Source: Burkholderiaceae bacterium
GTDB lineage: Bacteria; Pseudomonadota; Gammaproteobacteria; Burkholderiales; Burkholderiaceae_B
DNA length: 64,000 nt
NCBI GenBank assembly: GCA_030728985.1
Contig: JANQYI010000013.1
Coordinates: forward strand, 43,648-107,647
Reading direction: 5' to 3'
This document shows positions 1-64,000 of this stretch, piece after piece. Both the position numbers and the translations under genes were made by a program. The notes beneath the pieces were generated by a model. It had not been told where the DNA came from and made no database searches. It saw nothing but the letters and a program-made list of their open reading frames with translations. How positions within the stretch are numbered: the stretch's first letter is position 1; every line of letters starts with the position of its first letter.

Positions 1-479
1 AAGGCATCCCCGAAGCAGAGATCGTGAAAGGTTCTTTTGGTAAAGGTGTGCGTAAAGATCTAGAAGCCATTGTGGCCTACATCGTCACGCAATCAAAGGG
101 AATGAAGGTCAATGCCCCTGTTGCGCACCCCAAGGAAAAAGAAATGTTGGCGCTTGGCGAGAAGATTTTCTATCTCCAAGGCGGCCCCATGGACTTCTCC
201 TGTGCATCGTGTCATGCCGTCGATGACAAGCGTATCCGCATGCAGGACTTGCCAAACTTAACTAAGTCTAAAGGGGCAGCGGATGGCTGGGGTACTTGGC
301 CGGCCTATCGCGTTTCTAGCGGAACCTTTTGGACCATGCAGCGACGCTTAAATGACTGCTACCGTCAGCAGCGTATGCCGTTTCCGATCTATGGCTCCGA
401 CGTCACCGTCGCACTGTCTGTCTTCATGGCAAACAAAGCCAATGGCGGCACCGTCCAGACACCTGGTTTGAAGCGCTAA
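1..479 (+). CDS. soxA: Sulfur oxidation c-type cytochrome SoxA (5'-truncated by window edge)
   Basis: Frame open from window start; CASCH heme motif, WPAYR and RLNDCYRQQR active-site segment, ends PGLKR; directly upstream of soxX and soxB. Confidence 0.93.
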   Translation, partial: GIPEAEIVKGSFGKGVRKDLEAIVAYIVTQSKGMKVNAPVAHPKEKEMLALGEKIFYLQGGPMDFSCASCHAVDDKRIRMQDLPNLTKSKGAADGWGTWPAYRVSSGTFWTMQRRLNDCYRQQRMPFPIYGSDVTVALSVFMANKANGGTVQTPGLKR

Positions 480-496
480 TTCGAGGGAACACACAA

Positions 497-1129
497 ATGA
501 AAACAACATTGACAAAACTTGGCCTCGGCTTTTCTACCGCAGTCCTGATGCTGACTGCAGCACCAACAAGCTTCGCACAGCAAGTTGATCCCGCCGTGCA
601 AGCAATGATGGAGCGCAGTTTCCGCGAGCAAGGTATCGCGAAAATGGACCGCATCAAACCAGATGCGTTCCAAGCCCTATGTTCGGATGAAAAATTCCGC
701 GCGAGCGCCGAAGGCCAAAAGAAAGCCGAAGCACTTCAAAAAGCAGCTCTTGCAGCGATTAAGCCTCCTTCAGATGGCAAGTATCTAGGCGACTGGAAAG
801 CCGGTGAAAAAGTGGCTCAAAGCGGCAGAGGTGCAACTTGGAGCGACACGCTCAAAACCGTCAATGGTGGAGGTTGCTACAACTGCCATCAGGTTACCAA
901 GGAAGAAATTTCCTACGGCACGATCGGTCCTTCATTACTGAATTACGGAAAAATGCGCGGTAACAGCGAACCCATCCTGGTTTATACCTGGAACCGTATC
1001 AGCAACTCCAAGGCCTATAACGCTTGCAGCAACATGCCCCGTATGGCGCATTTCAACTTGCTGACCGAACAGCAAATGAAAGACGTCATGGCGCTGCTGT
1101 TGGATCCAGCCTCGCCTGTTAATAAATAA
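497..1129 (+). CDS. soxX: Sulfur oxidation c-type cytochrome SoxX
   Basis: Signal peptide, GGGCYNCH heme motif, GTIGPSL and SNMPR motifs; GAGGG RBS; between soxA and soxB. Confidence 0.93.
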   Translation: MKTTLTKLGLGFSTAVLMLTAAPTSFAQQVDPAVQAMMERSFREQGIAKMDRIKPDAFQALCSDEKFRASAEGQKKAEALQKAALAAIKPPSDGKYLGDWKAGEKVAQSGRGATWSDTLKTVNGGGCYNCHQVTKEEISYGTIGPSLLNYGKMRGNSEPILVYTWNRISNSKAYNACSNMPRMAHFNLLTEQQMKDVMALLLDPASPVNK

Positions 1130-1167
1130 TCTTAGAATCAAAGCATCGCGCTGTAAGGAAGCACAAC

Positions 1168-2892
1168 ATGGGTATGAGTCGTCGTGAATTTGTCCAGCTA
1201 ATGGCCATCGCATCCGCTGCGGGCCTCTCGCTCGGATCAGGCGCAAGTCGTGCACAGGCGGCATCGTCTTTGTATGACTTGCCAAAATTCGGCAATGTGC
1301 ATTTGATGCACTTTACTGACTGTCACGCTCAACTCAAACCCATTTACTTTCGCGAACCCAACGTCAACTTAGGTTTTGGTTCACAATTTGGTAAGCCGCC
1401 TCACTTGGTGGGCGATGCGTTCCTGAAGTTCTATGGCATCAAGCCAGGTACGCGTGAAGCACATGCATTGACCTATCTCGACTTTGATAAAGCCGCCTTG
1501 CAATACGGCAAGGTAGGTGGCTTTGCGCATATGGCCACGCTTGTTAAACAAGTACGTGCGAGTCGTCCTGGCGCACTGCTGTTAGATGGCGGCGATACGT
1601 GGCAAGGCTCTGGCACCGCCCTCTGGACCAAAGGTCAAGACATGGTGGACGCCTGTCTGGCTCTAGGTGTGGACATCATGACCGCTCACTGGGAAATGAC
1701 CCTCGGTGAACAGCGTGTCAAAGAAATCGTCGAAAAAGACTTTGCAGGCAAAGTTAATTTTGTCGCGCAAAACATCAAGACGACGGATTTTGAAGATCCC
1801 GTCTTTGATGCCTTTGTCATGAAAGAAATGAATGGAATCCCTGTCGCGATCATCGGACAAGCTTTCCCCTACACACCAATCGCCAACCCTCGTTATCTCG
1901 TGGAAAATTGGTCCTTCGGCATCGACGAAGAGAACATGCAAAAGACCGTCAATCTGGCGCGCTCCAAGGGTGCTCAAGTTGTGGTGGTGTTGTCTCACAA
2001 TGGTATGGACGTCGACCTCAAGATGGCGAGTCGCGTGCGCGGGATTGACGCCATTATGGGCGGTCACACGCATGATGGCGTGCCCGCCCCCGTCAAGGTC
2101 ACCAATCCAGGTGGCGTCACGCTCGTCACCAACGCAGGCTCGAACAGCAAGTTTCTTGGCGTGCTCGATTTCGATGTCAAAAACGGCAAAGTCTCTGACT
2201 TCAGATACCGTCTCTTGCCTGTTTTCGCGGACCTGATCCCCGCGGACAAACCAATGGACGCGCTGATCACTAAAATCCGTGCGCCCTACGAAGCCAAGCT
2301 CAACGAAAAACTTGCGACCGCTGAAGGCACCCTGTATCGACGCGGTAATTTCAATGGCACCTTCGATCAATTGATCGTGGATGGCTTGATCCAGATGAAA
2401 GGCGCAGAAATCGCTTTCTCGCCCGGTTTTAGATGGGGGACCTCGATTTTGCCCGGTCAAACGATCACGATGGAGCACTTGCTTGATCAGACCGCCATCA
2501 CCTATCCCTATACAACCATGACGCCCATGAGCGGCGAGATGATCAAGACCGTGCTCGAAGACGTCGCAGACAACCTCTTCAATCCAGACCCCTACTACCA
2601 ACAGGGTGGAGACATGGTGCGCGTCGGTGGTATGCAGTACACCATCGATCCCACCGCAACTGCCGGCAACCGGATTTCAGACATGCGCATCGGTGATAAA
2701 CCCATCGAGGCTTCGAAATCATACAAGGTCGCAGGCTGGGCACCAGTGTCCGAGGCCGCACGTGATGCAGGCGGCGAGCCCATCTGGGATGTCATGGCCA
2801 CCTATCTGCGTCAAATTAAAACGGTTGCGGCTAAAACACCTAGCTTACCTGTTATAAAAAATGCTGTTAACAATCCTGGAATGGCTGGATAA
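1168..2892 (+). CDS. soxB: Thiosulfohydrolase SoxB
   Basis: Tat signal SRREFVQ; metallophosphoesterase/5'-nucleotidase motifs TDCHAQ, DGGDTWQG, SHNG, GGHTH; sox context. Confidence 0.96.
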   Translation: MGMSRREFVQLMAIASAAGLSLGSGASRAQAASSLYDLPKFGNVHLMHFTDCHAQLKPIYFREPNVNLGFGSQFGKPPHLVGDAFLKFYGIKPGTREAHALTYLDFDKAALQYGKVGGFAHMATLVKQVRASRPGALLLDGGDTWQGSGTALWTKGQDMVDACLALGVDIMTAHWEMTLGEQRVKEIVEKDFAGKVNFVAQNIKTTDFEDPVFDAFVMKEMNGIPVAIIGQAFPYTPIANPRYLVENWSFGIDEENMQKTVNLARSKGAQVVVVLSHNGMDVDLKMASRVRGIDAIMGGHTHDGVPAPVKVTNPGGVTLVTNAGSNSKFLGVLDFDVKNGKVSDFRYRLLPVFADLIPADKPMDALITKIRAPYEAKLNEKLATAEGTLYRRGNFNGTFDQLIVDGLIQMKGAEIAFSPGFRWGTSILPGQTITMEHLLDQTAITYPYTTMTPMSGEMIKTVLEDVADNLFNPDPYYQQGGDMVRVGGMQYTIDPTATAGNRISDMRIGDKPIEASKSYKVAGWAPVSEAARDAGGEPIWDVMATYLRQIKTVAAKTPSLPVIKNAVNNPGMAG

Positions 2893-2895
2893 ATC

Positions 2896-3342
2896 ATGAA
2901 AAATTTTGTTTCTACATTAACACTCTGCCTTGCCTTGAGCATCGCGCCTTGGGCTGTGGGCGCTCAACAAGCGCCAGCTCAAGAGGGCAATAAAGTGCTG
3001 TATCACATTGATGACGCACAAACTCAAGGACTGAAAGGTCTAAGAAATATTCGCAATCATCTCGATGTTGCCCCCAAAACAAAGATCACCGTTGTCATGC
3101 ATGCCAACGGCGTGGATATTGTGATGGATGGCGCGACTGATAAAAAGTCAAAAGCTGAATATGCGCCGCTCGTCTCCGCCCTCGTTTCTCGCGGGGTGAC
3201 TTTCGAAGTGTGTGAAATTACACTGAAAAATAGAAAGCTTAAAAAGGAACAATTCCTTCTCGAGGCAAATTTCACTCCCTCTGGCGTCGCTCGAATTGCA
3301 GACTTACAAGTGCAACATAAATTTGCCTACATCAAGCCTTAA
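2896..3342 (+). CDS. Exported DsrE/DsrF-like protein
   Basis: Signal peptide; KVLYHI...LRNIRNHL...FEVCEITL...SGVARIADLQ...AYIKP pattern of DsrE family; 3 bp after soxB. Confidence 0.8.
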   Translation: MKNFVSTLTLCLALSIAPWAVGAQQAPAQEGNKVLYHIDDAQTQGLKGLRNIRNHLDVAPKTKITVVMHANGVDIVMDGATDKKSKAEYAPLVSALVSRGVTFEVCEITLKNRKLKKEQFLLEANFTPSGVARIADLQVQHKFAYIKP

Positions 3343-3353
3343 CGTTCTTTTCA

Positions 3354-4307
3354 ATGAATACGCCGATGCACGTTAGCCGTTCGCTTTTGTGCATGCTTGG
3401 TGTGATATTCATGCTGCATGCGACGCTTAGTCAAGCATCCGAGCACGTCTTAACGCTCGCACCCGTGAGCAAAAATGCTTATTACGCCGAAGGCGTTTCA
3501 GCGCTTGGTTCGCCTCTTAACAAAAACTTTATCTCAAATGCAGGCGTCGTCATTGGCCCGACTGGCGTTATCGTCATTGACGCACTTGGCTCGCCTGCGC
3601 TTGGTAAACAACTCATCGCCGAGATTCGAACACTCACCGACAAACCAATTCAGTTTGTCATCGTGACACACTATCATGCAGACCATATTTACGGCCTGCA
3701 AAGCTTCATCGATATTGGCGCGACCATCATCGCACAAGAAACCGCGAAAGAATACTTGAGTTCGGATACGGCTCAACTCCGCCTTCAAGCCTCACGTACC
3801 GAGCTCGCACCTTGGGTCAATGCTGACACGCGTCTCGTATCAGCCTCAATGTGGATTAGCCAGGACACCCGCCTGTCGCTCTCCGGACTTGACGTAGAGT
3901 TAATCAAAATGGGTCCTGCGCATACACCCGATGATCTGGCGATCTATTTCCCGTCCGAGGGGGTCCTCTTTGCCGGCGATCTAGTTTTTCGAGGCCGCAT
4001 TCCTTATGTTGGCAATGCGGATAGCTTAGGTTGGATCAAATCTTTGGACAAGTTATTGGCCCGTGAAGCTCAAGTGATTGTGCCAGGGCATGGGCCCACT
4101 TCTACGTCGACGAAAGAAGACTTGCAATTCACGCGGGACTATTTAATTTTTGTCCGCAAGGCCATGGAACAAGCCGCTCGTGACCTTGATCCCTTTGACG
4201 AAGCCTATGCTGCGACAGACTGGTCGCGCTATGAAAAAATCCCACTTTTCAGAGTGGCAAACCGCATGAATGCCTACAACGTTTACCTATCTATCCAAAA
4301 CGAGTAA
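3354..4307 (+). CDS. Exported metallo-beta-lactamase-fold hydrolase (SoxH-like)
   Basis: THYHADH, AHT, AGD, PGHG motifs; signal peptide; in sox operon. Confidence 0.8.
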   Translation: MNTPMHVSRSLLCMLGVIFMLHATLSQASEHVLTLAPVSKNAYYAEGVSALGSPLNKNFISNAGVVIGPTGVIVIDALGSPALGKQLIAEIRTLTDKPIQFVIVTHYHADHIYGLQSFIDIGATIIAQETAKEYLSSDTAQLRLQASRTELAPWVNADTRLVSASMWISQDTRLSLSGLDVELIKMGPAHTPDDLAIYFPSEGVLFAGDLVFRGRIPYVGNADSLGWIKSLDKLLAREAQVIVPGHGPTSTSTKEDLQFTRDYLIFVRKAMEQAARDLDPFDEAYAATDWSRYEKIPLFRVANRMNAYNVYLSIQNE

Positions 4308-4312
4308 GACGT

Positions 4313-4816
4313 TCAGCGACGATTAAAGCGCGCGAGTTCAAAAATATCGAGATCCACCATCTGACCGACGTCTTTTTGTAAGACACGGCCAGAGGGGTCG
4401 ATCACATACAGCTCGGGGATGCCACGGCGCTTGCCAATCGCCCGATCAAGCTCGGGCGTCATCATCGCGACTGGAAAATTAATCTCGTTATTTTTAATGT
4501 AGTTTTGAACAGTCTTTTGCTTTTTGTCGACCGACAGCGTCATCACTAGTAAATTGCCCCCCTGCGTGCGTCGCACGAGTTCTTTAAGATTGGCATTTTG
4601 ACGATGGCAATACGGACACCAGGTGGCCCACACTTGCACGACTAAATATTTACCTTTGAGATCGGACGAAGTGAACTGCCGTCCCTCGACTGTCACAAAC
4701 TTATCAAATTTTATATAGTCGCCAACACCAAGAGCGTGAACAGCCGTTAAAGGTGAAAGGCATAAGGCCATCCACATGCTTGCTCTACAAAAATACTTAA
4801 AAAACATCATGGGCAA
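4313..4816 (-). CDS. TlpA-family thiol-disulfide oxidoreductase
   Basis: WATWCPYC motif, GIP cis-Pro loop, N-terminal signal-like segment. Confidence 0.85.
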   Translation of the reverse strand: MPMMFFKYFCRASMWMALCLSPLTAVHALGVGDYIKFDKFVTVEGRQFTSSDLKGKYLVVQVWATWCPYCHRQNANLKELVRRTQGGNLLVMTLSVDKKQKTVQNYIKNNEINFPVAMMTPELDRAIGKRRGIPELYVIDPSGRVLQKDVGQMVDLDIFELARFNRR

Positions 4817-4830
4817 TCATGTCCCTTATG

Positions 4831-4850
4831 TTTTGTTTTGTTTTGTTTTG
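4831..4850. repeat. (TTTTG)4 pentanucleotide simple repeat upstream of the TlpA gene
   Basis: ttttgttttgttttgttttg read directly. Confidence 0.8.
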
Positions 4851-4867
4851 ATTTTTATCACTCCGGC

Positions 4868-4905
4868 CACAAATCAAAACAGACGCACCATCAGCGCGTC
4901 TGTTT
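4868..4905 (-). terminator. Probable intrinsic terminator downstream of hppA
   Basis: AAACAGACGC (4877-4886) / GCGTCTGTTT (4896-4905) inverted repeat ending in a T-rich tail (TTTTGATTT) on the minus strand. Confidence 0.65.
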
Positions 4906-5005
4906 AAACGAGGACACTTTCTTTATCGAGGCCTCATCTTCGACAAGCTAGCTGCAATTAAACCTACAAAGCTACGCCGAAGATTTGGCTCCAATATCAA
5001 CAGGT

Positions 5006-7066
5006 TTAAATCATCAAAGGAACAATCAACAAAGCAACGATATTGATGATTTTGATGAGAGGATTAATTGCTGGTCCTGCGGTGTCTTTATAAGGATCGC
5101 CAACAGTATCACCAGTAATCGCAGCCTTGTGCGTCTCCGATCCTTTGCCTCCGTAGTGACCTTCTTCGATATACTTTTTGGCGTTATCCCAAGCGCCTCC
5201 GCCTGTACACATCGAGATTGCGACAAACAGACCTGTGACGATCGTGCCCATCAGCAATCCGCCTAAGGCTTCTGGCCCAAGGATCAAACCGACCGCAATC
5301 GGCGCGACAACCGGCAATAACGATGGGATGATCATTTCTTTAATCGCTGCCGTGGTCAGCATATCAACGGCCTTGTCGTACTCTGGCTTGGCAGTGCCCT
5401 CCATAATGCCTTTGATATCGCGGAACTGACGGCGCACCTCTTCAACCACTGAACCTGCGCAACGTCCGACCGCCTCCATCGCCATCGCTCCGAACAAATA
5501 CGGAATCAATCCGCCGATGAACAAACCGATGATCACGCGATGGTCTGACAAATCAAACGTCACCTTTAGACCATTGGCCTCAAGCGCGTGTGTATAGTCA
5601 GCGAACAACACGAGCGCTGCCAAACCGGCAGAACCGATGGCATAGCCTTTTGTCACCGCTTTTGTCGTATTACCGACAGCATCCAATGGATCTGTGATGT
5701 CGCGCACAGACTGTGGCAGTCCCGCCATCTCTGCGATACCACCCGCGTTATCCGTAATCGGACCATAGGCATCAAGTGCCACCACAATCCCAGCCATCGA
5801 GAGCATGGATGTCGCGGCGATCGCGATGCCATAAATTCCTCCCAACCAATAGGCGGAGTAGATGGCTGCGCAGACAAACAAAACAGGCCAAGCAGTCGAA
5901 CGCATCGAAACGCCGAGACCAGCGATCATGTTGGTGCCGTGACCCTGACTCGATGCTTTGGCGATATGCTTGACTGGTGCATAGTCTGTGCCGGTGTAGT
6001 ACTCAGTGATCCACACTAACAACGCTGTCAGCACGAGGCCCACAACAGTCGCACCAAAAAGTCGTAATTTCCCACCTGTGGCAAAACCAACATCAGCAAG
6101 AATATTGTCGGGCATCATCCAGTTAGTTGCGAAGTAAAACGCAACGAGTGAAATGACACCTGCAATCACTAGCCCTTTGTAAAGCGCTGGCATCACATTT
6201 TTCATGCCCGGCGTAGCTTTAACAAAAGAGCAGCCGATGATCGATGCGATGATGGATATGCCACCCAACACAAGGGGGTAGACAACGGCCTCTGCCGTGG
6301 CAACCTTGATCATCAATGCGCCTAGCACCATCGTCGCAATTAAGGTCACTGCATAAGTTTCAAATAGATCGGCAGCCATACCCGCGCAATCGCCAACATT
6401 ATCACCAACGTTATCTGCAATCACAGCAGGGTTGCGAGGATCATCCTCAGGAATACCTGCCTCGACCTTTCCGACCAAGTCAGCACCCACGTCTGCGCCT
6501 TTGGTGAAAATACCCCCACCTAGCCGAGCGAAAATCGAAATCAGTGAAGATCCGAACGCAAGCCCGATCAGAGGGTGGAGAATCACAGACATACTTTGCT
6601 CTTTGCCGGTTGTATGCAAATAGAGATAAAACAAACCGACACCCAGCATTCCAAGTCCCACAACGAGCATGCCGGTAATCGCACCGCCCTTAAAAGCAAC
6701 ATTGAGCGCCTCGTTCATGCCCTTCGTGGCCGCCTCGGCTGTTCGTACATTCGCCCGAACGGAAACATTCATCCCTATAAAACCGCAGGCCCCTGATAAC
6801 ACGGCACCGATCACGAATCCCGCAGCGGTCAGGTTATCGATAAAGATTGCAATGAGGATTGTAAGTACCACGCCAACGAACGCGATCGTTTTATATTGCC
6901 TTGAAAGATACGCACTTGCCCCCTGCTGAATCGCCTCCGCGATTTCGACCATGCGTGCATTTCCCGTGGCTTGCTGAAGGATCCAGGAGCGAACAAAAAA
7001 ACCATATAAAACCGCTATCACTCCACAGCCGAGGGCAAAGTAAAGGCCCAGTGTGACGTTACTCAT
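5006..7066 (-). CDS. hppA: Membrane-bound H+-translocating pyrophosphatase, K+-independent type
   Basis: [50 protein letters not shown] motifs; GNTTKAVT has the Lys/Thr of K+-independent mPPases. Confidence 0.96.
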
Positions 7067-7257
7067 TCGATGAACTCCATTAAGGGTTTGTCTCTTTTTA
7101 TTGATACAGAGCGCCCCTCCATGGGAGGCTTGCGCACCAAGTCGTCATAAAGCAAGTATTTCTAACGTTCAACAGGATACGATGAACAAGAGGGATTTTA
7201 TCCATTTTTGTTAAGATTAGGGTATTTACTAATTCACCTTGTTTCTACGGAGCCATA

Positions 7258-7797
7258 ATGAGTCTTGACAAAGTCAGCGCGGGCAAGAACATTCCCGAGT
7301 CATTTAACGTCATCATTGAAATTTCAATGAATGCTGACCCGATTAAATACGAAGTAGACAAGGATTCTGGTGAGTTATTTGTCGATCGCTTTATGGGCAC
7401 ATCGATGCACTACCCCTGCAACTATGGCTACATCCCCAAAACGATCGCAGGTGACGGTGATCCGGTAGACGTTTTGGTCATCACTCCCTTTCCCGTTATC
7501 CCTGGGGTCATCGTCCGCTGCCGCGCTCTTGGCGTCCTCAATATGGAAGACGAAGGCGGCGAAGACGCCAAGCTCTTGGCTGTTCCCGAAGACAAAATTC
7601 TCCCTATTTACAGCCACTGGAAACAGGCCTCAGACATTCATCCGATGCGCCTGAACGCTATTCAGCACTTCTTTGAGCATTACAAAGATCTTGAAAAGGG
7701 CAAATGGGTCAAGGTCAAGGGCTGGGGTGGCATCGACGAGGCCCATCAGGAAATATTGACAGGCATCAAGCGTTACCAAGAAGAAAACAAAGTTTAA
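7258..7797 (+). CDS. ppa: Soluble family I inorganic pyrophosphatase
   Basis: KYE, YPCNYG, DGDPVDV, HFFEHYKDLE motifs; GGAG RBS. Confidence 0.96.
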   Translation: MSLDKVSAGKNIPESFNVIIEISMNADPIKYEVDKDSGELFVDRFMGTSMHYPCNYGYIPKTIAGDGDPVDVLVITPFPVIPGVIVRCRALGVLNMEDEGGEDAKLLAVPEDKILPIYSHWKQASDIHPMRLNAIQHFFEHYKDLEKGKWVKVKGWGGIDEAHQEILTGIKRYQEENKV

Positions 7798-7805
7798 GAT
7801 TGTTT

Positions 7806-8138
7806 TTACGCACCCGGTTGACCTTGGCTTGGCGGAACCATTTCCTGCCAGCCAAGGATCTCCGCTAGTCGCAGGATCACCCACTGCGCCTCTGCCGCTG
7901 CCAGTCCAATCTCGTCATCACCCAGTCCCTGGTGGATCCTTTCCAGTACATCGGTTTCGGTGATGCCAAGCTCCCACAGCTTGTTGGTCGCCTGTTCCGT
8001 CAACAGATTGGCCAAGTCCTCACACAAATCGTAACGTGCGTAGATATGCTCTCGCGTCGCGCTCGGCTTCGTGCGGCCTGGCTCGACAAATAACGCGATA
8101 AAAGAAGGCGGGATGGTGCTTTGATTGTCGTCACTCAT
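7806..8138 (-). CDS. Small hypothetical protein
   Basis: 110-aa ORF filling the gap, protein-like composition (IPPSFIALF...ARYDLCEDLA...WVILRLAEILGW). Confidence 0.65.
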   Translation of the reverse strand: MSDDNQSTIPPSFIALFVEPGRTKPSATREHIYARYDLCEDLANLLTEQATNKLWELGITETDVLERIHQGLGDDEIGLAAAEAQWVILRLAEILGWQEMVPPSQGQPGA

Positions 8139-8246
8139 CGCTGCGCTGCAACAGTGCGTTCATACATGTCATTTTAAATCCTGGGTTGGCAACTGCGAGT
8201 CTTTACACGATACTACGTAGCTTATGTGACTTTTAAGCCTACACCC

Positions 8247-9080
8247 ATGTCTTCGACAAAAAGTTCTTCGCGTGAACACTCGGTGACTCTGCCCGATGGC
8301 GCCGTATTGCGGGTTTTAGACGATGGGGCAGGGCCTGCGCTCCTGCTTATCAGCGGGTTGGGCGGCACGGCAAACTTTTGGAACCCCTGCGTCCCTGCTT
8401 TTGCGACCCATTACCGTACCCTTAGGCTGGATCAGCGCGGCATCGCCAAGAGCTCTCGGGGGTCCGCACCCTGCACCATTGATCAGCTCGCACAGGACTG
8501 TCTGGCCGTTCTAGATGCTTGCGATATTAAAACCGCCATGGTCGTGGGGCACTCCACCGGTGGATGCATCGCGCAAACCATGGCGCTTCTCGCGCCGGAC
8601 CGGATTCAGGCCTGCGTCTTCAGTGCCACATGGGGCAAACCAAGTCGCCATAGAAAAGAACTCTTTTCCACGCGCCGCGACATGCTATTTCGCGATCCAG
8701 TGGGCTATGCCTGCTCTTCTGTTTTTATGGGACACGATGCGCACTGGCTCAACAACAACTGGAGTGTTCTTGAGAATGCACGCGCCAATGCCCCAGTCAC
8801 TCCCGAGGCACAACGCATCGTGGCCGAACGACTCGATGCCCTGATCGCTTTTGATCGAAGTGCCGAGATTCAGAACATTAAGGCCCCAACGCTGGTCATG
8901 GGTGCACGCGACGATTTGATTGTGCCCTCATTTTTACAGGAAGAGCTTGTCACCACTCTTAAAGATGCTAATTTTCATTTGTTTGAACAAGGCGGTCACT
9001 TTTACCCTGTGACCAGAACGACCTTGTTTTGTTCGTATGTATTAACTTGGCTTAATTCAGCAGTTAGATTGGTGAGCTAG
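8247..9080 (+). CDS. Alpha/beta hydrolase (RutD/PcaD-like)
   Basis: SGLGG oxyanion region, DQRG, GHSTGG nucleophile elbow, D..VP acid, GGHF His; start uncertain (8226 GTG or 8247 ATG). Confidence 0.85.
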   Translation: MSSTKSSSREHSVTLPDGAVLRVLDDGAGPALLLISGLGGTANFWNPCVPAFATHYRTLRLDQRGIAKSSRGSAPCTIDQLAQDCLAVLDACDIKTAMVVGHSTGGCIAQTMALLAPDRIQACVFSATWGKPSRHRKELFSTRRDMLFRDPVGYACSSVFMGHDAHWLNNNWSVLENARANAPVTPEAQRIVAERLDALIAFDRSAEIQNIKAPTLVMGARDDLIVPSFLQEELVTTLKDANFHLFEQGGHFYPVTRTTLFCSYVLTWLNSAVRLVS

Positions 9081-9860
9081 AAATTTCATCAATGTATCCG
9101 AGCATTGTTCTGCATACCCATCACAGATATTGTGACCAGCAGTATCAACATAAACGAGCTCTGAGCCTTTAATTCGCTGATGCATTTCCTCATACGCGTC
9201 GGCGTGACCAATCGACTCTTTACCTGCCGCTACAATCAGTGTCGGACACTTGATATTGACTAGTTCTTCCATGAAGTCATGCGTGCACATGTGCAATACA
9301 AATCTTGCTATAAACGCTGGATCATTTGAGCCCGCTTGATCGATAAACCAAGCAACCAATCCTGGATCAGCCGTCTTGTCAAATCTTTCATAAATCGTAT
9401 CTGCCAAAAATTTCTTCAGCCCAATTTCTTTGATTTTTGGTATCCATGTTGGCGCATGGCTTTGCTTAAGCCCTGGCGTTGCACCAAATAAAGCCAGGGC
9501 TTTTACTCGCTCCGGATACTGCAGCGTCATCTGTTGCGCGACATATCCACCTGCTGAGTTACCAACAAGATTTATTTTTTTTACGCCAATATGATCCAAC
9601 AACGCAATAGCATCATCAACCAAATGCTGAAGGGTAAATGCTTGCTCACTTAATGGAATAGTGGATTTTCCATGTCCTCGCAAATCCATTCGAACCACAC
9701 GATAATTTCTAGCAAGTTTAGGTATCCAGCTAAACCATCTTTGTGAATTGCCCATCGCGGCATGAAGCAAAAAAACGGTTTCTGGCTCAACCCACGGTTT
9801 AGTAAAGTCGTCAATGTAGTAAGCTAATTTCAAACCGTCGCGGGTCATAGAATTTTGCAT
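9057..9860 (-). CDS. Alpha/beta hydrolase
   Basis: DLRGHG, GNSAGG nucleophile elbow, AGHNI catalytic His. Confidence 0.85.
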   Translation of the reverse strand: MQNSMTRDGLKLAYYIDDFTKPWVEPETVFLLHAAMGNSQRWFSWIPKLARNYRVVRMDLRGHGKSTIPLSEQAFTLQHLVDDAIALLDHIGVKKINLVGNSAGGYVAQQMTLQYPERVKALALFGATPGLKQSHAPTWIPKIKEIGLKKFLADTIYERFDKTADPGLVAWFIDQAGSNDPAFIARFVLHMCTHDFMEELVNIKCPTLIVAAGKESIGHADAYEEMHQRIKGSELVYVDTAGHNICDGYAEQCSDTLMKFLAHQSNC

Positions 9861-9873
9861 AAATACTCTCTGA

Positions 9874-10848
9874 TTAATTCACTTTGATACCAGCGGTTTG
9901 AATCACCTTGCGCCATTTTTCAATTTCGACCTCCATCAGCTTTAGGTGATCACTGGGCAGACCACCCTTAACATCAAACCCTAGGCCAGCTACACGCACT
10001 TGTATCGCTGATTCGGCCAATGCTTTGTTCACAGCAGCACTTAACTGATTCACGATAGCAGCCGGCAAGTTAGCAGGTCCCAACAGTCCCCAATGGCTGC
10101 TTGCATCGACCCCCTTGAGTCCCGCTTCAGCAAACGTAGGTACATTGGGCATCGCGGGATGACGGCGCTCACCTGTCAGAGCCAGCGCACGCAGTCGACC
10201 CGCTGCTACAGGTTGCTTGGCAGAGCTGATCCCTGTAAATGTCATTGGGACCTGTCCCCCCATCACTGCGGCCATCGCCTCTCCTGTTCCTTTAAATGGT
10301 GCATGACCAATATTAATATTGGCAGCCATCTTAAATAACTCTCCAGCAAGATGTGTCGATGCGCCATTTCCACCCGACCCATAAAAAAGCTCACCTGGCT
10401 TAGCTTTGGCAAGCTTCACAAGCTCTGACAGGTTTTGCGCGGGTACGGATGGGTTAACAACCAAAATAACAGGACCGACCGCCAAATGACTGATCGGGGT
10501 GAAAGCCTTGAGTGTGTCGTATGGAAGGTTCGAGCGCAGCCCTGGATTAACTAAAATAGAAGAGTCAACCATTAATAAAGTGTAGCCATCGGCAGGCGCC
10601 TGCGCCACGATCTGGGAGCCAATAATGCTTGAAGCTCCAGGCTTGTTATCAATAACGATTGGTTGGCCCAATAGTTCTGAGAGCCTCGGTGCAAGCACTC
10701 GCGCCAAAATATCTGTTCCGCCCCCCGGTGCAAATGGCACGACTACACGTATCGGCTTCGTCGGCCAGCTTTGCGCAAAGGCTGAAAACCCAAAAAAGAC
10801 CATTCCGATTAAAAGCAAAGCTTTACTGAAAAAAATTCGATAGCTCAT
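9874..10848 (-). CDS. Bug/TctC-family tripartite tricarboxylate transporter substrate-binding protein
   Basis: Signal peptide; WPTKPIRVVVPFAPGGGTDILAR, NKPGA, PADGYTL, HAPFKGTG motifs. Confidence 0.93.
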   Translation of the reverse strand: MSYRIFFSKALLLIGMVFFGFSAFAQSWPTKPIRVVVPFAPGGGTDILARVLAPRLSELLGQPIVIDNKPGASSIIGSQIVAQAPADGYTLLMVDSSILVNPGLRSNLPYDTLKAFTPISHLAVGPVILVVNPSVPAQNLSELVKLAKAKPGELFYGSGGNGASTHLAGELFKMAANINIGHAPFKGTGEAMAAVMGGQVPMTFTGISSAKQPVAAGRLRALALTGERRHPAMPNVPTFAEAGLKGVDASSHWGLLGPANLPAAIVNQLSAAVNKALAESAIQVRVAGLGFDVKGGLPSDHLKLMEVEIEKWRKVIQTAGIKVN

Positions 10849-10893
10849 GTCATCGCTCCAAGATTATTTAATGACGATTAGTCCAATTTTTTG

Positions 10894-10914
10894 ATGTGTT
10901 TGATCAAAACACAT
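10894..10914. promoter_or_regulatory. Palindromic operator candidate in divergent intergenic region
   Basis: ATGTGTTT-GATCA-AAACACAT perfect 8-bp inverted repeat. Confidence 0.5.
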
Positions 10915-11048
10915 TTATTCTCTGTTGTCATTAGAGTTGTTATCTGTTAGTTTTTCTAAGCTACTACTTTACCAGTCAATTTGTCACATGTGTATGAGCA
11001 TGCTGTTTGAGGGTAAATCGATGCACATAATATTGTTGGAGTAGAAAA

Positions 11049-11942
11049 ATGATTACGCCGCAACTTGAGCCTTGGCAATGGGAAGAGCCCCATTGGAGGG
11101 GTATCGTTAATCGTGTCAGAGCAGGTCGCACATTACGACCTACGGTCTGGCCTAATGGTGCGCGCTGTGCTGTAGCGCTTTCTTTTGACTCCGACCACGA
11201 AACCAACGAATTAAGGGAGGGGGGAGAATCAATCGGCAAGCTTTCACAAGGCCAATATGGCAATCGTCAAGGCGTTCCTCGTATTGTAAAAATACTTCAA
11301 CGATACGATGTCAAAGCAAGTTTTTATGTTCCTGCCGTAACTGCATTACTCTATCCTGACGAACAACGTGACTTGGCTGAGCAAGGTCACGAAATCGGCA
11401 TTCATGGCTGGATACACGAACGTAATTCTGTTCTTCCATTTGAAGCTGAAAAAGACCTGATGCTACGCAGTTCAGATGTGCTTGAAAAAGTCAGTGGTTT
11501 TCGACCTGTCGGCATGCGGACACCTTCTTGGGACTTTAGTCCCAACACTCTTGCATTGACGCGTGATATGGGTCTAATTTACGACTCTTCGCTGATGGCT
11601 GATGTTGATTGCTATGAACTCTTGCTCGATGGGGCCGATACTGGTGTCATTGAGCTTCCCGTAGAATGGATTCGGGATGACGCGGTGTACTTTGGCATGA
11701 ACAGGTTTTCTGGCTTACGTCCTTACACGCCACCATCGGATGTATTCGATATTTTCAAGCGTGAATTTGACGTCGCCTACCAAGAAGGGGGCTTGTTTCA
11801 ACTCACAATGCATCCACATGTAATTGGTTATCGCTCACGTATTTGGATTCTTGAAGAACTCACGCGATACATGCGAAGCATGCCAGATGTCTGGTTTGCC
11901 ACACATGCCGAAATCGTCCGTTACGTTAAACAAGTCGGATAA
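11049..11942 (+). CDS. Polysaccharide deacetylase (CE4) family protein, PuuE/PgdA-like
   Basis: WPNGARCAVALSFDSD, HEIGIHGWIHE, GMRTPSW, YDSS, LTMHPHVIG motifs; no signal peptide. Confidence 0.88.
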   Translation: MITPQLEPWQWEEPHWRGIVNRVRAGRTLRPTVWPNGARCAVALSFDSDHETNELREGGESIGKLSQGQYGNRQGVPRIVKILQRYDVKASFYVPAVTALLYPDEQRDLAEQGHEIGIHGWIHERNSVLPFEAEKDLMLRSSDVLEKVSGFRPVGMRTPSWDFSPNTLALTRDMGLIYDSSLMADVDCYELLLDGADTGVIELPVEWIRDDAVYFGMNRFSGLRPYTPPSDVFDIFKREFDVAYQEGGLFQLTMHPHVIGYRSRIWILEELTRYMRSMPDVWFATHAEIVRYVKQVG

Positions 11943-11945
11943 ATC

Positions 11946-13520
11946 ATGCTTGAAAATTTTTCCAGCTCGCAAATTGTTCGTAAAACGGTTGTGGCCACCC
12001 AGGCAGGTGTTGTCGCTGCGCAGCACCGGCGAGCAGCTGAAGTCGGCGCCGCGGTCCTCGATGCAGGCGGTGATGCGGTCGATGCTGCGATTGCGACCTC
12101 GTTTGCGATCGGCGTTGTCGAGCCATGGATGAGTGGCCCTGCAGCGGGGGGCACCATGGTTTTATGGCGCGCCAAGGAAGGCAAAGCTTACGTCATTGAT
12201 TTTGGTTGTCGATCACCCCGCGAGCTCAATCCCGCTGATTACCCACTGAGCGGGGCAGGAAAATCTTCAGACTTGTTTCCTTGGCCCGCAGTCGTCGAAG
12301 ATCGTAATGTCATGGGCGCGACCGCTGTTGCGGTGCCAGGGGCGGTCGCCGGCATGGATCTCGCACACACCCACTTTGGGCGCATGCCCTGGAAAGAGCT
12401 CGTCACGCCTGCCGCCAAACTTGCCGATGAAGGCTTATTGGTTGACTGGTATACGACACTCGTGACTGCCGCCAATGCGCGCGTACTCAGCAAAGACCCT
12501 GACACGGCCAAGATGTTTCTTGATGAGGGTCACTGGCCCATCGCTGGCGAATGGACCTCGCTGACCGAAAAACGCCTTAATCAAAAAGTCTTCGCACAAA
12601 CACTGATGCAGATCGCCGAAGGCGGTGCCAACGCTTTTTATAAAGGCGACATCGCAACACAACTTGCAAAAGATGTGCGGGCTAAAGGCGGATGTCTCAG
12701 TGTGCAGGACTTGCACGACTATCAAGCATCGATCGTCGAACCACTCACGATCAACTACCGCGGCGGTCGGGTCTATGCAACGCCGGGGCTGACAGGCGGT
12801 CCAACGTTTGCTAAAGCCTTGGAAATACTTTCTCGTGAGTTATCGCCGACAAAAGGCAAACCCGATGCCGCGACCTACGCCGGCTTTGCTCGCGCGCTCG
12901 ATGCCGCGTTTAAACTGCGTTTTGAAAATATGGGTGACCACGAGTCACCGAAAGCGCCCGGCTCGACGACCCACTTTAGCGTGGTCGATCGTGAGGGCAA
13001 CATGTGTGCCGTGACACAAACCTTGCTCTCTATTTTCGGCTCGAGGGTTGTGTCCCCCTCCACAGGGATGTTGCTCAATAACGGCATCATGTGGTTTGAC
13101 CCCGAACCCGGCAAACCTAACTCCCTCGGCCCCAACAAACGATGCTTGGCAAATTACTCACCTGTCATTGGCGAGGATGCCCAAGGTCGCCGTTTTGCTA
13201 TAGGTGCGTCAGGGGGCCGAAAAATTCTTGGCGCCGTCATGCAGCTGAGCTCCTTCATGATGGATCACGGACTCGATCTCGAGGAGGCTTTTCACACTCC
13301 GCGTATCGATGTCAGTGGCAGCGGTAAAATCACCGCCGATCAAACGCTCCCTGCCGACGTGATCGCCGCACTCGAAAAAGAAATGCCTGTCATACAAACG
13401 CGTCGCAATACGTATCCCTATTCCTTTGCTTGCCCGGCTGGAGTGATGCGCGATGGCGACATGAATATGGGTTGCACGGAAATCATGTCACCCTATGGTG
13501 ATGCGATCGCAGGAGGCTAA
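11946..13520 (+). CDS. Gamma-glutamyltransferase-family Ntn hydrolase (cytoplasmic, non-canonical)
   Basis: GGDAVDAAIA, AVPG, STTHFSVVDREGN nucleophile, GASGG; no signal peptide. Confidence 0.88.
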   Translation: MLENFSSSQIVRKTVVATQAGVVAAQHRRAAEVGAAVLDAGGDAVDAAIATSFAIGVVEPWMSGPAAGGTMVLWRAKEGKAYVIDFGCRSPRELNPADYPLSGAGKSSDLFPWPAVVEDRNVMGATAVAVPGAVAGMDLAHTHFGRMPWKELVTPAAKLADEGLLVDWYTTLVTAANARVLSKDPDTAKMFLDEGHWPIAGEWTSLTEKRLNQKVFAQTLMQIAEGGANAFYKGDIATQLAKDVRAKGGCLSVQDLHDYQASIVEPLTINYRGGRVYATPGLTGGPTFAKALEILSRELSPTKGKPDAATYAGFARALDAAFKLRFENMGDHESPKAPGSTTHFSVVDREGNMCAVTQTLLSIFGSRVVSPSTGMLLNNGIMWFDPEPGKPNSLGPNKRCLANYSPVIGEDAQGRRFAIGASGGRKILGAVMQLSSFMMDHGLDLEEAFHTPRIDVSGSGKITADQTLPADVIAALEKEMPVIQTRRNTYPYSFACPAGVMRDGDMNMGCTEIMSPYGDAIAGG

Positions 13521-13523
13521 AAC

Positions 13524-14174
13524 GTGTATTTACCCAAACACTTTGAACAACAAGATCTTGAATCTTTAACGTCTTTACTCAAGGTCTATCCGCTCGGTGC
13601 GCTTGTGACACAACACGAGGGCGTACTCGAAGCCAACCACATCCCATTTTTGCTCGAGGGCTCACTTGCCGCAGGTGGCAAACTGATCGGTCATGTCGCC
13701 AAAGGAAACCCTGTGTGGAAGCACGACGTCGCCACGCAGGAGACTCTTGTGATTTTTCAAGGGCCTGAGTCGTACATCACACCGAACTGGTATCCCTCAA
13801 AGCAAGTCCACCATCAAGTCGTGCCCACCTACAACTACGCTGTTGTCCATGTGTATGGCCAACTCTCTGTCACACACGACGAGGCGGTCAAGCGAAGAAT
13901 CGTTGGGGACCTCACTGCCTCGATGGAAAAAATGCGCGACAGCACTTGGCAGGTCTCTGATGCACCCGCGGAATACATTGAAAAAATGCTGAGTGCGATC
14001 GTGGGGATCGAGCTCACGATCACGCGCATTCAGGCCAAATGGAAAGTGAGTCAAAATCGCGATGCTGCGGATCGCGAGGGCGTGGCGCGTGGCTTGAGCG
14101 GACCAGGTTCACCAGAAAGAGACCACCGGATGCGTGGAGTCGTCCTGAGCGGCAAAGGCATTGGCTTGGACTAA
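13524..14174 (+). CDS. PaiB-family FMN-binding protein
   Basis: MYLPKHF, GHVAKGNP, YITPNWY, VPTYNY, KWKVSQN motifs. Confidence 0.88.
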   Translation: MYLPKHFEQQDLESLTSLLKVYPLGALVTQHEGVLEANHIPFLLEGSLAAGGKLIGHVAKGNPVWKHDVATQETLVIFQGPESYITPNWYPSKQVHHQVVPTYNYAVVHVYGQLSVTHDEAVKRRIVGDLTASMEKMRDSTWQVSDAPAEYIEKMLSAIVGIELTITRIQAKWKVSQNRDAADREGVARGLSGPGSPERDHRMRGVVLSGKGIGLD

Positions 14175-14198
14175 CAAGCACCGCTTGATGAGGGAAAT

Positions 14199-14543
14199 TT
14201 AGCGACCAGGCTGTTTTGTGCAATCTACCGTCGCATGGATCAACCGTTTATTGTCGTTATTTTTCTCTGGAAACTCTGTCGAGACCACGCGACAACCGGT
14301 CACCTTTTCAATCGCTTCGATTTGTCGGGCTTTTTGCTTGTCATAGTCCGTGCCAAAGAGTCCGCCTTGCGTGCCACCAAAAGCCTCCCACTTGTCTTGT
14401 CCCAGAGGAATGATGCTGATCTCTCGCTCGTCGAGTACGACAATCTGACGGGCAGGATCACGATGGTAGTACACCGCACTTCCCTGACAGCCAGCGAGCG
14501 TCCCGACAACAACGACGAGGGCGACAAAAGGCAACATTTTCAT
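14199..14543 (-). CDS. Hypothetical lipoprotein
   Basis: MK + hydrophobic stretch + LAGC lipobox; two further Cys. Confidence 0.65.
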   Translation of the reverse strand: MKMLPFVALVVVVGTLAGCQGSAVYYHRDPARQIVVLDEREISIIPLGQDKWEAFGGTQGGLFGTDYDKQKARQIEAIEKVTGCRVVSTEFPEKNNDNKRLIHATVDCTKQPGR

Positions 14544-14628
14544 CTATATTCTCTAGTATTCGCGCAAACAAACATGACGTTTCCAAGCATAACGCTATTT
14601 TTAATCGAAAACTTTAGAGGCACAGTCC

Positions 14629-15417
14629 ATGTCAAAAGAAGGCGTACTTCAGATTCCCTCTCTCCAAGGCAAGGTCTCAGAGGCAGAGTGGCAAACCCGC
14701 GTTGATCTAGCCGCCTGTTACCGATTAGTTGAAATGTACGGTATGGCGGATATGATCGCCAACCACATCTCCGCGCGCGTGCCTGGCGAAGAGGGCACTT
14801 ACCTCATTAATGCCTACGGCTTGATGTATGAGGAAATCACCGCTTCCAGCCTTCTGAAGGTTGATCATCAAGGCAATATCCTCACCCAACCCGATTTTGG
14901 TGGACTGAATTACGGTATCAATAAAGCAGGTGCTGTGATTCATAGCGCCGTGCACCATGCACGCCCGGAGGTTGGATGCGTCATCCACACGCACAGTTGG
15001 GCCTCGATGGCCGTCTCCTCTCTTGAGTGCGGACTGTTGCCCTTGACGCAGACCGCGATGCGTTTTCTGAAAATCAGTTATCACGACTATCAAGGTGTCG
15101 TACTCGATGAAGCCGAACAAGAGTCTTTATGCAAAGACCTGGGCAATAGCGAAGCCATGATTTTGCGTAACCACGGCGCCTTGACCGTCGGACGTACGAT
15201 TGGCGAAGCATTCAACTGGATGCACCGCCTTGAGCTTTCTTGTCGAGCCCAAATCGGTGCGATGTCCTGCAACTCCCCAATGTCCAAGGTCTCCCAAAAA
15301 GTACTGGATGAAACGTGGAACAACTATCAGCCCGGCACGCGTCGTCCCTATGGCGTGATGGAATGGCCCGCGTTGCTGCGCAAGCTTGATCGTACCGACA
15401 CCTCCTATCGCAACTAA
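14629..15417 (+). CDS. Class II aldolase/adducin family protein
   Basis: RVDLAACYRL, NHISARVP, HTHS, LRNHG motifs. Confidence 0.9.
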   Translation: MSKEGVLQIPSLQGKVSEAEWQTRVDLAACYRLVEMYGMADMIANHISARVPGEEGTYLINAYGLMYEEITASSLLKVDHQGNILTQPDFGGLNYGINKAGAVIHSAVHHARPEVGCVIHTHSWASMAVSSLECGLLPLTQTAMRFLKISYHDYQGVVLDEAEQESLCKDLGNSEAMILRNHGALTVGRTIGEAFNWMHRLELSCRAQIGAMSCNSPMSKVSQKVLDETWNNYQPGTRRPYGVMEWPALLRKLDRTDTSYRN

Positions 15418-15431
15418 GCAAGGTCATCTCC

Positions 15432-16445
15432 GTGTCCATTAAAAAGCTCAATCATCCTCCGCGCATCCTGCTCTCAGACAAAATCGCCGAGGAGCTTGCC
15501 CCTAAGCTCACCGCGATTTTAGGCACCGGTGGATACGTTCGCGTGACCGCCCAGCAAATGCACGATGGCACTGCGGACGCCGATTTTTGTTTTGTTTCGC
15601 GCGACATCACTTCCGCCTCAACTAAACATCACATTATTCCCTCGACACAATATGTCTACGATGCGCTCATGGGCTCTAAGGCACTCAAGTGGGTGCACAT
15701 TCACTCGGCGGGCGTGGATCGACAAATTTTTCTAGACCTGATGGCTAAAGGCATCACCGTGACGAGCTCCTCCGGAGCGAGTGCGGGGATCGTCGCTCAA
15801 ACCGCGCTTACTGGTCTGATGTCACTCGCACGCCGCTTTCCTCAGCTTGCCGCCGCACAACGCGCGCACGCTTGGGAGCCTTTTTTTAAAGTTGGGCTGC
15901 CACCAGAGCTAGAAGGTCAAACCGCCACCATCGTGGGCTGGGGGCCGATTGGTCAAAAACTAGCAGGGTGGCTCAAAGCGATTGGCCTGAACATGATCGT
16001 TGTACGTCAGTTCGCTTCTTCGACAATCCCAGGCACACGCGTGGTGTCGTTTGATCAGTTCAACAGCATTCTTCCGGAAACTGACTGGTTAGTGTTGGCC
16101 TGCCCACTGACGGCTCAAACGACCAATCTCGTGAGCGCCAACGCGCTTAGTCTGATGAAACACTCTGCGCACATCGTCAACATCTCACGTGGCGCCGTCA
16201 TCGACGAACCCGCGATGATTGATGCGCTTAAAAATGACCGCTTGGCCGGTGCTTACTTGGACGTATTTGCCCAAGAACCCTTACCCACCGACTCACCGCT
16301 GTGGGATCTGCCTAACGTCATCGCGACCCCACATACGGCGGGGTTTTCAGACGCGATTCTTCAGCGGATGGCTGAAAAATTCCTTGAAAATCTTGGGCAC
16401 TATGCCCGGGGCGAGCCATTTATCAATGTCGCGCGTTTGAGCTAA
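15432..16445 (+). CDS. D-2-hydroxyacid dehydrogenase
   Basis: IVGWGPIG, NISRG, LDVFAQEPL, TPHTAG motifs. Confidence 0.9.
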   Translation: MSIKKLNHPPRILLSDKIAEELAPKLTAILGTGGYVRVTAQQMHDGTADADFCFVSRDITSASTKHHIIPSTQYVYDALMGSKALKWVHIHSAGVDRQIFLDLMAKGITVTSSSGASAGIVAQTALTGLMSLARRFPQLAAAQRAHAWEPFFKVGLPPELEGQTATIVGWGPIGQKLAGWLKAIGLNMIVVRQFASSTIPGTRVVSFDQFNSILPETDWLVLACPLTAQTTNLVSANALSLMKHSAHIVNISRGAVIDEPAMIDALKNDRLAGAYLDVFAQEPLPTDSPLWDLPNVIATPHTAGFSDAILQRMAEKFLENLGHYARGEPFINVARLS

Positions 16446-16637
16446 TCATTCGTTTGACGTCTATTTTTAATCAGGCTTAGCGTACAATACGTCTACGGCA
16501 CAACGTTCCAGTCCTCGTGCCTCGCTAAGCCCCAACTCTGTGGGCGCTCGCCTCCAAGGCGTTTTTACTCCCTGTTCGTCTGCCCCGATTGGAGTCCACA
16601 TTTGTTTGTGGACCGGCATGACGATGGAGCTGTTCTC

Positions 16638-18095
16638 TTGTCTACTACGATTACCTTCGCTGACCTCGGGTTGGCCGATCCTCTTATGCGTGCGATTGCC
16701 GATGCCGGCTATACCGTACCCACCCCTATTCAGGCACAAGCCATTCCCCGCGTTCTCGCGGGCGGCGATTTGCTGGCTGCCGCACAAACCGGTACGGGTA
16801 AAACCGCTGGCTTTACCTTGCCCATTCTGCACATGCTGCTTGGCAAGCCCCTTGAGCTGCGCAAGCCCGGCCGACCACGTGTCCTAATTCTCACACCGAC
16901 CCGCGAATTAACCGCACAGGTCGAAGAGTCCGTCAAAACTTACGGTGTCCATACCAAAATCTCCTCCATGGTGATTTTTGGTGGTGTCAACATCAACCCC
17001 CAGACCTCCGCACTGCGCAAGCCTATCGATATCCTAGTCGCGACGCCTGGTCGCCTTCTGGATCATTGCCAGCAGCGCAACGTTGATTTGTCCGGGGTTG
17101 AAATCCTGGTTCTCGACGAAGCCGATCGTATGCTCGATATGGGTTTTATCCGCGACATTCGCAAAATCCTTGCCTTGTTACCTCGTCAACGACAAAACCT
17201 TCTATTCTCAGCCACCTTCTCGGACGAAATCCGCGAACTCTCAAAAGGCGTCCTGAACAACGCCTCCGAGGTGTCCGTTGCTGCGCGCAACACCACCGCC
17301 GAGCGCGTGGAGCAAACCGTGCACATGGTGGAACAAGCCCACAAGCGCGACATCCTGAGCCACATCATCCGTGAGAGTGGTTGGCATCAGGTTCTAGTTT
17401 TTACGCGTACCAAGCACGGTGCGAACCGCCTCGCTGAAAAGCTTGTCAAAGACGGCTTGTCCGCCTCGGCCATTCATGGCAACAAAAGCCAGGCCGCACG
17501 TACCCGGGCTTTAGATGACTTCAAAAAGGGCAAAGTTGCCGTTCTGGTTGCGACAGACATCGCGGCACGCGGTCTGGATATCGACCAGTTGCCTCAAGTG
17601 GTCAACTTCGAATTGCCCAACGTACCCGAAGACTACGTGCATCGCATTGGTCGTACGGGTCGTGCAGGTGCCGCCGGCTCTGCCGTCTCCTTGGTGGATT
17701 CGAGCGAAATCAAGTACCTCAAAGCCATCGAACGCATCATTAAAAAGCAGATTCCACAGCTACCCGCCCCGACAGGCTGGACCGCGTCGCCTGCCTCCCC
17801 CCATAGTGCCGACGATGATGCACGCGCCGAGGGTCGTCGCGACGGTCCGCGCCGCCCCCCACAGCGTTCCTCACGTCCGGCGAGTTCGACAGGCTCTGGC
17901 GCGCCACGCCCAGCGCGTTCGGGTCAAGGTGCCGGACAGGCTCCACGTCGAGAAGGACAGAGCAGCGGTCGAAGCGCGCCCACAGGTCACGCCCCCGCTC
18001 GCACTGGCGCGGGTGGTCCTGTTCGAAGCGGCTCTGGTCCAAACAGCCCAAGTCCGGCCAACCGCTCCCGCCGTCCCGCTCTCTTTAACAAGTAA
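16638..18095 (+). CDS. rhlE: DEAD-box RNA helicase RhlE
   Basis: Q motif [36 protein letters not shown]; Arg/Gly/Pro-rich tail; TTG start at 16638 after GGAG. Confidence 0.9.
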
Positions 18096-18105
18096 TTTGC
18101 CCGAA

Positions 18106-18130
18106 TACAGGCTGACTCGTTCAGCCTGTA
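18106..18130. other. Perfect 10-bp-stem hairpin between rhlE and prfC
   Basis: TACAGGCTGA-CTCGT-TCAGCCTGTA; no U-tract on + strand. Confidence 0.6.
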
Positions 18131-18142
18131 AAATTCGCCATC

Positions 18143-19753
18143 ATGAGTATTCAAGCTGAAGTTGCGCGACGCAGAACGTTCGCCATTATTTCCCACCCTG
18201 ACGCCGGTAAAACGACACTCACCGAAAAGCTATTGCTTTTCGCGGGTGCGATTCAAATCGCCGGCAGCGTCAAGGCACGCAAGGCTTCGCGCCATGCATC
18301 TTCAGACTGGATGGAAATCGAAAAACAACGTGGTATTTCAGTTGCCTCTTCCGTGATGCAAATGGAATACCGCGATTGCGTCATCAATTTGCTCGACACG
18401 CCCGGACACCAGGACTTCTCCGAAGACACCTACCGGGTGCTCACCGCCGTCGATGCCGCACTCATGGTGATCGATGCCGCAAACGGTGTCGAACCACAAA
18501 CGATCCGCCTGCTTCAAGTCTGTCGAGCACGCAATACCCCCATCATCACCTTCATCAACAAGATGGACCGAGAGGTTCGCGATCCGCTTGAGTTGCTGTC
18601 CGAAATCGAGCAGCACATCGGTATGGATGCCGTGCCCTTTTCTTGGCCTGTTGGTATGGGCAAAGCCTTCGGCGGGGTGTTCGATATTCAGCGCAACCGG
18701 ATGCGACTTTTTCGACCCGGTCAAGAGCGTCGCAATGACAGCGCCGATGACTTTATTGACGGTCTAGACAATCCTGAAATCGCCCAGCGCTTTGGCTCCG
18801 CCTTTGAGCAGGCCAAAAGCGAAATCGAGCTCATCCAAGCCGCCGCACCCGCTTTTGATCATGCCGCTTTTTTAGCGGGGAAACAAACCCCTGTCTTTTT
18901 CGGCTCCGCTATCAATAATTTTGGCGTTCAAGAAGTCTTGGATGCCTTGGTTGATCAGGCTCCACCTCCCGGCTCACGTCAAGCGCTTGAGCGTGTCGTG
19001 CACCCCGAAGAGCCCAAATTTACAGGCGTCGTGTTCAAAGTCCAGGCAAACATGGACCCCGCGCACCGCGACCGTGTTGCCTTTGTGCGCGTGAGTTCGG
19101 GTAAATTTGAACGCGGTATGCGCCTCAAGGTCTCTCGCAACAGCAAAGAAATTCGTCCCAATAACGTTGTTTCTTTTTTGTCACAACGCCGCGAACTTGT
19201 CGATGAAGCCTATGCAGGGGATGTCATTGGGATCCCCAACCACGGCATTCTCCACTTAGGTGACGTCTTGACCGAAGGCGAGGCCCTACATTTCACAGGT
19301 CTGCCGTTTTTTGCTCCTGAGCTTTTCCAGGCCGTTGAAACCAAAGACCCTCTGCGCATCAAACAACTCCGGACTGGTCTACTGCAGCTTGGCGAAGAGG
19401 GCGCGATTCAGGTCTTTAAACCTATCGCCGCGGGTGGAGCGATGCTGCTCGGCGCAGTGGGTCAACTCCAATTCGAGGTCGTGGCTCACCGGCTCCAAGC
19501 CGAATATGGGGCCGAGGCTAGGCTCATGCCTTCTCGCTACAACATGGCTCGCTGGATTACTGCCGAAGACCCAAAAGAACTCCGCAAATTCATCGATGCG
19601 AACGCCTCCCATATCGCCTATGATGTGGTCGAAGCACCGGCGTTCCTAGTCTCGTCGACGGCGCAACTTCGGGTCGCCGAAGAGCGCCATCCGGCGATTC
19701 GTTTTCATGCAATGCGTGAGCACGGTGGCCAAGTGTTCTCTGACAAAGTCTGA
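18143..19753 (+). CDS. prfC: Peptide chain release factor 3
   Basis: RRRTFAIISHPDAGKTTLTEK, SDWMEIEKQRGISV, DTPGHQDFSEDTYR, NKMD. Confidence 0.97.
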   Translation: MSIQAEVARRRTFAIISHPDAGKTTLTEKLLLFAGAIQIAGSVKARKASRHASSDWMEIEKQRGISVASSVMQMEYRDCVINLLDTPGHQDFSEDTYRVLTAVDAALMVIDAANGVEPQTIRLLQVCRARNTPIITFINKMDREVRDPLELLSEIEQHIGMDAVPFSWPVGMGKAFGGVFDIQRNRMRLFRPGQERRNDSADDFIDGLDNPEIAQRFGSAFEQAKSEIELIQAAAPAFDHAAFLAGKQTPVFFGSAINNFGVQEVLDALVDQAPPPGSRQALERVVHPEEPKFTGVVFKVQANMDPAHRDRVAFVRVSSGKFERGMRLKVSRNSKEIRPNNVVSFLSQRRELVDEAYAGDVIGIPNHGILHLGDVLTEGEALHFTGLPFFAPELFQAVETKDPLRIKQLRTGLLQLGEEGAIQVFKPIAAGGAMLLGAVGQLQFEVVAHRLQAEYGAEARLMPSRYNMARWITAEDPKELRKFIDANASHIAYDVVEAPAFLVSSTAQLRVAEERHPAIRFHAMREHGGQVFSDKV

Positions 19754-19776
19754 CTTCACGCAACCCATAGATCCTT

Positions 19777-20403
19777 ATGTCCTGGCGCGCTCTCATCTTC
19801 TTCCTGTTGCTTGCACTGGTCGCCTCTTGGCAAGGCGGTCGACAACTTGGTCTGTGGCTCGTGGAGCAGGCACCCGAGTCGATCGCCTCGTCTTCCAACG
19901 CAAGGGAGACCCGGGGTCAAGTGCTCGATGCGGATGGCAAGCCCTTGGCGCCCCAACCTCCTCAGCCTCGTATAGACGGTACGCTCGGTGTGCCTCGAGA
20001 AATGGCACCGGTCGAATGGACGATCGAAGCCGTGGTTGCCTCGCGTGCAGATGCAAACTCTTACAAAAAAGAGGGTGATGAAGACGAAGACGAGGGTGAC
20101 GAATCACAAGAAGACAATGATGAGCGCCGCGATCGCGCCAGAGATCCCGACGGTGTTCGCACTGTCGATGTCCGTGCGCCCGCTTCAGGTTCTTCTACAA
20201 CTCGCCCTGTGATAACACCTGCACCACTTTTCACTTGGCGAGACGAGCTTAAAAAAGAACTGACAAAATGCAGCAGTGTGGGATTTTTCAGACGTCCTGG
20301 CTGCATCGATGCGGCACAAACAAAATACTGTGAACCTAACAATGCCTGGGGCAAGGTCGCGGAGTGCCCAGATCGCAGCACGACCAACATTTCGGGCGGC
20401 TAA
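19777..20403 (+). CDS. Hypothetical membrane-anchored/exported protein with acidic linker and C-terminal four-Cys domain
   Basis: N-terminal hydrophobic helix; EGDEDEDEGDESQEDNDE; C...GFFRRPGC...YC...WGKVAECP. Confidence 0.65.
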   Translation: MSWRALIFFLLLALVASWQGGRQLGLWLVEQAPESIASSSNARETRGQVLDADGKPLAPQPPQPRIDGTLGVPREMAPVEWTIEAVVASRADANSYKKEGDEDEDEGDESQEDNDERRDRARDPDGVRTVDVRAPASGSSTTRPVITPAPLFTWRDELKKELTKCSSVGFFRRPGCIDAAQTKYCEPNNAWGKVAECPDRSTTNISGG

Positions 20404-20404
20404 C

Positions 20405-21898
20405 CTAACCTGCTCCCGCCTGGGATTTGCGCAATGGCGCAGTCGGGATTCTCATTTGTTCACGATATTTTGCCACTGTTCGACGGGCAATCGTAATGCC
20501 ATCCTTGTCCAGCAGACTCGCCAACTGACTATCCGAAAAAGGACGCGCCCGGTCTTCTTGACGGATCAGCGCCTGAATGCGAGTCTGAACCGCCGTCGAA
20601 GACGTCGCCTCCCCGCCCTCGGTGGACAACCCCGTACTGAAAAATCTCTTTAACTCCAGCGTCCCGAATGGCGTCACCATATATTTTTGCGTAGTCGCGC
20701 GAGAGATGGTTGATTCATGCATCCCTAGTTCTAGCGCCACATCCTTGAGTGTGAGTGGCCGAACCGCCTCCCAGCCTTTAGTAAAAAACACTTGTTGGTG
20801 CGCCACGATGACTTGAGAGACTCGCAAAATCGTCTCAAAACGTTGCGCAACATTACGTATCATCCAGCGCGCTTCTTGTAACTGCCCATGCAACGCACTA
20901 TTTGCTCCGCCACGCGGACTCCCCAGTGCCTCGGCATACAAGGCGTTGACGCGTAATTTTGGCATCACGGCATCATTGAGCTGAGCCTCCCAGCCCTTAC
21001 GCGTTTTACGGACAATCACATCCGGGACCGCAAAGTCGGCGGCAGGCTTATTCCAAAAACTGCCAGGTCGCGGATTCAGCCGCACAATCAACGCGTGGGC
21101 TCGACGCAATTGATCCGTCTCGCATTGCAGAGCCTCTCGAAGCTTTGTCATATTTCCCGTCGCCAAAATATTGAGGTGCTGCTGACAAAGGCGGCGAGCC
21201 AACACCAAAAGTTCAGCATCTCGGACCTCCGGCAGGCGCTCAGGATCTGCATATTGCAACTGCAAGTCCAAACACTCGGCCAAGTCTCGCGCTCCCACTC
21301 CGGGGGGATCAAGCGACTGCAAAAACTTGAGCGCCATTTGAAAATCCTCTAGCACTACGCCCGACTCTGGCTGCATCCAATCGACGATCTCTTCGAGAGG
21401 AGACGCTAATAAGCCATCATCGTTCAGTTCATCGATGAGCAAACTTACAATCGCCGCGTCCCGTGGACTCAATCGCGTTGTACCCAGCTGACTGAGCAAA
21501 TACTCCCTCAAATTACTCTCGCGAGCCGCTTCAGGTCGATCGGTGAGCTCATCATCCCGAGATTGACGCGTTTCCGTTGAAAACTCCAGGCGTTCCCGCT
21601 CTGCGGGAGCGTCGTACTCTGGGGGAAGGCTGTCTTGCGCCTCAATATCCCCCTGGACTTCATTTAAAGGGGGCTGCGAGCCTTCAAAAACATCGCCCTT
21701 TGCTGTGGTGGCGCCTAAGGGACCGGGGTCCTGTAGGCCTTCTCCCTCTACCTCAAGCATCGGGTTTTCCGCCAGCGCCTTCGCCACTTCGGCCTCCAGG
21801 TCGAGGGTCGACAACTGCAAAAGTCGAAGGGACTGTTGCAGTGCCGGGGTCAGTGTCAAACTCTGACCAAGACGAAGTTCGAGAAAATTGCGAGTCAT
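20405..21898 (-). CDS. rpoN: RNA polymerase sigma-54 factor
   Basis: Region I LTPALQQSLRLLQL, PPGVGAR, HESTISRAT helix-turn-helix, RpoN box ARRTVAKYRE; start set at ATG 21898. Confidence 0.95.
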   Translation of the reverse strand: MTRNFLELRLGQSLTLTPALQQSLRLLQLSTLDLEAEVAKALAENPMLEVEGEGLQDPGPLGATTAKGDVFEGSQPPLNEVQGDIEAQDSLPPEYDAPAERERLEFSTETRQSRDDELTDRPEAARESNLREYLLSQLGTTRLSPRDAAIVSLLIDELNDDGLLASPLEEIVDWMQPESGVVLEDFQMALKFLQSLDPPGVGARDLAECLDLQLQYADPERLPEVRDAELLVLARRLCQQHLNILATGNMTKLREALQCETDQLRRAHALIVRLNPRPGSFWNKPAADFAVPDVIVRKTRKGWEAQLNDAVMPKLRVNALYAEALGSPRGGANSALHGQLQEARWMIRNVAQRFETILRVSQVIVAHQQVFFTKGWEAVRPLTLKDVALELGMHESTISRATTQKYMVTPFGTLELKRFFSTGLSTEGGEATSSTAVQTRIQALIRQEDRARPFSDSQLASLLDKDGITIARRTVAKYREQMRIPTAPLRKSQAGAG

Positions 21899-21914
21899 AG
21901 GTACAATATTTTGC

Positions 21915-22577
21915 ATGATGAACACACCAAACACCGCAAATATCCGAAAAGATGTCTATCTTCTGGGCAATACGTTGTTACGCCTGGGACTTCCACGGCT
22001 CATTATTCGCCTGGTTGTGACGCTCAGTGTGCTGGCACTACTCCTTTATTGCATACAAGGCATTCTTGCACGAGGACGAGGTTGGCTCGAATTTGGTTTA
22101 CATGTTTCTGGCCTGAACGACATCCTTGGCAAAACGGTCATTGAATTCGTCATGCAATACCAAAAGTTCTTTTGGTGGTTAATCGCAGCGTTGCTTGCAC
22201 TATTTGTTCTTAGTTTGATGATGGGCTGGTTACGCAGCAGCATCAAGCGCGGTCGCAGCGCTCTGGTCCCCTTGGGTGAAGTTCGCAAACTCTGTGCGGG
22301 CCTCAGCGTAGAGGGCCTCGATGTTCTAGACTGGGTCTGGCGTGACAAGTCTTCGCCCATTACCGTAGGAAATCTGCAAACGACCCTCTCCCAACTCCGT
22401 ACAGGACGCCAGCGCAAACTCGACCTCGCCCGTGCCCAAAAGCAGGAGTTGGCCTTAGCGCTCAGTCCAAAAGACGCTCTTTCTCCCGACGACTCTTCTG
22501 AACACCCACAAGAAAAGCCGCCCGAAACTGCGCCTCTTGATCGTAGCGGTCACCGCGAACCTACCCTGCTTGCCTAA
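21915..22577 (+). CDS. Hypothetical membrane protein
   Basis: Two hydrophobic segments, C-terminal REPTLL; ATG at 21915/21918 avoids overlap with rpoN. Confidence 0.65.
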   Translation: MMNTPNTANIRKDVYLLGNTLLRLGLPRLIIRLVVTLSVLALLLYCIQGILARGRGWLEFGLHVSGLNDILGKTVIEFVMQYQKFFWWLIAALLALFVLSLMMGWLRSSIKRGRSALVPLGEVRKLCAGLSVEGLDVLDWVWRDKSSPITVGNLQTTLSQLRTGRQRKLDLARAQKQELALALSPKDALSPDDSSEHPQEKPPETAPLDRSGHREPTLLA

Positions 22578-22648
22578 AAGTCTGCTCGCAAAGCTTTCAA
22601 AACACAAGAGACTTGCTTTTAACAGCTATTTATGTTTATCTTATGAGT

Positions 22649-22777
22649 ATGCGTGCTTTCATTTCCTGTTCAGCCTGTCCTCTTCAGACAAACATCGCTT
22701 CTTTAGGCGGTGGCACCTTGCGCGCGTCCGCACTCAGCCTTCTACCGCTGCTACTAGCGATCGGTTGCCGGACCTAG
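22649..22777 (+). CDS. Leucine attenuator leader peptide (MRAFISC...SALSLLPLLLAIGCRT)
   Basis: Short ORF with CTC AGC CTT CTA CCG CTG CTA CTA Leu cluster (three CTA codons) upstream of leuA; start 22643 or 22649. Confidence 0.75.
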   Translation: MRAFISCSACPLQTNIASLGGGTLRASALSLLPLLLAIGCRT

Positions 22778-22806
22778 CGTCCCGTGGCAGTCCGGCAGCC
22801 TTTTTT
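22763..22806 (+). terminator. Attenuator terminator upstream of leuA
   Basis: GGTTGCCGGAC (22763-22773) / GTCCGGCAGCC (22790-22800) followed by TTTTTT; 5' arm overlaps the end of the leader ORF. Confidence 0.75.
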
Positions 22807-22937
22807 GGCCACTCGCATTACCCCCAACACATTCCCAAATTTAAGCCCCGTGCAACCGGATGTTGGTCAAAAACCAACAATCGATTATTACGATGCCTAG
22901 GACACAAGGCATCTGTCAAACAGAATTGAGGTTAAAC

Positions 22938-24608
22938 ATGCTTTCGAATCCCGCCACGAAATACATCCCGTTCAAACCCTTCGAACGTGATTTCTCAGAA
23001 CGCACCTGGCCTACCAAGCGGATTACCCATCCGCCTATCTGGATGAGTACGGACCTGCGAGATGGCAACCAGTCCTTGATTGAACCCATGAGCGTCGAGC
23101 GCAAACTGCGCTTTTTCGACATGCTCATCAAAATCGGTTTCAAAGAAATCGAAGTGGGATTCCCCTCTGCATCACAAACAGACTTTGATTTTGTCCGTAC
23201 GCTCGTCGATGAAAAGCGTATTCCCGATGACGTCACCATCATTGCCCTGACTCAGGCACGTCCCGAACTCATCGAACGCACCGTCGAGTCGGCTGCCGGT
23301 GCCAAGCGCGCCATGATTCATTTGTACAACGCTTGCGCGCCTGGTTTTCGCCGCATCGTCTTCAACATGAATCGCGAAGAGGTCAAACAAGTCGCGATCG
23401 AAGGCACCAAGTGCGTGATGGCTTGTATGGCCAAACACCCTGAAACAGAATGGTTATACGAGTATTCTCCCGAGGTCTTTAGCACCACCGAACCCGACTT
23501 TGCGCTCGAGGTTTGCAATGCCGTGACCGATACTTGGAAACCAACGCCTCAGCGCAAAATCATTTATAACTTGCCGGCGACCATCGAGGCCACCACCCCG
23601 AACATGTATGCCGATCAGATCGAGTACATGCATCACAACCTGAACAAACGCGACAGCATCATCATCAGTTTGCACCCACATAACGATCGCGGCACTGCCG
23701 TGGCTGCCGCCGAGCTCGGCTTAATGGCTGGTGCGGATCGGGTCGAGGGCTGCTTGTTTGGTAACGGCGAGCGCACCGGTAACGTTGATCTCGTGACCCT
23801 GGCCTTGAACCTCTACACACAAGGCATCCATCCTGGCTTAGATTTTTCTGACATCGACGAAGTGCGTCGCTGCGTGGAGTTTTGTAATCAATTGCCCGTT
23901 CATCCTCGCCATCCTTATGCGGGCGACCTCGTCTTTACGGCCTTCTCGGGCTCGCATCAGGATGCAATCAAAAAAGGGTTTGCCGTTCAAAAAGCAGATG
24001 CGATTTGGGAAGTGCCTTATTTACCCATCGACCCAGCCGACCTCGGCCGCAACTACGATGCGGTGATCCGCGTGAACAGCCAGTCCGGCAAAGGTGGCGT
24101 GTCCTACTTGCTCGAACAAGAACATGGCTTGGCCTTGCCACGTCGCTTACAAATCGAATTCAGCCGCGCGATTCAACGCGTCACGGATGAGACGGGTCGC
24201 GAAGTCACTGCCACCGATGTTTACAGCATTTTCAACAGCGAATATTTGGCTCAAACCGAGCCATGGAGGTTGATTAAGCATCGCATCACGGGCGACCCAA
24301 GCGCGGCCGAAGGAAAACACTTTACGATTGAGGCGGAGTTTGATGTCGGTGGTGAGCGACGCACCTTGACCGGCTCAGGCGATGGCGCGATCTCGGCGTT
24401 TGTCGACTGTCTCGGTATTCCCGTGCGCATTATGGATTATCACGAACATGCCATCGGCATGGGCACAGACACCCGAGCGGCCTGTTACGTCGAAGCGCGA
24501 ATTGAAGAGGGTGCGACTGGCTTCGGAGTTGGCATTGACCGCGATATCGTCACAGCCTCCTTCAAAGCGGTTCTAAGCGCATTAAATCGGCACATTAAAG
24601 CCGCCTAA
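22938..24608 (+). CDS. leuA: 2-isopropylmalate synthase
   Basis: [54 protein letters not shown]; GAGG RBS before ATG 22938. Confidence 0.97.
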
Positions 24609-25429
24609 TTGCGCTGTTCTATATGCCCACGAGCGCCTTCTTTCGGGCGCTCGTTTTCTTTTTGTAGTGCGACAATTTCTTCTGGCTCAAACCCTGCTGC
24701 CAAGCGAGCTTCAATATTAAATGGACCTTTCAGCACAGGGGCCCGATATTGAGCCGCCAGTTCGGCATACGTTTGAACGGGCTCAAGGTCGCGCGAGGTA
24801 CACAACCAGCGATACCAATAATTACCGATCGCCACATGGCCAATCTCATCGCGCAAAATAATGTCGATGATGCCCGCACCTTTGGGGTCGCCCCCGCTCG
24901 CGAGTTTGTGACGTACCGCTGGCGATGCATCCAAGCCTCGTGCCTCCAACGTCCGAGGCACAAGCGCCAGACGAGCCAGCACATCGTCTTGCGTGCGCTC
25001 GGCCATCTCCCAGAGTCCATCATGTGCGGGAAAGTCACCATAGCGATAACCCAGCGTATTCAAATGCGTCTCCAGCATCTGAAAGTGCGAAGCCTCCTCG
25101 ATCGCAACCCCCATCCATTGGCGATAAAACTCCTCAGGCATGTCGGAAAATCGCCACACCACATCCAGTGCTAAATTAATCGCATTGAATTCAATGTGCG
25201 CGAGGGCATGCAACAAAATCGCTCGTCCCTCGAGCGTGTGGACACTGCGCAATCCCAGGCCCGCGGGCGGCACGAGTGCCACCGGAGGACGACCAGGGAT
25301 GAACCCGACCGCCTCAAACGCGCGCACAACATCCACCGGGGTATCCATCCCGACCTGATCCAACAGGGCGGCTTTGTCGGCCCACGTTGTTTTACTCAGC
25401 GCCCGTCGCGCAAGTTCTCGTAGCTCCAT
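24605..25429 (-). CDS. Ferritin-like DUF455-type protein
   Basis: [37 protein letters not shown] di-iron motifs. Confidence 0.88.
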
Positions 25430-25475
25430 GACGTTTTATTCACCCGTTTTAGACTCAATTGGTAATATTGCAATT

Positions 25476-25955
25476 ATGTCTGATCTTCTCAACACCGCGC
25501 ACAGCACTCCTTATGCTCGCATTCCTTCCGCAGCCCTAATTCCTGGACTACTAGGATTGCTGCCCTTCTGGGGGCTGGCACTCTCGACGGAGCTCTCGAC
25601 TGGAGTCGATCCGATTCTGGCCCTCATGGCGCTCATCATGTATGGCGCGATTATCCTTAGCTTTGTCGGCGCACTCTGGTGGGGAATAGCCGTACATGCC
25701 CCAGCCTCAACGCTTCGATCAGCGATGTTTGTCTGGAGCGTCGTGCCTGCGTTAATTGGCTGGGCCTCGATCATGACAGAACCCGCGGTGGGCTTGCGGA
25801 TGCTGATTGGCGGCCTGGCACTCCAATGGGTACTTGATGGCTTGCTTAGGCGCAAGGTCTCCAACCTCATCCCGCCGTGGGTGTTCAAACTGCGAACCCT
25901 ACTCACCCTAGGCGCCACTAGCGCTCTAGGCTTTACCTGGTGGCAGCTCAGCTAA
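25476..25955 (+). CDS. DUF3429-like membrane protein
   Basis: GLLPF, YGAIILSFVGALWWG, SVVPALIGW, LRTLLT; start set at ATG 25476. Confidence 0.8.
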   Translation: MSDLLNTAHSTPYARIPSAALIPGLLGLLPFWGLALSTELSTGVDPILALMALIMYGAIILSFVGALWWGIAVHAPASTLRSAMFVWSVVPALIGWASIMTEPAVGLRMLIGGLALQWVLDGLLRRKVSNLIPPWVFKLRTLLTLGATSALGFTWWQLS

Positions 25956-25998
25956 TCAGAGGCATCGCTTTGCGGCGAAAACCAACGTCCTCGACCGC

Positions 25999-26496
25999 TT
26001 AGGCAGCGACTTTCTTTTTGCGGTTTTTTTTCTCTGGGACGGCCAGCATCGTAAAGCGGCAAGTGGATGCACCACACCGGCACTCGTACTGAGCCTTCAG
26101 CTTTTTAGTGAGCTTTTCATCATCGATGACCAGACCATAATCATAGTTGAGCTCCTCACCCCTTTTGATATCGCGCTTGGCAACGATATGGACGCGCTTG
26201 CCTCCCTTGCCCTCGCTACTTTCGCAGTTTGGCTCACAAGAGTGATTGATCCAGCGGGCTTCATTGCCTTGGTCATCCCCGTCAATGACTTTACCCGTAC
26301 TCAGTGAAAAGAAAAACGTATGAAAGGGATCATCGGGATTCGTGGGATGACGACGATCTGCCTCTTTGGCGCTGATCGTTTTACCCCCGTACTCTATGAT
26401 GCGCGTACCCTTGGGAATATTTCGCGCAGCAAAAACACCGTTACCATGCACCGCAGATCGCCTGACGATGTGCCAGGGCTTTTCAATTGTTGTCAT
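25999..26496 (-). CDS. SET-domain protein-lysine methyltransferase
   Basis: SAVHGNGVFA, EYGG, RWINHSCEPNC, ELNYDY, post-SET CRCGASTC; basic C-terminus KKNRKKK. Confidence 0.93.
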   Translation of the reverse strand: MTTIEKPWHIVRRSAVHGNGVFAARNIPKGTRIIEYGGKTISAKEADRRHPTNPDDPFHTFFFSLSTGKVIDGDDQGNEARWINHSCEPNCESSEGKGGKRVHIVAKRDIKRGEELNYDYGLVIDDEKLTKKLKAQYECRCGASTCRFTMLAVPEKKNRKKKVAA

Positions 26497-26514
26497 AAAC
26501 CAAGCGTTAAATAA

Positions 26515-27336
26515 TCAAGTGCGTTTTACACCAAAACAATGCTGTGCCTCAGGAAACTTGCCGCCCCGCACCTCATCCGCATATTGCTGAACCGCGTTTC
26601 GCATGATCGTATCCAAGTCCGCATACCGCTTGACAAACTTCGGCACACGATTACCACTCAGTCCCAGCATGTCGTCGGTTACCAAAATCTGACCATCGCA
26701 AGAGGGCGAGGCGCCAATACCAATGGTGGGAATAGATACCTTGGCGGTGATCTCGGCGCCAAGTGTTTCCGCCACGCCTTCAAGTACAACGCCAAAAGCG
26801 CCTGCCTTTTCGAGCGCTTGGGCATCCGCCAAAATCCGCGCTGCAGAATCAGGTGTTTTCCCCTGGGCTAAATAACCGCCCATCGTATTGACATACTGAG
26901 GCATCAAACCGACATGCGCCAACACAGGAATCCCTCGGCTCACAAGGTACTCTGCCGTCTCGGCCATCACCTCGCCGCCTTCAAGCTTGACTGCATCTGC
27001 ACCTTGGCTCAACAAATAGCCCGCACTGCGAAACGCCTGACCTAACGACTCTTGATAGCTTCCAAAAGGCAGGTCGGCCACGATACAAGCACGTTTAGTG
27101 CCTCGCACAACCGCCGCCGTGTGATGACCGATCTGTTCGAGCGAAATTGACAGGGTGTTGGGCAAGCCATACGCCACCATCGCCGTCGAATCACCAATCA
27201 AAATAAAATCCACATAATCATCGATCACTCTTGCCGTTGGTACGCTATATGCGGTCAATGCGACAATCTTGCGCTGTCCTTTGCAAGCCAACAATTGCGG
27301 GACTGTCATTCGTTTTACTTCTGCCTGCGCGCTCAT
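26515..27336 (-). CDS. panB: 3-methyl-2-oxobutanoate hydroxymethyltransferase
   Basis: LTAY, LIGDS, ADLPFGSY, AVKLEGG, HVGLMPQ, TIGIGA, DGQILV, PKFVK. Confidence 0.95.
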   Translation of the reverse strand: MSAQAEVKRMTVPQLLACKGQRKIVALTAYSVPTARVIDDYVDFILIGDSTAMVAYGLPNTLSISLEQIGHHTAAVVRGTKRACIVADLPFGSYQESLGQAFRSAGYLLSQGADAVKLEGGEVMAETAEYLVSRGIPVLAHVGLMPQYVNTMGGYLAQGKTPDSAARILADAQALEKAGAFGVVLEGVAETLGAEITAKVSIPTIGIGASPSCDGQILVTDDMLGLSGNRVPKFVKRYADLDTIMRNAVQQYADEVRGGKFPEAQHCFGVKRT

Positions 27337-27349
27337 CTTGATTCCCTAT

Positions 27350-30016
27350 TCATTCATCGAGGGCAACGGCCGTCGTTGCCTTCTTAGTCGCCTTTTTTGC
27401 GACTTTTTTGACCGCCTTTTTAACCGCTTTTTTGGCAGCAGTTTTTGTCGCGGTCGTTTTTGTTGCTTTCTTAGCCGCTTTTTTCACAGCCGTTTTAGCG
27501 GCTGTTTTAGTTGCGGTTTTAGCGGTTTTCGCAGGTGTTTTTGATGGTGTTTTGCGGCCCGGTTTTTCAGGGCGGGCTTCAAACTCAAAGCTGACCTTTC
27601 CGCTTTCGCCTCGCGCGAGATACGCCTTGAACTTGCGATTTGTCCGACTGGAAACAAAGCCCTCTAGCAGGTCTGTTTTGCCTGTGGTCAGCAACTTGGA
27701 CATTTGGTCCGCACCAATCTCTTGTTGCAAAATCACCTTGCCGGAACGGAAGTCGCAGTTGCGTTCAGGACCCACGGATTTTTCGCAGATATAACTCATC
27801 CCATGCTCAAACACGCGCGCTGAACATTTTGGACATGCGCCCAGCGGTGCATGTCCGGAAAAATCAACCGGTTCGTTTGACTCCTCATCGCGCTGACCAA
27901 AATCAAATTCTAATTTTGAATCAGGGTCGAGCTTCAAAATCGCGGCAAACGGCCGACCCATTTTGCTGATAAATCCCTGCATGGGACCAATACGCTTATC
28001 CGTAATCAGCGTTTCAACTTCGGCTGGCTCAAACGTTCGACCACCCGGATGTTTGCCAATTGAAAAATCACAGCTCGTGCATGCGTAACGACGATAGTTT
28101 TCTTTGACGACCGCGCCACATTTCGGGCAAGGGGTGGATAGAGTGACATAGTCACCTGGAACCGTATCGCGGTCGTACTCTTTCGCACGCTTGACGATGA
28201 CTTGTGTCATCTGCGCGATTTCACGCATAAACGCTTCACGCTCAAGCTCGCCTTGTTCGATCTGCTGGAGTTTGTGCTCCCACTCTCCCGTCAGCTCCGG
28301 CGAGGTCAACTCCTTGACATCCAGTCCATTGAGCAACGTCATCAACTGACGCGCTTTCGCAGTGGGAACCAAATCCCGGCCTTCACGCCGCAAATAGGTC
28401 TCGTTTAACAAACCTTCGATGATTGAAGCGCGCGTCGCGGGCGTACCGAGACCTCGCGCTGCCATTGCTTGCGCAAATTCGTCATCATCGACAAGCTTGC
28501 CGGCACCCTCCATCGCGGACAGCAACGTACCTTCGTTGTAGCGCGCAGGTGGTTTCGTGACCAAGGCGATTGCGTCGACATCTTCGGTGCGCACGGCCTC
28601 GCCTTCAACGACCGCAACCAGCGTGGCGTCTTCTTCCTGTACCTCGCGGCCGTAGACGGCCAGCCAACCTGGTGAAACAAGCACTTTACCTTCAGTTTTA
28701 AACTGATGCGCCTGCACCGTCGTGGTCCGAGTCGTCATACGGTATTCTGCGGACGGAAAGAAAATCGCCAAGAAGCGCTTGACCACCAAATCGTATAACT
28801 TCGCCTCGGCTTCACTCAATTCTTTAGGAATTTGCAGTGTCGGAATGATCGCAAAGTGATCCGACACTTTCTTGTTATCAAAGATCCTTTTATTGGGTTT
28901 GACCCAACCATTCTTGCTAATCGTTTTAGCGTGTGGCGCCAAATGACGCGCGACACCCGCGCCCTCGGCAATGCCTTCAATCGTGGCGCGCACCGTATTG
29001 ATATAGTCTTCGGGCAAATGCTTGGAGTCCGTTCTTGGGTAGGTCAGCGCCTTGTGCCGCTCATACAGGCTCTGGGCCAATGAAAGCGTTGCCTTGGCGG
29101 AAAATCCGAACCGTCCGTTCGCCTCTCTTTGCAAAGACGTTAAGTCAAACAGCGCAGGCGCAGCCTCGGTTTTGGGTTTGGCAACCTCTGTCACCACGCC
29201 AGGCTGAGCGCGGCATGCTGCCACCACGCTCTTGGCCGCCGCCTCAACCCAAAGTCTCGACTCGTGCTTGGAAGGGTCTTCTGCATCTTTCTTAAACTGG
29301 GGGTCAAACCAACGACCTTCGTATAAGCCTGCCGCGGCGACGAAGGTCGCTCTCACTTCCCAATAGTTGCGTGGCTCAAAACGTCGAATTTTTTCTTCGC
29401 GTTCAAACACAATCGCCAAGGTCGGTGTTTGCACACGGCCTACTGGCGTTTTAAAAAAGCCACCATCCTTGCTATTAAAGGCGGTCATGGCACGGGTGCC
29501 ATTGATGCCCACTAGCCAATCCGCTTCGGCACGCGAGCGCGCAGCCGCCTCGAGGGGCTTCATCGTGGCATCCGGACGCAGATTTTCAAAGGCGTCTCGA
29601 ATCGCGTCCTGTGTCATCGACTGCAACCAAAGGCGTTGCACCGGTTTTTTCTGGCCTGCATATTGTTCGATGTAGCGGAAAATCAGTTCGCCCTCTCGCC
29701 CCGCGTCACACGCATTGATGAGTGCGCTGACATCCTTGCGTTTAATCAGTCGCACCAACATTTTTAGGCGTTCTGCTGACTTTTTGTCGCTCGGGTTCAA
29801 CTCAAACTGTGGCGGAATAACAGGCAGATGCGTGAAGCTCCATTTCCCTTTGACCGGATCGTTGGGTGCGATCAGACTCAGCAAGTGACCGACGCTCGAA
29901 GACAAGACAAATCCGTCACTTTCAAAATAGTCGCCTTCACGCGTAAAGCCTCCTAGTGCCCGTGATATATCAAGGGCAACGGAAGGTTTCTCAGCAATAA
30001 TTAGTGTCTTAGTCAT
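27350..30016 (-). CDS. topB: DNA topoisomerase III (type IA) with zinc-ribbon repeats and Lys/Ala-rich tail
   Basis: IIAEKPSVA, NACDAGREGE, GRVQTPT, TYPRTDS catalytic Tyr, GLGTPATR, CPKC ribbons; start set at ATG 30016. Confidence 0.94.
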   Translation of the reverse strand: MTKTLIIAEKPSVALDISRALGGFTREGDYFESDGFVLSSSVGHLLSLIAPNDPVKGKWSFTHLPVIPPQFELNPSDKKSAERLKMLVRLIKRKDVSALINACDAGREGELIFRYIEQYAGQKKPVQRLWLQSMTQDAIRDAFENLRPDATMKPLEAAARSRAEADWLVGINGTRAMTAFNSKDGGFFKTPVGRVQTPTLAIVFEREEKIRRFEPRNYWEVRATFVAAAGLYEGRWFDPQFKKDAEDPSKHESRLWVEAAAKSVVAACRAQPGVVTEVAKPKTEAAPALFDLTSLQREANGRFGFSAKATLSLAQSLYERHKALTYPRTDSKHLPEDYINTVRATIEGIAEGAGVARHLAPHAKTISKNGWVKPNKRIFDNKKVSDHFAIIPTLQIPKELSEAEAKLYDLVVKRFLAIFFPSAEYRMTTRTTTVQAHQFKTEGKVLVSPGWLAVYGREVQEEDATLVAVVEGEAVRTEDVDAIALVTKPPARYNEGTLLSAMEGAGKLVDDDEFAQAMAARGLGTPATRASIIEGLLNETYLRREGRDLVPTAKARQLMTLLNGLDVKELTSPELTGEWEHKLQQIEQGELEREAFMREIAQMTQVIVKRAKEYDRDTVPGDYVTLSTPCPKCGAVVKENYRRYACTSCDFSIGKHPGGRTFEPAEVETLITDKRIGPMQGFISKMGRPFAAILKLDPDSKLEFDFGQRDEESNEPVDFSGHAPLGACPKCSARVFEHGMSYICEKSVGPERNCDFRSGKVILQQEIGADQMSKLLTTGKTDLLEGFVSSRTNRKFKAYLARGESGKVSFEFEARPEKPGRKTPSKTPAKTAKTATKTAAKTAVKKAAKKATKTTATKTAAKKAVKKAVKKVAKKATKKATTAVALDE
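27353..27565 (-). repeat. Low-complexity KTA/KKA repeat coding a histone-H1-like tail of TopB
   Basis: KPGRKTPSKTPAKTAKTATKTAAKTAVKKAAKKATK...KKAVKKAVKKVAKKATKKATT; 23 Lys in the last 71 aa. Confidence 0.9.
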
Positions 30017-30078
30017 TCTTTTCCAAAAACGGCTCTTATCCGCAACACGCAAAATCCGAACCAACAGAGGGATTCAGT

Positions 30079-31008
30079 TTATTGCGGATCATAAAAGCGG
30101 TGATTAATGCCGTGCAAGTTAGCACGACTCAGGCCTTGCACCCAAACGGGGATCGCCGCGGCCCAAAAGCTCCTAACATCCTCAACAGGCAAAGGGTCAA
30201 AGCCCAAGGCAACCCACGCACGCGTCAAAACACCGAGTGGATCGCTCAAGTCGAGGGCTGCGGCGCCATTTTGTTTAGACAACTTCTGCCCTGCATTATC
30301 CGTCACAAGAGGAACGTGCAGGTACTCTGGCCGAGCCAGCCCCAACATCTCGCCCAACATCACTTGTCTCGCTGTACTACTGAATAAATCTTCGCCACGG
30401 ACCACGTGCGTGACGCCTTGTTCCGCATCGTCGACCACAACCGCTAACTGATAAGCCCAGATCCCGTCTGCACGGCGTAAGACAAAATCTCCCACCATTT
30501 GGCTCACATTCTGCGTCATGGGGCCCAGCCAGCGGTCGTTAAAGACAACCTGCCCCTGCGCTACACGCAGCCTCCAAGAGAGCGCCTGACGTCCTTTTGG
30601 CAGCCCTGAGCGACATGTTCCAGGATAGGGACGCTCCCCATCTGGAAAATGTCCCTGCGTCCGCAACACCGAATCCGCGATTTCACGCCGAGTACACCCG
30701 CAAGGATAAACTAGATTTAACGACAAAAGAGTGTCAAATGCTTGCTGATAGCGATGTAATCGACGAGATTGATACAAAACCTCGCCGTCCCACTGCATCC
30801 CGAGGGCCTTAAGCTGTTGCAAAATGACACGATCTGCCCCAGGTACATTGCGGGGAATATCCAAATCTTCCATTCTGACGCGCCAACCACCATGATGTGC
30901 CTTGGCATCGAGATAGCTCGCTAGCGCTGCCACCGCAGAGCCTGCATGCAACGGTCCACTCGGACTCGGTGCGAAGCGACCAATGTAGGACGACTGAACC
31001 TGAAGCAA
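30079..31008 (-). CDS. gluQ: tRNA glutamyl-Q(34) synthetase
   Basis: [49 protein letters not shown]; short (no anticodon domain); TTG start 31008 inferred. Confidence 0.92.
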
Positions 31009-31009
31009 G

Positions 31010-31468
31010 TCAGTGCAACAGACGGTCACCATCGTCGCGCAGGAGCTCTTCAAGAATCAAATGGTCGACCTCGGATTCCTGACTCCACAACACCATTAAC
31101 GCGATGATTTTGATCTTTTGGAGCGACACTGGACCGTCTGTCGTCGCCATGGCGCGGTCAATCACGATTTCACGCAAAGCCGGAGAGAGCGCCTCTGTCG
31201 TCTCAAGAAAGGTAATGAAACCTATTGCTTGAGCGCCAAGGTGTTGCAGCTCGTAATCCGCGTAGGCACGGAAGCCATCGCCAGGCGTCTGGGCGAGATC
31301 CACACACTGCTCAGTCGTTTCGGCCAAGCCCACCAGCCAACCCAACGCCTCGTCAATATCAGTATGCTCAAAGCCTGCGGCAGCTAGCCGTTTGGCTAGC
31401 ACATCGGCCGAGGGACAGGCCTCGGGGGTGTAGTAATTCTCAAACAGGTAAACCAGGATATCGAACAT
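31010..31468 (-). CDS. smg: Smg (DUF494) protein
   Basis: [12 protein letters not shown]...LAAAGF...EALGWL...[10 protein letters not shown]...LLH. Confidence 0.9.
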
Positions 31469-31493
31469 GGCAGCTACGGCTCCTGTTTTAACC

Positions 31494-31510
31494 GGGGTCT
31501 GTCAGACCCC
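31494..31510. repeat. REP-like palindrome
   Basis: GGGGTCTG-T-CAGACCCC perfect inverted repeat upstream of smg; single copy noticed in window. Confidence 0.45.
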
Positions 31511-31577
31511 TCATGTGAAATAACTTTACCCTTAAAAGTAGAAAACGACAAACGCTATCTTTGATGACCTTAAAAAA

Positions 31578-33596
31578 TCATGCCGCCGCCGTAGGAGTCG
31601 AACGCCTGAAAAACTGCGTCAATACTACGGGTAAGGCCAACGCGAGGCCCGCCAAGCCGCTTTGCCATCCGGGCGCAATAAATAACAAGGCGGCCAAAGC
31701 AAAGGTCCAGCGCTCCCACGCCTTCATGTGCGTCAAAAAATAGCCGGAAAAGGCGGCGGACAAAAACACCAGCCCAACAATGGCTCCGCTTAGCGTGATG
31801 AAAAACTCCTCCCACGTGAACCCTTTGAGGACGAGCAACAAAGAGGGTGAAAAAATAAACACAAATGGCACTAACAGCTTGCTAATGCCCAACTTAAAAG
31901 CCGTATTTCCCGTTTTAAACGGATCACTGCCCGCCATGCCCGCCGCGGCATAGGCGGCCAAGGCAACCGGAGGCGTAAGGTCCGCCAAAATGCCAAAATA
32001 AAACACAAACATATGCGCTGCCAAGGGCTGAACACCCAGCTGCACAAGCGTAGGCGCCGCGACCGCGACCATGATGATGTAGTTCGCTGTCGTCGGAATC
32101 CCGCATCCCATCAAAATACATACAAGACCAGTAATCGCCAGTGCCGCAATCAATGTCAAGGTCTGCATGTTCACCAGAAAATCTGGCAAGATCGCTGCCG
32201 CTGCTCCTGCGATCGCCTGCGAAGCAGCGATCACAATGAAAGACACTTTAAAACCTACACCCGTCAACGTCACCACACCAATCACGATTCCTACCGTTCC
32301 TGCCGCAGCACCGACGGCCAATGCGTACTTGGCCCCGGTTTCAAAGGCATCGTAAAGATCACGCCAACGCAGGCGCTGTACAGGATTGAGTAGACCCACC
32401 ACGATACAACCCGTAATGCCGGCGAACGCTGCAAGATAAGGCGTTCGGCCACTCACGAGAACGCCAATCAAAATCACCAACGGAATGAGTGTTGGCCAGC
32501 GCTTGCGAAAGGACTCTTTTAACTTCGGCATTTCCTCTTCGGTCAAACCACGCAAATTTTGACGCTTGGCCTCGAAATGCACCTGCATGAACATGCCAAA
32601 GAAATACAAAAAAGCCGGGAAAGTCGCCGCCAATACGATATCGCGATAAGGGATATTTAAAAACTCGATCATCAAGAATGCCGCGGCGCCCATGATCGGT
32701 GGCGTGATCTGTCCTCCCGTACTCGACGCCGCCTCAACGCCCGCAGCAAAATGCCGTGGATAACCCACACGAATCATCGCGGGAATCGTCAGTGAGCCCA
32801 CGGTCACCGTGTTGGCGATCGACGAACCTGACAACATACCAAACATGGCCGAACCGAACACAGAGACCTTTGCAGGACCACCCGCATAACGTCCTGCGAT
32901 CGCGGAAGCCACATCAAGAAATAATTGACCCAAACCGATACGCGTAGCTAACACTCCAAACAACACAAAATGAAAAACATACGTCGCCACGACGCCGATT
33001 GCGACACCATAAACCCCTTGGCTGGTGAGATACAGATGGTTCACAATCTGTGACCAATTGTTTCCCGCATGCTTGAGCAAGCCCGGAAACTCACGACCAA
33101 ACATCGCGTAGATCATGAAAACAATTGCAATGATGGGGAGCGGCCAACCCATCGCGCGACGCGTGCCTTCGAGCAAGCCCACGATCAAGATCGTGCCCAT
33201 AAAGACATCAACCTTGTCTGGGTTACCGACCTTGAAGGCCAGCTCCTCGAAAATATAGGGGATATACAAGACCGTAAGCGCCAAGGCCAGCGCGATCAAC
33301 CAATCAAACAAGGGGATACCCCCCGGTGACAGCCACGTCGATTTGGGCTCACGCTTATACGCCCGCTTGTTAAAGCCAAACACCAAAAAAATCAGGCTCA
33401 ACACAAAAGCAAGGTGTACTCCGCGATGTGTCGACTCACGCAACAAACCAAAGCCAGCCGTGTAATAGTGAAAGATGGACAGCGAGACCAACAGGATGGA
33501 AACAATCCAGGTCGCGCTCGCGGCGAGCGGACGAAAGCGTATTTCAGGATCAAATTTTTCTGTTAGTGCTTGGGCTTTCTTTTCATCTAATTGCAT
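31578..33596 (-). CDS. TAXI-TRAP transporter fused permease (4TM/12TM)
   Basis: GGPAKVSV, SGSSIAN, ASSTGGQITPPIMGAAAF, GIPTTANYI, DLTPPVALAAYAAAG. Confidence 0.92.
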   Translation of the reverse strand: MQLDEKKAQALTEKFDPEIRFRPLAASATWIVSILLVSLSIFHYYTAGFGLLRESTHRGVHLAFVLSLIFLVFGFNKRAYKREPKSTWLSPGGIPLFDWLIALALALTVLYIPYIFEELAFKVGNPDKVDVFMGTILIVGLLEGTRRAMGWPLPIIAIVFMIYAMFGREFPGLLKHAGNNWSQIVNHLYLTSQGVYGVAIGVVATYVFHFVLFGVLATRIGLGQLFLDVASAIAGRYAGGPAKVSVFGSAMFGMLSGSSIANTVTVGSLTIPAMIRVGYPRHFAAGVEAASSTGGQITPPIMGAAAFLMIEFLNIPYRDIVLAATFPAFLYFFGMFMQVHFEAKRQNLRGLTEEEMPKLKESFRKRWPTLIPLVILIGVLVSGRTPYLAAFAGITGCIVVGLLNPVQRLRWRDLYDAFETGAKYALAVGAAAGTVGIVIGVVTLTGVGFKVSFIVIAASQAIAGAAAAILPDFLVNMQTLTLIAALAITGLVCILMGCGIPTTANYIIMVAVAAPTLVQLGVQPLAAHMFVFYFGILADLTPPVALAAYAAAGMAGSDPFKTGNTAFKLGISKLLVPFVFIFSPSLLLVLKGFTWEEFFITLSGAIVGLVFLSAAFSGYFLTHMKAWERWTFALAALLFIAPGWQSGLAGLALALPVVLTQFFRRSTPTAAA

Positions 33597-33630
33597 AACG
33601 GACTCGAGAAAAACAGCTGATCGTAAAGAT

Positions 33631-33670
33631 CAAAATAAAAGGCGGTGTTTCGCATGCGCGCTCACCGCCT
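33631..33670 (-). terminator. Intercistronic hairpin/terminator between TAXI receptor and permease
   Basis: AGGCGGTG/CACCGCCT inverted repeat ending in TTTTATTTT on the minus strand. Confidence 0.6.
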
Positions 33671-33728
33671 TAGGCACTTAAACATTCATCAAGGGTCACG
33701 TGTATCAAACCCATGACCCCTTAGCCTC

Positions 33729-34691
33729 TTATTTCAAAAGACCTTTTTCTTTGTAAAACTTCGCTGCGCCAGGATGAAAAGGAATGCCTGCACCCGTAAC
33801 GGCGTTGGACAGCGTAATCATCTTGCCTTTGGAATGACCGGCGGCTAACGCCTTTTGAGCCGCATCAGAGTAAACCGCCTTCACGATTTCGTATACAACC
33901 GCCTCAGGCTGCTTTGCGGATGTCACCCACTGCGCATTCACAGCGATCGTTTTGACTTCACCAACGCCTTGATAAGTGCCCGCAGGAATCACATCGGGCG
34001 TAAAAAAGCGCTGTGTCGAACGCAACTTATCAATTTCAGGACCTGCGATTGAAACCAACTCAACGCCTGCACCGCTTGAAACAAGCTCAGCAACCGCCGC
34101 TACGGGTGCACCCGCCACGATAAAGAAGGCATCCAAGCCACCATCCTTCATTTTGTCACCGGCCTGATTGGGCTTCATGTACTCGGCCTTAACGTCCTTG
34201 TCCGTCATGCCATAAGCACCCATGATCAAACGCACATCGACTAAGGTGCCTGAACCAGGCTCGTCCATGGAAACACGCTTGCCGCGCAAATCGGCGACTG
34301 ATTTAATCCCCGAGCCTTTGCGTACGACTAAATGGATGCTTTCAGGATAAAGCGTTGCGATTAGTCTCAGATCAGTCGCCTTGGTCTTGCCCGCAAACGT
34401 ACCCGTGCCAGAATATGCCCAGTAGGCGACATCCGACTGGCTAAAACCAGATTCAAGCGAGCCGCCCACGATGCCGTTGACGTTTGCGACCGAACCATTG
34501 CTGGCGACCGCAGACGCGATGAGCTTTCCTGGCTGTGTGACGAGGTTAGCGATCATGCCACCCACCGGGTAGTACGTCCCTGCTGTGCCGCCCGTACCAA
34601 TACGGAAAAACTGCTGAGCCTGCGCGGGGGCTGCGACAGCAGCAGCGAGCGCGGCAGCGCCTAAAACTTTAGCTAAAGATTTTAAAAACAT
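33729..34691 (-). CDS. TAXI-family TRAP substrate-binding protein
   Basis: Signal peptide; IGTGGTAGTYYPVG, GSVAN, QSD, LYPE, PFHPGA. Confidence 0.93.
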   Translation of the reverse strand: MFLKSLAKVLGAAALAAAVAAPAQAQQFFRIGTGGTAGTYYPVGGMIANLVTQPGKLIASAVASNGSVANVNGIVGGSLESGFSQSDVAYWAYSGTGTFAGKTKATDLRLIATLYPESIHLVVRKGSGIKSVADLRGKRVSMDEPGSGTLVDVRLIMGAYGMTDKDVKAEYMKPNQAGDKMKDGGLDAFFIVAGAPVAAVAELVSSGAGVELVSIAGPEIDKLRSTQRFFTPDVIPAGTYQGVGEVKTIAVNAQWVTSAKQPEAVVYEIVKAVYSDAAQKALAAGHSKGKMITLSNAVTGAGIPFHPGAAKFYKEKGLLK

Positions 34692-34786
34692 AAAGTTACT
34701 CCCTAATTAAATAATCGGACGACAACAGTGACATATTACTAGTACTTTTGCGTATTAAATGTAATCATCTGCAATAAATGCAACAC

Positions 34787-36805
34787 TTATGTAAGTCCGA
34801 TGAGTGCAACACCTTCGCTGACCTGCTCACCTACACCATAAAATATTTCCTTTACGACGCCATCGACGGGCGCGATGACAGCATGTTCCATTTTCATCGC
34901 CTCCATGACTAACAGCGCATCGCCTTGTCTGACCGTCTGACCCACGATGACATGGACAGCAATAATTTTCCCCGGCATCGGTGCCGTCAAACCACCCGTC
35001 TGACCCGCCTCTTTGTGCAGAGCCTGCTTAAGCGGATCTTGCAGACATAACATCATATGCATGCCCTCGACAAACACATCGAAGCGCTCGCCCTGTCTTT
35101 GAACTGTCGCCGTTCGACGCACGCCACCTAACCTCAGCTCCAACAAATAAGCACCGCTAGTTAAACGCTGACCTGACCAACAAAAATCATGTGATCGCGC
35201 GTCGATTTCAAGACGCTGATCACCCACGCGGCCCAAGAGATCGACTTGTCTGGGCGTCTGCCCGTCCAACCACACAAATCGTCGACGGTATGTGCCATTG
35301 AGCCTCCACCCATCCTGAATCGACCAAGGATCGACCGTGGTCTGCTGGTACTGCGTCTGGCATGCTCTCTCAAGGGACTCCTCAAACAGTACCGCCGCGA
35401 CTGCACAGCCCAGGACATGATCTGCGCTTGGAGTAGGCGGCGGCAATAACTTTTCACGTCTACGCTCAATCAGACCTGTATCGAGATCCGCAAGCGCAAA
35501 CGACGCATCTGCGATCAGTCTAGAGAGAAAGTTGACGTTCGTATGCACCCCCACAATTTGCGTCTCGGCAAGCGCCTGCTGCATACGGGCGAGTGCCTGC
35601 TCGCGTGTCGCGCCCCAAGCAACCAGCTTGGCGATCATTGGATCGTAAAAAGGCGAAATGTCGTCGCCACAGCGCACCCCAGAATCGACGCGTACGTCAC
35701 CATTCATAAAAGCGACATGTTCGGGCAATTGCAAATGCCTCAGCCTCCCAACAGACGGCAAAAACCCATTCTCTGTGTTTTCAGCGTAAATCCGCGCTTC
35801 GATCGCATGCCCAGAAAACTGGAGTTGCTCTTGACTCAACGGCAATGGCTCACCCGCCGCCACCCGCAATTGCCACTCCACCAGATCCAAACCGGTGATC
35901 ATTTCTGTCACCGGATGCTCCACCTGCAAGCGCGTATTCATCTCCATAAAATAAAACCGGCCATCAGGCTCAACGATGAATTCCACCGTCCCTGCTCCCA
36001 CATACGCGACCGCTTTCGCCGCGGCCACAGCCGCCTCACCCATGGCGCGTCGCATCTTTGGATCCATATTCGGCGCAGGCGCCTCTTCAATCACTTTTTG
36101 ATGCCTACGCTGGACTGAACAATCTCTTTCAAATACATACACGCAATTGCCGTGAGTGTCGGCAAATACTTGGATCTCGATATGTCTAGGCTTTTGTAAA
36201 TAACGCTCAATCAAGACTCGACCATCGCCAAAGCTTGCGCGCGCCTCTCTCTGACACGACGCCAGCGCAGCTTCAAAGTCCTGACTGGACTCCACCACGC
36301 GCATACCCTTACCACCACCTCCGGCACTGGCCTTAATCAATACGGGATATCCGAGGGCATCGGCCTGTTGCCTTAGAAAAGCAATCTCTTGGTTTTCGCC
36401 ATGGTATCCGGGCACAAGTGGCACACCCGCTTGAGCCATCAGCGTCTTCGCCGCAGACTTGCTCCCCATCGCTGCAATCGCGGCTGCCGGTGGTCCCACA
36501 AATGTCAGGCCCGCTTGCGTGCATGCCAGCGCGAACCCCTCGTTTTCCGATAAAAACCCATACCCTGGATGAATCGCCTGCGCACCATATTGTTGCGCAA
36601 CGGCCAAGATCGCATCGCCCTTCAGATAGCTCTGAAGAGCAGGCGACTCACCGATCCGTACAGCGACATCACAATACGTCACATGCTTTGCCTGAGCGTC
36701 AGCATCCGAAAACACGGCAATCGTTTTAATCCCAAGCTTACGAGCGGTCGCGGCGATACGACAAGCGATTTCCCCGCGGTTAGCGATCAGTATTGTTTTA
36801 AACAC
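34787..36805 (-). CDS. liuD: Biotin-dependent acyl-CoA carboxylase alpha subunit (3-methylcrotonyl-CoA carboxylase)
   Basis: ILIANRGEIACR, HPGYGFLSEN, GGGGKGMR, MNTRLQVEH, EAMKM biotin site; follows the beta subunit. Confidence 0.88.
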   Translation of the reverse strand: MFKTILIANRGEIACRIAATARKLGIKTIAVFSDADAQAKHVTYCDVAVRIGESPALQSYLKGDAILAVAQQYGAQAIHPGYGFLSENEGFALACTQAGLTFVGPPAAAIAAMGSKSAAKTLMAQAGVPLVPGYHGENQEIAFLRQQADALGYPVLIKASAGGGGKGMRVVESSQDFEAALASCQREARASFGDGRVLIERYLQKPRHIEIQVFADTHGNCVYVFERDCSVQRRHQKVIEEAPAPNMDPKMRRAMGEAAVAAAKAVAYVGAGTVEFIVEPDGRFYFMEMNTRLQVEHPVTEMITGLDLVEWQLRVAAGEPLPLSQEQLQFSGHAIEARIYAENTENGFLPSVGRLRHLQLPEHVAFMNGDVRVDSGVRCGDDISPFYDPMIAKLVAWGATREQALARMQQALAETQIVGVHTNVNFLSRLIADASFALADLDTGLIERRREKLLPPPTPSADHVLGCAVAAVLFEESLERACQTQYQQTTVDPWSIQDGWRLNGTYRRRFVWLDGQTPRQVDLLGRVGDQRLEIDARSHDFCWSGQRLTSGAYLLELRLGGVRRTATVQRQGERFDVFVEGMHMMLCLQDPLKQALHKEAGQTGGLTAPMPGKIIAVHVIVGQTVRQGDALLVMEAMKMEHAVIAPVDGVVKEIFYGVGEQVSEGVALIGLT

Positions 36806-36826
36806 TTTTTATTCCTGTTTGAGCCG

Positions 36827-38434
36827 TTACATCCGAAACACGCCAAACCGTGTTTCCGGTATTTCCGCATTCAATGCCGCAGACAGACTTAAACCCAATA
36901 CTCTGCGCGTATCCGCAGGTTGGATCACCCCATCGTCCCAGAGCCTGGCGCTCGCATGAAAAGGATGACCTTCGCGTTCGAACTGCTCCAAGATCGGGGC
37001 TTTAAACGCCTGCTCCTGCTCGGCGGACCATGAGCCACCCTTTGACTCCACGCCCTCTCGCCGAATGGTCGCCAACACGCTCGCGGCTTGCTCACCCCCC
37101 ATCACGGAGATACGCGCGTTTGGCCACATGAAAAGAAATCTTGGCGAATACGCTCGGCCGCACATTCCATAATTGCCTGCGCCAAAAGAGCCTCCGATCA
37201 CGACCGTCAGTTTCGGAACAGCGGCTGTCGCAACGGCCGTCACCAGTTTCGCCCCATGGCGCGCGATGCCTTCATTTTCATATTTACGACCCACCATGAA
37301 TCCAGTGATATTTTGAAGAAATATGAGAGGGATTTTTCTTTGCGCGCAAAGCTCAATGAAATGCGCGCCCTTTTGCGCAGACTCAGAAAACAAAATGCCA
37401 TTATTTGCAATGATGCCGACAGGCAAGCCATACAGGTGCGCAAACCCCGTCACCAAGGTCGTGCCATAGCGGGCTTTAAATTCGTCAAACTCCGAGCCGT
37501 CCACAATCCTCGCAATAATCTCTCGCACATCATAAGATTTACGCGTGTCCATCGGAATGATTCCGTTTAACTCCTCTACATCATACAAAGGTTCACGCGT
37601 GTCACGCTGCACGAGTTGTTGAGGTTTTTGACGATTGAGATGACTGACGGCTTTGCGAGCGAGTTGTAAAGCATGATGATCATTCACCGCTAAATGATCC
37701 GCTACGCCAGATAATCGGGTATGCACATCTCCACCGCCCAGATCTTCTGCCGAGACCTGTTCACCCGTCGCCGCCTTGACCAGTGGAGGTCCGCCTAGAA
37801 AAATCGTTCCTTGTTCTCGAACAATGATGGACTCATCACTCATCGCAGGCACATACGCGCCACCTGCCGTGCACGATCCCATGACAACCGCGATCTGCGC
37901 AATTCCCTGTGCCGACATGTTGGCTTGGTTAAAAAATATCCGTCCAAAGTGCTCTCGATCTGCAAATACTTCTTCTTGCTGTGGCAGATTCGCGCCTCCC
38001 GAGTCCACCAAATAAATACATGGCAGATGATTCTGTGCCGCAATTTCTTGCGCACGCAAATGTTTTTTCACGGTCATCGGATAATAAGTACCGCCCTTGA
38101 CAGTGGCATCATTACAGACGATGACACACTCAATGCCAGAAACTCTTCCTATGCCCGTGATAATGCCTGCGCCAGGCGCCTCATCTTGATACATGCCATA
38201 CGCCGCGAGCGGCGATAGCTCTAGAAAAGGAGTACCAGGATCGAGCAGTTGTTCCACGCGCTCGCGTGGCAACAACTTACCGCGAGCAAGGTGTTTTTGG
38301 CGCGCAGCCTCTGGTCCGCCCTGAGCAATTTTGTCTAGCGCGGCCTTAAGCTCGGCGATTTTGTCCCCCATCGCGCTCGCATTGGTTGCAAACTCGGTCG
38401 AACGACCATTTATTTTCGACTCGATAATCGGCAT
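36827..38434 (-). CDS. liuB: 3-methylcrotonyl-CoA carboxylase beta (carboxyltransferase) subunit
   Basis: [48 protein letters not shown] end. Confidence 0.92.
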
Positions 38435-38453
38435 GACGAAGCTCTCAAAAAAT

Positions 38454-38486
38454 ATACGTTCACATTTACGCTAACCTTAACGTAAA
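38454..38486. promoter_or_regulatory. LiuR-like operator (6-bp periodic ACGT-type repeats)
   Basis: ATACGT-TCACAT-TTACGC-TAACCT-TAACGT-AAA including TTTACG...CGTAAA inverted ends, directly upstream of liuB. Confidence 0.6.
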
Positions 38487-38530
38487 TTATGATGGACCGA
38501 ACAAACCGTCAAGCTTGGAGACAACAAAAC

Positions 38531-39589
38531 ATGAACCCGCTCGAGCATCAACTGCAATATCCCTTTGCAGACACCTTGCCCGAACCAGGCAAAACCATGG
38601 AGCTCGCGCCAGGCGTGCGCTGGATCCGCATGCCTCTGCCTTTCGCGCTTGATCACATCAACCTCTGGCTCTTGCGTGACAAAATCGATGGCACAGATGG
38701 CTGGACAATTGTCGACTGCGGCATCAGTCGCGACGAGGTCAAAGTCCTATGGGAGGAAATTTTCGCCACGCAGCTTGAGGGGCTTCCCGTTCTGCGAATC
38801 ATCGTCACACATATGCATCCAGACCATGTAGGGCTGGCGAGCTGGTTATGCGAGAAATGGCATGCGCCTCTTCATATGAGCATGACGGACTACATGACCG
38901 CCAAGCTTTGGTCGATCGGGCAGGGCACAGGTGCCACAGGCGGTGAAAGCGCAGCGCTTCATCTGGGTCGCCATGGTATGACCGACCCTGAGTCGCTTGC
39001 CCAGATCCGCGCCCGCGCCTCCTACTACCCCAGCCTCGTGCCGAATATGCCAGCCTTCTATGCGCGCATCCTTGACGGGCAGTCGCTCAACATTGGCGGA
39101 TCCGACTGGCAAGCAATTGTGGGATACGGTCACGCACCCGAGCATATCTCCCTGTTCTGTCCAGATAAAAATGTCCTGATATCTGGCGACATGGTGCTCC
39201 CGCGGATTTCAACCAATATCAGCGTGTTTGACTATGAGCCCCTTGGCAATCCATTGCCACTCTATTTAGACTCTCTGGATCACTTCCAACATCTGCCTGC
39301 AGACACGCTGATCTTGCCCTCCCATGGCAAGCCTTTCAAAGGCCTACACGAACGTATCGCTCAACAGCACGAACACCACGCCGACCGACTCGCTGAGGTG
39401 CTCGAAGCCTGTGTCACACCGCAGTCAACCTCCGATATCCTGCCCGTCCTTTTTAAGCGTAAGTTAGACTTACACCAAACTACCTTTGCAATGGGTGAAG
39501 CCATCGCGCACTTGCATGCTCTATATTTCGAGGGCAAGCTCTCGCGTGAACTTTGCCCGGATGGCATTATTCGTTTCGTCAGAACCTAA
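38531..39589 (+). CDS. Metallo-beta-lactamase-fold hydrolase
   Basis: PLPFALDHIN, VDCG, THMHPDH, GHAPEH, SGD, PSHG; GGAG RBS before ATG 38531. Confidence 0.88.
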   Translation: MNPLEHQLQYPFADTLPEPGKTMELAPGVRWIRMPLPFALDHINLWLLRDKIDGTDGWTIVDCGISRDEVKVLWEEIFATQLEGLPVLRIIVTHMHPDHVGLASWLCEKWHAPLHMSMTDYMTAKLWSIGQGTGATGGESAALHLGRHGMTDPESLAQIRARASYYPSLVPNMPAFYARILDGQSLNIGGSDWQAIVGYGHAPEHISLFCPDKNVLISGDMVLPRISTNISVFDYEPLGNPLPLYLDSLDHFQHLPADTLILPSHGKPFKGLHERIAQQHEHHADRLAEVLEACVTPQSTSDILPVLFKRKLDLHQTTFAMGEAIAHLHALYFEGKLSRELCPDGIIRFVRT

Positions 39590-39599
39590 AGGACGCGCC

Positions 39600-40787
39600 T
39601 TGACCACTCATCACCTAGATACCCGACTGCTCCATCTCGGCAGCGCCCCCTTCGATCCCGAGACAGGCACCGCTCCGGTCAGCCTGCCCTCCATGCGCAC
39701 CAGTACCGTCCGCTTTGAAAACCTGGCCGCACTTAATCGAGCGATGACGCGCCGACTGGCCGGTGAGCGCGCCATTACCTACGGTCGCTCAGGGATGGAC
39801 ACGCATCGAGCACTAGAAGATGTGTTTATGCAGCTCGAAGGCGGGAGCTATTGCGTGCTCGCACCCTCCGGTATGGCCGCCATCAATATCGCTTTTCTCG
39901 GCTTACTTCAAACAGGCGACCATGTCTTGGTGGCCGATTGTGTATACGGTCCCGTACGAAACCTTGATCGTGCCCTGCTCAAAGGTTTTGGGATTTCAGT
40001 CACCTACTTTTCCGCCGAACGAGACGATATTGCTCAACTCGTTCAACCCAATACAAAAATGATTTATGTCGAGTCCCCCGGCTCATTGCTTTACGAAATG
40101 CTCGATATGCCCGCGCTGGCCTCACAAGCAAAAACGCACGGCCTCATCCTCGCTACCGACAACACCTGGGGCTCTGGCTACATCTATCGACCACTCATGC
40201 TCGGCGCGGATGTCTCCATCGTGGCCGGTACCAAATACATTGCGGGACACTCTGACGTCATGCTTGGCGCCGTCGTAGTCAAGGATCAAAAGCTTGCCGC
40301 ACGTATCCACTCAGCTCAATACGCAATGGGTAATTCTGTCAGTGCAGATGACGCATGGCTTGCCTTACGTGGCGTAAAAACCATGGCCGTGCGTATGCCT
40401 CAACACGCACGCAATGCGCTCGAAGTCTGCGCGTTTCTTGATGCACAGCCAGAGGTTTTAAACATCTACCACCCCGCGTGGCACAAAGACGGAGGTCATG
40501 CCCTGTGGCAACGAGACTGCACGGGCTCAAACGGCATGCTTTCCATCGAACTCAATTGCACACCAGAGGCCGCCAAACCTTTCGTCGACGCACTCGAGCT
40601 GTTTGGTATCGGTTTTTCCTGGGGCGGCTATGAAAGTCTCGTGCAATGGGTCGAACCAGGCAGCCTATCCTCGCATCAGTACTGGAAACACCACGAACAC
40701 GCACTCATTCGTTTGCATATCGGTCTCGAATCTGTCGATGATTTAACCGCCGATTTGAAACAAGCCTTGACGAAAATCAAAAAGTAA
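39600..40787 (+). CDS. metC: Cystathionine beta-lyase (Cys/Met metabolism PLP enzyme)
   Basis: YGRSG, PSGMAAI, ESPGS, DNTW, AGTKYIAGHSD PLP-Lys, GFSWGGYESL, RLHIGLE; TTG start 39600 after AGGA. Confidence 0.85.
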   Translation: MTTHHLDTRLLHLGSAPFDPETGTAPVSLPSMRTSTVRFENLAALNRAMTRRLAGERAITYGRSGMDTHRALEDVFMQLEGGSYCVLAPSGMAAINIAFLGLLQTGDHVLVADCVYGPVRNLDRALLKGFGISVTYFSAERDDIAQLVQPNTKMIYVESPGSLLYEMLDMPALASQAKTHGLILATDNTWGSGYIYRPLMLGADVSIVAGTKYIAGHSDVMLGAVVVKDQKLAARIHSAQYAMGNSVSADDAWLALRGVKTMAVRMPQHARNALEVCAFLDAQPEVLNIYHPAWHKDGGHALWQRDCTGSNGMLSIELNCTPEAAKPFVDALELFGIGFSWGGYESLVQWVEPGSLSSHQYWKHHEHALIRLHIGLESVDDLTADLKQALTKIKK

Positions 40788-40800
40788 CAGGAGAATTTAT

Positions 40801-41103
40801 ATGTCTAAAGACAAAGGCTATATCTTTGTAGAGCTTGACGTCCATGACATGGACAACTTCAAGGCGCATTATCAACCTCGCTCCACCGCAGCGGTGGCTG
40901 CATTTAATGGTCGCTTTGTCATGCGAGGCGGTGAAGTTACTGTCAAAAACGGCCCCGAGGACTCCCGTCGGCGCGTCTTGCTGGAATTTGACCGCTACGA
41001 AGACGCCCTCGCATTCTACGACTCAGCGCTCTACCAAGAGGCCAAGCTTCATCGGGACAAGTACTCACACGTGCACACGTTCTACATCATGCGAGGAACG
41101 TAA
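40801..41103 (+). CDS. DUF1330-family protein
   Basis: GYIFVELDV...FNGRFVMRGG...VLLEF...AFYDSALYQ; AGGAG RBS. Confidence 0.82.
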   Translation: MSKDKGYIFVELDVHDMDNFKAHYQPRSTAAVAAFNGRFVMRGGEVTVKNGPEDSRRRVLLEFDRYEDALAFYDSALYQEAKLHRDKYSHVHTFYIMRGT

Positions 41104-41134
41104 AAAGAAGCTGTGGATGCAGCGACCTTACTCC

Positions 41135-41773
41135 TTATTTGCCCCGAACCTGGCGAATCAAGTCGCCTGCCACATCCAGAGTCTGCTGATAACCCCCCGC
41201 TTCGGCGGGCGAAGTCACAAAGCGTCCACCTACGGCAACGCTAGGCGTACCCTGAATTCGATATGCGGTGACGAGCTGATCCGCCCGGGTCGCCTTTGAC
41301 GAAACGCCAAACGACTCATACACGGCATCAAACTTCTCGGCATCTACACCTTGCGTCGCAATCCAACTCTTGATTTCAGCCTTGGAGAACAAGCGCTTCT
41401 TTTCCTGATGAATCGCCTTAAACACTTTAGGATGCAAGTCCAGACGATTTAATGCTTCAAGCGCGTAATACAAGCGCTGCAAAGGCTTCATCCCGGCATT
41501 AAACGCAACCGGAACGCCACGCACAACCACATCCGCAGGTAACGTCTTGGTCCACTTCACCAGCAAGGGTTCGATCGCAGCACAATGACCGCATCCATAA
41601 GAGAAGAAATCAAGGACCTCGGTTTTACCAGGCTCGGTCACCTGTGCGGGCGTCAATTCAATAAATCTGCCCTTCGCTGGAGCTGCGCCTTGCGCAAGAC
41701 TACCCGCTGAAAACAACATGAAGGATACTGCCAATAACATTACCGCTAAACGAGAATACGTAGTTTGTGTCAT
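41135..41773 (-). CDS. dsbA: Thiol:disulfide interchange protein DsbA
   Basis: Signal peptide; FFSYGCGHC; GTP cis-Pro; downstream of SPOR and argS. Confidence 0.9.
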   Translation of the reverse strand: MTQTTYSRLAVMLLAVSFMLFSAGSLAQGAAPAKGRFIELTPAQVTEPGKTEVLDFFSYGCGHCAAIEPLLVKWTKTLPADVVVRGVPVAFNAGMKPLQRLYYALEALNRLDLHPKVFKAIHQEKKRLFSKAEIKSWIATQGVDAEKFDAVYESFGVSSKATRADQLVTAYRIQGTPSVAVGGRFVTSPAEAGGYQQTLDVAGDLIRQVRGK

Positions 41774-41801
41774 AGCAATTTGTCCTAAGTAACCAAATAA
41801 T

Positions 41802-42482
41802 TTACTGCCGCACGACTGCGGTCGGGATTTTTTCTTGACCTAGGCGGGTCCGCGTCTGATTCATGTCGTCAATTTTTGTGAATGGTCCAACGCGGACACG
41901 ATTCACCTGCAAGCCATTGACTTCAGCGCGCTGTATTTCGGCGGGCATACCCATCAAGATGATTTTGGCACGTAAGGCTTCTGCATCCTCTAGCACTCTG
42001 AAAGAGCCCACCTGCAAATAATAAGGTCCACTCGCTTTGGGCTGCGTTGTGGCATTGCCCGCCGCGGACGTATTTGCAGGAGGTGAGGTTGTTGATGGCG
42101 TGGTTTGTGAAGCTCGCGGTGGGGCATTCGGTGCGGGAGTCAGGGTGGCGATCAATGAACCCAAAGTATCCCCACCTTGCCGCGAGGCCTCTGTTGCGCC
42201 TTGACCCTTGCCAGAAAGTCCGGCCTGCCCGGTTGGTTGATCAGGTGCGCTTGGCGCCGTCACCGCTCCAACATCTCGTCCACTCAAGGCCGCATTCGGA
42301 TCAGGAGCATTTCTAGGGTCAGGCGCGCCCGGTGCATCGGGTGATCGGCTGGCTTTATCCATAAAAGGCATCGGTGCTTTAAGAACATAAAAAGCCACGC
42401 CTGCAGCGAGCCCCAGGCCAATTAACAGACCTGCAAGCACGCCATACATCGTGCTACCGCCGGAGGATTTACGTTTCACCAT
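41802..42482 (-). CDS. SPOR-domain cell division protein (FtsN-like)
   Basis: N-terminal TM, Pro/Thr linker, YYLQVGSF...RVRVGPF SPOR domain. Confidence 0.88.
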   Translation of the reverse strand: MVKRKSSGGSTMYGVLAGLLIGLGLAAGVAFYVLKAPMPFMDKASRSPDAPGAPDPRNAPDPNAALSGRDVGAVTAPSAPDQPTGQAGLSGKGQGATEASRQGGDTLGSLIATLTPAPNAPPRASQTTPSTTSPPANTSAAGNATTQPKASGPYYLQVGSFRVLEDAEALRAKIILMGMPAEIQRAEVNGLQVNRVRVGPFTKIDDMNQTRTRLGQEKIPTAVVRQ

Positions 42483-42491
42483 ATCAAGATC

Positions 42492-44177
42492 TTACATCCG
42501 TTCCGGCGCCGAAACACCTAAAAGCTCGAGACCATTGGCAATCACCTGACGCGTCGCATCAGCCAAGCGTAAGCGAGCATGCTTGAGGGCGTTGTCATCC
42601 ACTAAGACTCGCTCTGCGTTGTACCAAGCATGAAAGTCAGAGGCGCAATCACGTAGCCAAAAGGCCACCAAGTGAGGTGATAGCTCGGTCGCCGCCTGGG
42701 TCACCAAGGCAGGAAACTCCGCCAAACGCTGCATAAGCGCCTGTTCTGAGGGTGCGATTAACAACTCAGGTAAAGCAGCATGCAGCTCAAGCGAACTTAA
42801 GCCTGCCGTCGCCAGCATCGAGCAAATTCGCGCATGCGCATACTGAATGTAATACACCGGATTTTCTTCACTCTGTGAACGCGCTAAATCCACATCAAAA
42901 ACAAATTCAGTATCCGCGCGACGCTGAATCAAAAAGAAGCGTACCGCATCACGTCCAACCCACTCAATCAAGTCCCGCAAGGTCACATAGCTTCCCGCGC
43001 GCTTGGAAATTTTTACCTCTTCTCCGCCCCGCACCACCTTGACCATTTTGTGCAAAATGTAAGAAGGATAGTCAGCGGGAACTCCCATCGACAAGGCTTG
43101 TAAGCCTGCGCGAACGCGTGCAACCGTTCCGTGATGGTCGCTACCCTGGATATTGATCGCACGCGTAAAGCCGCGCTGCCATTTTGTGACGTGATACGCC
43201 ACATCCGGGACAAAATAGGTATAGCCCCCTTCTGATTTGCGCATGACACGGTCTTTGTCATCACCCGTTCCGAGCTCAGTCGTGCGCAACCATAACGCAC
43301 CTTCACTTTCATACGTATGACCACTTGCAATCAACTGATTCACCGTATCCTCGACACGGCCCGAGGTGTAGAGAGAACTCTCAAGATAGTAATGATCGAA
43401 CGCCAGGCCAAAGGCCTGCAAGTCCAGATCCTGCTCGCGTCGCAAATAGGTCACGGCAAAACGGCGAATATTGTCGAGATCTCTCAAATCGCCATTCGCC
43501 AAAACAGGTTCGCCATCACTGGCACTCACCGTGGCCTTGGCGACAAAATCTCGCGCGACATCCGCAATGTAATCACCGCGATAACCGTCCGCGGGATATT
43601 GCGCCGTATCTGGTTCGATACCCCGACCCCGCGCCTGCACGCTAATCGCAAGATTTTGGATCTGATTGCCTGCGTCGTTGTAATAAAACTCTCGGCTGAC
43701 CTCAAAACCACTGGCATCAAACAGGCGACACAGCGCATCACCCAAGGCTGCCTGCCGCGCATGACCGACATGCAAAGGTCCCGTCGGATTTGCCGACACA
43801 AACTCCACTAATACTTTTTGTGCCTTGCGTGGAGCCCGACCAAATGCTTGGCCTTGCTGAGTAATCGATGCCATGACTGCGGTGCGTGCGGCGTGCGTCA
43901 GACGAAAGTTTATAAATCCAGGGCCCGCCAGCTCAGCCTGGTCAATCAGGCTACGCGCTAACGGGTCATCCATCAACGCATCAAGGATCATTTGAGCGAG
44001 TTCGCGCGGATTTCGTTTCGCGGGTTTAGCCAATTGCATAGCGACGTTTGTCGCCAAGTCACCATGCGCTGCAACCTTGGGGCGTTCGAGCAAAATTATC
44101 GGGGTTGCATCGGGCAAGACTGCGGCTACAGCAGCCTGGATACAGGAAATAAGTGTGTTTTGTTGCTCAAGGAGCAT
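42492..44177 (-). CDS. argS: Arginine--tRNA ligase
   Basis: [46 protein letters not shown]. Confidence 0.97.
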
Positions 44178-44329
44178 GGGCGTGAACAATAACAATAAGA
44201 AGACTTAAATCATAGCCTGAATTAGGCGCGGACCCGCGATCCAACCCTCCGGAGTTCGCGCAGCACGGGTCGCTTAAGGGGTACTATGGGCACGAACACT
44301 CCACTGAGCGATCAACTAGGGAGGCCCTT

Positions 44330-44671
44330 ATGCTCGTAACCTTTAGTAGCAAAGCCGGTGCGGATATTTTAATGCTGGCCCAACACGCCAAACCTCTTCT
44401 GGTGATCATTGGCAAAACCGATGACAAAGACTTGCTCAAACGCGGTGTTTTTATGCCCGAGCAACTTGACGCGTCCATCCTGCGACTCGAACAGGCTATC
44501 GCGGCAGAGCCCAGACAGAACCACGAGGACGAACAGGACAGCGATTTGCCCAAAGACGCTCTGACCATGCCCGTTGGCCTGAGACAGCGCTCTTTTCCTC
44601 TCTTAGACTTGCTCAAACGCGCACAAGCTCAGCAAGTACCCGTCATATGGGAAGCAGGCTCAGGCTGGTAA
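44330..44671 (+). CDS. DUF1840-family protein
   Basis: MLVTFSSKAGADILM...GK...VGLRQRSFPL...VIW; GGAGG RBS. Confidence 0.82.
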   Translation: MLVTFSSKAGADILMLAQHAKPLLVIIGKTDDKDLLKRGVFMPEQLDASILRLEQAIAAEPRQNHEDEQDSDLPKDALTMPVGLRQRSFPLLDLLKRAQAQQVPVIWEAGSGW

Positions 44672-44682
44672 ATACCCATAGC

Positions 44683-45837
44683 CTAATAGGCGCGCTCAAA
44701 CAACGCATTAAAGTCTGCAGCCGTCGTATGCCGTGGGTTCCAGCGATTGTAATTTGCTGCCAGACATTGCTCAGACATTTCAGCAAACGTGTCTGGCGTC
44801 GCACCTACATCTCGCAAGCGAGCAGGTATGCCTAGATCCGCACACAGTTGGCGAATCGCCTCAACAGCGGCCTGAGCCCCGTCCAGCACGGGTTCGCGCT
44901 CAACTGGACGACCCATAGCAATCGCCACGCGTGCAAATTTTTCAGGACATGCCGACAGATTAAACTGAGCCACGTGGGGCAAGCACACTGCATTAGATAA
45001 GCCATGAGATAAATGAAACCGTGCACCCACAAATCGGGCCATGCAATGCACGTTACCCAGGCCCGTTTGTCCAAACGTAATGCCTGCAAGGGCTGAGCCC
45101 ACCAACATATTCAGTCCCGCTCCGAGGTTTTCGCGATTGGCGACAAACTGCCGAATATTGCCCGAAAGCAACTCGATCGCCTGCAAGTTAATCGCATCCG
45201 TCATCAGATTGGATTGTCGCGAAACATAGGATTCGAAGGCATGGACAAACGCATCAATGCCTGAGTGCGCAGCCACATGTCCTGGAACAGTCCGCAGCGC
45301 TAACGGATCCAAAATAGCGAATGCGGCGGGATTCAGTGAAGCGTGCCGTATCGACATCTTGAGATTTTTTTCGGTGTCAGAAATCACACAAGAGCCCGAA
45401 ACCTCAGAACCTGTTCCCGCAGTCGTGGGAATAGCGATTAAAGGAAGAGGCGCGCGAGCAAATTTTTCAATGCCTTCATAGTCGTGGATCCGACCGCCAT
45501 TCGTTGCCAAAATTCCAACTGCCTTCGCGACATCGATTGTGCTACCCCCACCGATCGCCAACAGTACGGTGGCCTTGTGCCCTTGGCAGACCGCATACGC
45601 TTTTTCTACGGTGTACGCACTCGGATCAGGCTCAATTTCCGTATAGGTGGCAATCTCGACTCCCTCAGTCGAAAGCAACTGTTTGATTTGAGCAAAGAAA
45701 TGACTCTCAACTAACGCACCATCCAATGCAATAAACAAACGCTTGCATTGAAGTTTGCGGACGATTTCAGAGATTTTTTGATAAGATCCCTCGCCCATAT
45801 AGATCGTCGTGGGACACAAAAAACTTGAAATCGTCAT
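44683..45837 (-). CDS. Iron-containing alcohol dehydrogenase
   Basis: GGGSTIDVAK, PTTAGTGSEV, DAFVHAFE, H...HG metal ligands. Confidence 0.92.
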   Translation of the reverse strand: MTISSFLCPTTIYMGEGSYQKISEIVRKLQCKRLFIALDGALVESHFFAQIKQLLSTEGVEIATYTEIEPDPSAYTVEKAYAVCQGHKATVLLAIGGGSTIDVAKAVGILATNGGRIHDYEGIEKFARAPLPLIAIPTTAGTGSEVSGSCVISDTEKNLKMSIRHASLNPAAFAILDPLALRTVPGHVAAHSGIDAFVHAFESYVSRQSNLMTDAINLQAIELLSGNIRQFVANRENLGAGLNMLVGSALAGITFGQTGLGNVHCMARFVGARFHLSHGLSNAVCLPHVAQFNLSACPEKFARVAIAMGRPVEREPVLDGAQAAVEAIRQLCADLGIPARLRDVGATPDTFAEMSEQCLAANYNRWNPRHTTAADFNALFERAY

Positions 45838-45857
45838 CGCCTAACCTTATTTATTTG

Positions 45858-49435
<3,578 letters not shown>

Positions 49436-49438
49436 GAA

Positions 49439-50872
49439 TTATCCCTTTAGAGTTTGTTCGAGCACATGCAGCGTATGATTAAGGTCTGCTTGTTTTGCAC
49501 GCAAGTCGGTAATTTTTCTAACCGCGTGTAAAACTGTTGTGTGATCCCGCCCACCAAACATATCTCCAATATCTGGCAAGCTTTTTTGCGTCAGTTCTTT
49601 TGCAAGGTACATCGCAACCTGCCGCGGCATTGCAATGTTGGCAGGTCGACGTTTCGAATACATGTCGGCCACCTTAATTTTGTAGAAATCAGCGACTGTT
49701 TTCTGAATGTTTTCCACCGTGACCTGTCCGCTGGAGACGGACAGCAAGTCTTTCAAGGCATCTTTACAAATATCGACATTTGCGACATCGCGGCCATGAA
49801 ACCTTGCGTATGCCACGACTTTTTTTAGTGCGCCTTCTAGCTCTCTGACGTTGCTTCTCAGGTGTTTTGCAATGAAAAAGGCGACTTCTTCAGGCATGGT
49901 AAGCCCTTCTTGCTCGGCTTTTCGCAACAATATAGCGACCCGCATTTCAAGCTCAGGTGGCTCAATCGCTACCGTTAAGCCTGAATCAAACCTCGATATC
50001 AACCGACTATCGATACCCGCCAGTTCTTTTGGGTAAGTATCACTTGTAATAATGATCTGTTTTCGTTGGGCGACCATCGCCTCAAATGCATAAAAGAATT
50101 CTTCTTGTGTTCGATTTTTTCCTGAAAAAAACTGAATATCATCGATCAGCAGAAGATCTAAAGAATGGTAATAACGTTTGAAGTCATCAAACGCCTTGCG
50201 TTGATAGGCTTTTACAACGTCCGATACGTATTGGTCCGCGTGAACATACCGCACTCTCACACCCTGGCCTGCCGTGACCATTGCATTTCCAATTGCGTGA
50301 ATGAGGTGCGTTTTCCCAAGTCCTACACCACCATATAAAAACAGTGGGTTGTAAGAAGTTCCGGGATTTTCAGCGACTTGAATCGCGGCGGCACGGGCAA
50401 GTTGATTCGCCTTACCCGTTACAAAATTATCAAAGGTCAAATCCACATTTAGTCTGGATTTATCGTCAACAGCCGTGTTGACCACTGCCGCGCGTATTGG
50501 TTCGCGCGTCGCATCCGTGATCTGAGTGTCTTGTAACTTCTCACTCAGCATGGGGGCAACTTGATCGGAAGTGTGCGTGTTCTGGACTGCCCTCAATCCA
50601 CGAGTTTGCTCGTTCGCTTGTATTGATAATTCAAACATCACCTGTACTGGTTTTTCAAACCACTTCGAGGCGAACGCTTCTATTTGTTGTGAGAAGTTTT
50701 TCCTTACCCATTCCAGTTTAAATCTGTTTGGCGCAGACACGCGCAGCAACGCCTTTGTTTCATCAAAGGCGAGGGGAACCAGTGGACGTATCCATGCACT
50801 GATTTGCTGAGGGGGAAAGTCCTGCTCTAAATGAGCGACGCAGGATTGCCAAAACTCGTTCATGTGACTCAC
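49439..50872 (-). CDS. dnaA: Chromosomal replication initiator DnaA
   Basis: [43 protein letters not shown]; start may be 50863. Confidence 0.98.
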
Positions 50873-50908
50873 TAATCAAACCTCGATTCTACCCTGTCAA
50901 CGCTTAGG

Positions 50909-50917
50909 TTATCCACA
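50909..50917 (+). promoter_or_regulatory. Perfect DnaA box in dnaA promoter region (autoregulation)
   Basis: TTATCCACA between dnaA and rpmH. Confidence 0.8.
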
Positions 50918-51040
50918 GGATCCTTTCGTATTTGTACGGGTTGTCAGATGTAAACGTTTGACTTATTTCGAGTTTTTTGATGAAATGGAGGGCTTTCCCA
51001 GATATTCTTAAACTTTTCGCTCTTTGTTGGGCCTTTAATC

Positions 51041-51175
51041 ATGAAACGTACCTACCAACCCTCCGTCACCCGCCGCAAGCGCACGCACGGTTTTCGTGTT
51101 CGTATGAAAACTCGGGGTGGCCGCGCTGTCATCAACGCTCGCCGCGCCAAAGGCCGCAAGCGTTTAGCCGTCTAA
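51041..51175 (+). CDS. rpmH: 50S ribosomal protein L34
   Basis: Manual translation [44 protein letters not shown]; below ORF-track length cutoff. Confidence 0.97.
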
Positions 51176-51233
51176 ATCGGCTAGTTGTGAGGGCTTGGTC
51201 ACACCGACTTTACCCTTGCTTCTTCGCATTGTG

Positions 51234-51617
51234 ATGTCTCGCGCCACGTTTCCCGCGGCGGCGCGCTTGCACCGCCCCACCGAATTTACTGCGGCTCTTT
51301 CGGGTCGTCGCATCGCCCGTGGGGCGCTTTTCGTAGTAACTGCTCACTCACGCGCGGCCCATGATACAACCTCAACCCTAGACCCGCAATGTGCTCGTCT
51401 TGGACTTATCATGGCAAAGCGTTTTGCTCACCACGCATCCACACGAAACACGCTTAAACGGGTTGTTCGAGAGGCTTTTCGTCTCAAACGACTGAGTCTA
51501 CCCCCTTTCGATTTCGTTGTTCGACTGCATAAACGTATTTCGGAAATGTCCCTGACGGAAATTAAAACAGCCGCTCGCAAAGAAGCCGATGCACATTTTT
51601 TACGGGCTCAACAATGA
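51234..51617 (+). CDS. rnpA: Ribonuclease P protein component
   Basis: RLGLIMAKR...[21 protein letters not shown]; position after rpmH. Confidence 0.92.
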
Positions 51618-51904
51618 TGCACGTATTAAAAGTTATCTTAATTGCGCCTATCAAAGCGTACCAATATTTACTTAGCCCCTGGCTTGGCCATTGGTGCAGG
51701 TTTACCCCTAGCTGTTCTCATTACGCCATTGAAGCCATTACTCACAGGGGCCCGATTATCGGTTTGTTTCTGGCTTTCAAACGCGTTTCTCGCTGTCATC
51801 CTTGGTGTCAGGGCGGTCACGATCCCGTTCCTCAATCAAGATCTGCTACAAACTCTCTCACTCATGTCGATTCGGCATCTCAACACCGCAACCACGCTGA
51901 TTAA
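51614..51904 (+). CDS. yidD: Membrane protein insertion efficiency factor YidD
   Basis: [32 protein letters not shown]. Confidence 0.93.
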
Positions 51905-51952
51905 CGCTAAACTGCCACCCTCCGCAGGTGAGCTTTTTTTATTTAGGCAAGA

Positions 51953-53671
51953 ATGGATATCCGACGCACCATCCTATTGATGATTTTCTCGTTTTCCCTG
52001 CTCATGCTGTGGAACAACTGGCAAGTACACCAAGGCAATCCCTCCCTTTTGGGTGCTTCAACGCAAAGTACTTCGCCAGCGGCGCCGCCAACAACGAGCA
52101 CAACAACGACAGACCCAACTGCGCCTCCAGCCAGCGTTCCGAGCGCGCCAGTAGCTCCTGTTGTCAGCAATTCTTCGGCAATAGTGCCTGGCGTTGCAAC
52201 ACAGGCGTCTACTCAGGCACAAACGGTTGATTTCAAAACAGACGTTCTAAATATTAGTTTTGATCTGGTTGGCGCTCAACTTGTTAGAGCAGACCTTCTC
52301 GCTTTCCCAAGTCGTGAGGAAAAGGACAAACCATTTGTTCTCTTGAACAATCGTGGCGGACAAACATACATTGTTCAATCTGGATTAACAGGTGCCCCTG
52401 CAGGTAGCTTATATCCAACACACCTCGCGCCATTTTCATTAGTCACAGATCAACGTGAACTCAGCGGCAATCAACTTGTTATTAAGTTTGTGTCCGAAGC
52501 GAGTGGTGTCAAACTCACCAAAACATTTACCCTCAACCGAGGTAGTTACGAGATACTCGTTGACCATCAAATAGAAAATCTTTCCGCGCAGCCCATTACT
52601 CCAGCCGTATATTTGCAAATCACTCGCGACAGTAAAGACCCTGCTAGTGAAAATTCAACGCCCAGTTTTATGTCTGGTCCCGTCAGCTTTACAGGTCCAG
52701 CAATCTTTTCAGAACAAGAAAAGTTTCAAAAGGTTTCATTCTCCGATATTGAAAAGCGTAAGGCCACTTACGTTAAAGAAGCTGATAATGGCTGGTTTGC
52801 CATGGTTCAGCATTATTTCGTTACGGCGTGGGTTCCCCCCCAAGGTAAAAGCCGTAGTTACGAAATGACTGAGCTTCAAAAAAACTTATTCGCGGTACGA
52901 AGTATTGAACCTGTAGGAACGATTGCTCCAGGCAATCTATTAAATGTTCCTGCCAAGCTCTGGGTCGGCCCTCAAGATCAAGACGGTCTTGAAAAAGTTG
53001 CCCCTGGTTTGGACTTAGTTGTGGATTATGGTTTGCTTACGATTATTGCCAAACCACTATTTGCTTTAATGACGTGGCTATATACCCTCTTAGGGAACTG
53101 GGGTTGGACCATTGTTGTACTAACCATATTGATCAAAGCCGTGTTTTATCCACTGTCAGCCGCTAGTTACCGATCCATGGCAAAAATGAAGTTAGTTGCG
53201 CCTCGGTTACAGGCTCTTAAAGAAAAGTTGGGTGATGATCGCCAAAAGCTCAATACGGCAATGATGGAGATGTATCGCACGGAAAAAATCAATCCACTAG
53301 GTGGTTGTTTGCCGATCGTAATTCAAATTCCCGTTTTTATTTCACTCTATTATGTCTTGGGCTCGAGTGTTGAACTTCGTGGTGCCCCATGGATTTGGTG
53401 GATTAAAGACTTAGCAGTGCAAGATCCTTACTTTATCTTACCCGTCGTCATGATGGCCACCATGTTTCTTCAGATGCGTTTGAATCCAACGCCACCTGAT
53501 CCTATGCAAGCCAAAATCATGATGTTCATGCCTTTGATTTTTGGTGCAATGATGTTCTTTTTTCCTTCAGGACTTGTCTTATATTGGTGTGTAAACAATA
53601 TCCTCTCAATTGCCCAACAATGGTATGTCATGCGACAAATTTCCGCAGCCGCTGCGACGGCTCAGCGCTAA
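51953..53671 (+). CDS. yidC: Membrane protein insertase YidC
   Basis: MDIRRTIL, VDYG, GNWGWTI, NPLGGCLP, SVELRGAP, PSGLVLYW. Confidence 0.97.
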   Translation: MDIRRTILLMIFSFSLLMLWNNWQVHQGNPSLLGASTQSTSPAAPPTTSTTTTDPTAPPASVPSAPVAPVVSNSSAIVPGVATQASTQAQTVDFKTDVLNISFDLVGAQLVRADLLAFPSREEKDKPFVLLNNRGGQTYIVQSGLTGAPAGSLYPTHLAPFSLVTDQRELSGNQLVIKFVSEASGVKLTKTFTLNRGSYEILVDHQIENLSAQPITPAVYLQITRDSKDPASENSTPSFMSGPVSFTGPAIFSEQEKFQKVSFSDIEKRKATYVKEADNGWFAMVQHYFVTAWVPPQGKSRSYEMTELQKNLFAVRSIEPVGTIAPGNLLNVPAKLWVGPQDQDGLEKVAPGLDLVVDYGLLTIIAKPLFALMTWLYTLLGNWGWTIVVLTILIKAVFYPLSAASYRSMAKMKLVAPRLQALKEKLGDDRQKLNTAMMEMYRTEKINPLGGCLPIVIQIPVFISLYYVLGSSVELRGAPWIWWIKDLAVQDPYFILPVVMMATMFLQMRLNPTPPDPMQAKIMMFMPLIFGAMMFFFPSGLVLYWCVNNILSIAQQWYVMRQISAAAATAQR

Positions 53672-53710
53672 TATTATTGTTTAATGAACGCATGTCGCGC
53701 CTAAGCAAGC

Positions 53711-55066
53711 ATGCCTCAAAATAACGATGCTATTGTTGCCATTGCAACCGCCCCGGGTCGGGGCGGAATTGGCATCGTTCGTGTTTCTGGGCCCCAGCTG
53801 GGGCCCTTTATTTTTGCCCTACTTGGACTTGCGCTAACACCAAGACACGCACACTATTGTGTCTTTCGTAATCAGCAAGGCACGCCTATCGACGAAGGGA
53901 TTGCTCTTTATTTTTCTTCACCACATTCTTATACCGGTGAGGACGTTCTTGAATTGCAGGGCCATGGTGGCCCCGCTGTGATGCAATTATTGCTAAAGCA
54001 ATGCCTTGCTATTGGTTCTCGTTTTAATGTCCGTATGGCTGCTCCTGGCGAATTTACATTACGTGCTTTTCTTAACGATAAGATTGACTTAACCCAAGCA
54101 GAAGCTATTGCTGATTTGATTGACGCGTCTTCTGAAGTCGCTGCTCGTGCGGCCATGTCATCCTTTAGTGGTAAGTTTTCTGACCAAATAAACGTACTTA
54201 GTCGTTCAATCGTGGAATTACGCTTGATGGTGGAAGCAACGTTAGATTTTCCCGAAGAAGAAATTGAGTTTCTTGAAAAGTTCCAAGCGAATACGAGACT
54301 TCTCAACATACAAAAACATCTTCAACACATTCTTGAACAATCCAAACAAGGAATGGTTTTAAGAGAGGGTCTACACGTTGTTTTAGCTGGTGAGCCCAAT
54401 GTAGGTAAGTCTAGTTTACTCAATGCTCTTGCTGGTGAAGAGCTTGCTATCGTGACAGACATCGCCGGTACGACGCGTGACAAAGTGTCTCAAATCATCT
54501 ACATAGATGGTGTACCAATAACAATCGTTGATACCGCGGGTTTAAGAGACACCACTGATACCATTGAAACGATCGGCATTGAGCGCAGCTGGTCTGAAAT
54601 TGCAAAAGCCGACATTGTTTTAAATTTAAAAGATGCTCAAAACCAAGATTTTGATCTAGATAAAAAAATCGCAGCAAACCGCTCACCAAAAAGTGTTTTG
54701 CTGACTGTCTTCAATAAGGTTGATTTACTACCTCTCCTTCCAGAGGCTAACCATGGAACTTTTTTCATATCAGCAAAGACTGGCCTAGGTTTAAATGATC
54801 TTAAGGCTGAATTACTCTATTTAGCGGGCTGGCAACCTAGTCAAGAAACGCCTTGGCTTGCTAGACAACGACATATCGATGCGCTTAATGCTGTTGCACA
54901 TCACCTCTCAATTGCGTCTTCTCACGCGACTCAAAATGATCGTGTCTTAGATCTTTTTGCTGAAGAATTGCGCCTTGCTCATGAAAAGTTAGGCTCAATT
55001 ACCGGACAAATGTCAGCAGATGATCTTTTAGGAGAAATTTTCTCGCGTTTTTGCATTGGTAAGTAA
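53711..55066 (+). CDS. mnmE: tRNA modification GTPase MnmE
   Basis: [44 protein letters not shown]. Confidence 0.97.
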
Positions 55067-55450
55067 ATCTAACGTGTTGTTTTTTTGAGTGCAATACGTA
55101 TAGTTACAAAATTTTTTTTTGCAAACGGTCTGTGGATAACAAAGGGAAATGGATTGTGAATACTTTGTGTATGAATCTGGAACAACTGATGTTCTTGAAT
55201 CTTGTTTAGAACTTGTTCATGTTGCTCCACAAATTTAAACAGGACTTACACACACAAAATTTTCTCACTAACGTATTGATTTTAATTTGTTATTACAACT
55301 TATCCCTGTTGTACACAGCATGTCTTATCCATCAGTATTTATATATAAAGAAAAAGATAAAAACAAAGTGTCAAAAAAATTTTACGAACTAAAAAATATA
55401 AAAAGATTTTTTTTCTCACCCAATGAATTCATGTTTAAATTCATTTGTCC
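55067..55450. other. Putative chromosomal replication origin (oriC core)
   Basis: Non-coding AT-rich gap with perfect DnaA box TGTGGATAA (55131-55139), degenerate boxes (55155, 55166, 55223, 55246, 55300, 55309, 55325), IHF site and a very AT-rich tract 55335-55450. Confidence 0.82.
55269..55281 (-). promoter_or_regulatory. IHF binding site within oriC
   Basis: Reverse complement AATCAATACGTTA matches WATCAANNNNTTR exactly. Confidence 0.7.
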
Positions 55451-56620
55451 TTAAACACTCATCAGTTTTTCTATTGCTTCATCAAGGGTGGTGTCCTTTT
55501 TAGCAAAGCAAAAACGAACGAGTTGATGGTTTGAATTTTCTTCCTCTGGTTTTGCATAAAAAGCGGAAACCGGAATGACGACCACACCATGTTTTTGTGC
55601 TAACCATATTGAAAAGTCAGATTCATTTTTTTCTGATATTTGACTGTAGTCAGCAAGTAAAAAATAAGTACCAGGACTTGGTATGGCTCTAAATCTTGTT
55701 TGATTAAGTCCCGCAAGGAGTTTATCTCGTTTTAATTGATAAAATTCTGCCAAATCCAAATACGTACTTTTATCTTGTGTGTATTGTGCAAGTGCATGCT
55801 GAAAGGGCGCGGGTACAGTAAAAACAACAAATTGGTGAACTTTACGTAATTCTGTTGTGAATTCTTTTGGCGCACAGCAATATCCGATTTTCCAGCCCGT
55901 CGTATGAGTGGTTTTACCGAACGAAGAAATAACAAATGTTTTTTCAGCAAGCAATGGCCTTGAGGCAAGACTCAAATGTTTTTTGTGATCAAAGACGATA
56001 TGTTCATACACTTCATCAGACAAGATAAAAATATTTTTTTTGGAGACGATTTGTTCTAGCGCATCTAAGTCTTTTTTATCAAGGATTGAACCTGTCGGAT
56101 TATGTGGTGAGTTCACAATAATCATCTTAGTTTTTTCTGATACGCGATCACTTACCTCGTCCCAATCAACAGAAAAAGCTAGTTTTTCTTTTTTAGGTGG
56201 TCTCATTTGAACAAAAATAGGTATTCCACCAGCAAGCCTAATTGCAGGGACATAACAGTCGTAGCAAGGCTCGATCACAATGACTTCATCCCCATGATGA
56301 ACGGTTGCTAAGATGGCTGCCATAATCGCCTCTGTCGCACCGCTTGTGATGGTTATTTCTTGTGCAACATCATATTTTTTTCCATACAAATCATTCACTT
56401 TTTCACTGATTACTTCTCTCAATTGACCAATACCTGTCATCAAAGGATATTGATTTTGACCTTCATGCATTGCTTGTGTAACGAGATTTAGTAATCGTTC
56501 ATCTGTGTTGAAATCAGGAAAACCTTGCCCCAAGTTGATGGCGTTGTAATCTACGGCCATTTTGCTCATGGTGGTAAAGATTGTTGTACCGACATCAGGA
56601 AGTTTTGTAGTGATTTGCAT
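55451..56620 (-). CDS. Class I PLP aminotransferase, YbdL/methionine aminotransferase-like
   Basis: KLPDVGTTIFT, INLGQGFPDF, NSPHNPTG, SDEVYEH, SFGKTTHTTGWKIGY, RFCFAK. Confidence 0.88.
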   Translation of the reverse strand: MQITTKLPDVGTTIFTTMSKMAVDYNAINLGQGFPDFNTDERLLNLVTQAMHEGQNQYPLMTGIGQLREVISEKVNDLYGKKYDVAQEITITSGATEAIMAAILATVHHGDEVIVIEPCYDCYVPAIRLAGGIPIFVQMRPPKKEKLAFSVDWDEVSDRVSEKTKMIIVNSPHNPTGSILDKKDLDALEQIVSKKNIFILSDEVYEHIVFDHKKHLSLASRPLLAEKTFVISSFGKTTHTTGWKIGYCCAPKEFTTELRKVHQFVVFTVPAPFQHALAQYTQDKSTYLDLAEFYQLKRDKLLAGLNQTRFRAIPSPGTYFLLADYSQISEKNESDFSIWLAQKHGVVVIPVSAFYAKPEEENSNHQLVRFCFAKKDTTLDEAIEKLMSV

Positions 56621-56678
56621 GGTGTAATGGTTTCAAGACGTTTTTTCGATAATACGCATTTTTACTGGTGTTTGGTTT

Positions 56679-57719
56679 GTGAAGCTGATTTGGAAGTTGT
56701 TAATTGGTTTGTTTGCATCTATTTGCGGTGCTTTGATTGCTCAAAAGATTGGCATTCCTCTGCCCTGGACGCTAGGTCCACTCCTTACTGTTGCAAGTTG
56801 TCGATTACTCTCATTGCCTGTTGCGAGCGCCACCTCTTTGCGTAATGCTGGTCAATGGGTCATTGGGATCACGCTTGGGCTTTATTTCACTCCTCAAGTC
56901 GTTGCCGTTGTGACTAGCCATTGGTTTGCGATGGTTGCTGGGCTATTGTTTGCTCTTTTGCTTGCCGTGTATGGAACCTGTTTATTACTGAAGCTGGGTC
57001 ATGCTGATTTAAGAACAGCATGGTTTTCTTCAGCAATTGGAGGTGCAAATGAAATGTCTATTCTTGCAGAGCGTTATGGCGTGAGGCCGGACTTGGTAGC
57101 AAGTGCTCACACTGTACGAATTATTATTGTTGTCTTAGCAGTTCCTTTTGCTTGTCAATTCTTTGGTGTTTCAGGTCTTGATACGGCGATTCTTGTACAA
57201 AAGGATTTCCATTTTAATGGCTTTCTTAAAATAGGTTTGTTGACCTTTCTAGGTGGTTTCGTTGCCCATAAAATGAAAATACCTAATGCCTGGGTGTTAG
57301 GATCGATGTTCATCGTAATGTTTTTTACAATGAACCAAATCCATTTTTCTACAGTTCCCGCTGAGCTGACACTTTTAGCTCAGTTATTTATTGGTTGGTC
57401 GCTAGGCGATCGATTTAGGGCTGGATTTTTCAAAAAGTCGCCGAAGTTTTTAATGTGTGTTGTACTTTATAGTGTGACGGCCTTGATGTTCGGTTTTGTC
57501 TATGCTTTTTTATTATCGCAAATAATCAGTGTGCCGTTAGCATCTTTAGCCGTTAGTGTTGCTCCCGGAGGTGTTGCAGAAATGGCTATTACAGCTAAAG
57601 TTCTTCAACTCGGTGTACCACTTGTGACGGCGTTCCAAGTTTCGAGAATGGTGGGTGTCGTATTGTTAACTGGCCCGCTTTATCAATTTGTTGTAAGTCG
57701 TTTGGAAAAAACAAAGTAG
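56679..57719 (+). CDS. AbrB-family (AbrB duplication) membrane protein
   Basis: Duplicated PLPWTLGP / PNAWVLGS halves, GGANEM and PGGVAEM motifs, many TMs. Confidence 0.85.
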   Translation: MKLIWKLLIGLFASICGALIAQKIGIPLPWTLGPLLTVASCRLLSLPVASATSLRNAGQWVIGITLGLYFTPQVVAVVTSHWFAMVAGLLFALLLAVYGTCLLLKLGHADLRTAWFSSAIGGANEMSILAERYGVRPDLVASAHTVRIIIVVLAVPFACQFFGVSGLDTAILVQKDFHFNGFLKIGLLTFLGGFVAHKMKIPNAWVLGSMFIVMFFTMNQIHFSTVPAELTLLAQLFIGWSLGDRFRAGFFKKSPKFLMCVVLYSVTALMFGFVYAFLLSQIISVPLASLAVSVAPGGVAEMAITAKVLQLGVPLVTAFQVSRMVGVVLLTGPLYQFVVSRLEKTK

Positions 57720-57769
57720 CCTGTAGCGCTGATTTTAGTTTTCTTGTTATTACGTCGCTAGTCGAAAAG

Positions 57770-57823
57770 TTATTAACAGGTTTTCCCAAGCTTTCAGCAC
57801 CGTTATACACAGCGTTGTTCACA
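57770..57823 (+). promoter_or_regulatory. Second cluster of DnaA-box-like sites upstream of mnmG
   Basis: TTATTAACA (57770), TTATACACA (57803, matches TTWTNCACA), TTGTTCACA (57815), all same orientation. Confidence 0.55.
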
Positions 57824-57839
57824 TGTTTCACGTGAAACA
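57824..57839. other. parS centromere site 1
   Basis: Perfect TGTTTCACGTGAAACA; palindrome extends to 57821-57842. Confidence 0.92.
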
Positions 57840-57871
57840 TGTTATTGGGACGCCCGCTAATAAAAACAGTA

Positions 57872-57887
57872 TGTTTCACGTGAAACA
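57872..57887. other. parS centromere site 2
   Basis: Perfect TGTTTCACGTGAAACA. Confidence 0.92.
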
Positions 57888-57928
57888 ACAGTCGGCTTAT
57901 AATATAAAGCGATGAACAGGTGGCGCCT

Positions 57929-59842
57929 ATGAATTATCCAGAAATTTTCGATGTTATTGTTATTGGTGGCGGCCATGCTGGCACTGAGGCGGCACTTTCC
58001 TCTGCAAGAAGTGGTGCTTCAACACTATTGCTCACACACAATATCGAAACATTAGGACAAATGTCTTGTAACCCTTCCATCGGGGGAATCGGCAAAGGTC
58101 ACCTGGTTAAAGAAGTGGATGCATTAGGTGGTGCAATGGCAATTGCAACTGATGAAGCAGGGATTCAATTCAAAATTCTAAACAGCTCAAAAGGCCCTGC
58201 AGTCCGAGCAACTCGCGCCCAAGCAGACCGCGTTTTATATAGACAAGCAATACGAACACGATTGGAAAATCAACAAAACTTATGGTTATTTCAACAAGCA
58301 GTCGATGATTTGCTCTTGGAGGGTGAAAAGGTCATTGGAGCAATTACACAGACAGGCATTCGCTTTCGTTGTAAAGCCGTTGTATTGACAGCGGGAACAT
58401 TTCTAAACGGCTTAGTTCATGTCGGTTTAAAAAACTATGCCGCCGGACGCGCGGGAGATCCATCGTCAACCTCACTCGGTGCACGACTGAAAGAAATGCA
58501 ACTCCCTCAGGGTCGTCTTAAAACGGGAACACCACCAAGAATTGATGGTAAGTCGATCAATTATCAAGTTTTAGAAGAACAGCCCGGTGATCATGACCCC
58601 GTACCTATTTTTTCGTATATGGGAAAGATAGAAATGCACCCAAGGCAAATTTCATGCTGGGTTACACATACCAATACACAAACACATGACATTATTCGGG
58701 GAGGCCTTGATCGATCACCAATGTATAGTGGCGTTATTGAGGGGGTTGGACCCCGATACTGTCCCTCCATAGAAGATAAGGTAAATAGGTTTGCCGATAA
58801 AAATTCGCATCAGGTTTTTTTAGAGCCTGAGGGTTTAGATACACACGAGGTATATCCAAATGGTGTTTCTACGTCATTGCCCTTTGATGTTCAATTAGAA
58901 CTAATTAGATCGCTTAAAGGTCTTGAACAAGCGCACATTGTTAGACCCGGTTACGCTATTGAGTACGATTACTTTGATCCTCGAGAATTAAAAGCCTCTT
59001 TTGAAACAAAAACAATCCAAGGCTTGTTTTTTGCTGGTCAAATAAACGGTACCACCGGATACGAAGAAGCTGCTGCACAAGGTTTGCTCGCAGGCATCAA
59101 TGCCGCCCAATATTCTAGAGAAGAAAACCCCTTAATCTTGCAACGTAGTCAAGCTTATATGGGTGTATTAGTTGACGACTTGGTGACAAAGGGCGTGACA
59201 GAGCCTTATCGGATGTTTACGTCGAGAGCCGAATATCGATTAAGCCTCAGAGAAGATAATGCAGACTGGCGACTTACCGAACTTGGGCGACAGTTCAACC
59301 TAATTGATGATGCCCGATGGAAGGCATTTAATGAAAAACGAGATGCCGTAGAAAAAGAAATAGAAAGGTTGCGTAGCACCTGGGTCAATCCAAGAATGTT
59401 GACGCAAGCAGCAGCAGAAAAAGTACTTGGAAAAGAAATAGGGCGTGAGTACTTACTATCAGACTTGCTCAAGCGCCCCAATGTGTCTTATCGTGACTTA
59501 ATGGGCATGTCATTTCACGATGGTGTAGAAATGCCTGTTGGCTTGATCGCTGGAGAGTGTGCGGAACAAGTGGAAATTCAGATTAAATATGAAGGTTACA
59601 TCTCACGGCAACAGGAAGAGATCGAGCGCCAGCAAATAAATGAAACCCAAGTAATACCTGAAACATTAGATTTTGATGGAATCACAAGTTTGTCATTTGA
59701 AGTAAGACAAAAGCTAAGAGCGCATCGACCAGAAACAGTTGGACAAGCATCACGGATATCAGGAATGACACCTGCCGCTATTTCACTTTTGCTTATTCAC
59801 TTAAAACGACACCATCACCGTCAAGCTGTAAAGGCTGATTGA
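57929..59842 (+). CDS. mnmG: tRNA uridine-5-carboxymethylaminomethyl modification enzyme MnmG (GidA)
   Basis: [60 protein letters not shown]. Confidence 0.98.
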
Positions 59843-60525
59843 TGCAACACAGTACCATCGAGCAATCTTTTTTTGATCAACTCAATCAAGCTTGCGCGTC
59901 GTTGTCATTAACACCTACGCAACAACAAAAAGAACGATTACTTGAGTATATAAATCAACTCATAAAATGGAATAAAACATATAACCTGACCGCAATAAGA
60001 TTGCCTGAGCAAGCGCTCGTGCAGCATATTTTTGATAGTCTGGCCGTTATACAACCACTGACGCAATACTTATTTCAAAGCCAACGCCGAACACCAAAAA
60101 CAGTGCTCGACGTAGGATCTGGGGCAGGAATACCAGGCGTCATTATTGCCATCATGATTCCTGAAGCATCAGTAACATGCATTGACACCGTTGAAAAGAA
60201 AATGACATTTGTAAGACAGGTCAGGGGAGTGTTGTCATTGACAAACCTGCATGCTGTTCATCAAAGAGTGGAGTTATTCGAGGGCGGACCCTATGACGTA
60301 GTTATATCAAGAGCATTCGCAAGCCTGCAAGACTTCGTCACACTGGCAGGCAATCGAGTCCATGTTGATGCAAAGATGCTCGCAATGAAAGGCAAAGAGC
60401 CCCATGACGAAATACGGGCGTTAGATGAAAAGTCGACATGGTATGCAGAATCAATCGAAGCATTGAGCGTGCCACAACTAAGTGCCCAGAGATGTCTGGT
60501 GTGGTTGAAACGAAAAGGAAAATAA
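59842..60525 (+). CDS. rsmG: 16S rRNA m7G527 methyltransferase RsmG (GidB)
   Basis: WNKTYNLTAIR, HIFDSL, DVGSGAGIPG, SRAF; TGATG coupling to mnmG. Confidence 0.95.
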   Translation: MQHSTIEQSFFDQLNQACASLSLTPTQQQKERLLEYINQLIKWNKTYNLTAIRLPEQALVQHIFDSLAVIQPLTQYLFQSQRRTPKTVLDVGSGAGIPGVIIAIMIPEASVTCIDTVEKKMTFVRQVRGVLSLTNLHAVHQRVELFEGGPYDVVISRAFASLQDFVTLAGNRVHVDAKMLAMKGKEPHDEIRALDEKSTWYAESIEALSVPQLSAQRCLVWLKRKGK

Positions 60526-61322
60526 TGACAAACCTAACACAGCGGACAGCGCGCATTTTTTGTATTGCAAATCAAAAAGGTGGCGTCGGAAAAACGACAA
60601 CAGCAATTAATCTTGCCGCAGGATTAGCTAAACACAAACAGCGTGTATTACTGATCGATCTTGATCCTCAAGGCAATGCAACGATGGGTAGTGGGATCAA
60701 TAAAAATGAACTTGCACACAACATATACGATGTGCTTATTGGCACGGCAGACATCAAAGAGTCGACGGTTCATTCCGAAACGGGTATGTACGACGTCTTG
60801 CCTGCCAACCGAGAGTTATCAGGAGCAGAAATTGACCTCGTGGGCATGGATCAAAGAGAGCGACAACTTAAACAAGCGATCAACATTGTGGCCGACAAGT
60901 ATGACTTTGTGCTGATTGACTGTCCACCCACATTATCACTATTGACACTAAATGGACTTGCGGCTTCGCACGGCGTCATCATTCCAATGCAATGTGAATA
61001 TTTTGCGCTTGAGGGATTGTCGGACTTAGTCAACACCATTAAAAGAGTGCATCGAAATATTAATCCAGAGTTAAGTTTAATTGGTTTACTAAGAGTCATG
61101 TTTGATCCAAGAGTCACCTTACAACAGCAAGTTTCAGCTCAACTAGAAGCGCACTTTGGTGACAAAGTTTTCAAAACCGTCGTCCCTCGAAATGTAAGAC
61201 TTGCAGAAGCACCCAGCCATGGAATGCCCGGAGTTATTTATGATCCGGGATCAAGAGGCGCTCAGGCATATATTGCTTTCGGTGCAGAGGTCATCGACCG
61301 AGTTAAATCGACAACAGAATAG
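60525..61322 (+). CDS. parA: Chromosome partitioning ATPase ParA
   Basis: NQKGGVGKTT, DLDPQGNA, IDCPP, QCEYFALEG, PRNVRLAEAPS; TAATG coupling. Confidence 0.96.
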   Translation: MTNLTQRTARIFCIANQKGGVGKTTTAINLAAGLAKHKQRVLLIDLDPQGNATMGSGINKNELAHNIYDVLIGTADIKESTVHSETGMYDVLPANRELSGAEIDLVGMDQRERQLKQAINIVADKYDFVLIDCPPTLSLLTLNGLAASHGVIIPMQCEYFALEGLSDLVNTIKRVHRNINPELSLIGLLRVMFDPRVTLQQQVSAQLEAHFGDKVFKTVVPRNVRLAEAPSHGMPGVIYDPGSRGAQAYIAFGAEVIDRVKSTTE

Positions 61323-61337
61323 AGGCAGATAAGAAAA

Positions 61338-62243
61338 ATGGTGACTAAAAAACCAAAAGGTCTAGGACGAGGACTTGAAGCATTGTTAGGTGCTGACGCG
61401 TCCGGTTTAAATCAATTAGGGCAACCAGAACATAATTTGTCACTGCCCAATACCTTGCCCATCTCAAAATTGCAGGCAGGCAAATATCAACCACGCACAC
61501 GTATGGATGAAGGTGCTTTGGCTGAGTTGGCAGAGTCTATCCGCGCTCAAGGCATCATGCAGCCGATTTTAGTTAGATCGATTGATTCTACAAAAGGCCG
61601 TTATGAAATCATTGCGGGTGAGAGAAGATTCAGAGCGGCGCAAATAGCAGGATTAACGGAAGTGCCAGTGCTGGTTCGAGACGTCGCGGATGAACATGCT
61701 GCGGCAATGGCGCTTATAGAAAATATTCAGCGAGAAGACCTAAACCCACTAGAAGAGGCGCAAGGTGTTAAGCGATTATTAGATGAGTTTGGCTTAACGC
61801 ATGAGCAAGCGGCCTCAGCAATTGGACGCTCCAGGTCTGCCACCAGTAATTTATTGAGACTCTTAAATCTGGCACCGACCCTCCAAACAATGTTGTTAGC
61901 GGGAGACATTGACATGGGACATGCGCGTGCATTGCTTGCGGTGGATAATGCAACGCAAATTCAATTAGCAAATCAAATTATCGCCAAAAGACTTTCAGTT
62001 CGAGAGGCGGAAAAACTTGTTACTAAAACACAATCTGATGCAAGCCCAAAGCAGAAGCCAAGTGATAAAAGCTACTCGCGGGATGTGATGCGACTTGAAG
62101 AAACGCTCTCCGACCAATTAGGAACCAAGGTGATCCTAAAGGTTGGAACCAAGGGACGAGGACAAATAGTCATCGATTTTCACGGGTGGGAGCATTGTTC
62201 CGCCCTGATAGAAAAAATGCAGCTAAAAGAAGAACTTCAATGA
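61338..62243 (+). CDS. parB: Chromosome partitioning protein ParB
   Basis: KGLGRGL, YQPR, AGERRFRAA, ENIQREDLNPLEEA, HTH. Confidence 0.96.
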   Translation: MVTKKPKGLGRGLEALLGADASGLNQLGQPEHNLSLPNTLPISKLQAGKYQPRTRMDEGALAELAESIRAQGIMQPILVRSIDSTKGRYEIIAGERRFRAAQIAGLTEVPVLVRDVADEHAAAMALIENIQREDLNPLEEAQGVKRLLDEFGLTHEQAASAIGRSRSATSNLLRLLNLAPTLQTMLLAGDIDMGHARALLAVDNATQIQLANQIIAKRLSVREAEKLVTKTQSDASPKQKPSDKSYSRDVMRLEETLSDQLGTKVILKVGTKGRGQIVIDFHGWEHCSALIEKMQLKEELQ

Positions 62244-63853
62244 AAAATATTAGCCCCTCTTATGTAGAACCAAAAATCTTAAAACAATGGTTGCACGATG
62301 GTAATGAATTAGCGTTATTGGATGTACGCGAGCACGGACAATATGGTGAAGAGCATTTGTTTTATGTTGTTTCTGTTCCATATAGTCGCCTAGAAATAGA
62401 AGTAAAAAGACTCGTTCCTCGTAAAACTGTCCGAATGGTTTTGATTGGCGATGATGATGGACACATTTCATTAAAAGCCATTAAAAGACTTACAGCCTTA
62501 GGATATACAAACATGTATGTTCTCAAGGGTGGAATGCCCTCTTGGAAGTCTGAGGGCTATGAGGTCTTTGCCGGTGTTAATTTACCTAGCAAAGCTTTTG
62601 GTGAGCTTGCGGAACATGCCTTCGATACGCCACGCATTTCAGCACAAGAATTAAACAAAAAAATAAAGAATAAAGAAAACCTCATTGTGTTGGATGGCAG
62701 ACCATTTTCTGAATTCAAAAAAATGAGTATCCCAACGGCGATGTGCTGCCCCAATGGCGAGTTACCGCTTCGCATTGATGACATCGTAACGGACCCAGAG
62801 ACAACCATCGTCATTAATTGTGCTGGACGAACCCGAAGCATTATTGGCGCCCAAACGCTAATCAATCTTGGTATTCGCAATGAAGTTTTAGCGCTTGAAA
62901 ATGGTACACAAGGCTGGTACCTAGAAGACCTTAAACTTGAACATGGCCAAACGCAAAGACACCCATTAAATATTAAGCACGACGCTTTAGAACATCGTCA
63001 ACGCCGTGCGCGCGAGTTAGCAGAAAAACATAATGTCAAATTTGTAAATCGCTCGACCGTCCAGCAATGGCAAAATGATGAGCAGCGCTCAGTTTTCATT
63101 TGCGACGTACGCACACCCGAAGAATATGCTCAGGGCTCAGTTCAGGGCGCTCAGCTTTGTCCGGGAGGCCAGCTCGTTCAAGCAACAGATCAATATGTAG
63201 GAATCAAAGGCGCACGGCTCGTTTTGGTGGACAGTGAGGGAGTTCGGGCACCTGCAATGGCTTCTTGGCTGGCAATGCTAGGTTGGGATGTTGCTGTATG
63301 GGAAAAAGCCTTTGAAACAACCGATGCAAAGCCGACAACACCTCAAGAACAACATGCTGAAGACATTAAACAAGCAACGGGTGTTCAAACATTGCAAATC
63401 TCGGTCCAAGAAATGCCAGCACTTTTGCGTGAAGGTGCTGTGCTGATTGATTTGCGACCAAGCATGCAATATCGGAAGTCGCACATTAAATCAGCAATCT
63501 GGTCGATCAGACCAAAATTGGTAGAGCTTTCAAGCAAATTTCAGACGCAGACGGTGATTTTGATTGCAGAAGATCGCGAATTGGCACAAATTGCAGCAAT
63601 CGATATAAAAGAACTAGGCGCCGACAAAATTTTTATCAATACACAAGAAGAAAAAAATTGGTCAATGGCTGCGTTGGAGATCGAAACAACCCCACAAAAT
63701 CCCAGAGACGACAAATGCATCGATTATTTGTTTTTTGTCCATGACCGACACGACGGAAACAAGGCGGCTGCTAGGCAGTACTTGGCCTGGGAAATTAATT
63801 TATTAGCGCAAATCGATGATCAAGAAAGAGCCGCATTTCGTTTGCCCCACTAG
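62240..63853 (+). CDS. Multi-domain (four-repeat) rhodanese-like sulfurtransferase
   Basis: Four rhodanese repeats (LDVRE, LDGRP, CDVRT, IDLRP); active-site-like NCAGRTRS in repeat 2; ATGA overlap with parB. Confidence 0.85.
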   Translation: MKNISPSYVEPKILKQWLHDGNELALLDVREHGQYGEEHLFYVVSVPYSRLEIEVKRLVPRKTVRMVLIGDDDGHISLKAIKRLTALGYTNMYVLKGGMPSWKSEGYEVFAGVNLPSKAFGELAEHAFDTPRISAQELNKKIKNKENLIVLDGRPFSEFKKMSIPTAMCCPNGELPLRIDDIVTDPETTIVINCAGRTRSIIGAQTLINLGIRNEVLALENGTQGWYLEDLKLEHGQTQRHPLNIKHDALEHRQRRARELAEKHNVKFVNRSTVQQWQNDEQRSVFICDVRTPEEYAQGSVQGAQLCPGGQLVQATDQYVGIKGARLVLVDSEGVRAPAMASWLAMLGWDVAVWEKAFETTDAKPTTPQEQHAEDIKQATGVQTLQISVQEMPALLREGAVLIDLRPSMQYRKSHIKSAIWSIRPKLVELSSKFQTQTVILIAEDRELAQIAAIDIKELGADKIFINTQEEKNWSMAALEIETTPQNPRDDKCIDYLFFVHDRHDGNKAAARQYLAWEINLLAQIDDQERAAFRLPH

Positions 63854-64000
63854 TTAACTAAAAATAGTTTAGCAAAGTCCTGTCCTTAAGCTCAGAATAA
63901 CGACGCCCAATCACCTGAACTGCAAAGCACGATCGCGCCGGACATTTCCACTTAGCAGATACCGAACATTCTCACGTTGCACCAACAAAGGCGGCTAACA

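What the first reader, a model, noticed from the sequence alone, without database searches (positions are those of the whole stretch)
25999..30016. Candidate bacterial 'chromatin' module: SET lysine methyltransferase co-encoded with a topoisomerase III bearing a histone-H1-like tail
Seen: topB, panB and a SET gene are co-oriented with 13- and 18-bp gaps. TopB ends in a 71-aa tail with 23 Lys built from KTA/KKA repeats. The SET protein has intact NHSCxPN, ELxYDY and post-SET CxC motifs. Known: SET domains methylate lysines in basic tails; SET genes near type IA topoisomerases have been noted in comparative genomics; H1-like tails bind DNA. Inference: the SET enzyme may methylate the TopB tail to tune DNA binding, decatenation or supercoiling. 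That would be an endogenous role in an apparently free-living sulfur oxidiser rather than a host-targeting effector role. I know of no demonstration of this substrate relationship.
Basis: partly seen in the sequence, partly recalled or inferred. Interest (0 to 1): 0.8.

Follow-up and report, generated by a model that had tools for sequence, protein, structure and literature searches.

The report
Lysine methyltransferase paired with topoisomerase III
A histone-methyltransferase-like (SET) gene travels with the topoisomerase III gene through several families of mostly free-living bacteria and likely methylates lysine-repeat tails on the cell's own DNA-binding proteins, possibly including that topoisomerase, which would give such enzymes a testable job outside infection.

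Summary
Observation confirmed: topB-panB-SET, gaps 13 and 18 bp, 71-aa tail with 23 Lys, intact SET and zinc-knuckle motifs. TopB is the only type IA topoisomerase found in 5 of 5 genus genomes. No SctV/FlhA export gate was found in 4 of 5, so the SET is probably not an effector here. Linkage is old: SET lies downstream of topB within 16 kb in 56 of 65 SET-bearing family genomes, and head-to-head in 36 of 80 named relatives; panB is a lineage passenger. Within the family all 65 SET-positive genomes have long tails and 11 of 14 SET-negative ones do not. Against a TopB-specific module: only 3 well-supported independent contrasts (p 0.5), no correlation outside the family (p 0.20), adjacency with a 1-Lys tail in one family, both genes near oriC, and five other lysine-repeat proteins in the genome. 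A model docks tail lysines in the active site (0.92; best control 0.41), without a consistent register. Best reading: a housekeeping methyltransferase for lysine-repeat tails, with TopB one plausible substrate; untested. The scan noted the head-to-head form twice before on other DNA.

The parts
27350..30016 (-). topB, type IA topoisomerase of the PRK08173 (Topo III) family, 888 aa, predicted active Tyr326, two Toprim_Crpt repeats; sole type IA enzyme found in the genome
27350..27565 (-). Lys/Ala/Thr-repeat C-terminal tail of TopB (71 aa, 23 K) ending in acidic residues (..ALDE); lysine-repeat type, likely a DNA-binding/processivity element and candidate methyl acceptor
   Evidence: family comparison; model
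26515..27336 (-). panB, ketopantoate hydroxymethyltransferase; passenger between topB and SET in this genus and a sister genus, absent from the 10 family genomes where SET directly follows topB
25999..26496 (-). Single-domain SET protein with post-SET zinc knuckle (C87, C139, C141, C146 invariant), catalytic Y120 and Y36 invariant, Y118 at the F/Y switch, short basic C-terminus; only SET gene found in the genome
30079..31468 (-). smg (DUF494) and gluQ, co-oriented upstream genes (gluQ-topB gap 62 bp); remnant of the dprA-smg-topoisomerase block; context, not part of the proposed module
45861..50872 (-). gyrB-dnaN-dnaA: places the locus in the replication-origin region, a confounder for the linkage

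Best explanation
The SET gene encodes an intact, vertically kept enzyme that likely acts as a housekeeping SAM-dependent lysine methyltransferase on the cell's own Lys/Ala-repeat (KK/AKK) tails, most likely those of the H1-like nucleoid protein and of its long-time neighbour TopB, the sole type IA topoisomerase. Shown here: the intact catalytic and zinc residues, the single copy, the retention without a detected injection system, the old linkage to topB, and within-family co-loss with the long tail. Inferred from Streptomyces TopA: the TopB tail holds the enzyme on DNA and raises processivity. Inferred from the Y at the F/Y switch and from BtSET: mono- or di-methylation. Methylation keeps the positive charge, so its effect would be modest tuning of DNA dwell time, blocking of acetylation, or protection from proteolysis, not an on/off switch (inference). 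No single target lysine is predicted; many repeat lysines would qualify. panB is an inserted passenger. I put the chance that the TopB tail is methylated by this enzyme in vivo at all at about 0.45.
For: Residues for SAM, lysine channel and Zn are invariant in 27 homologues and align with KMT2A (E 3e-27). SET is in 65 of 79 family genomes, single-copy in 64. No export gate was found in G000, G021, G011 or G010 (G021 has a VirB4). Linkage: tandem in the family (56 of 65 within 16 kb, 10 directly adjacent in 7 genera); head-to-head under 300 bp in 36 of 80 named loci, still adjacent 940 kb from dnaA in G129; convergent in f6; directly behind gyrB in f6 and g77. Tail has 11 or more K in 65 of 65 SET-positive and 3 of 14 SET-negative family genomes, with no discordant independent pair. 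AKK per Lys in the H1-like protein: median 0.37 in 39 SET-positive loci, 0.06 in 9 SET-negative; lower in the three SET-negative lineages that have a SET-positive sister, including both that kept the TopB tail (post hoc motif, biased sample). Model: score 0.92, best of 3 controls 0.41 (mark reached by 116 of 157 solved and 2 of 215 mismatched pairs; counts hold only roughly here), tail residues 53-61 in the groove with K870 against F63/Y120; runs agree in at least 0% of contacts, partner pLDDT at least 49; may be memory of solved SET-histone complexes. Precedents: cpnSET methylates Hc1, Go1-SET methylates MC1-alpha, BaSET methylates H1 (PMC3980110); lysine repeats of TopA and HupB/HupS (PMC5714199, PMC11229371).
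Against: No methylation was measured. Only 3 independent pairs lie on well-supported branches (sign test median p 0.5); SET-negative genomes are smaller (median 2.15 against about 3.9 Mb) and size correlates with tail Lys (rho 0.41). Outside the family, tail Lys does not differ (32 SET-positive median 10.5; 42 SET-negative median 7.5; p 0.20) and 12 of 42 SET-negative genomes have 11 or more K (two of these counts include an extra folded repeat). f6 keeps adjacency with a 1-Lys tail. Both genes are origin-proximal (topB within 200 kb of dnaA in 50 of 59, SET in 28 of 33). 13 Burkholderiaceae loci show no topB within the fetched flank. SET-positive G285 has no AKK in either repeat protein; no H1-like gene was found in SET-positive G231, G272, G262 or G237. 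The model's controls were not lysine-rich peptides. NUE did not methylate Hc1 (PMC3980110).
Confidence: 0.5

Rival explanations
1. Passive synteny: SET and topB are both old origin-region genes that stay near each other by default. The SET methylates something unrelated to lysine repeats (a translation or metabolic protein, itself, or a partner tied to its other constant neighbours birA or acetolactate synthase). The TopB tail is an unmodified or acetylation-controlled processivity element.
For: Origin proximity of both genes. 46 of 56 linked family genomes have 0.5-15.7 kb of inserts, often on the opposite strand, so co-transcription is not kept. birA follows SET in nearly all head-to-head loci and an acetolactate synthase gene is divergent from SET in 11 named loci. 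No tail correlation outside the family. Linkage is broken in G234, G244, G283 and G296, where SET stays within 135 kb of dnaA.
Against: Direct adjacency recurs in three geometries in different families and survives a move 940 kb from dnaA. SET is closer to topB than to dnaA in 24 of 32. No SET-positive family genome lacks the long tail.
Confidence: 0.27
2. Strict version of the first reader's idea: a dedicated module in which the TopB tail is the main substrate and methylation tunes supercoiling or decatenation.
For: Old linkage; co-loss of long tail and SET in 4 of 6 SET-negative lineages of the family tree; G231 and G272 have SET directly behind topB, AKK-rich tails and no H1-like gene found; even short tails in head-to-head loci keep a KK pair; the model docks the tail.
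Against: f6 adjacency with a 1-Lys tail; tail kept after SET loss in 2 lineages; distance versus tail Lys rho 0.05; long tails without SET in other families; the H1-like protein carries the same repeats at higher density (23 AKK).
Confidence: 0.15
3. The SET is primarily a secreted, host- or predator-targeting histone methyltransferase like BtSET, LegAS4 or NUE.
For: Reviews report BtSET as a type III effector that mono- and di-methylates H3K4 (PMC3980110, PMC7819608, PMC10117894). Paraburkholderia and Bordetella homologues are 63-74% identical to this protein. It has a basic, NLS-like C-terminus.
Against: No SctV/FlhA found in 4 of 5 genus genomes (three are 99-100% complete), no VipB in 5 of 5, no VirB4 in 4 of 5. 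Core-genome position and presence in 24 of 24 genus genomes. Far below the LegAS4 cut-off (52 against 550 bits). The family's 0.8-0.9 Mb genomes lack it.
Confidence: 0.08

Closest known systems
Chlamydial set: cpnSET/NUE with histone H1-like Hc1/Hc2 and TopA-SWIB (Murata 2007 and Pennini 2010 as reviewed in PMC3980110; PMC12445093)
   Same: Small bacterial SET protein co-occurring with an H1-like protein, a SWIB protein and a type IA topoisomerase; cpnSET methylates Hc1.
   Different: Here the organism is free-living with no type III gate found, the topoisomerase is Topo III-type with its own lysine-repeat tail, SET and topB are genomically linked, and SWIB is a separate gene in this family (fused to TopB in Comamonadaceae-type loci).
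Actinobacterial TopA with C-terminal lysine repeats; HupB/HupS LR domains (PMC5714199, PMC11229371)
   Same: Type IA topoisomerase ending in K/A repeats plus acidic last residues; repeats bind DNA and give processivity; LR domains of HupB are methylated and acetylated.
   Different: Different topoisomerase family (PRK08173 with Toprim_Crpt repeats); the passages read report no methylation of a topoisomerase tail and no linked bacterial SET writer.
BtSET of Burkholderia and the Bordetella LegAS4-like SET (Li 2013, seen only through reviews)
   Same: Probably the same orthologous group (inferred from 63-74% identity to Paraburkholderia and Bordetella homologues; BtSET itself not fetched); Tyr at the F/Y switch fits mono/di-methylation.
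   Different: Described as secreted nucleolar effectors; here conserved in genomes without a detected type III system.
Go1-SET of Methanosarcina mazei (via PMC3980110)
   Same: Prokaryotic SET with an endogenous DNA-binding substrate (MC1-alpha).
   Different: Archaeal, different substrate, no topoisomerase linkage reported in the text read.

Membership tests
SET-domain protein lysine methyltransferases | SET profile match with NHxCxPN and ELxYDY motifs and catalytic Tyr | tested here: met
   PF00856 93 bits (cut-off 22.4); N84, H85, Y120, Y36 invariant in 27 homologues
SET-domain protein lysine methyltransferases | Post-SET Zn knuckle (four Cys) | tested here: met
   C87, C139, C141, C146 invariant and aligned with KMT2A
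SET-domain protein lysine methyltransferases | SAM-dependent methyl transfer to a protein lysine | not testable with these tools
   needs an assay
DNA topoisomerase III, PRK08173 type | Profile over cut-off, Toprim + Topoisom_bac + Toprim_Crpt repeats | tested here: met
   1488 against 1058 bits
TopB-SWIB fusion (PRK14724 type) | C-terminal SWIB domain on the topoisomerase | tested here: not met
   profile matched only to position 919 of 988; the single SWIB hit is a separate gene on contig C6
Lysine-repeat (LR) topoisomerase tails | Repeated KK doublets in an Ala-rich tail with acidic terminus | tested here: met
   23 K in 71 aa, ends in DE; feature as described in PMC5714199 abstract
Lysine-repeat (LR) topoisomerase tails | Tail raises DNA binding and processivity | not testable with these tools
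   shown for Streptomyces TopA only
Secreted SET nucleomodulins (BtSET, LegAS4, NUE) | A type III or IV delivery system in the same genome | tested here: not met
   PF00771 0 hits in G000, G021, G011, G010; PF03135 0 in G000, G011, G010, G250; PF05943 0 of 5; G000 is 86.7% complete; Dot/Icm-type systems not searched
Secreted SET nucleomodulins (BtSET, LegAS4, NUE) | LegAS4/AnkI full-length profile | tested here: not met
   52 against 550 bits
Chlamydia-like SET/H1/SWIB/topoisomerase set | All four component types in one genome | tested here: met
   SET, H1-like (PF07382 44 bits over cut-off 40; NF038053 52 bits, below cut-off 80), SWIB, type IA topoisomerase
Chlamydia-like SET/H1/SWIB/topoisomerase set | SET methylates the H1-like protein | not testable with these tools
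   only indirect: AKK density trend
Operon topB-panB-SET | One transcript across both junctions | tested here: inconclusive
   RNA-library contigs bridge both junctions in 4 of 4 runs of one study, but contigs are unstranded and also bridged a divergent junction in 3 of 4 runs

The most novel reading that the evidence does not exclude
Burkholderiales carry an endogenous, chromatin-like lysine-methylation code. One conserved SET writer marks AKK/KK repeats on the sole type IA topoisomerase and on the H1-like nucleoid protein, tuning topoisomerase processivity and nucleoid compaction together. The 'effector' SETs of pathogenic relatives would be this housekeeping enzyme moonlighting.
Probability: 0.3. 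Interest if true: 0.8.

Novelty: new variant of a known kind. Interest (0 to 1): 0.52.

Why it matters
Bacterial SET proteins are studied almost only as host-directed effectors, yet they are common in free-living species, where their targets are an open question (PMC3980110). This locus offers named candidate substrates, natural variants (tail long, short or SWIB-fused; SET present or lost) and harmless culturable relatives, so the question becomes directly testable. A positive result would, as far as my searches reach, be the first methylation of a bacterial topoisomerase by its own SET enzyme and would reframe the BtSET group as housekeeping in origin.

Tried and rejected
Promoter and terminator scan of 25500-31700: 1 promoter-like site (shuffles 3.6) and 8 terminator-like (7.5); uninformative. 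panB as a functional member: rejected, since it is absent where SET directly follows topB. Tail length tracking SET distance: rejected (rho 0.05, n 57). Order-wide SET-tail correlation: not found (p 0.20; family means rho 0.26, p 0.20, n 25). My early idea that the H1-like gene is lost together with SET, suggested by the HC2 profile search (only 2 weak hits in 14 SET-negative genomes, one being the TopB tail), was rejected: H1-like ORFs lie next to yggT in SET-negative G291, G293, G257, G247, G214, G268 and G279. SWIB as a co-lost partner: present in 70 of 79 family genomes, including 8 of 14 SET-negative ones, and its N-terminal K/A extension was short in the 30 loci read. Earlier-findings look-up by sequence found nothing. 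Three primary papers were not held. No fold prediction, atlas or large protein-database search was run because both families are unambiguous.
Full report
Observation. The three genes are as described: topB 30016..27350, panB 27336..26515 and SET 26496..25999 on the minus strand, gaps 13 and 18 bp, a 71-aa tail with 23 Lys, and NHSCEPN, ELNYDY and CRC motifs. TopB passes the PRK08173 Topo III cut-off, panB passes TIGR00222, SET matches PF00856. soxAXB at the window start support a sulfur oxidiser. The window also holds gyrB-dnaN-dnaA, gidAB and parAB, so the locus is in the origin region. Closest named homologues point to the freshwater genus Zwartia in Alcaligenaceae (90% identity, L390); this is an inference from record titles.

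The enzyme. In 27 homologues H17, G18, G20, Y36, F63, N84, H85, Y120 and the four zinc cysteines are invariant. The best solved relative is KMT2A (E 3e-27). Y118 occupies the F/Y switch position, which by recalled SET chemistry favours mono- or di-methylation. It is the only SET found in G000 and is present in 24 of 24 other genus genomes. SctV/FlhA was found in 1 of 5 genus genomes, VipB in 0 of 5 and VirB4 in 1 of 5; G011 and G010 (99% complete) have none of the three. An effector role is therefore unlikely here.

The topoisomerase. It is the only type IA enzyme found in 5 of 5 genus genomes, so it probably does the relaxing work of TopA (inference). Streptomyces TopA has lysine repeats ending in acidic residues that stabilise the DNA complex and give processivity (PMC5714199, abstract and one passage). 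The tail here has the same anatomy, so it has a sufficient known function without any SET.

Linkage. Genus: topB-panB-SET in 23 of 24 loci, one at a contig edge; tails of 69-124 aa with 18-36 K. Family: of 80 sampled genomes 79 had a TopB match and 65 of these 79 a SET. SET is downstream and co-oriented within 16 kb in 56 of 65: directly adjacent in 10 (7 genera) and separated by 0.5-15.7 kb in 46. Two are near but inverted, four are 73-277 kb away and three are on other contigs. The inserts are transporters, acyl-CoA genes and an acetolactate synthase divergent from SET. panB was seen between the genes in 4 genomes of two sister genera (only fetched flanks were checked) and just upstream of SET in G299, L389 and L393. 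Named relatives: of the best 80 loci (from a capped set of 600), 36 have topB head-to-head within 300 bp, 15 have it upstream in tandem, 18 lack it despite 8 kb or more of upstream flank (13 Burkholderiaceae), and 11 are too short. In family f6 the order is dnaA-dnaN-gyrB-SET facing topB, and in genus g77 SET follows gyrB. Confounder: topB lies within 200 kb of dnaA in 50 of 59 genomes where both share a contig, SET in 28 of 33. SET is nearer topB than dnaA in 24 of 32, and one pair stays adjacent 940 kb away (some chromosome lengths rounded). The linkage is real and old, but partly explicable by shared position.

Does the tail track SET? Within the family all 65 SET-positive genomes have 11 or more tail lysines; 11 of 14 SET-negative ones have 26 aa or fewer and 8 K or fewer, and 3 keep 13-18 K. 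On a tree of the 243-aa TopB core this is at least 6 changes of SET state and 4 of tail state. Only 3 independent pairs lie on well-supported branches: 1-2 concordant, none discordant, p 0.5. SET-negative genomes are smaller and size correlates with tail Lys (rho 0.41). Outside the family, among 81 genomes (3 more were not searched for SET; 7 with only weak SET hits were set aside), 32 SET-positive have a median of 10.5 K and 42 SET-negative 7.5 (p 0.20). 12 of 42 have long basic tails without SET, two of them counted with an extra folded repeat. f6 keeps adjacency with a 1-Lys tail. Seven of 8 Sphaerotilaceae loci with a visible tail have 17-22 aa and 4-6 K.

Other candidate substrates. G000 encodes five more K/A-rich proteins: a 128-aa H1-like protein behind nrdAB (53 K, 23 AKK), an H1-SWIB protein, a carboxymuconolactone-decarboxylase-like protein with a tail, and two I recognised by eye as RpoD and a PBP7-like protein. 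H1-like ORFs persist in SET-negative genomes but with fewer AKK per Lys (median 0.06 in 9 loci against 0.37 in 39; 6 of 54 loci had no such ORF). Sisters: G291 0/27 against G255 13/50; G293 6/31 and G257 5/32 (cut at the locus edge) against G230 29/64; G247 8/85 against G246 12/55. Exception: SET-positive G285, 0/50. I chose the motif after seeing the data, the SET-positive set is biased to close relatives, and two SET-negative rows are fragments, so this is a lead. Conversely no H1-like gene was found in four SET-positive genomes, two of which have SET directly behind topB.

Model. SET with SAH and Zn plus the 76-aa tail scored 0.92 against a best control of 0.41 (mark reached by 116 of 157 solved and 2 of 215 mismatched pairs; counts only rough here). 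In the best run K870 sits against F63 and Y120. Runs agree in at least 0% of contacts and partner pLDDT is at least 49. This shows a groove that accepts such peptides, probably by likeness to solved SET-histone complexes; it does not single out TopB.

Transcription. In 4 of 4 lake metatranscriptome runs of one study, single contigs bridge both junctions (for example 25490-30355 in X1). The contigs are unstranded and bridged one divergent junction in 3 of 4 runs, so co-transcription is compatible, not shown.

Literature. Read: PMC3980110 parts 1-3 of 5; passages of PMC7819608, PMC10117894, PMC11229371, PMC12445093, PMC2650627, PMC9369019, PMC4453540 and PMC3417536. Murata 2007, Li 2013, Manzur 2005, Mujtaba 2013 and Aravind 2011 were seen only through these reviews. 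I recall that Aravind 2011 notes bacterial SET genes beside SWIB and topoisomerase genes; it was not held, so the linkage may already be in print. Searches listed no paper whose title or abstract start reports SET-topB linkage in Burkholderiales or methylation of a bacterial topoisomerase by a SET enzyme; most subscription journals are outside the library and no supplements were opened.

Verdict. A real, conserved gene association with a probably endogenous enzyme. Most likely (0.5) a housekeeping methyltransferase for lysine-repeat tails, TopB among the plausible targets; passive origin-region synteny 0.27; TopB-dedicated module 0.15; effector 0.08. All parts are of known kinds; the combination and its test are new enough for interest 0.52.

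Noticed in passing
TopB tails of family genomes, e.g. L177, L216, L226, L232 (handles G260, G232, G281, G253); also L108 (G085): 35 of 79 family TopB tails (21 genera) end in an acidic patch plus PF or AF, typically DDDPPF. This resembles the SSB C-terminal tip DDDIPF (G000's own SSB ends DMDDDIPF; motif described in the listing of PMC5872125). It may let TopB mimic or compete with SSB for partner proteins. The window's own TopB lacks it.
   Followed up: partly
L263:1846-4782 (G029) and L264:2620-5611 (G112): In family f6 and genus g77 the SET gene follows dnaA-dnaN-gyrB directly, so it neighbours both topoisomerase types.
   Followed up: partly
L266:552-959 (G000 contig C6): Stand-alone SWIB protein with a 60-aa H1-like N-terminal extension; it matches the last 130 positions of the TopB-SWIB fusion profile PRK14724. 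The extension was short in the 30 other family loci read.
   Followed up: partly
L081, L082, L087 and named loci such as L422, L428, L430, L438: TopB-SWIB fusions are common in Comamonadaceae-type genomes, whereas PMC12445093 states SWIB-containing TopA is not found beyond Chlamydia; the fused enzyme here is Topo III-type.
   Followed up: partly
L268:1873-2397 (G000 contig C28): Carboxymuconolactone-decarboxylase-like protein with an H1-like K/A tail, unusual for a metabolic enzyme.
   Followed up: no
G294:C7:135550-136329 (L187): Two SET domains in tandem in one 324-aa frame; the only such case among the family genomes searched.
   Followed up: no
window 31010-31468: smg is present, but the gene upstream of it is a TRAP transporter rather than dprA, unlike the dprA-smg-topB order in L401 and L408; whether dprA lies elsewhere in G000 was not checked.
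   Followed up: no
window 19777-20403 and 21888-22577: Two ORFs (208 and 229 aa) flanking rpoN with no Pfam match.
   Followed up: no
L135:1373-1999 and L145:1228-1839: Some SET homologues carry their own K/A-rich C-terminal extensions, possible self-methylation sites.
   Followed up: no
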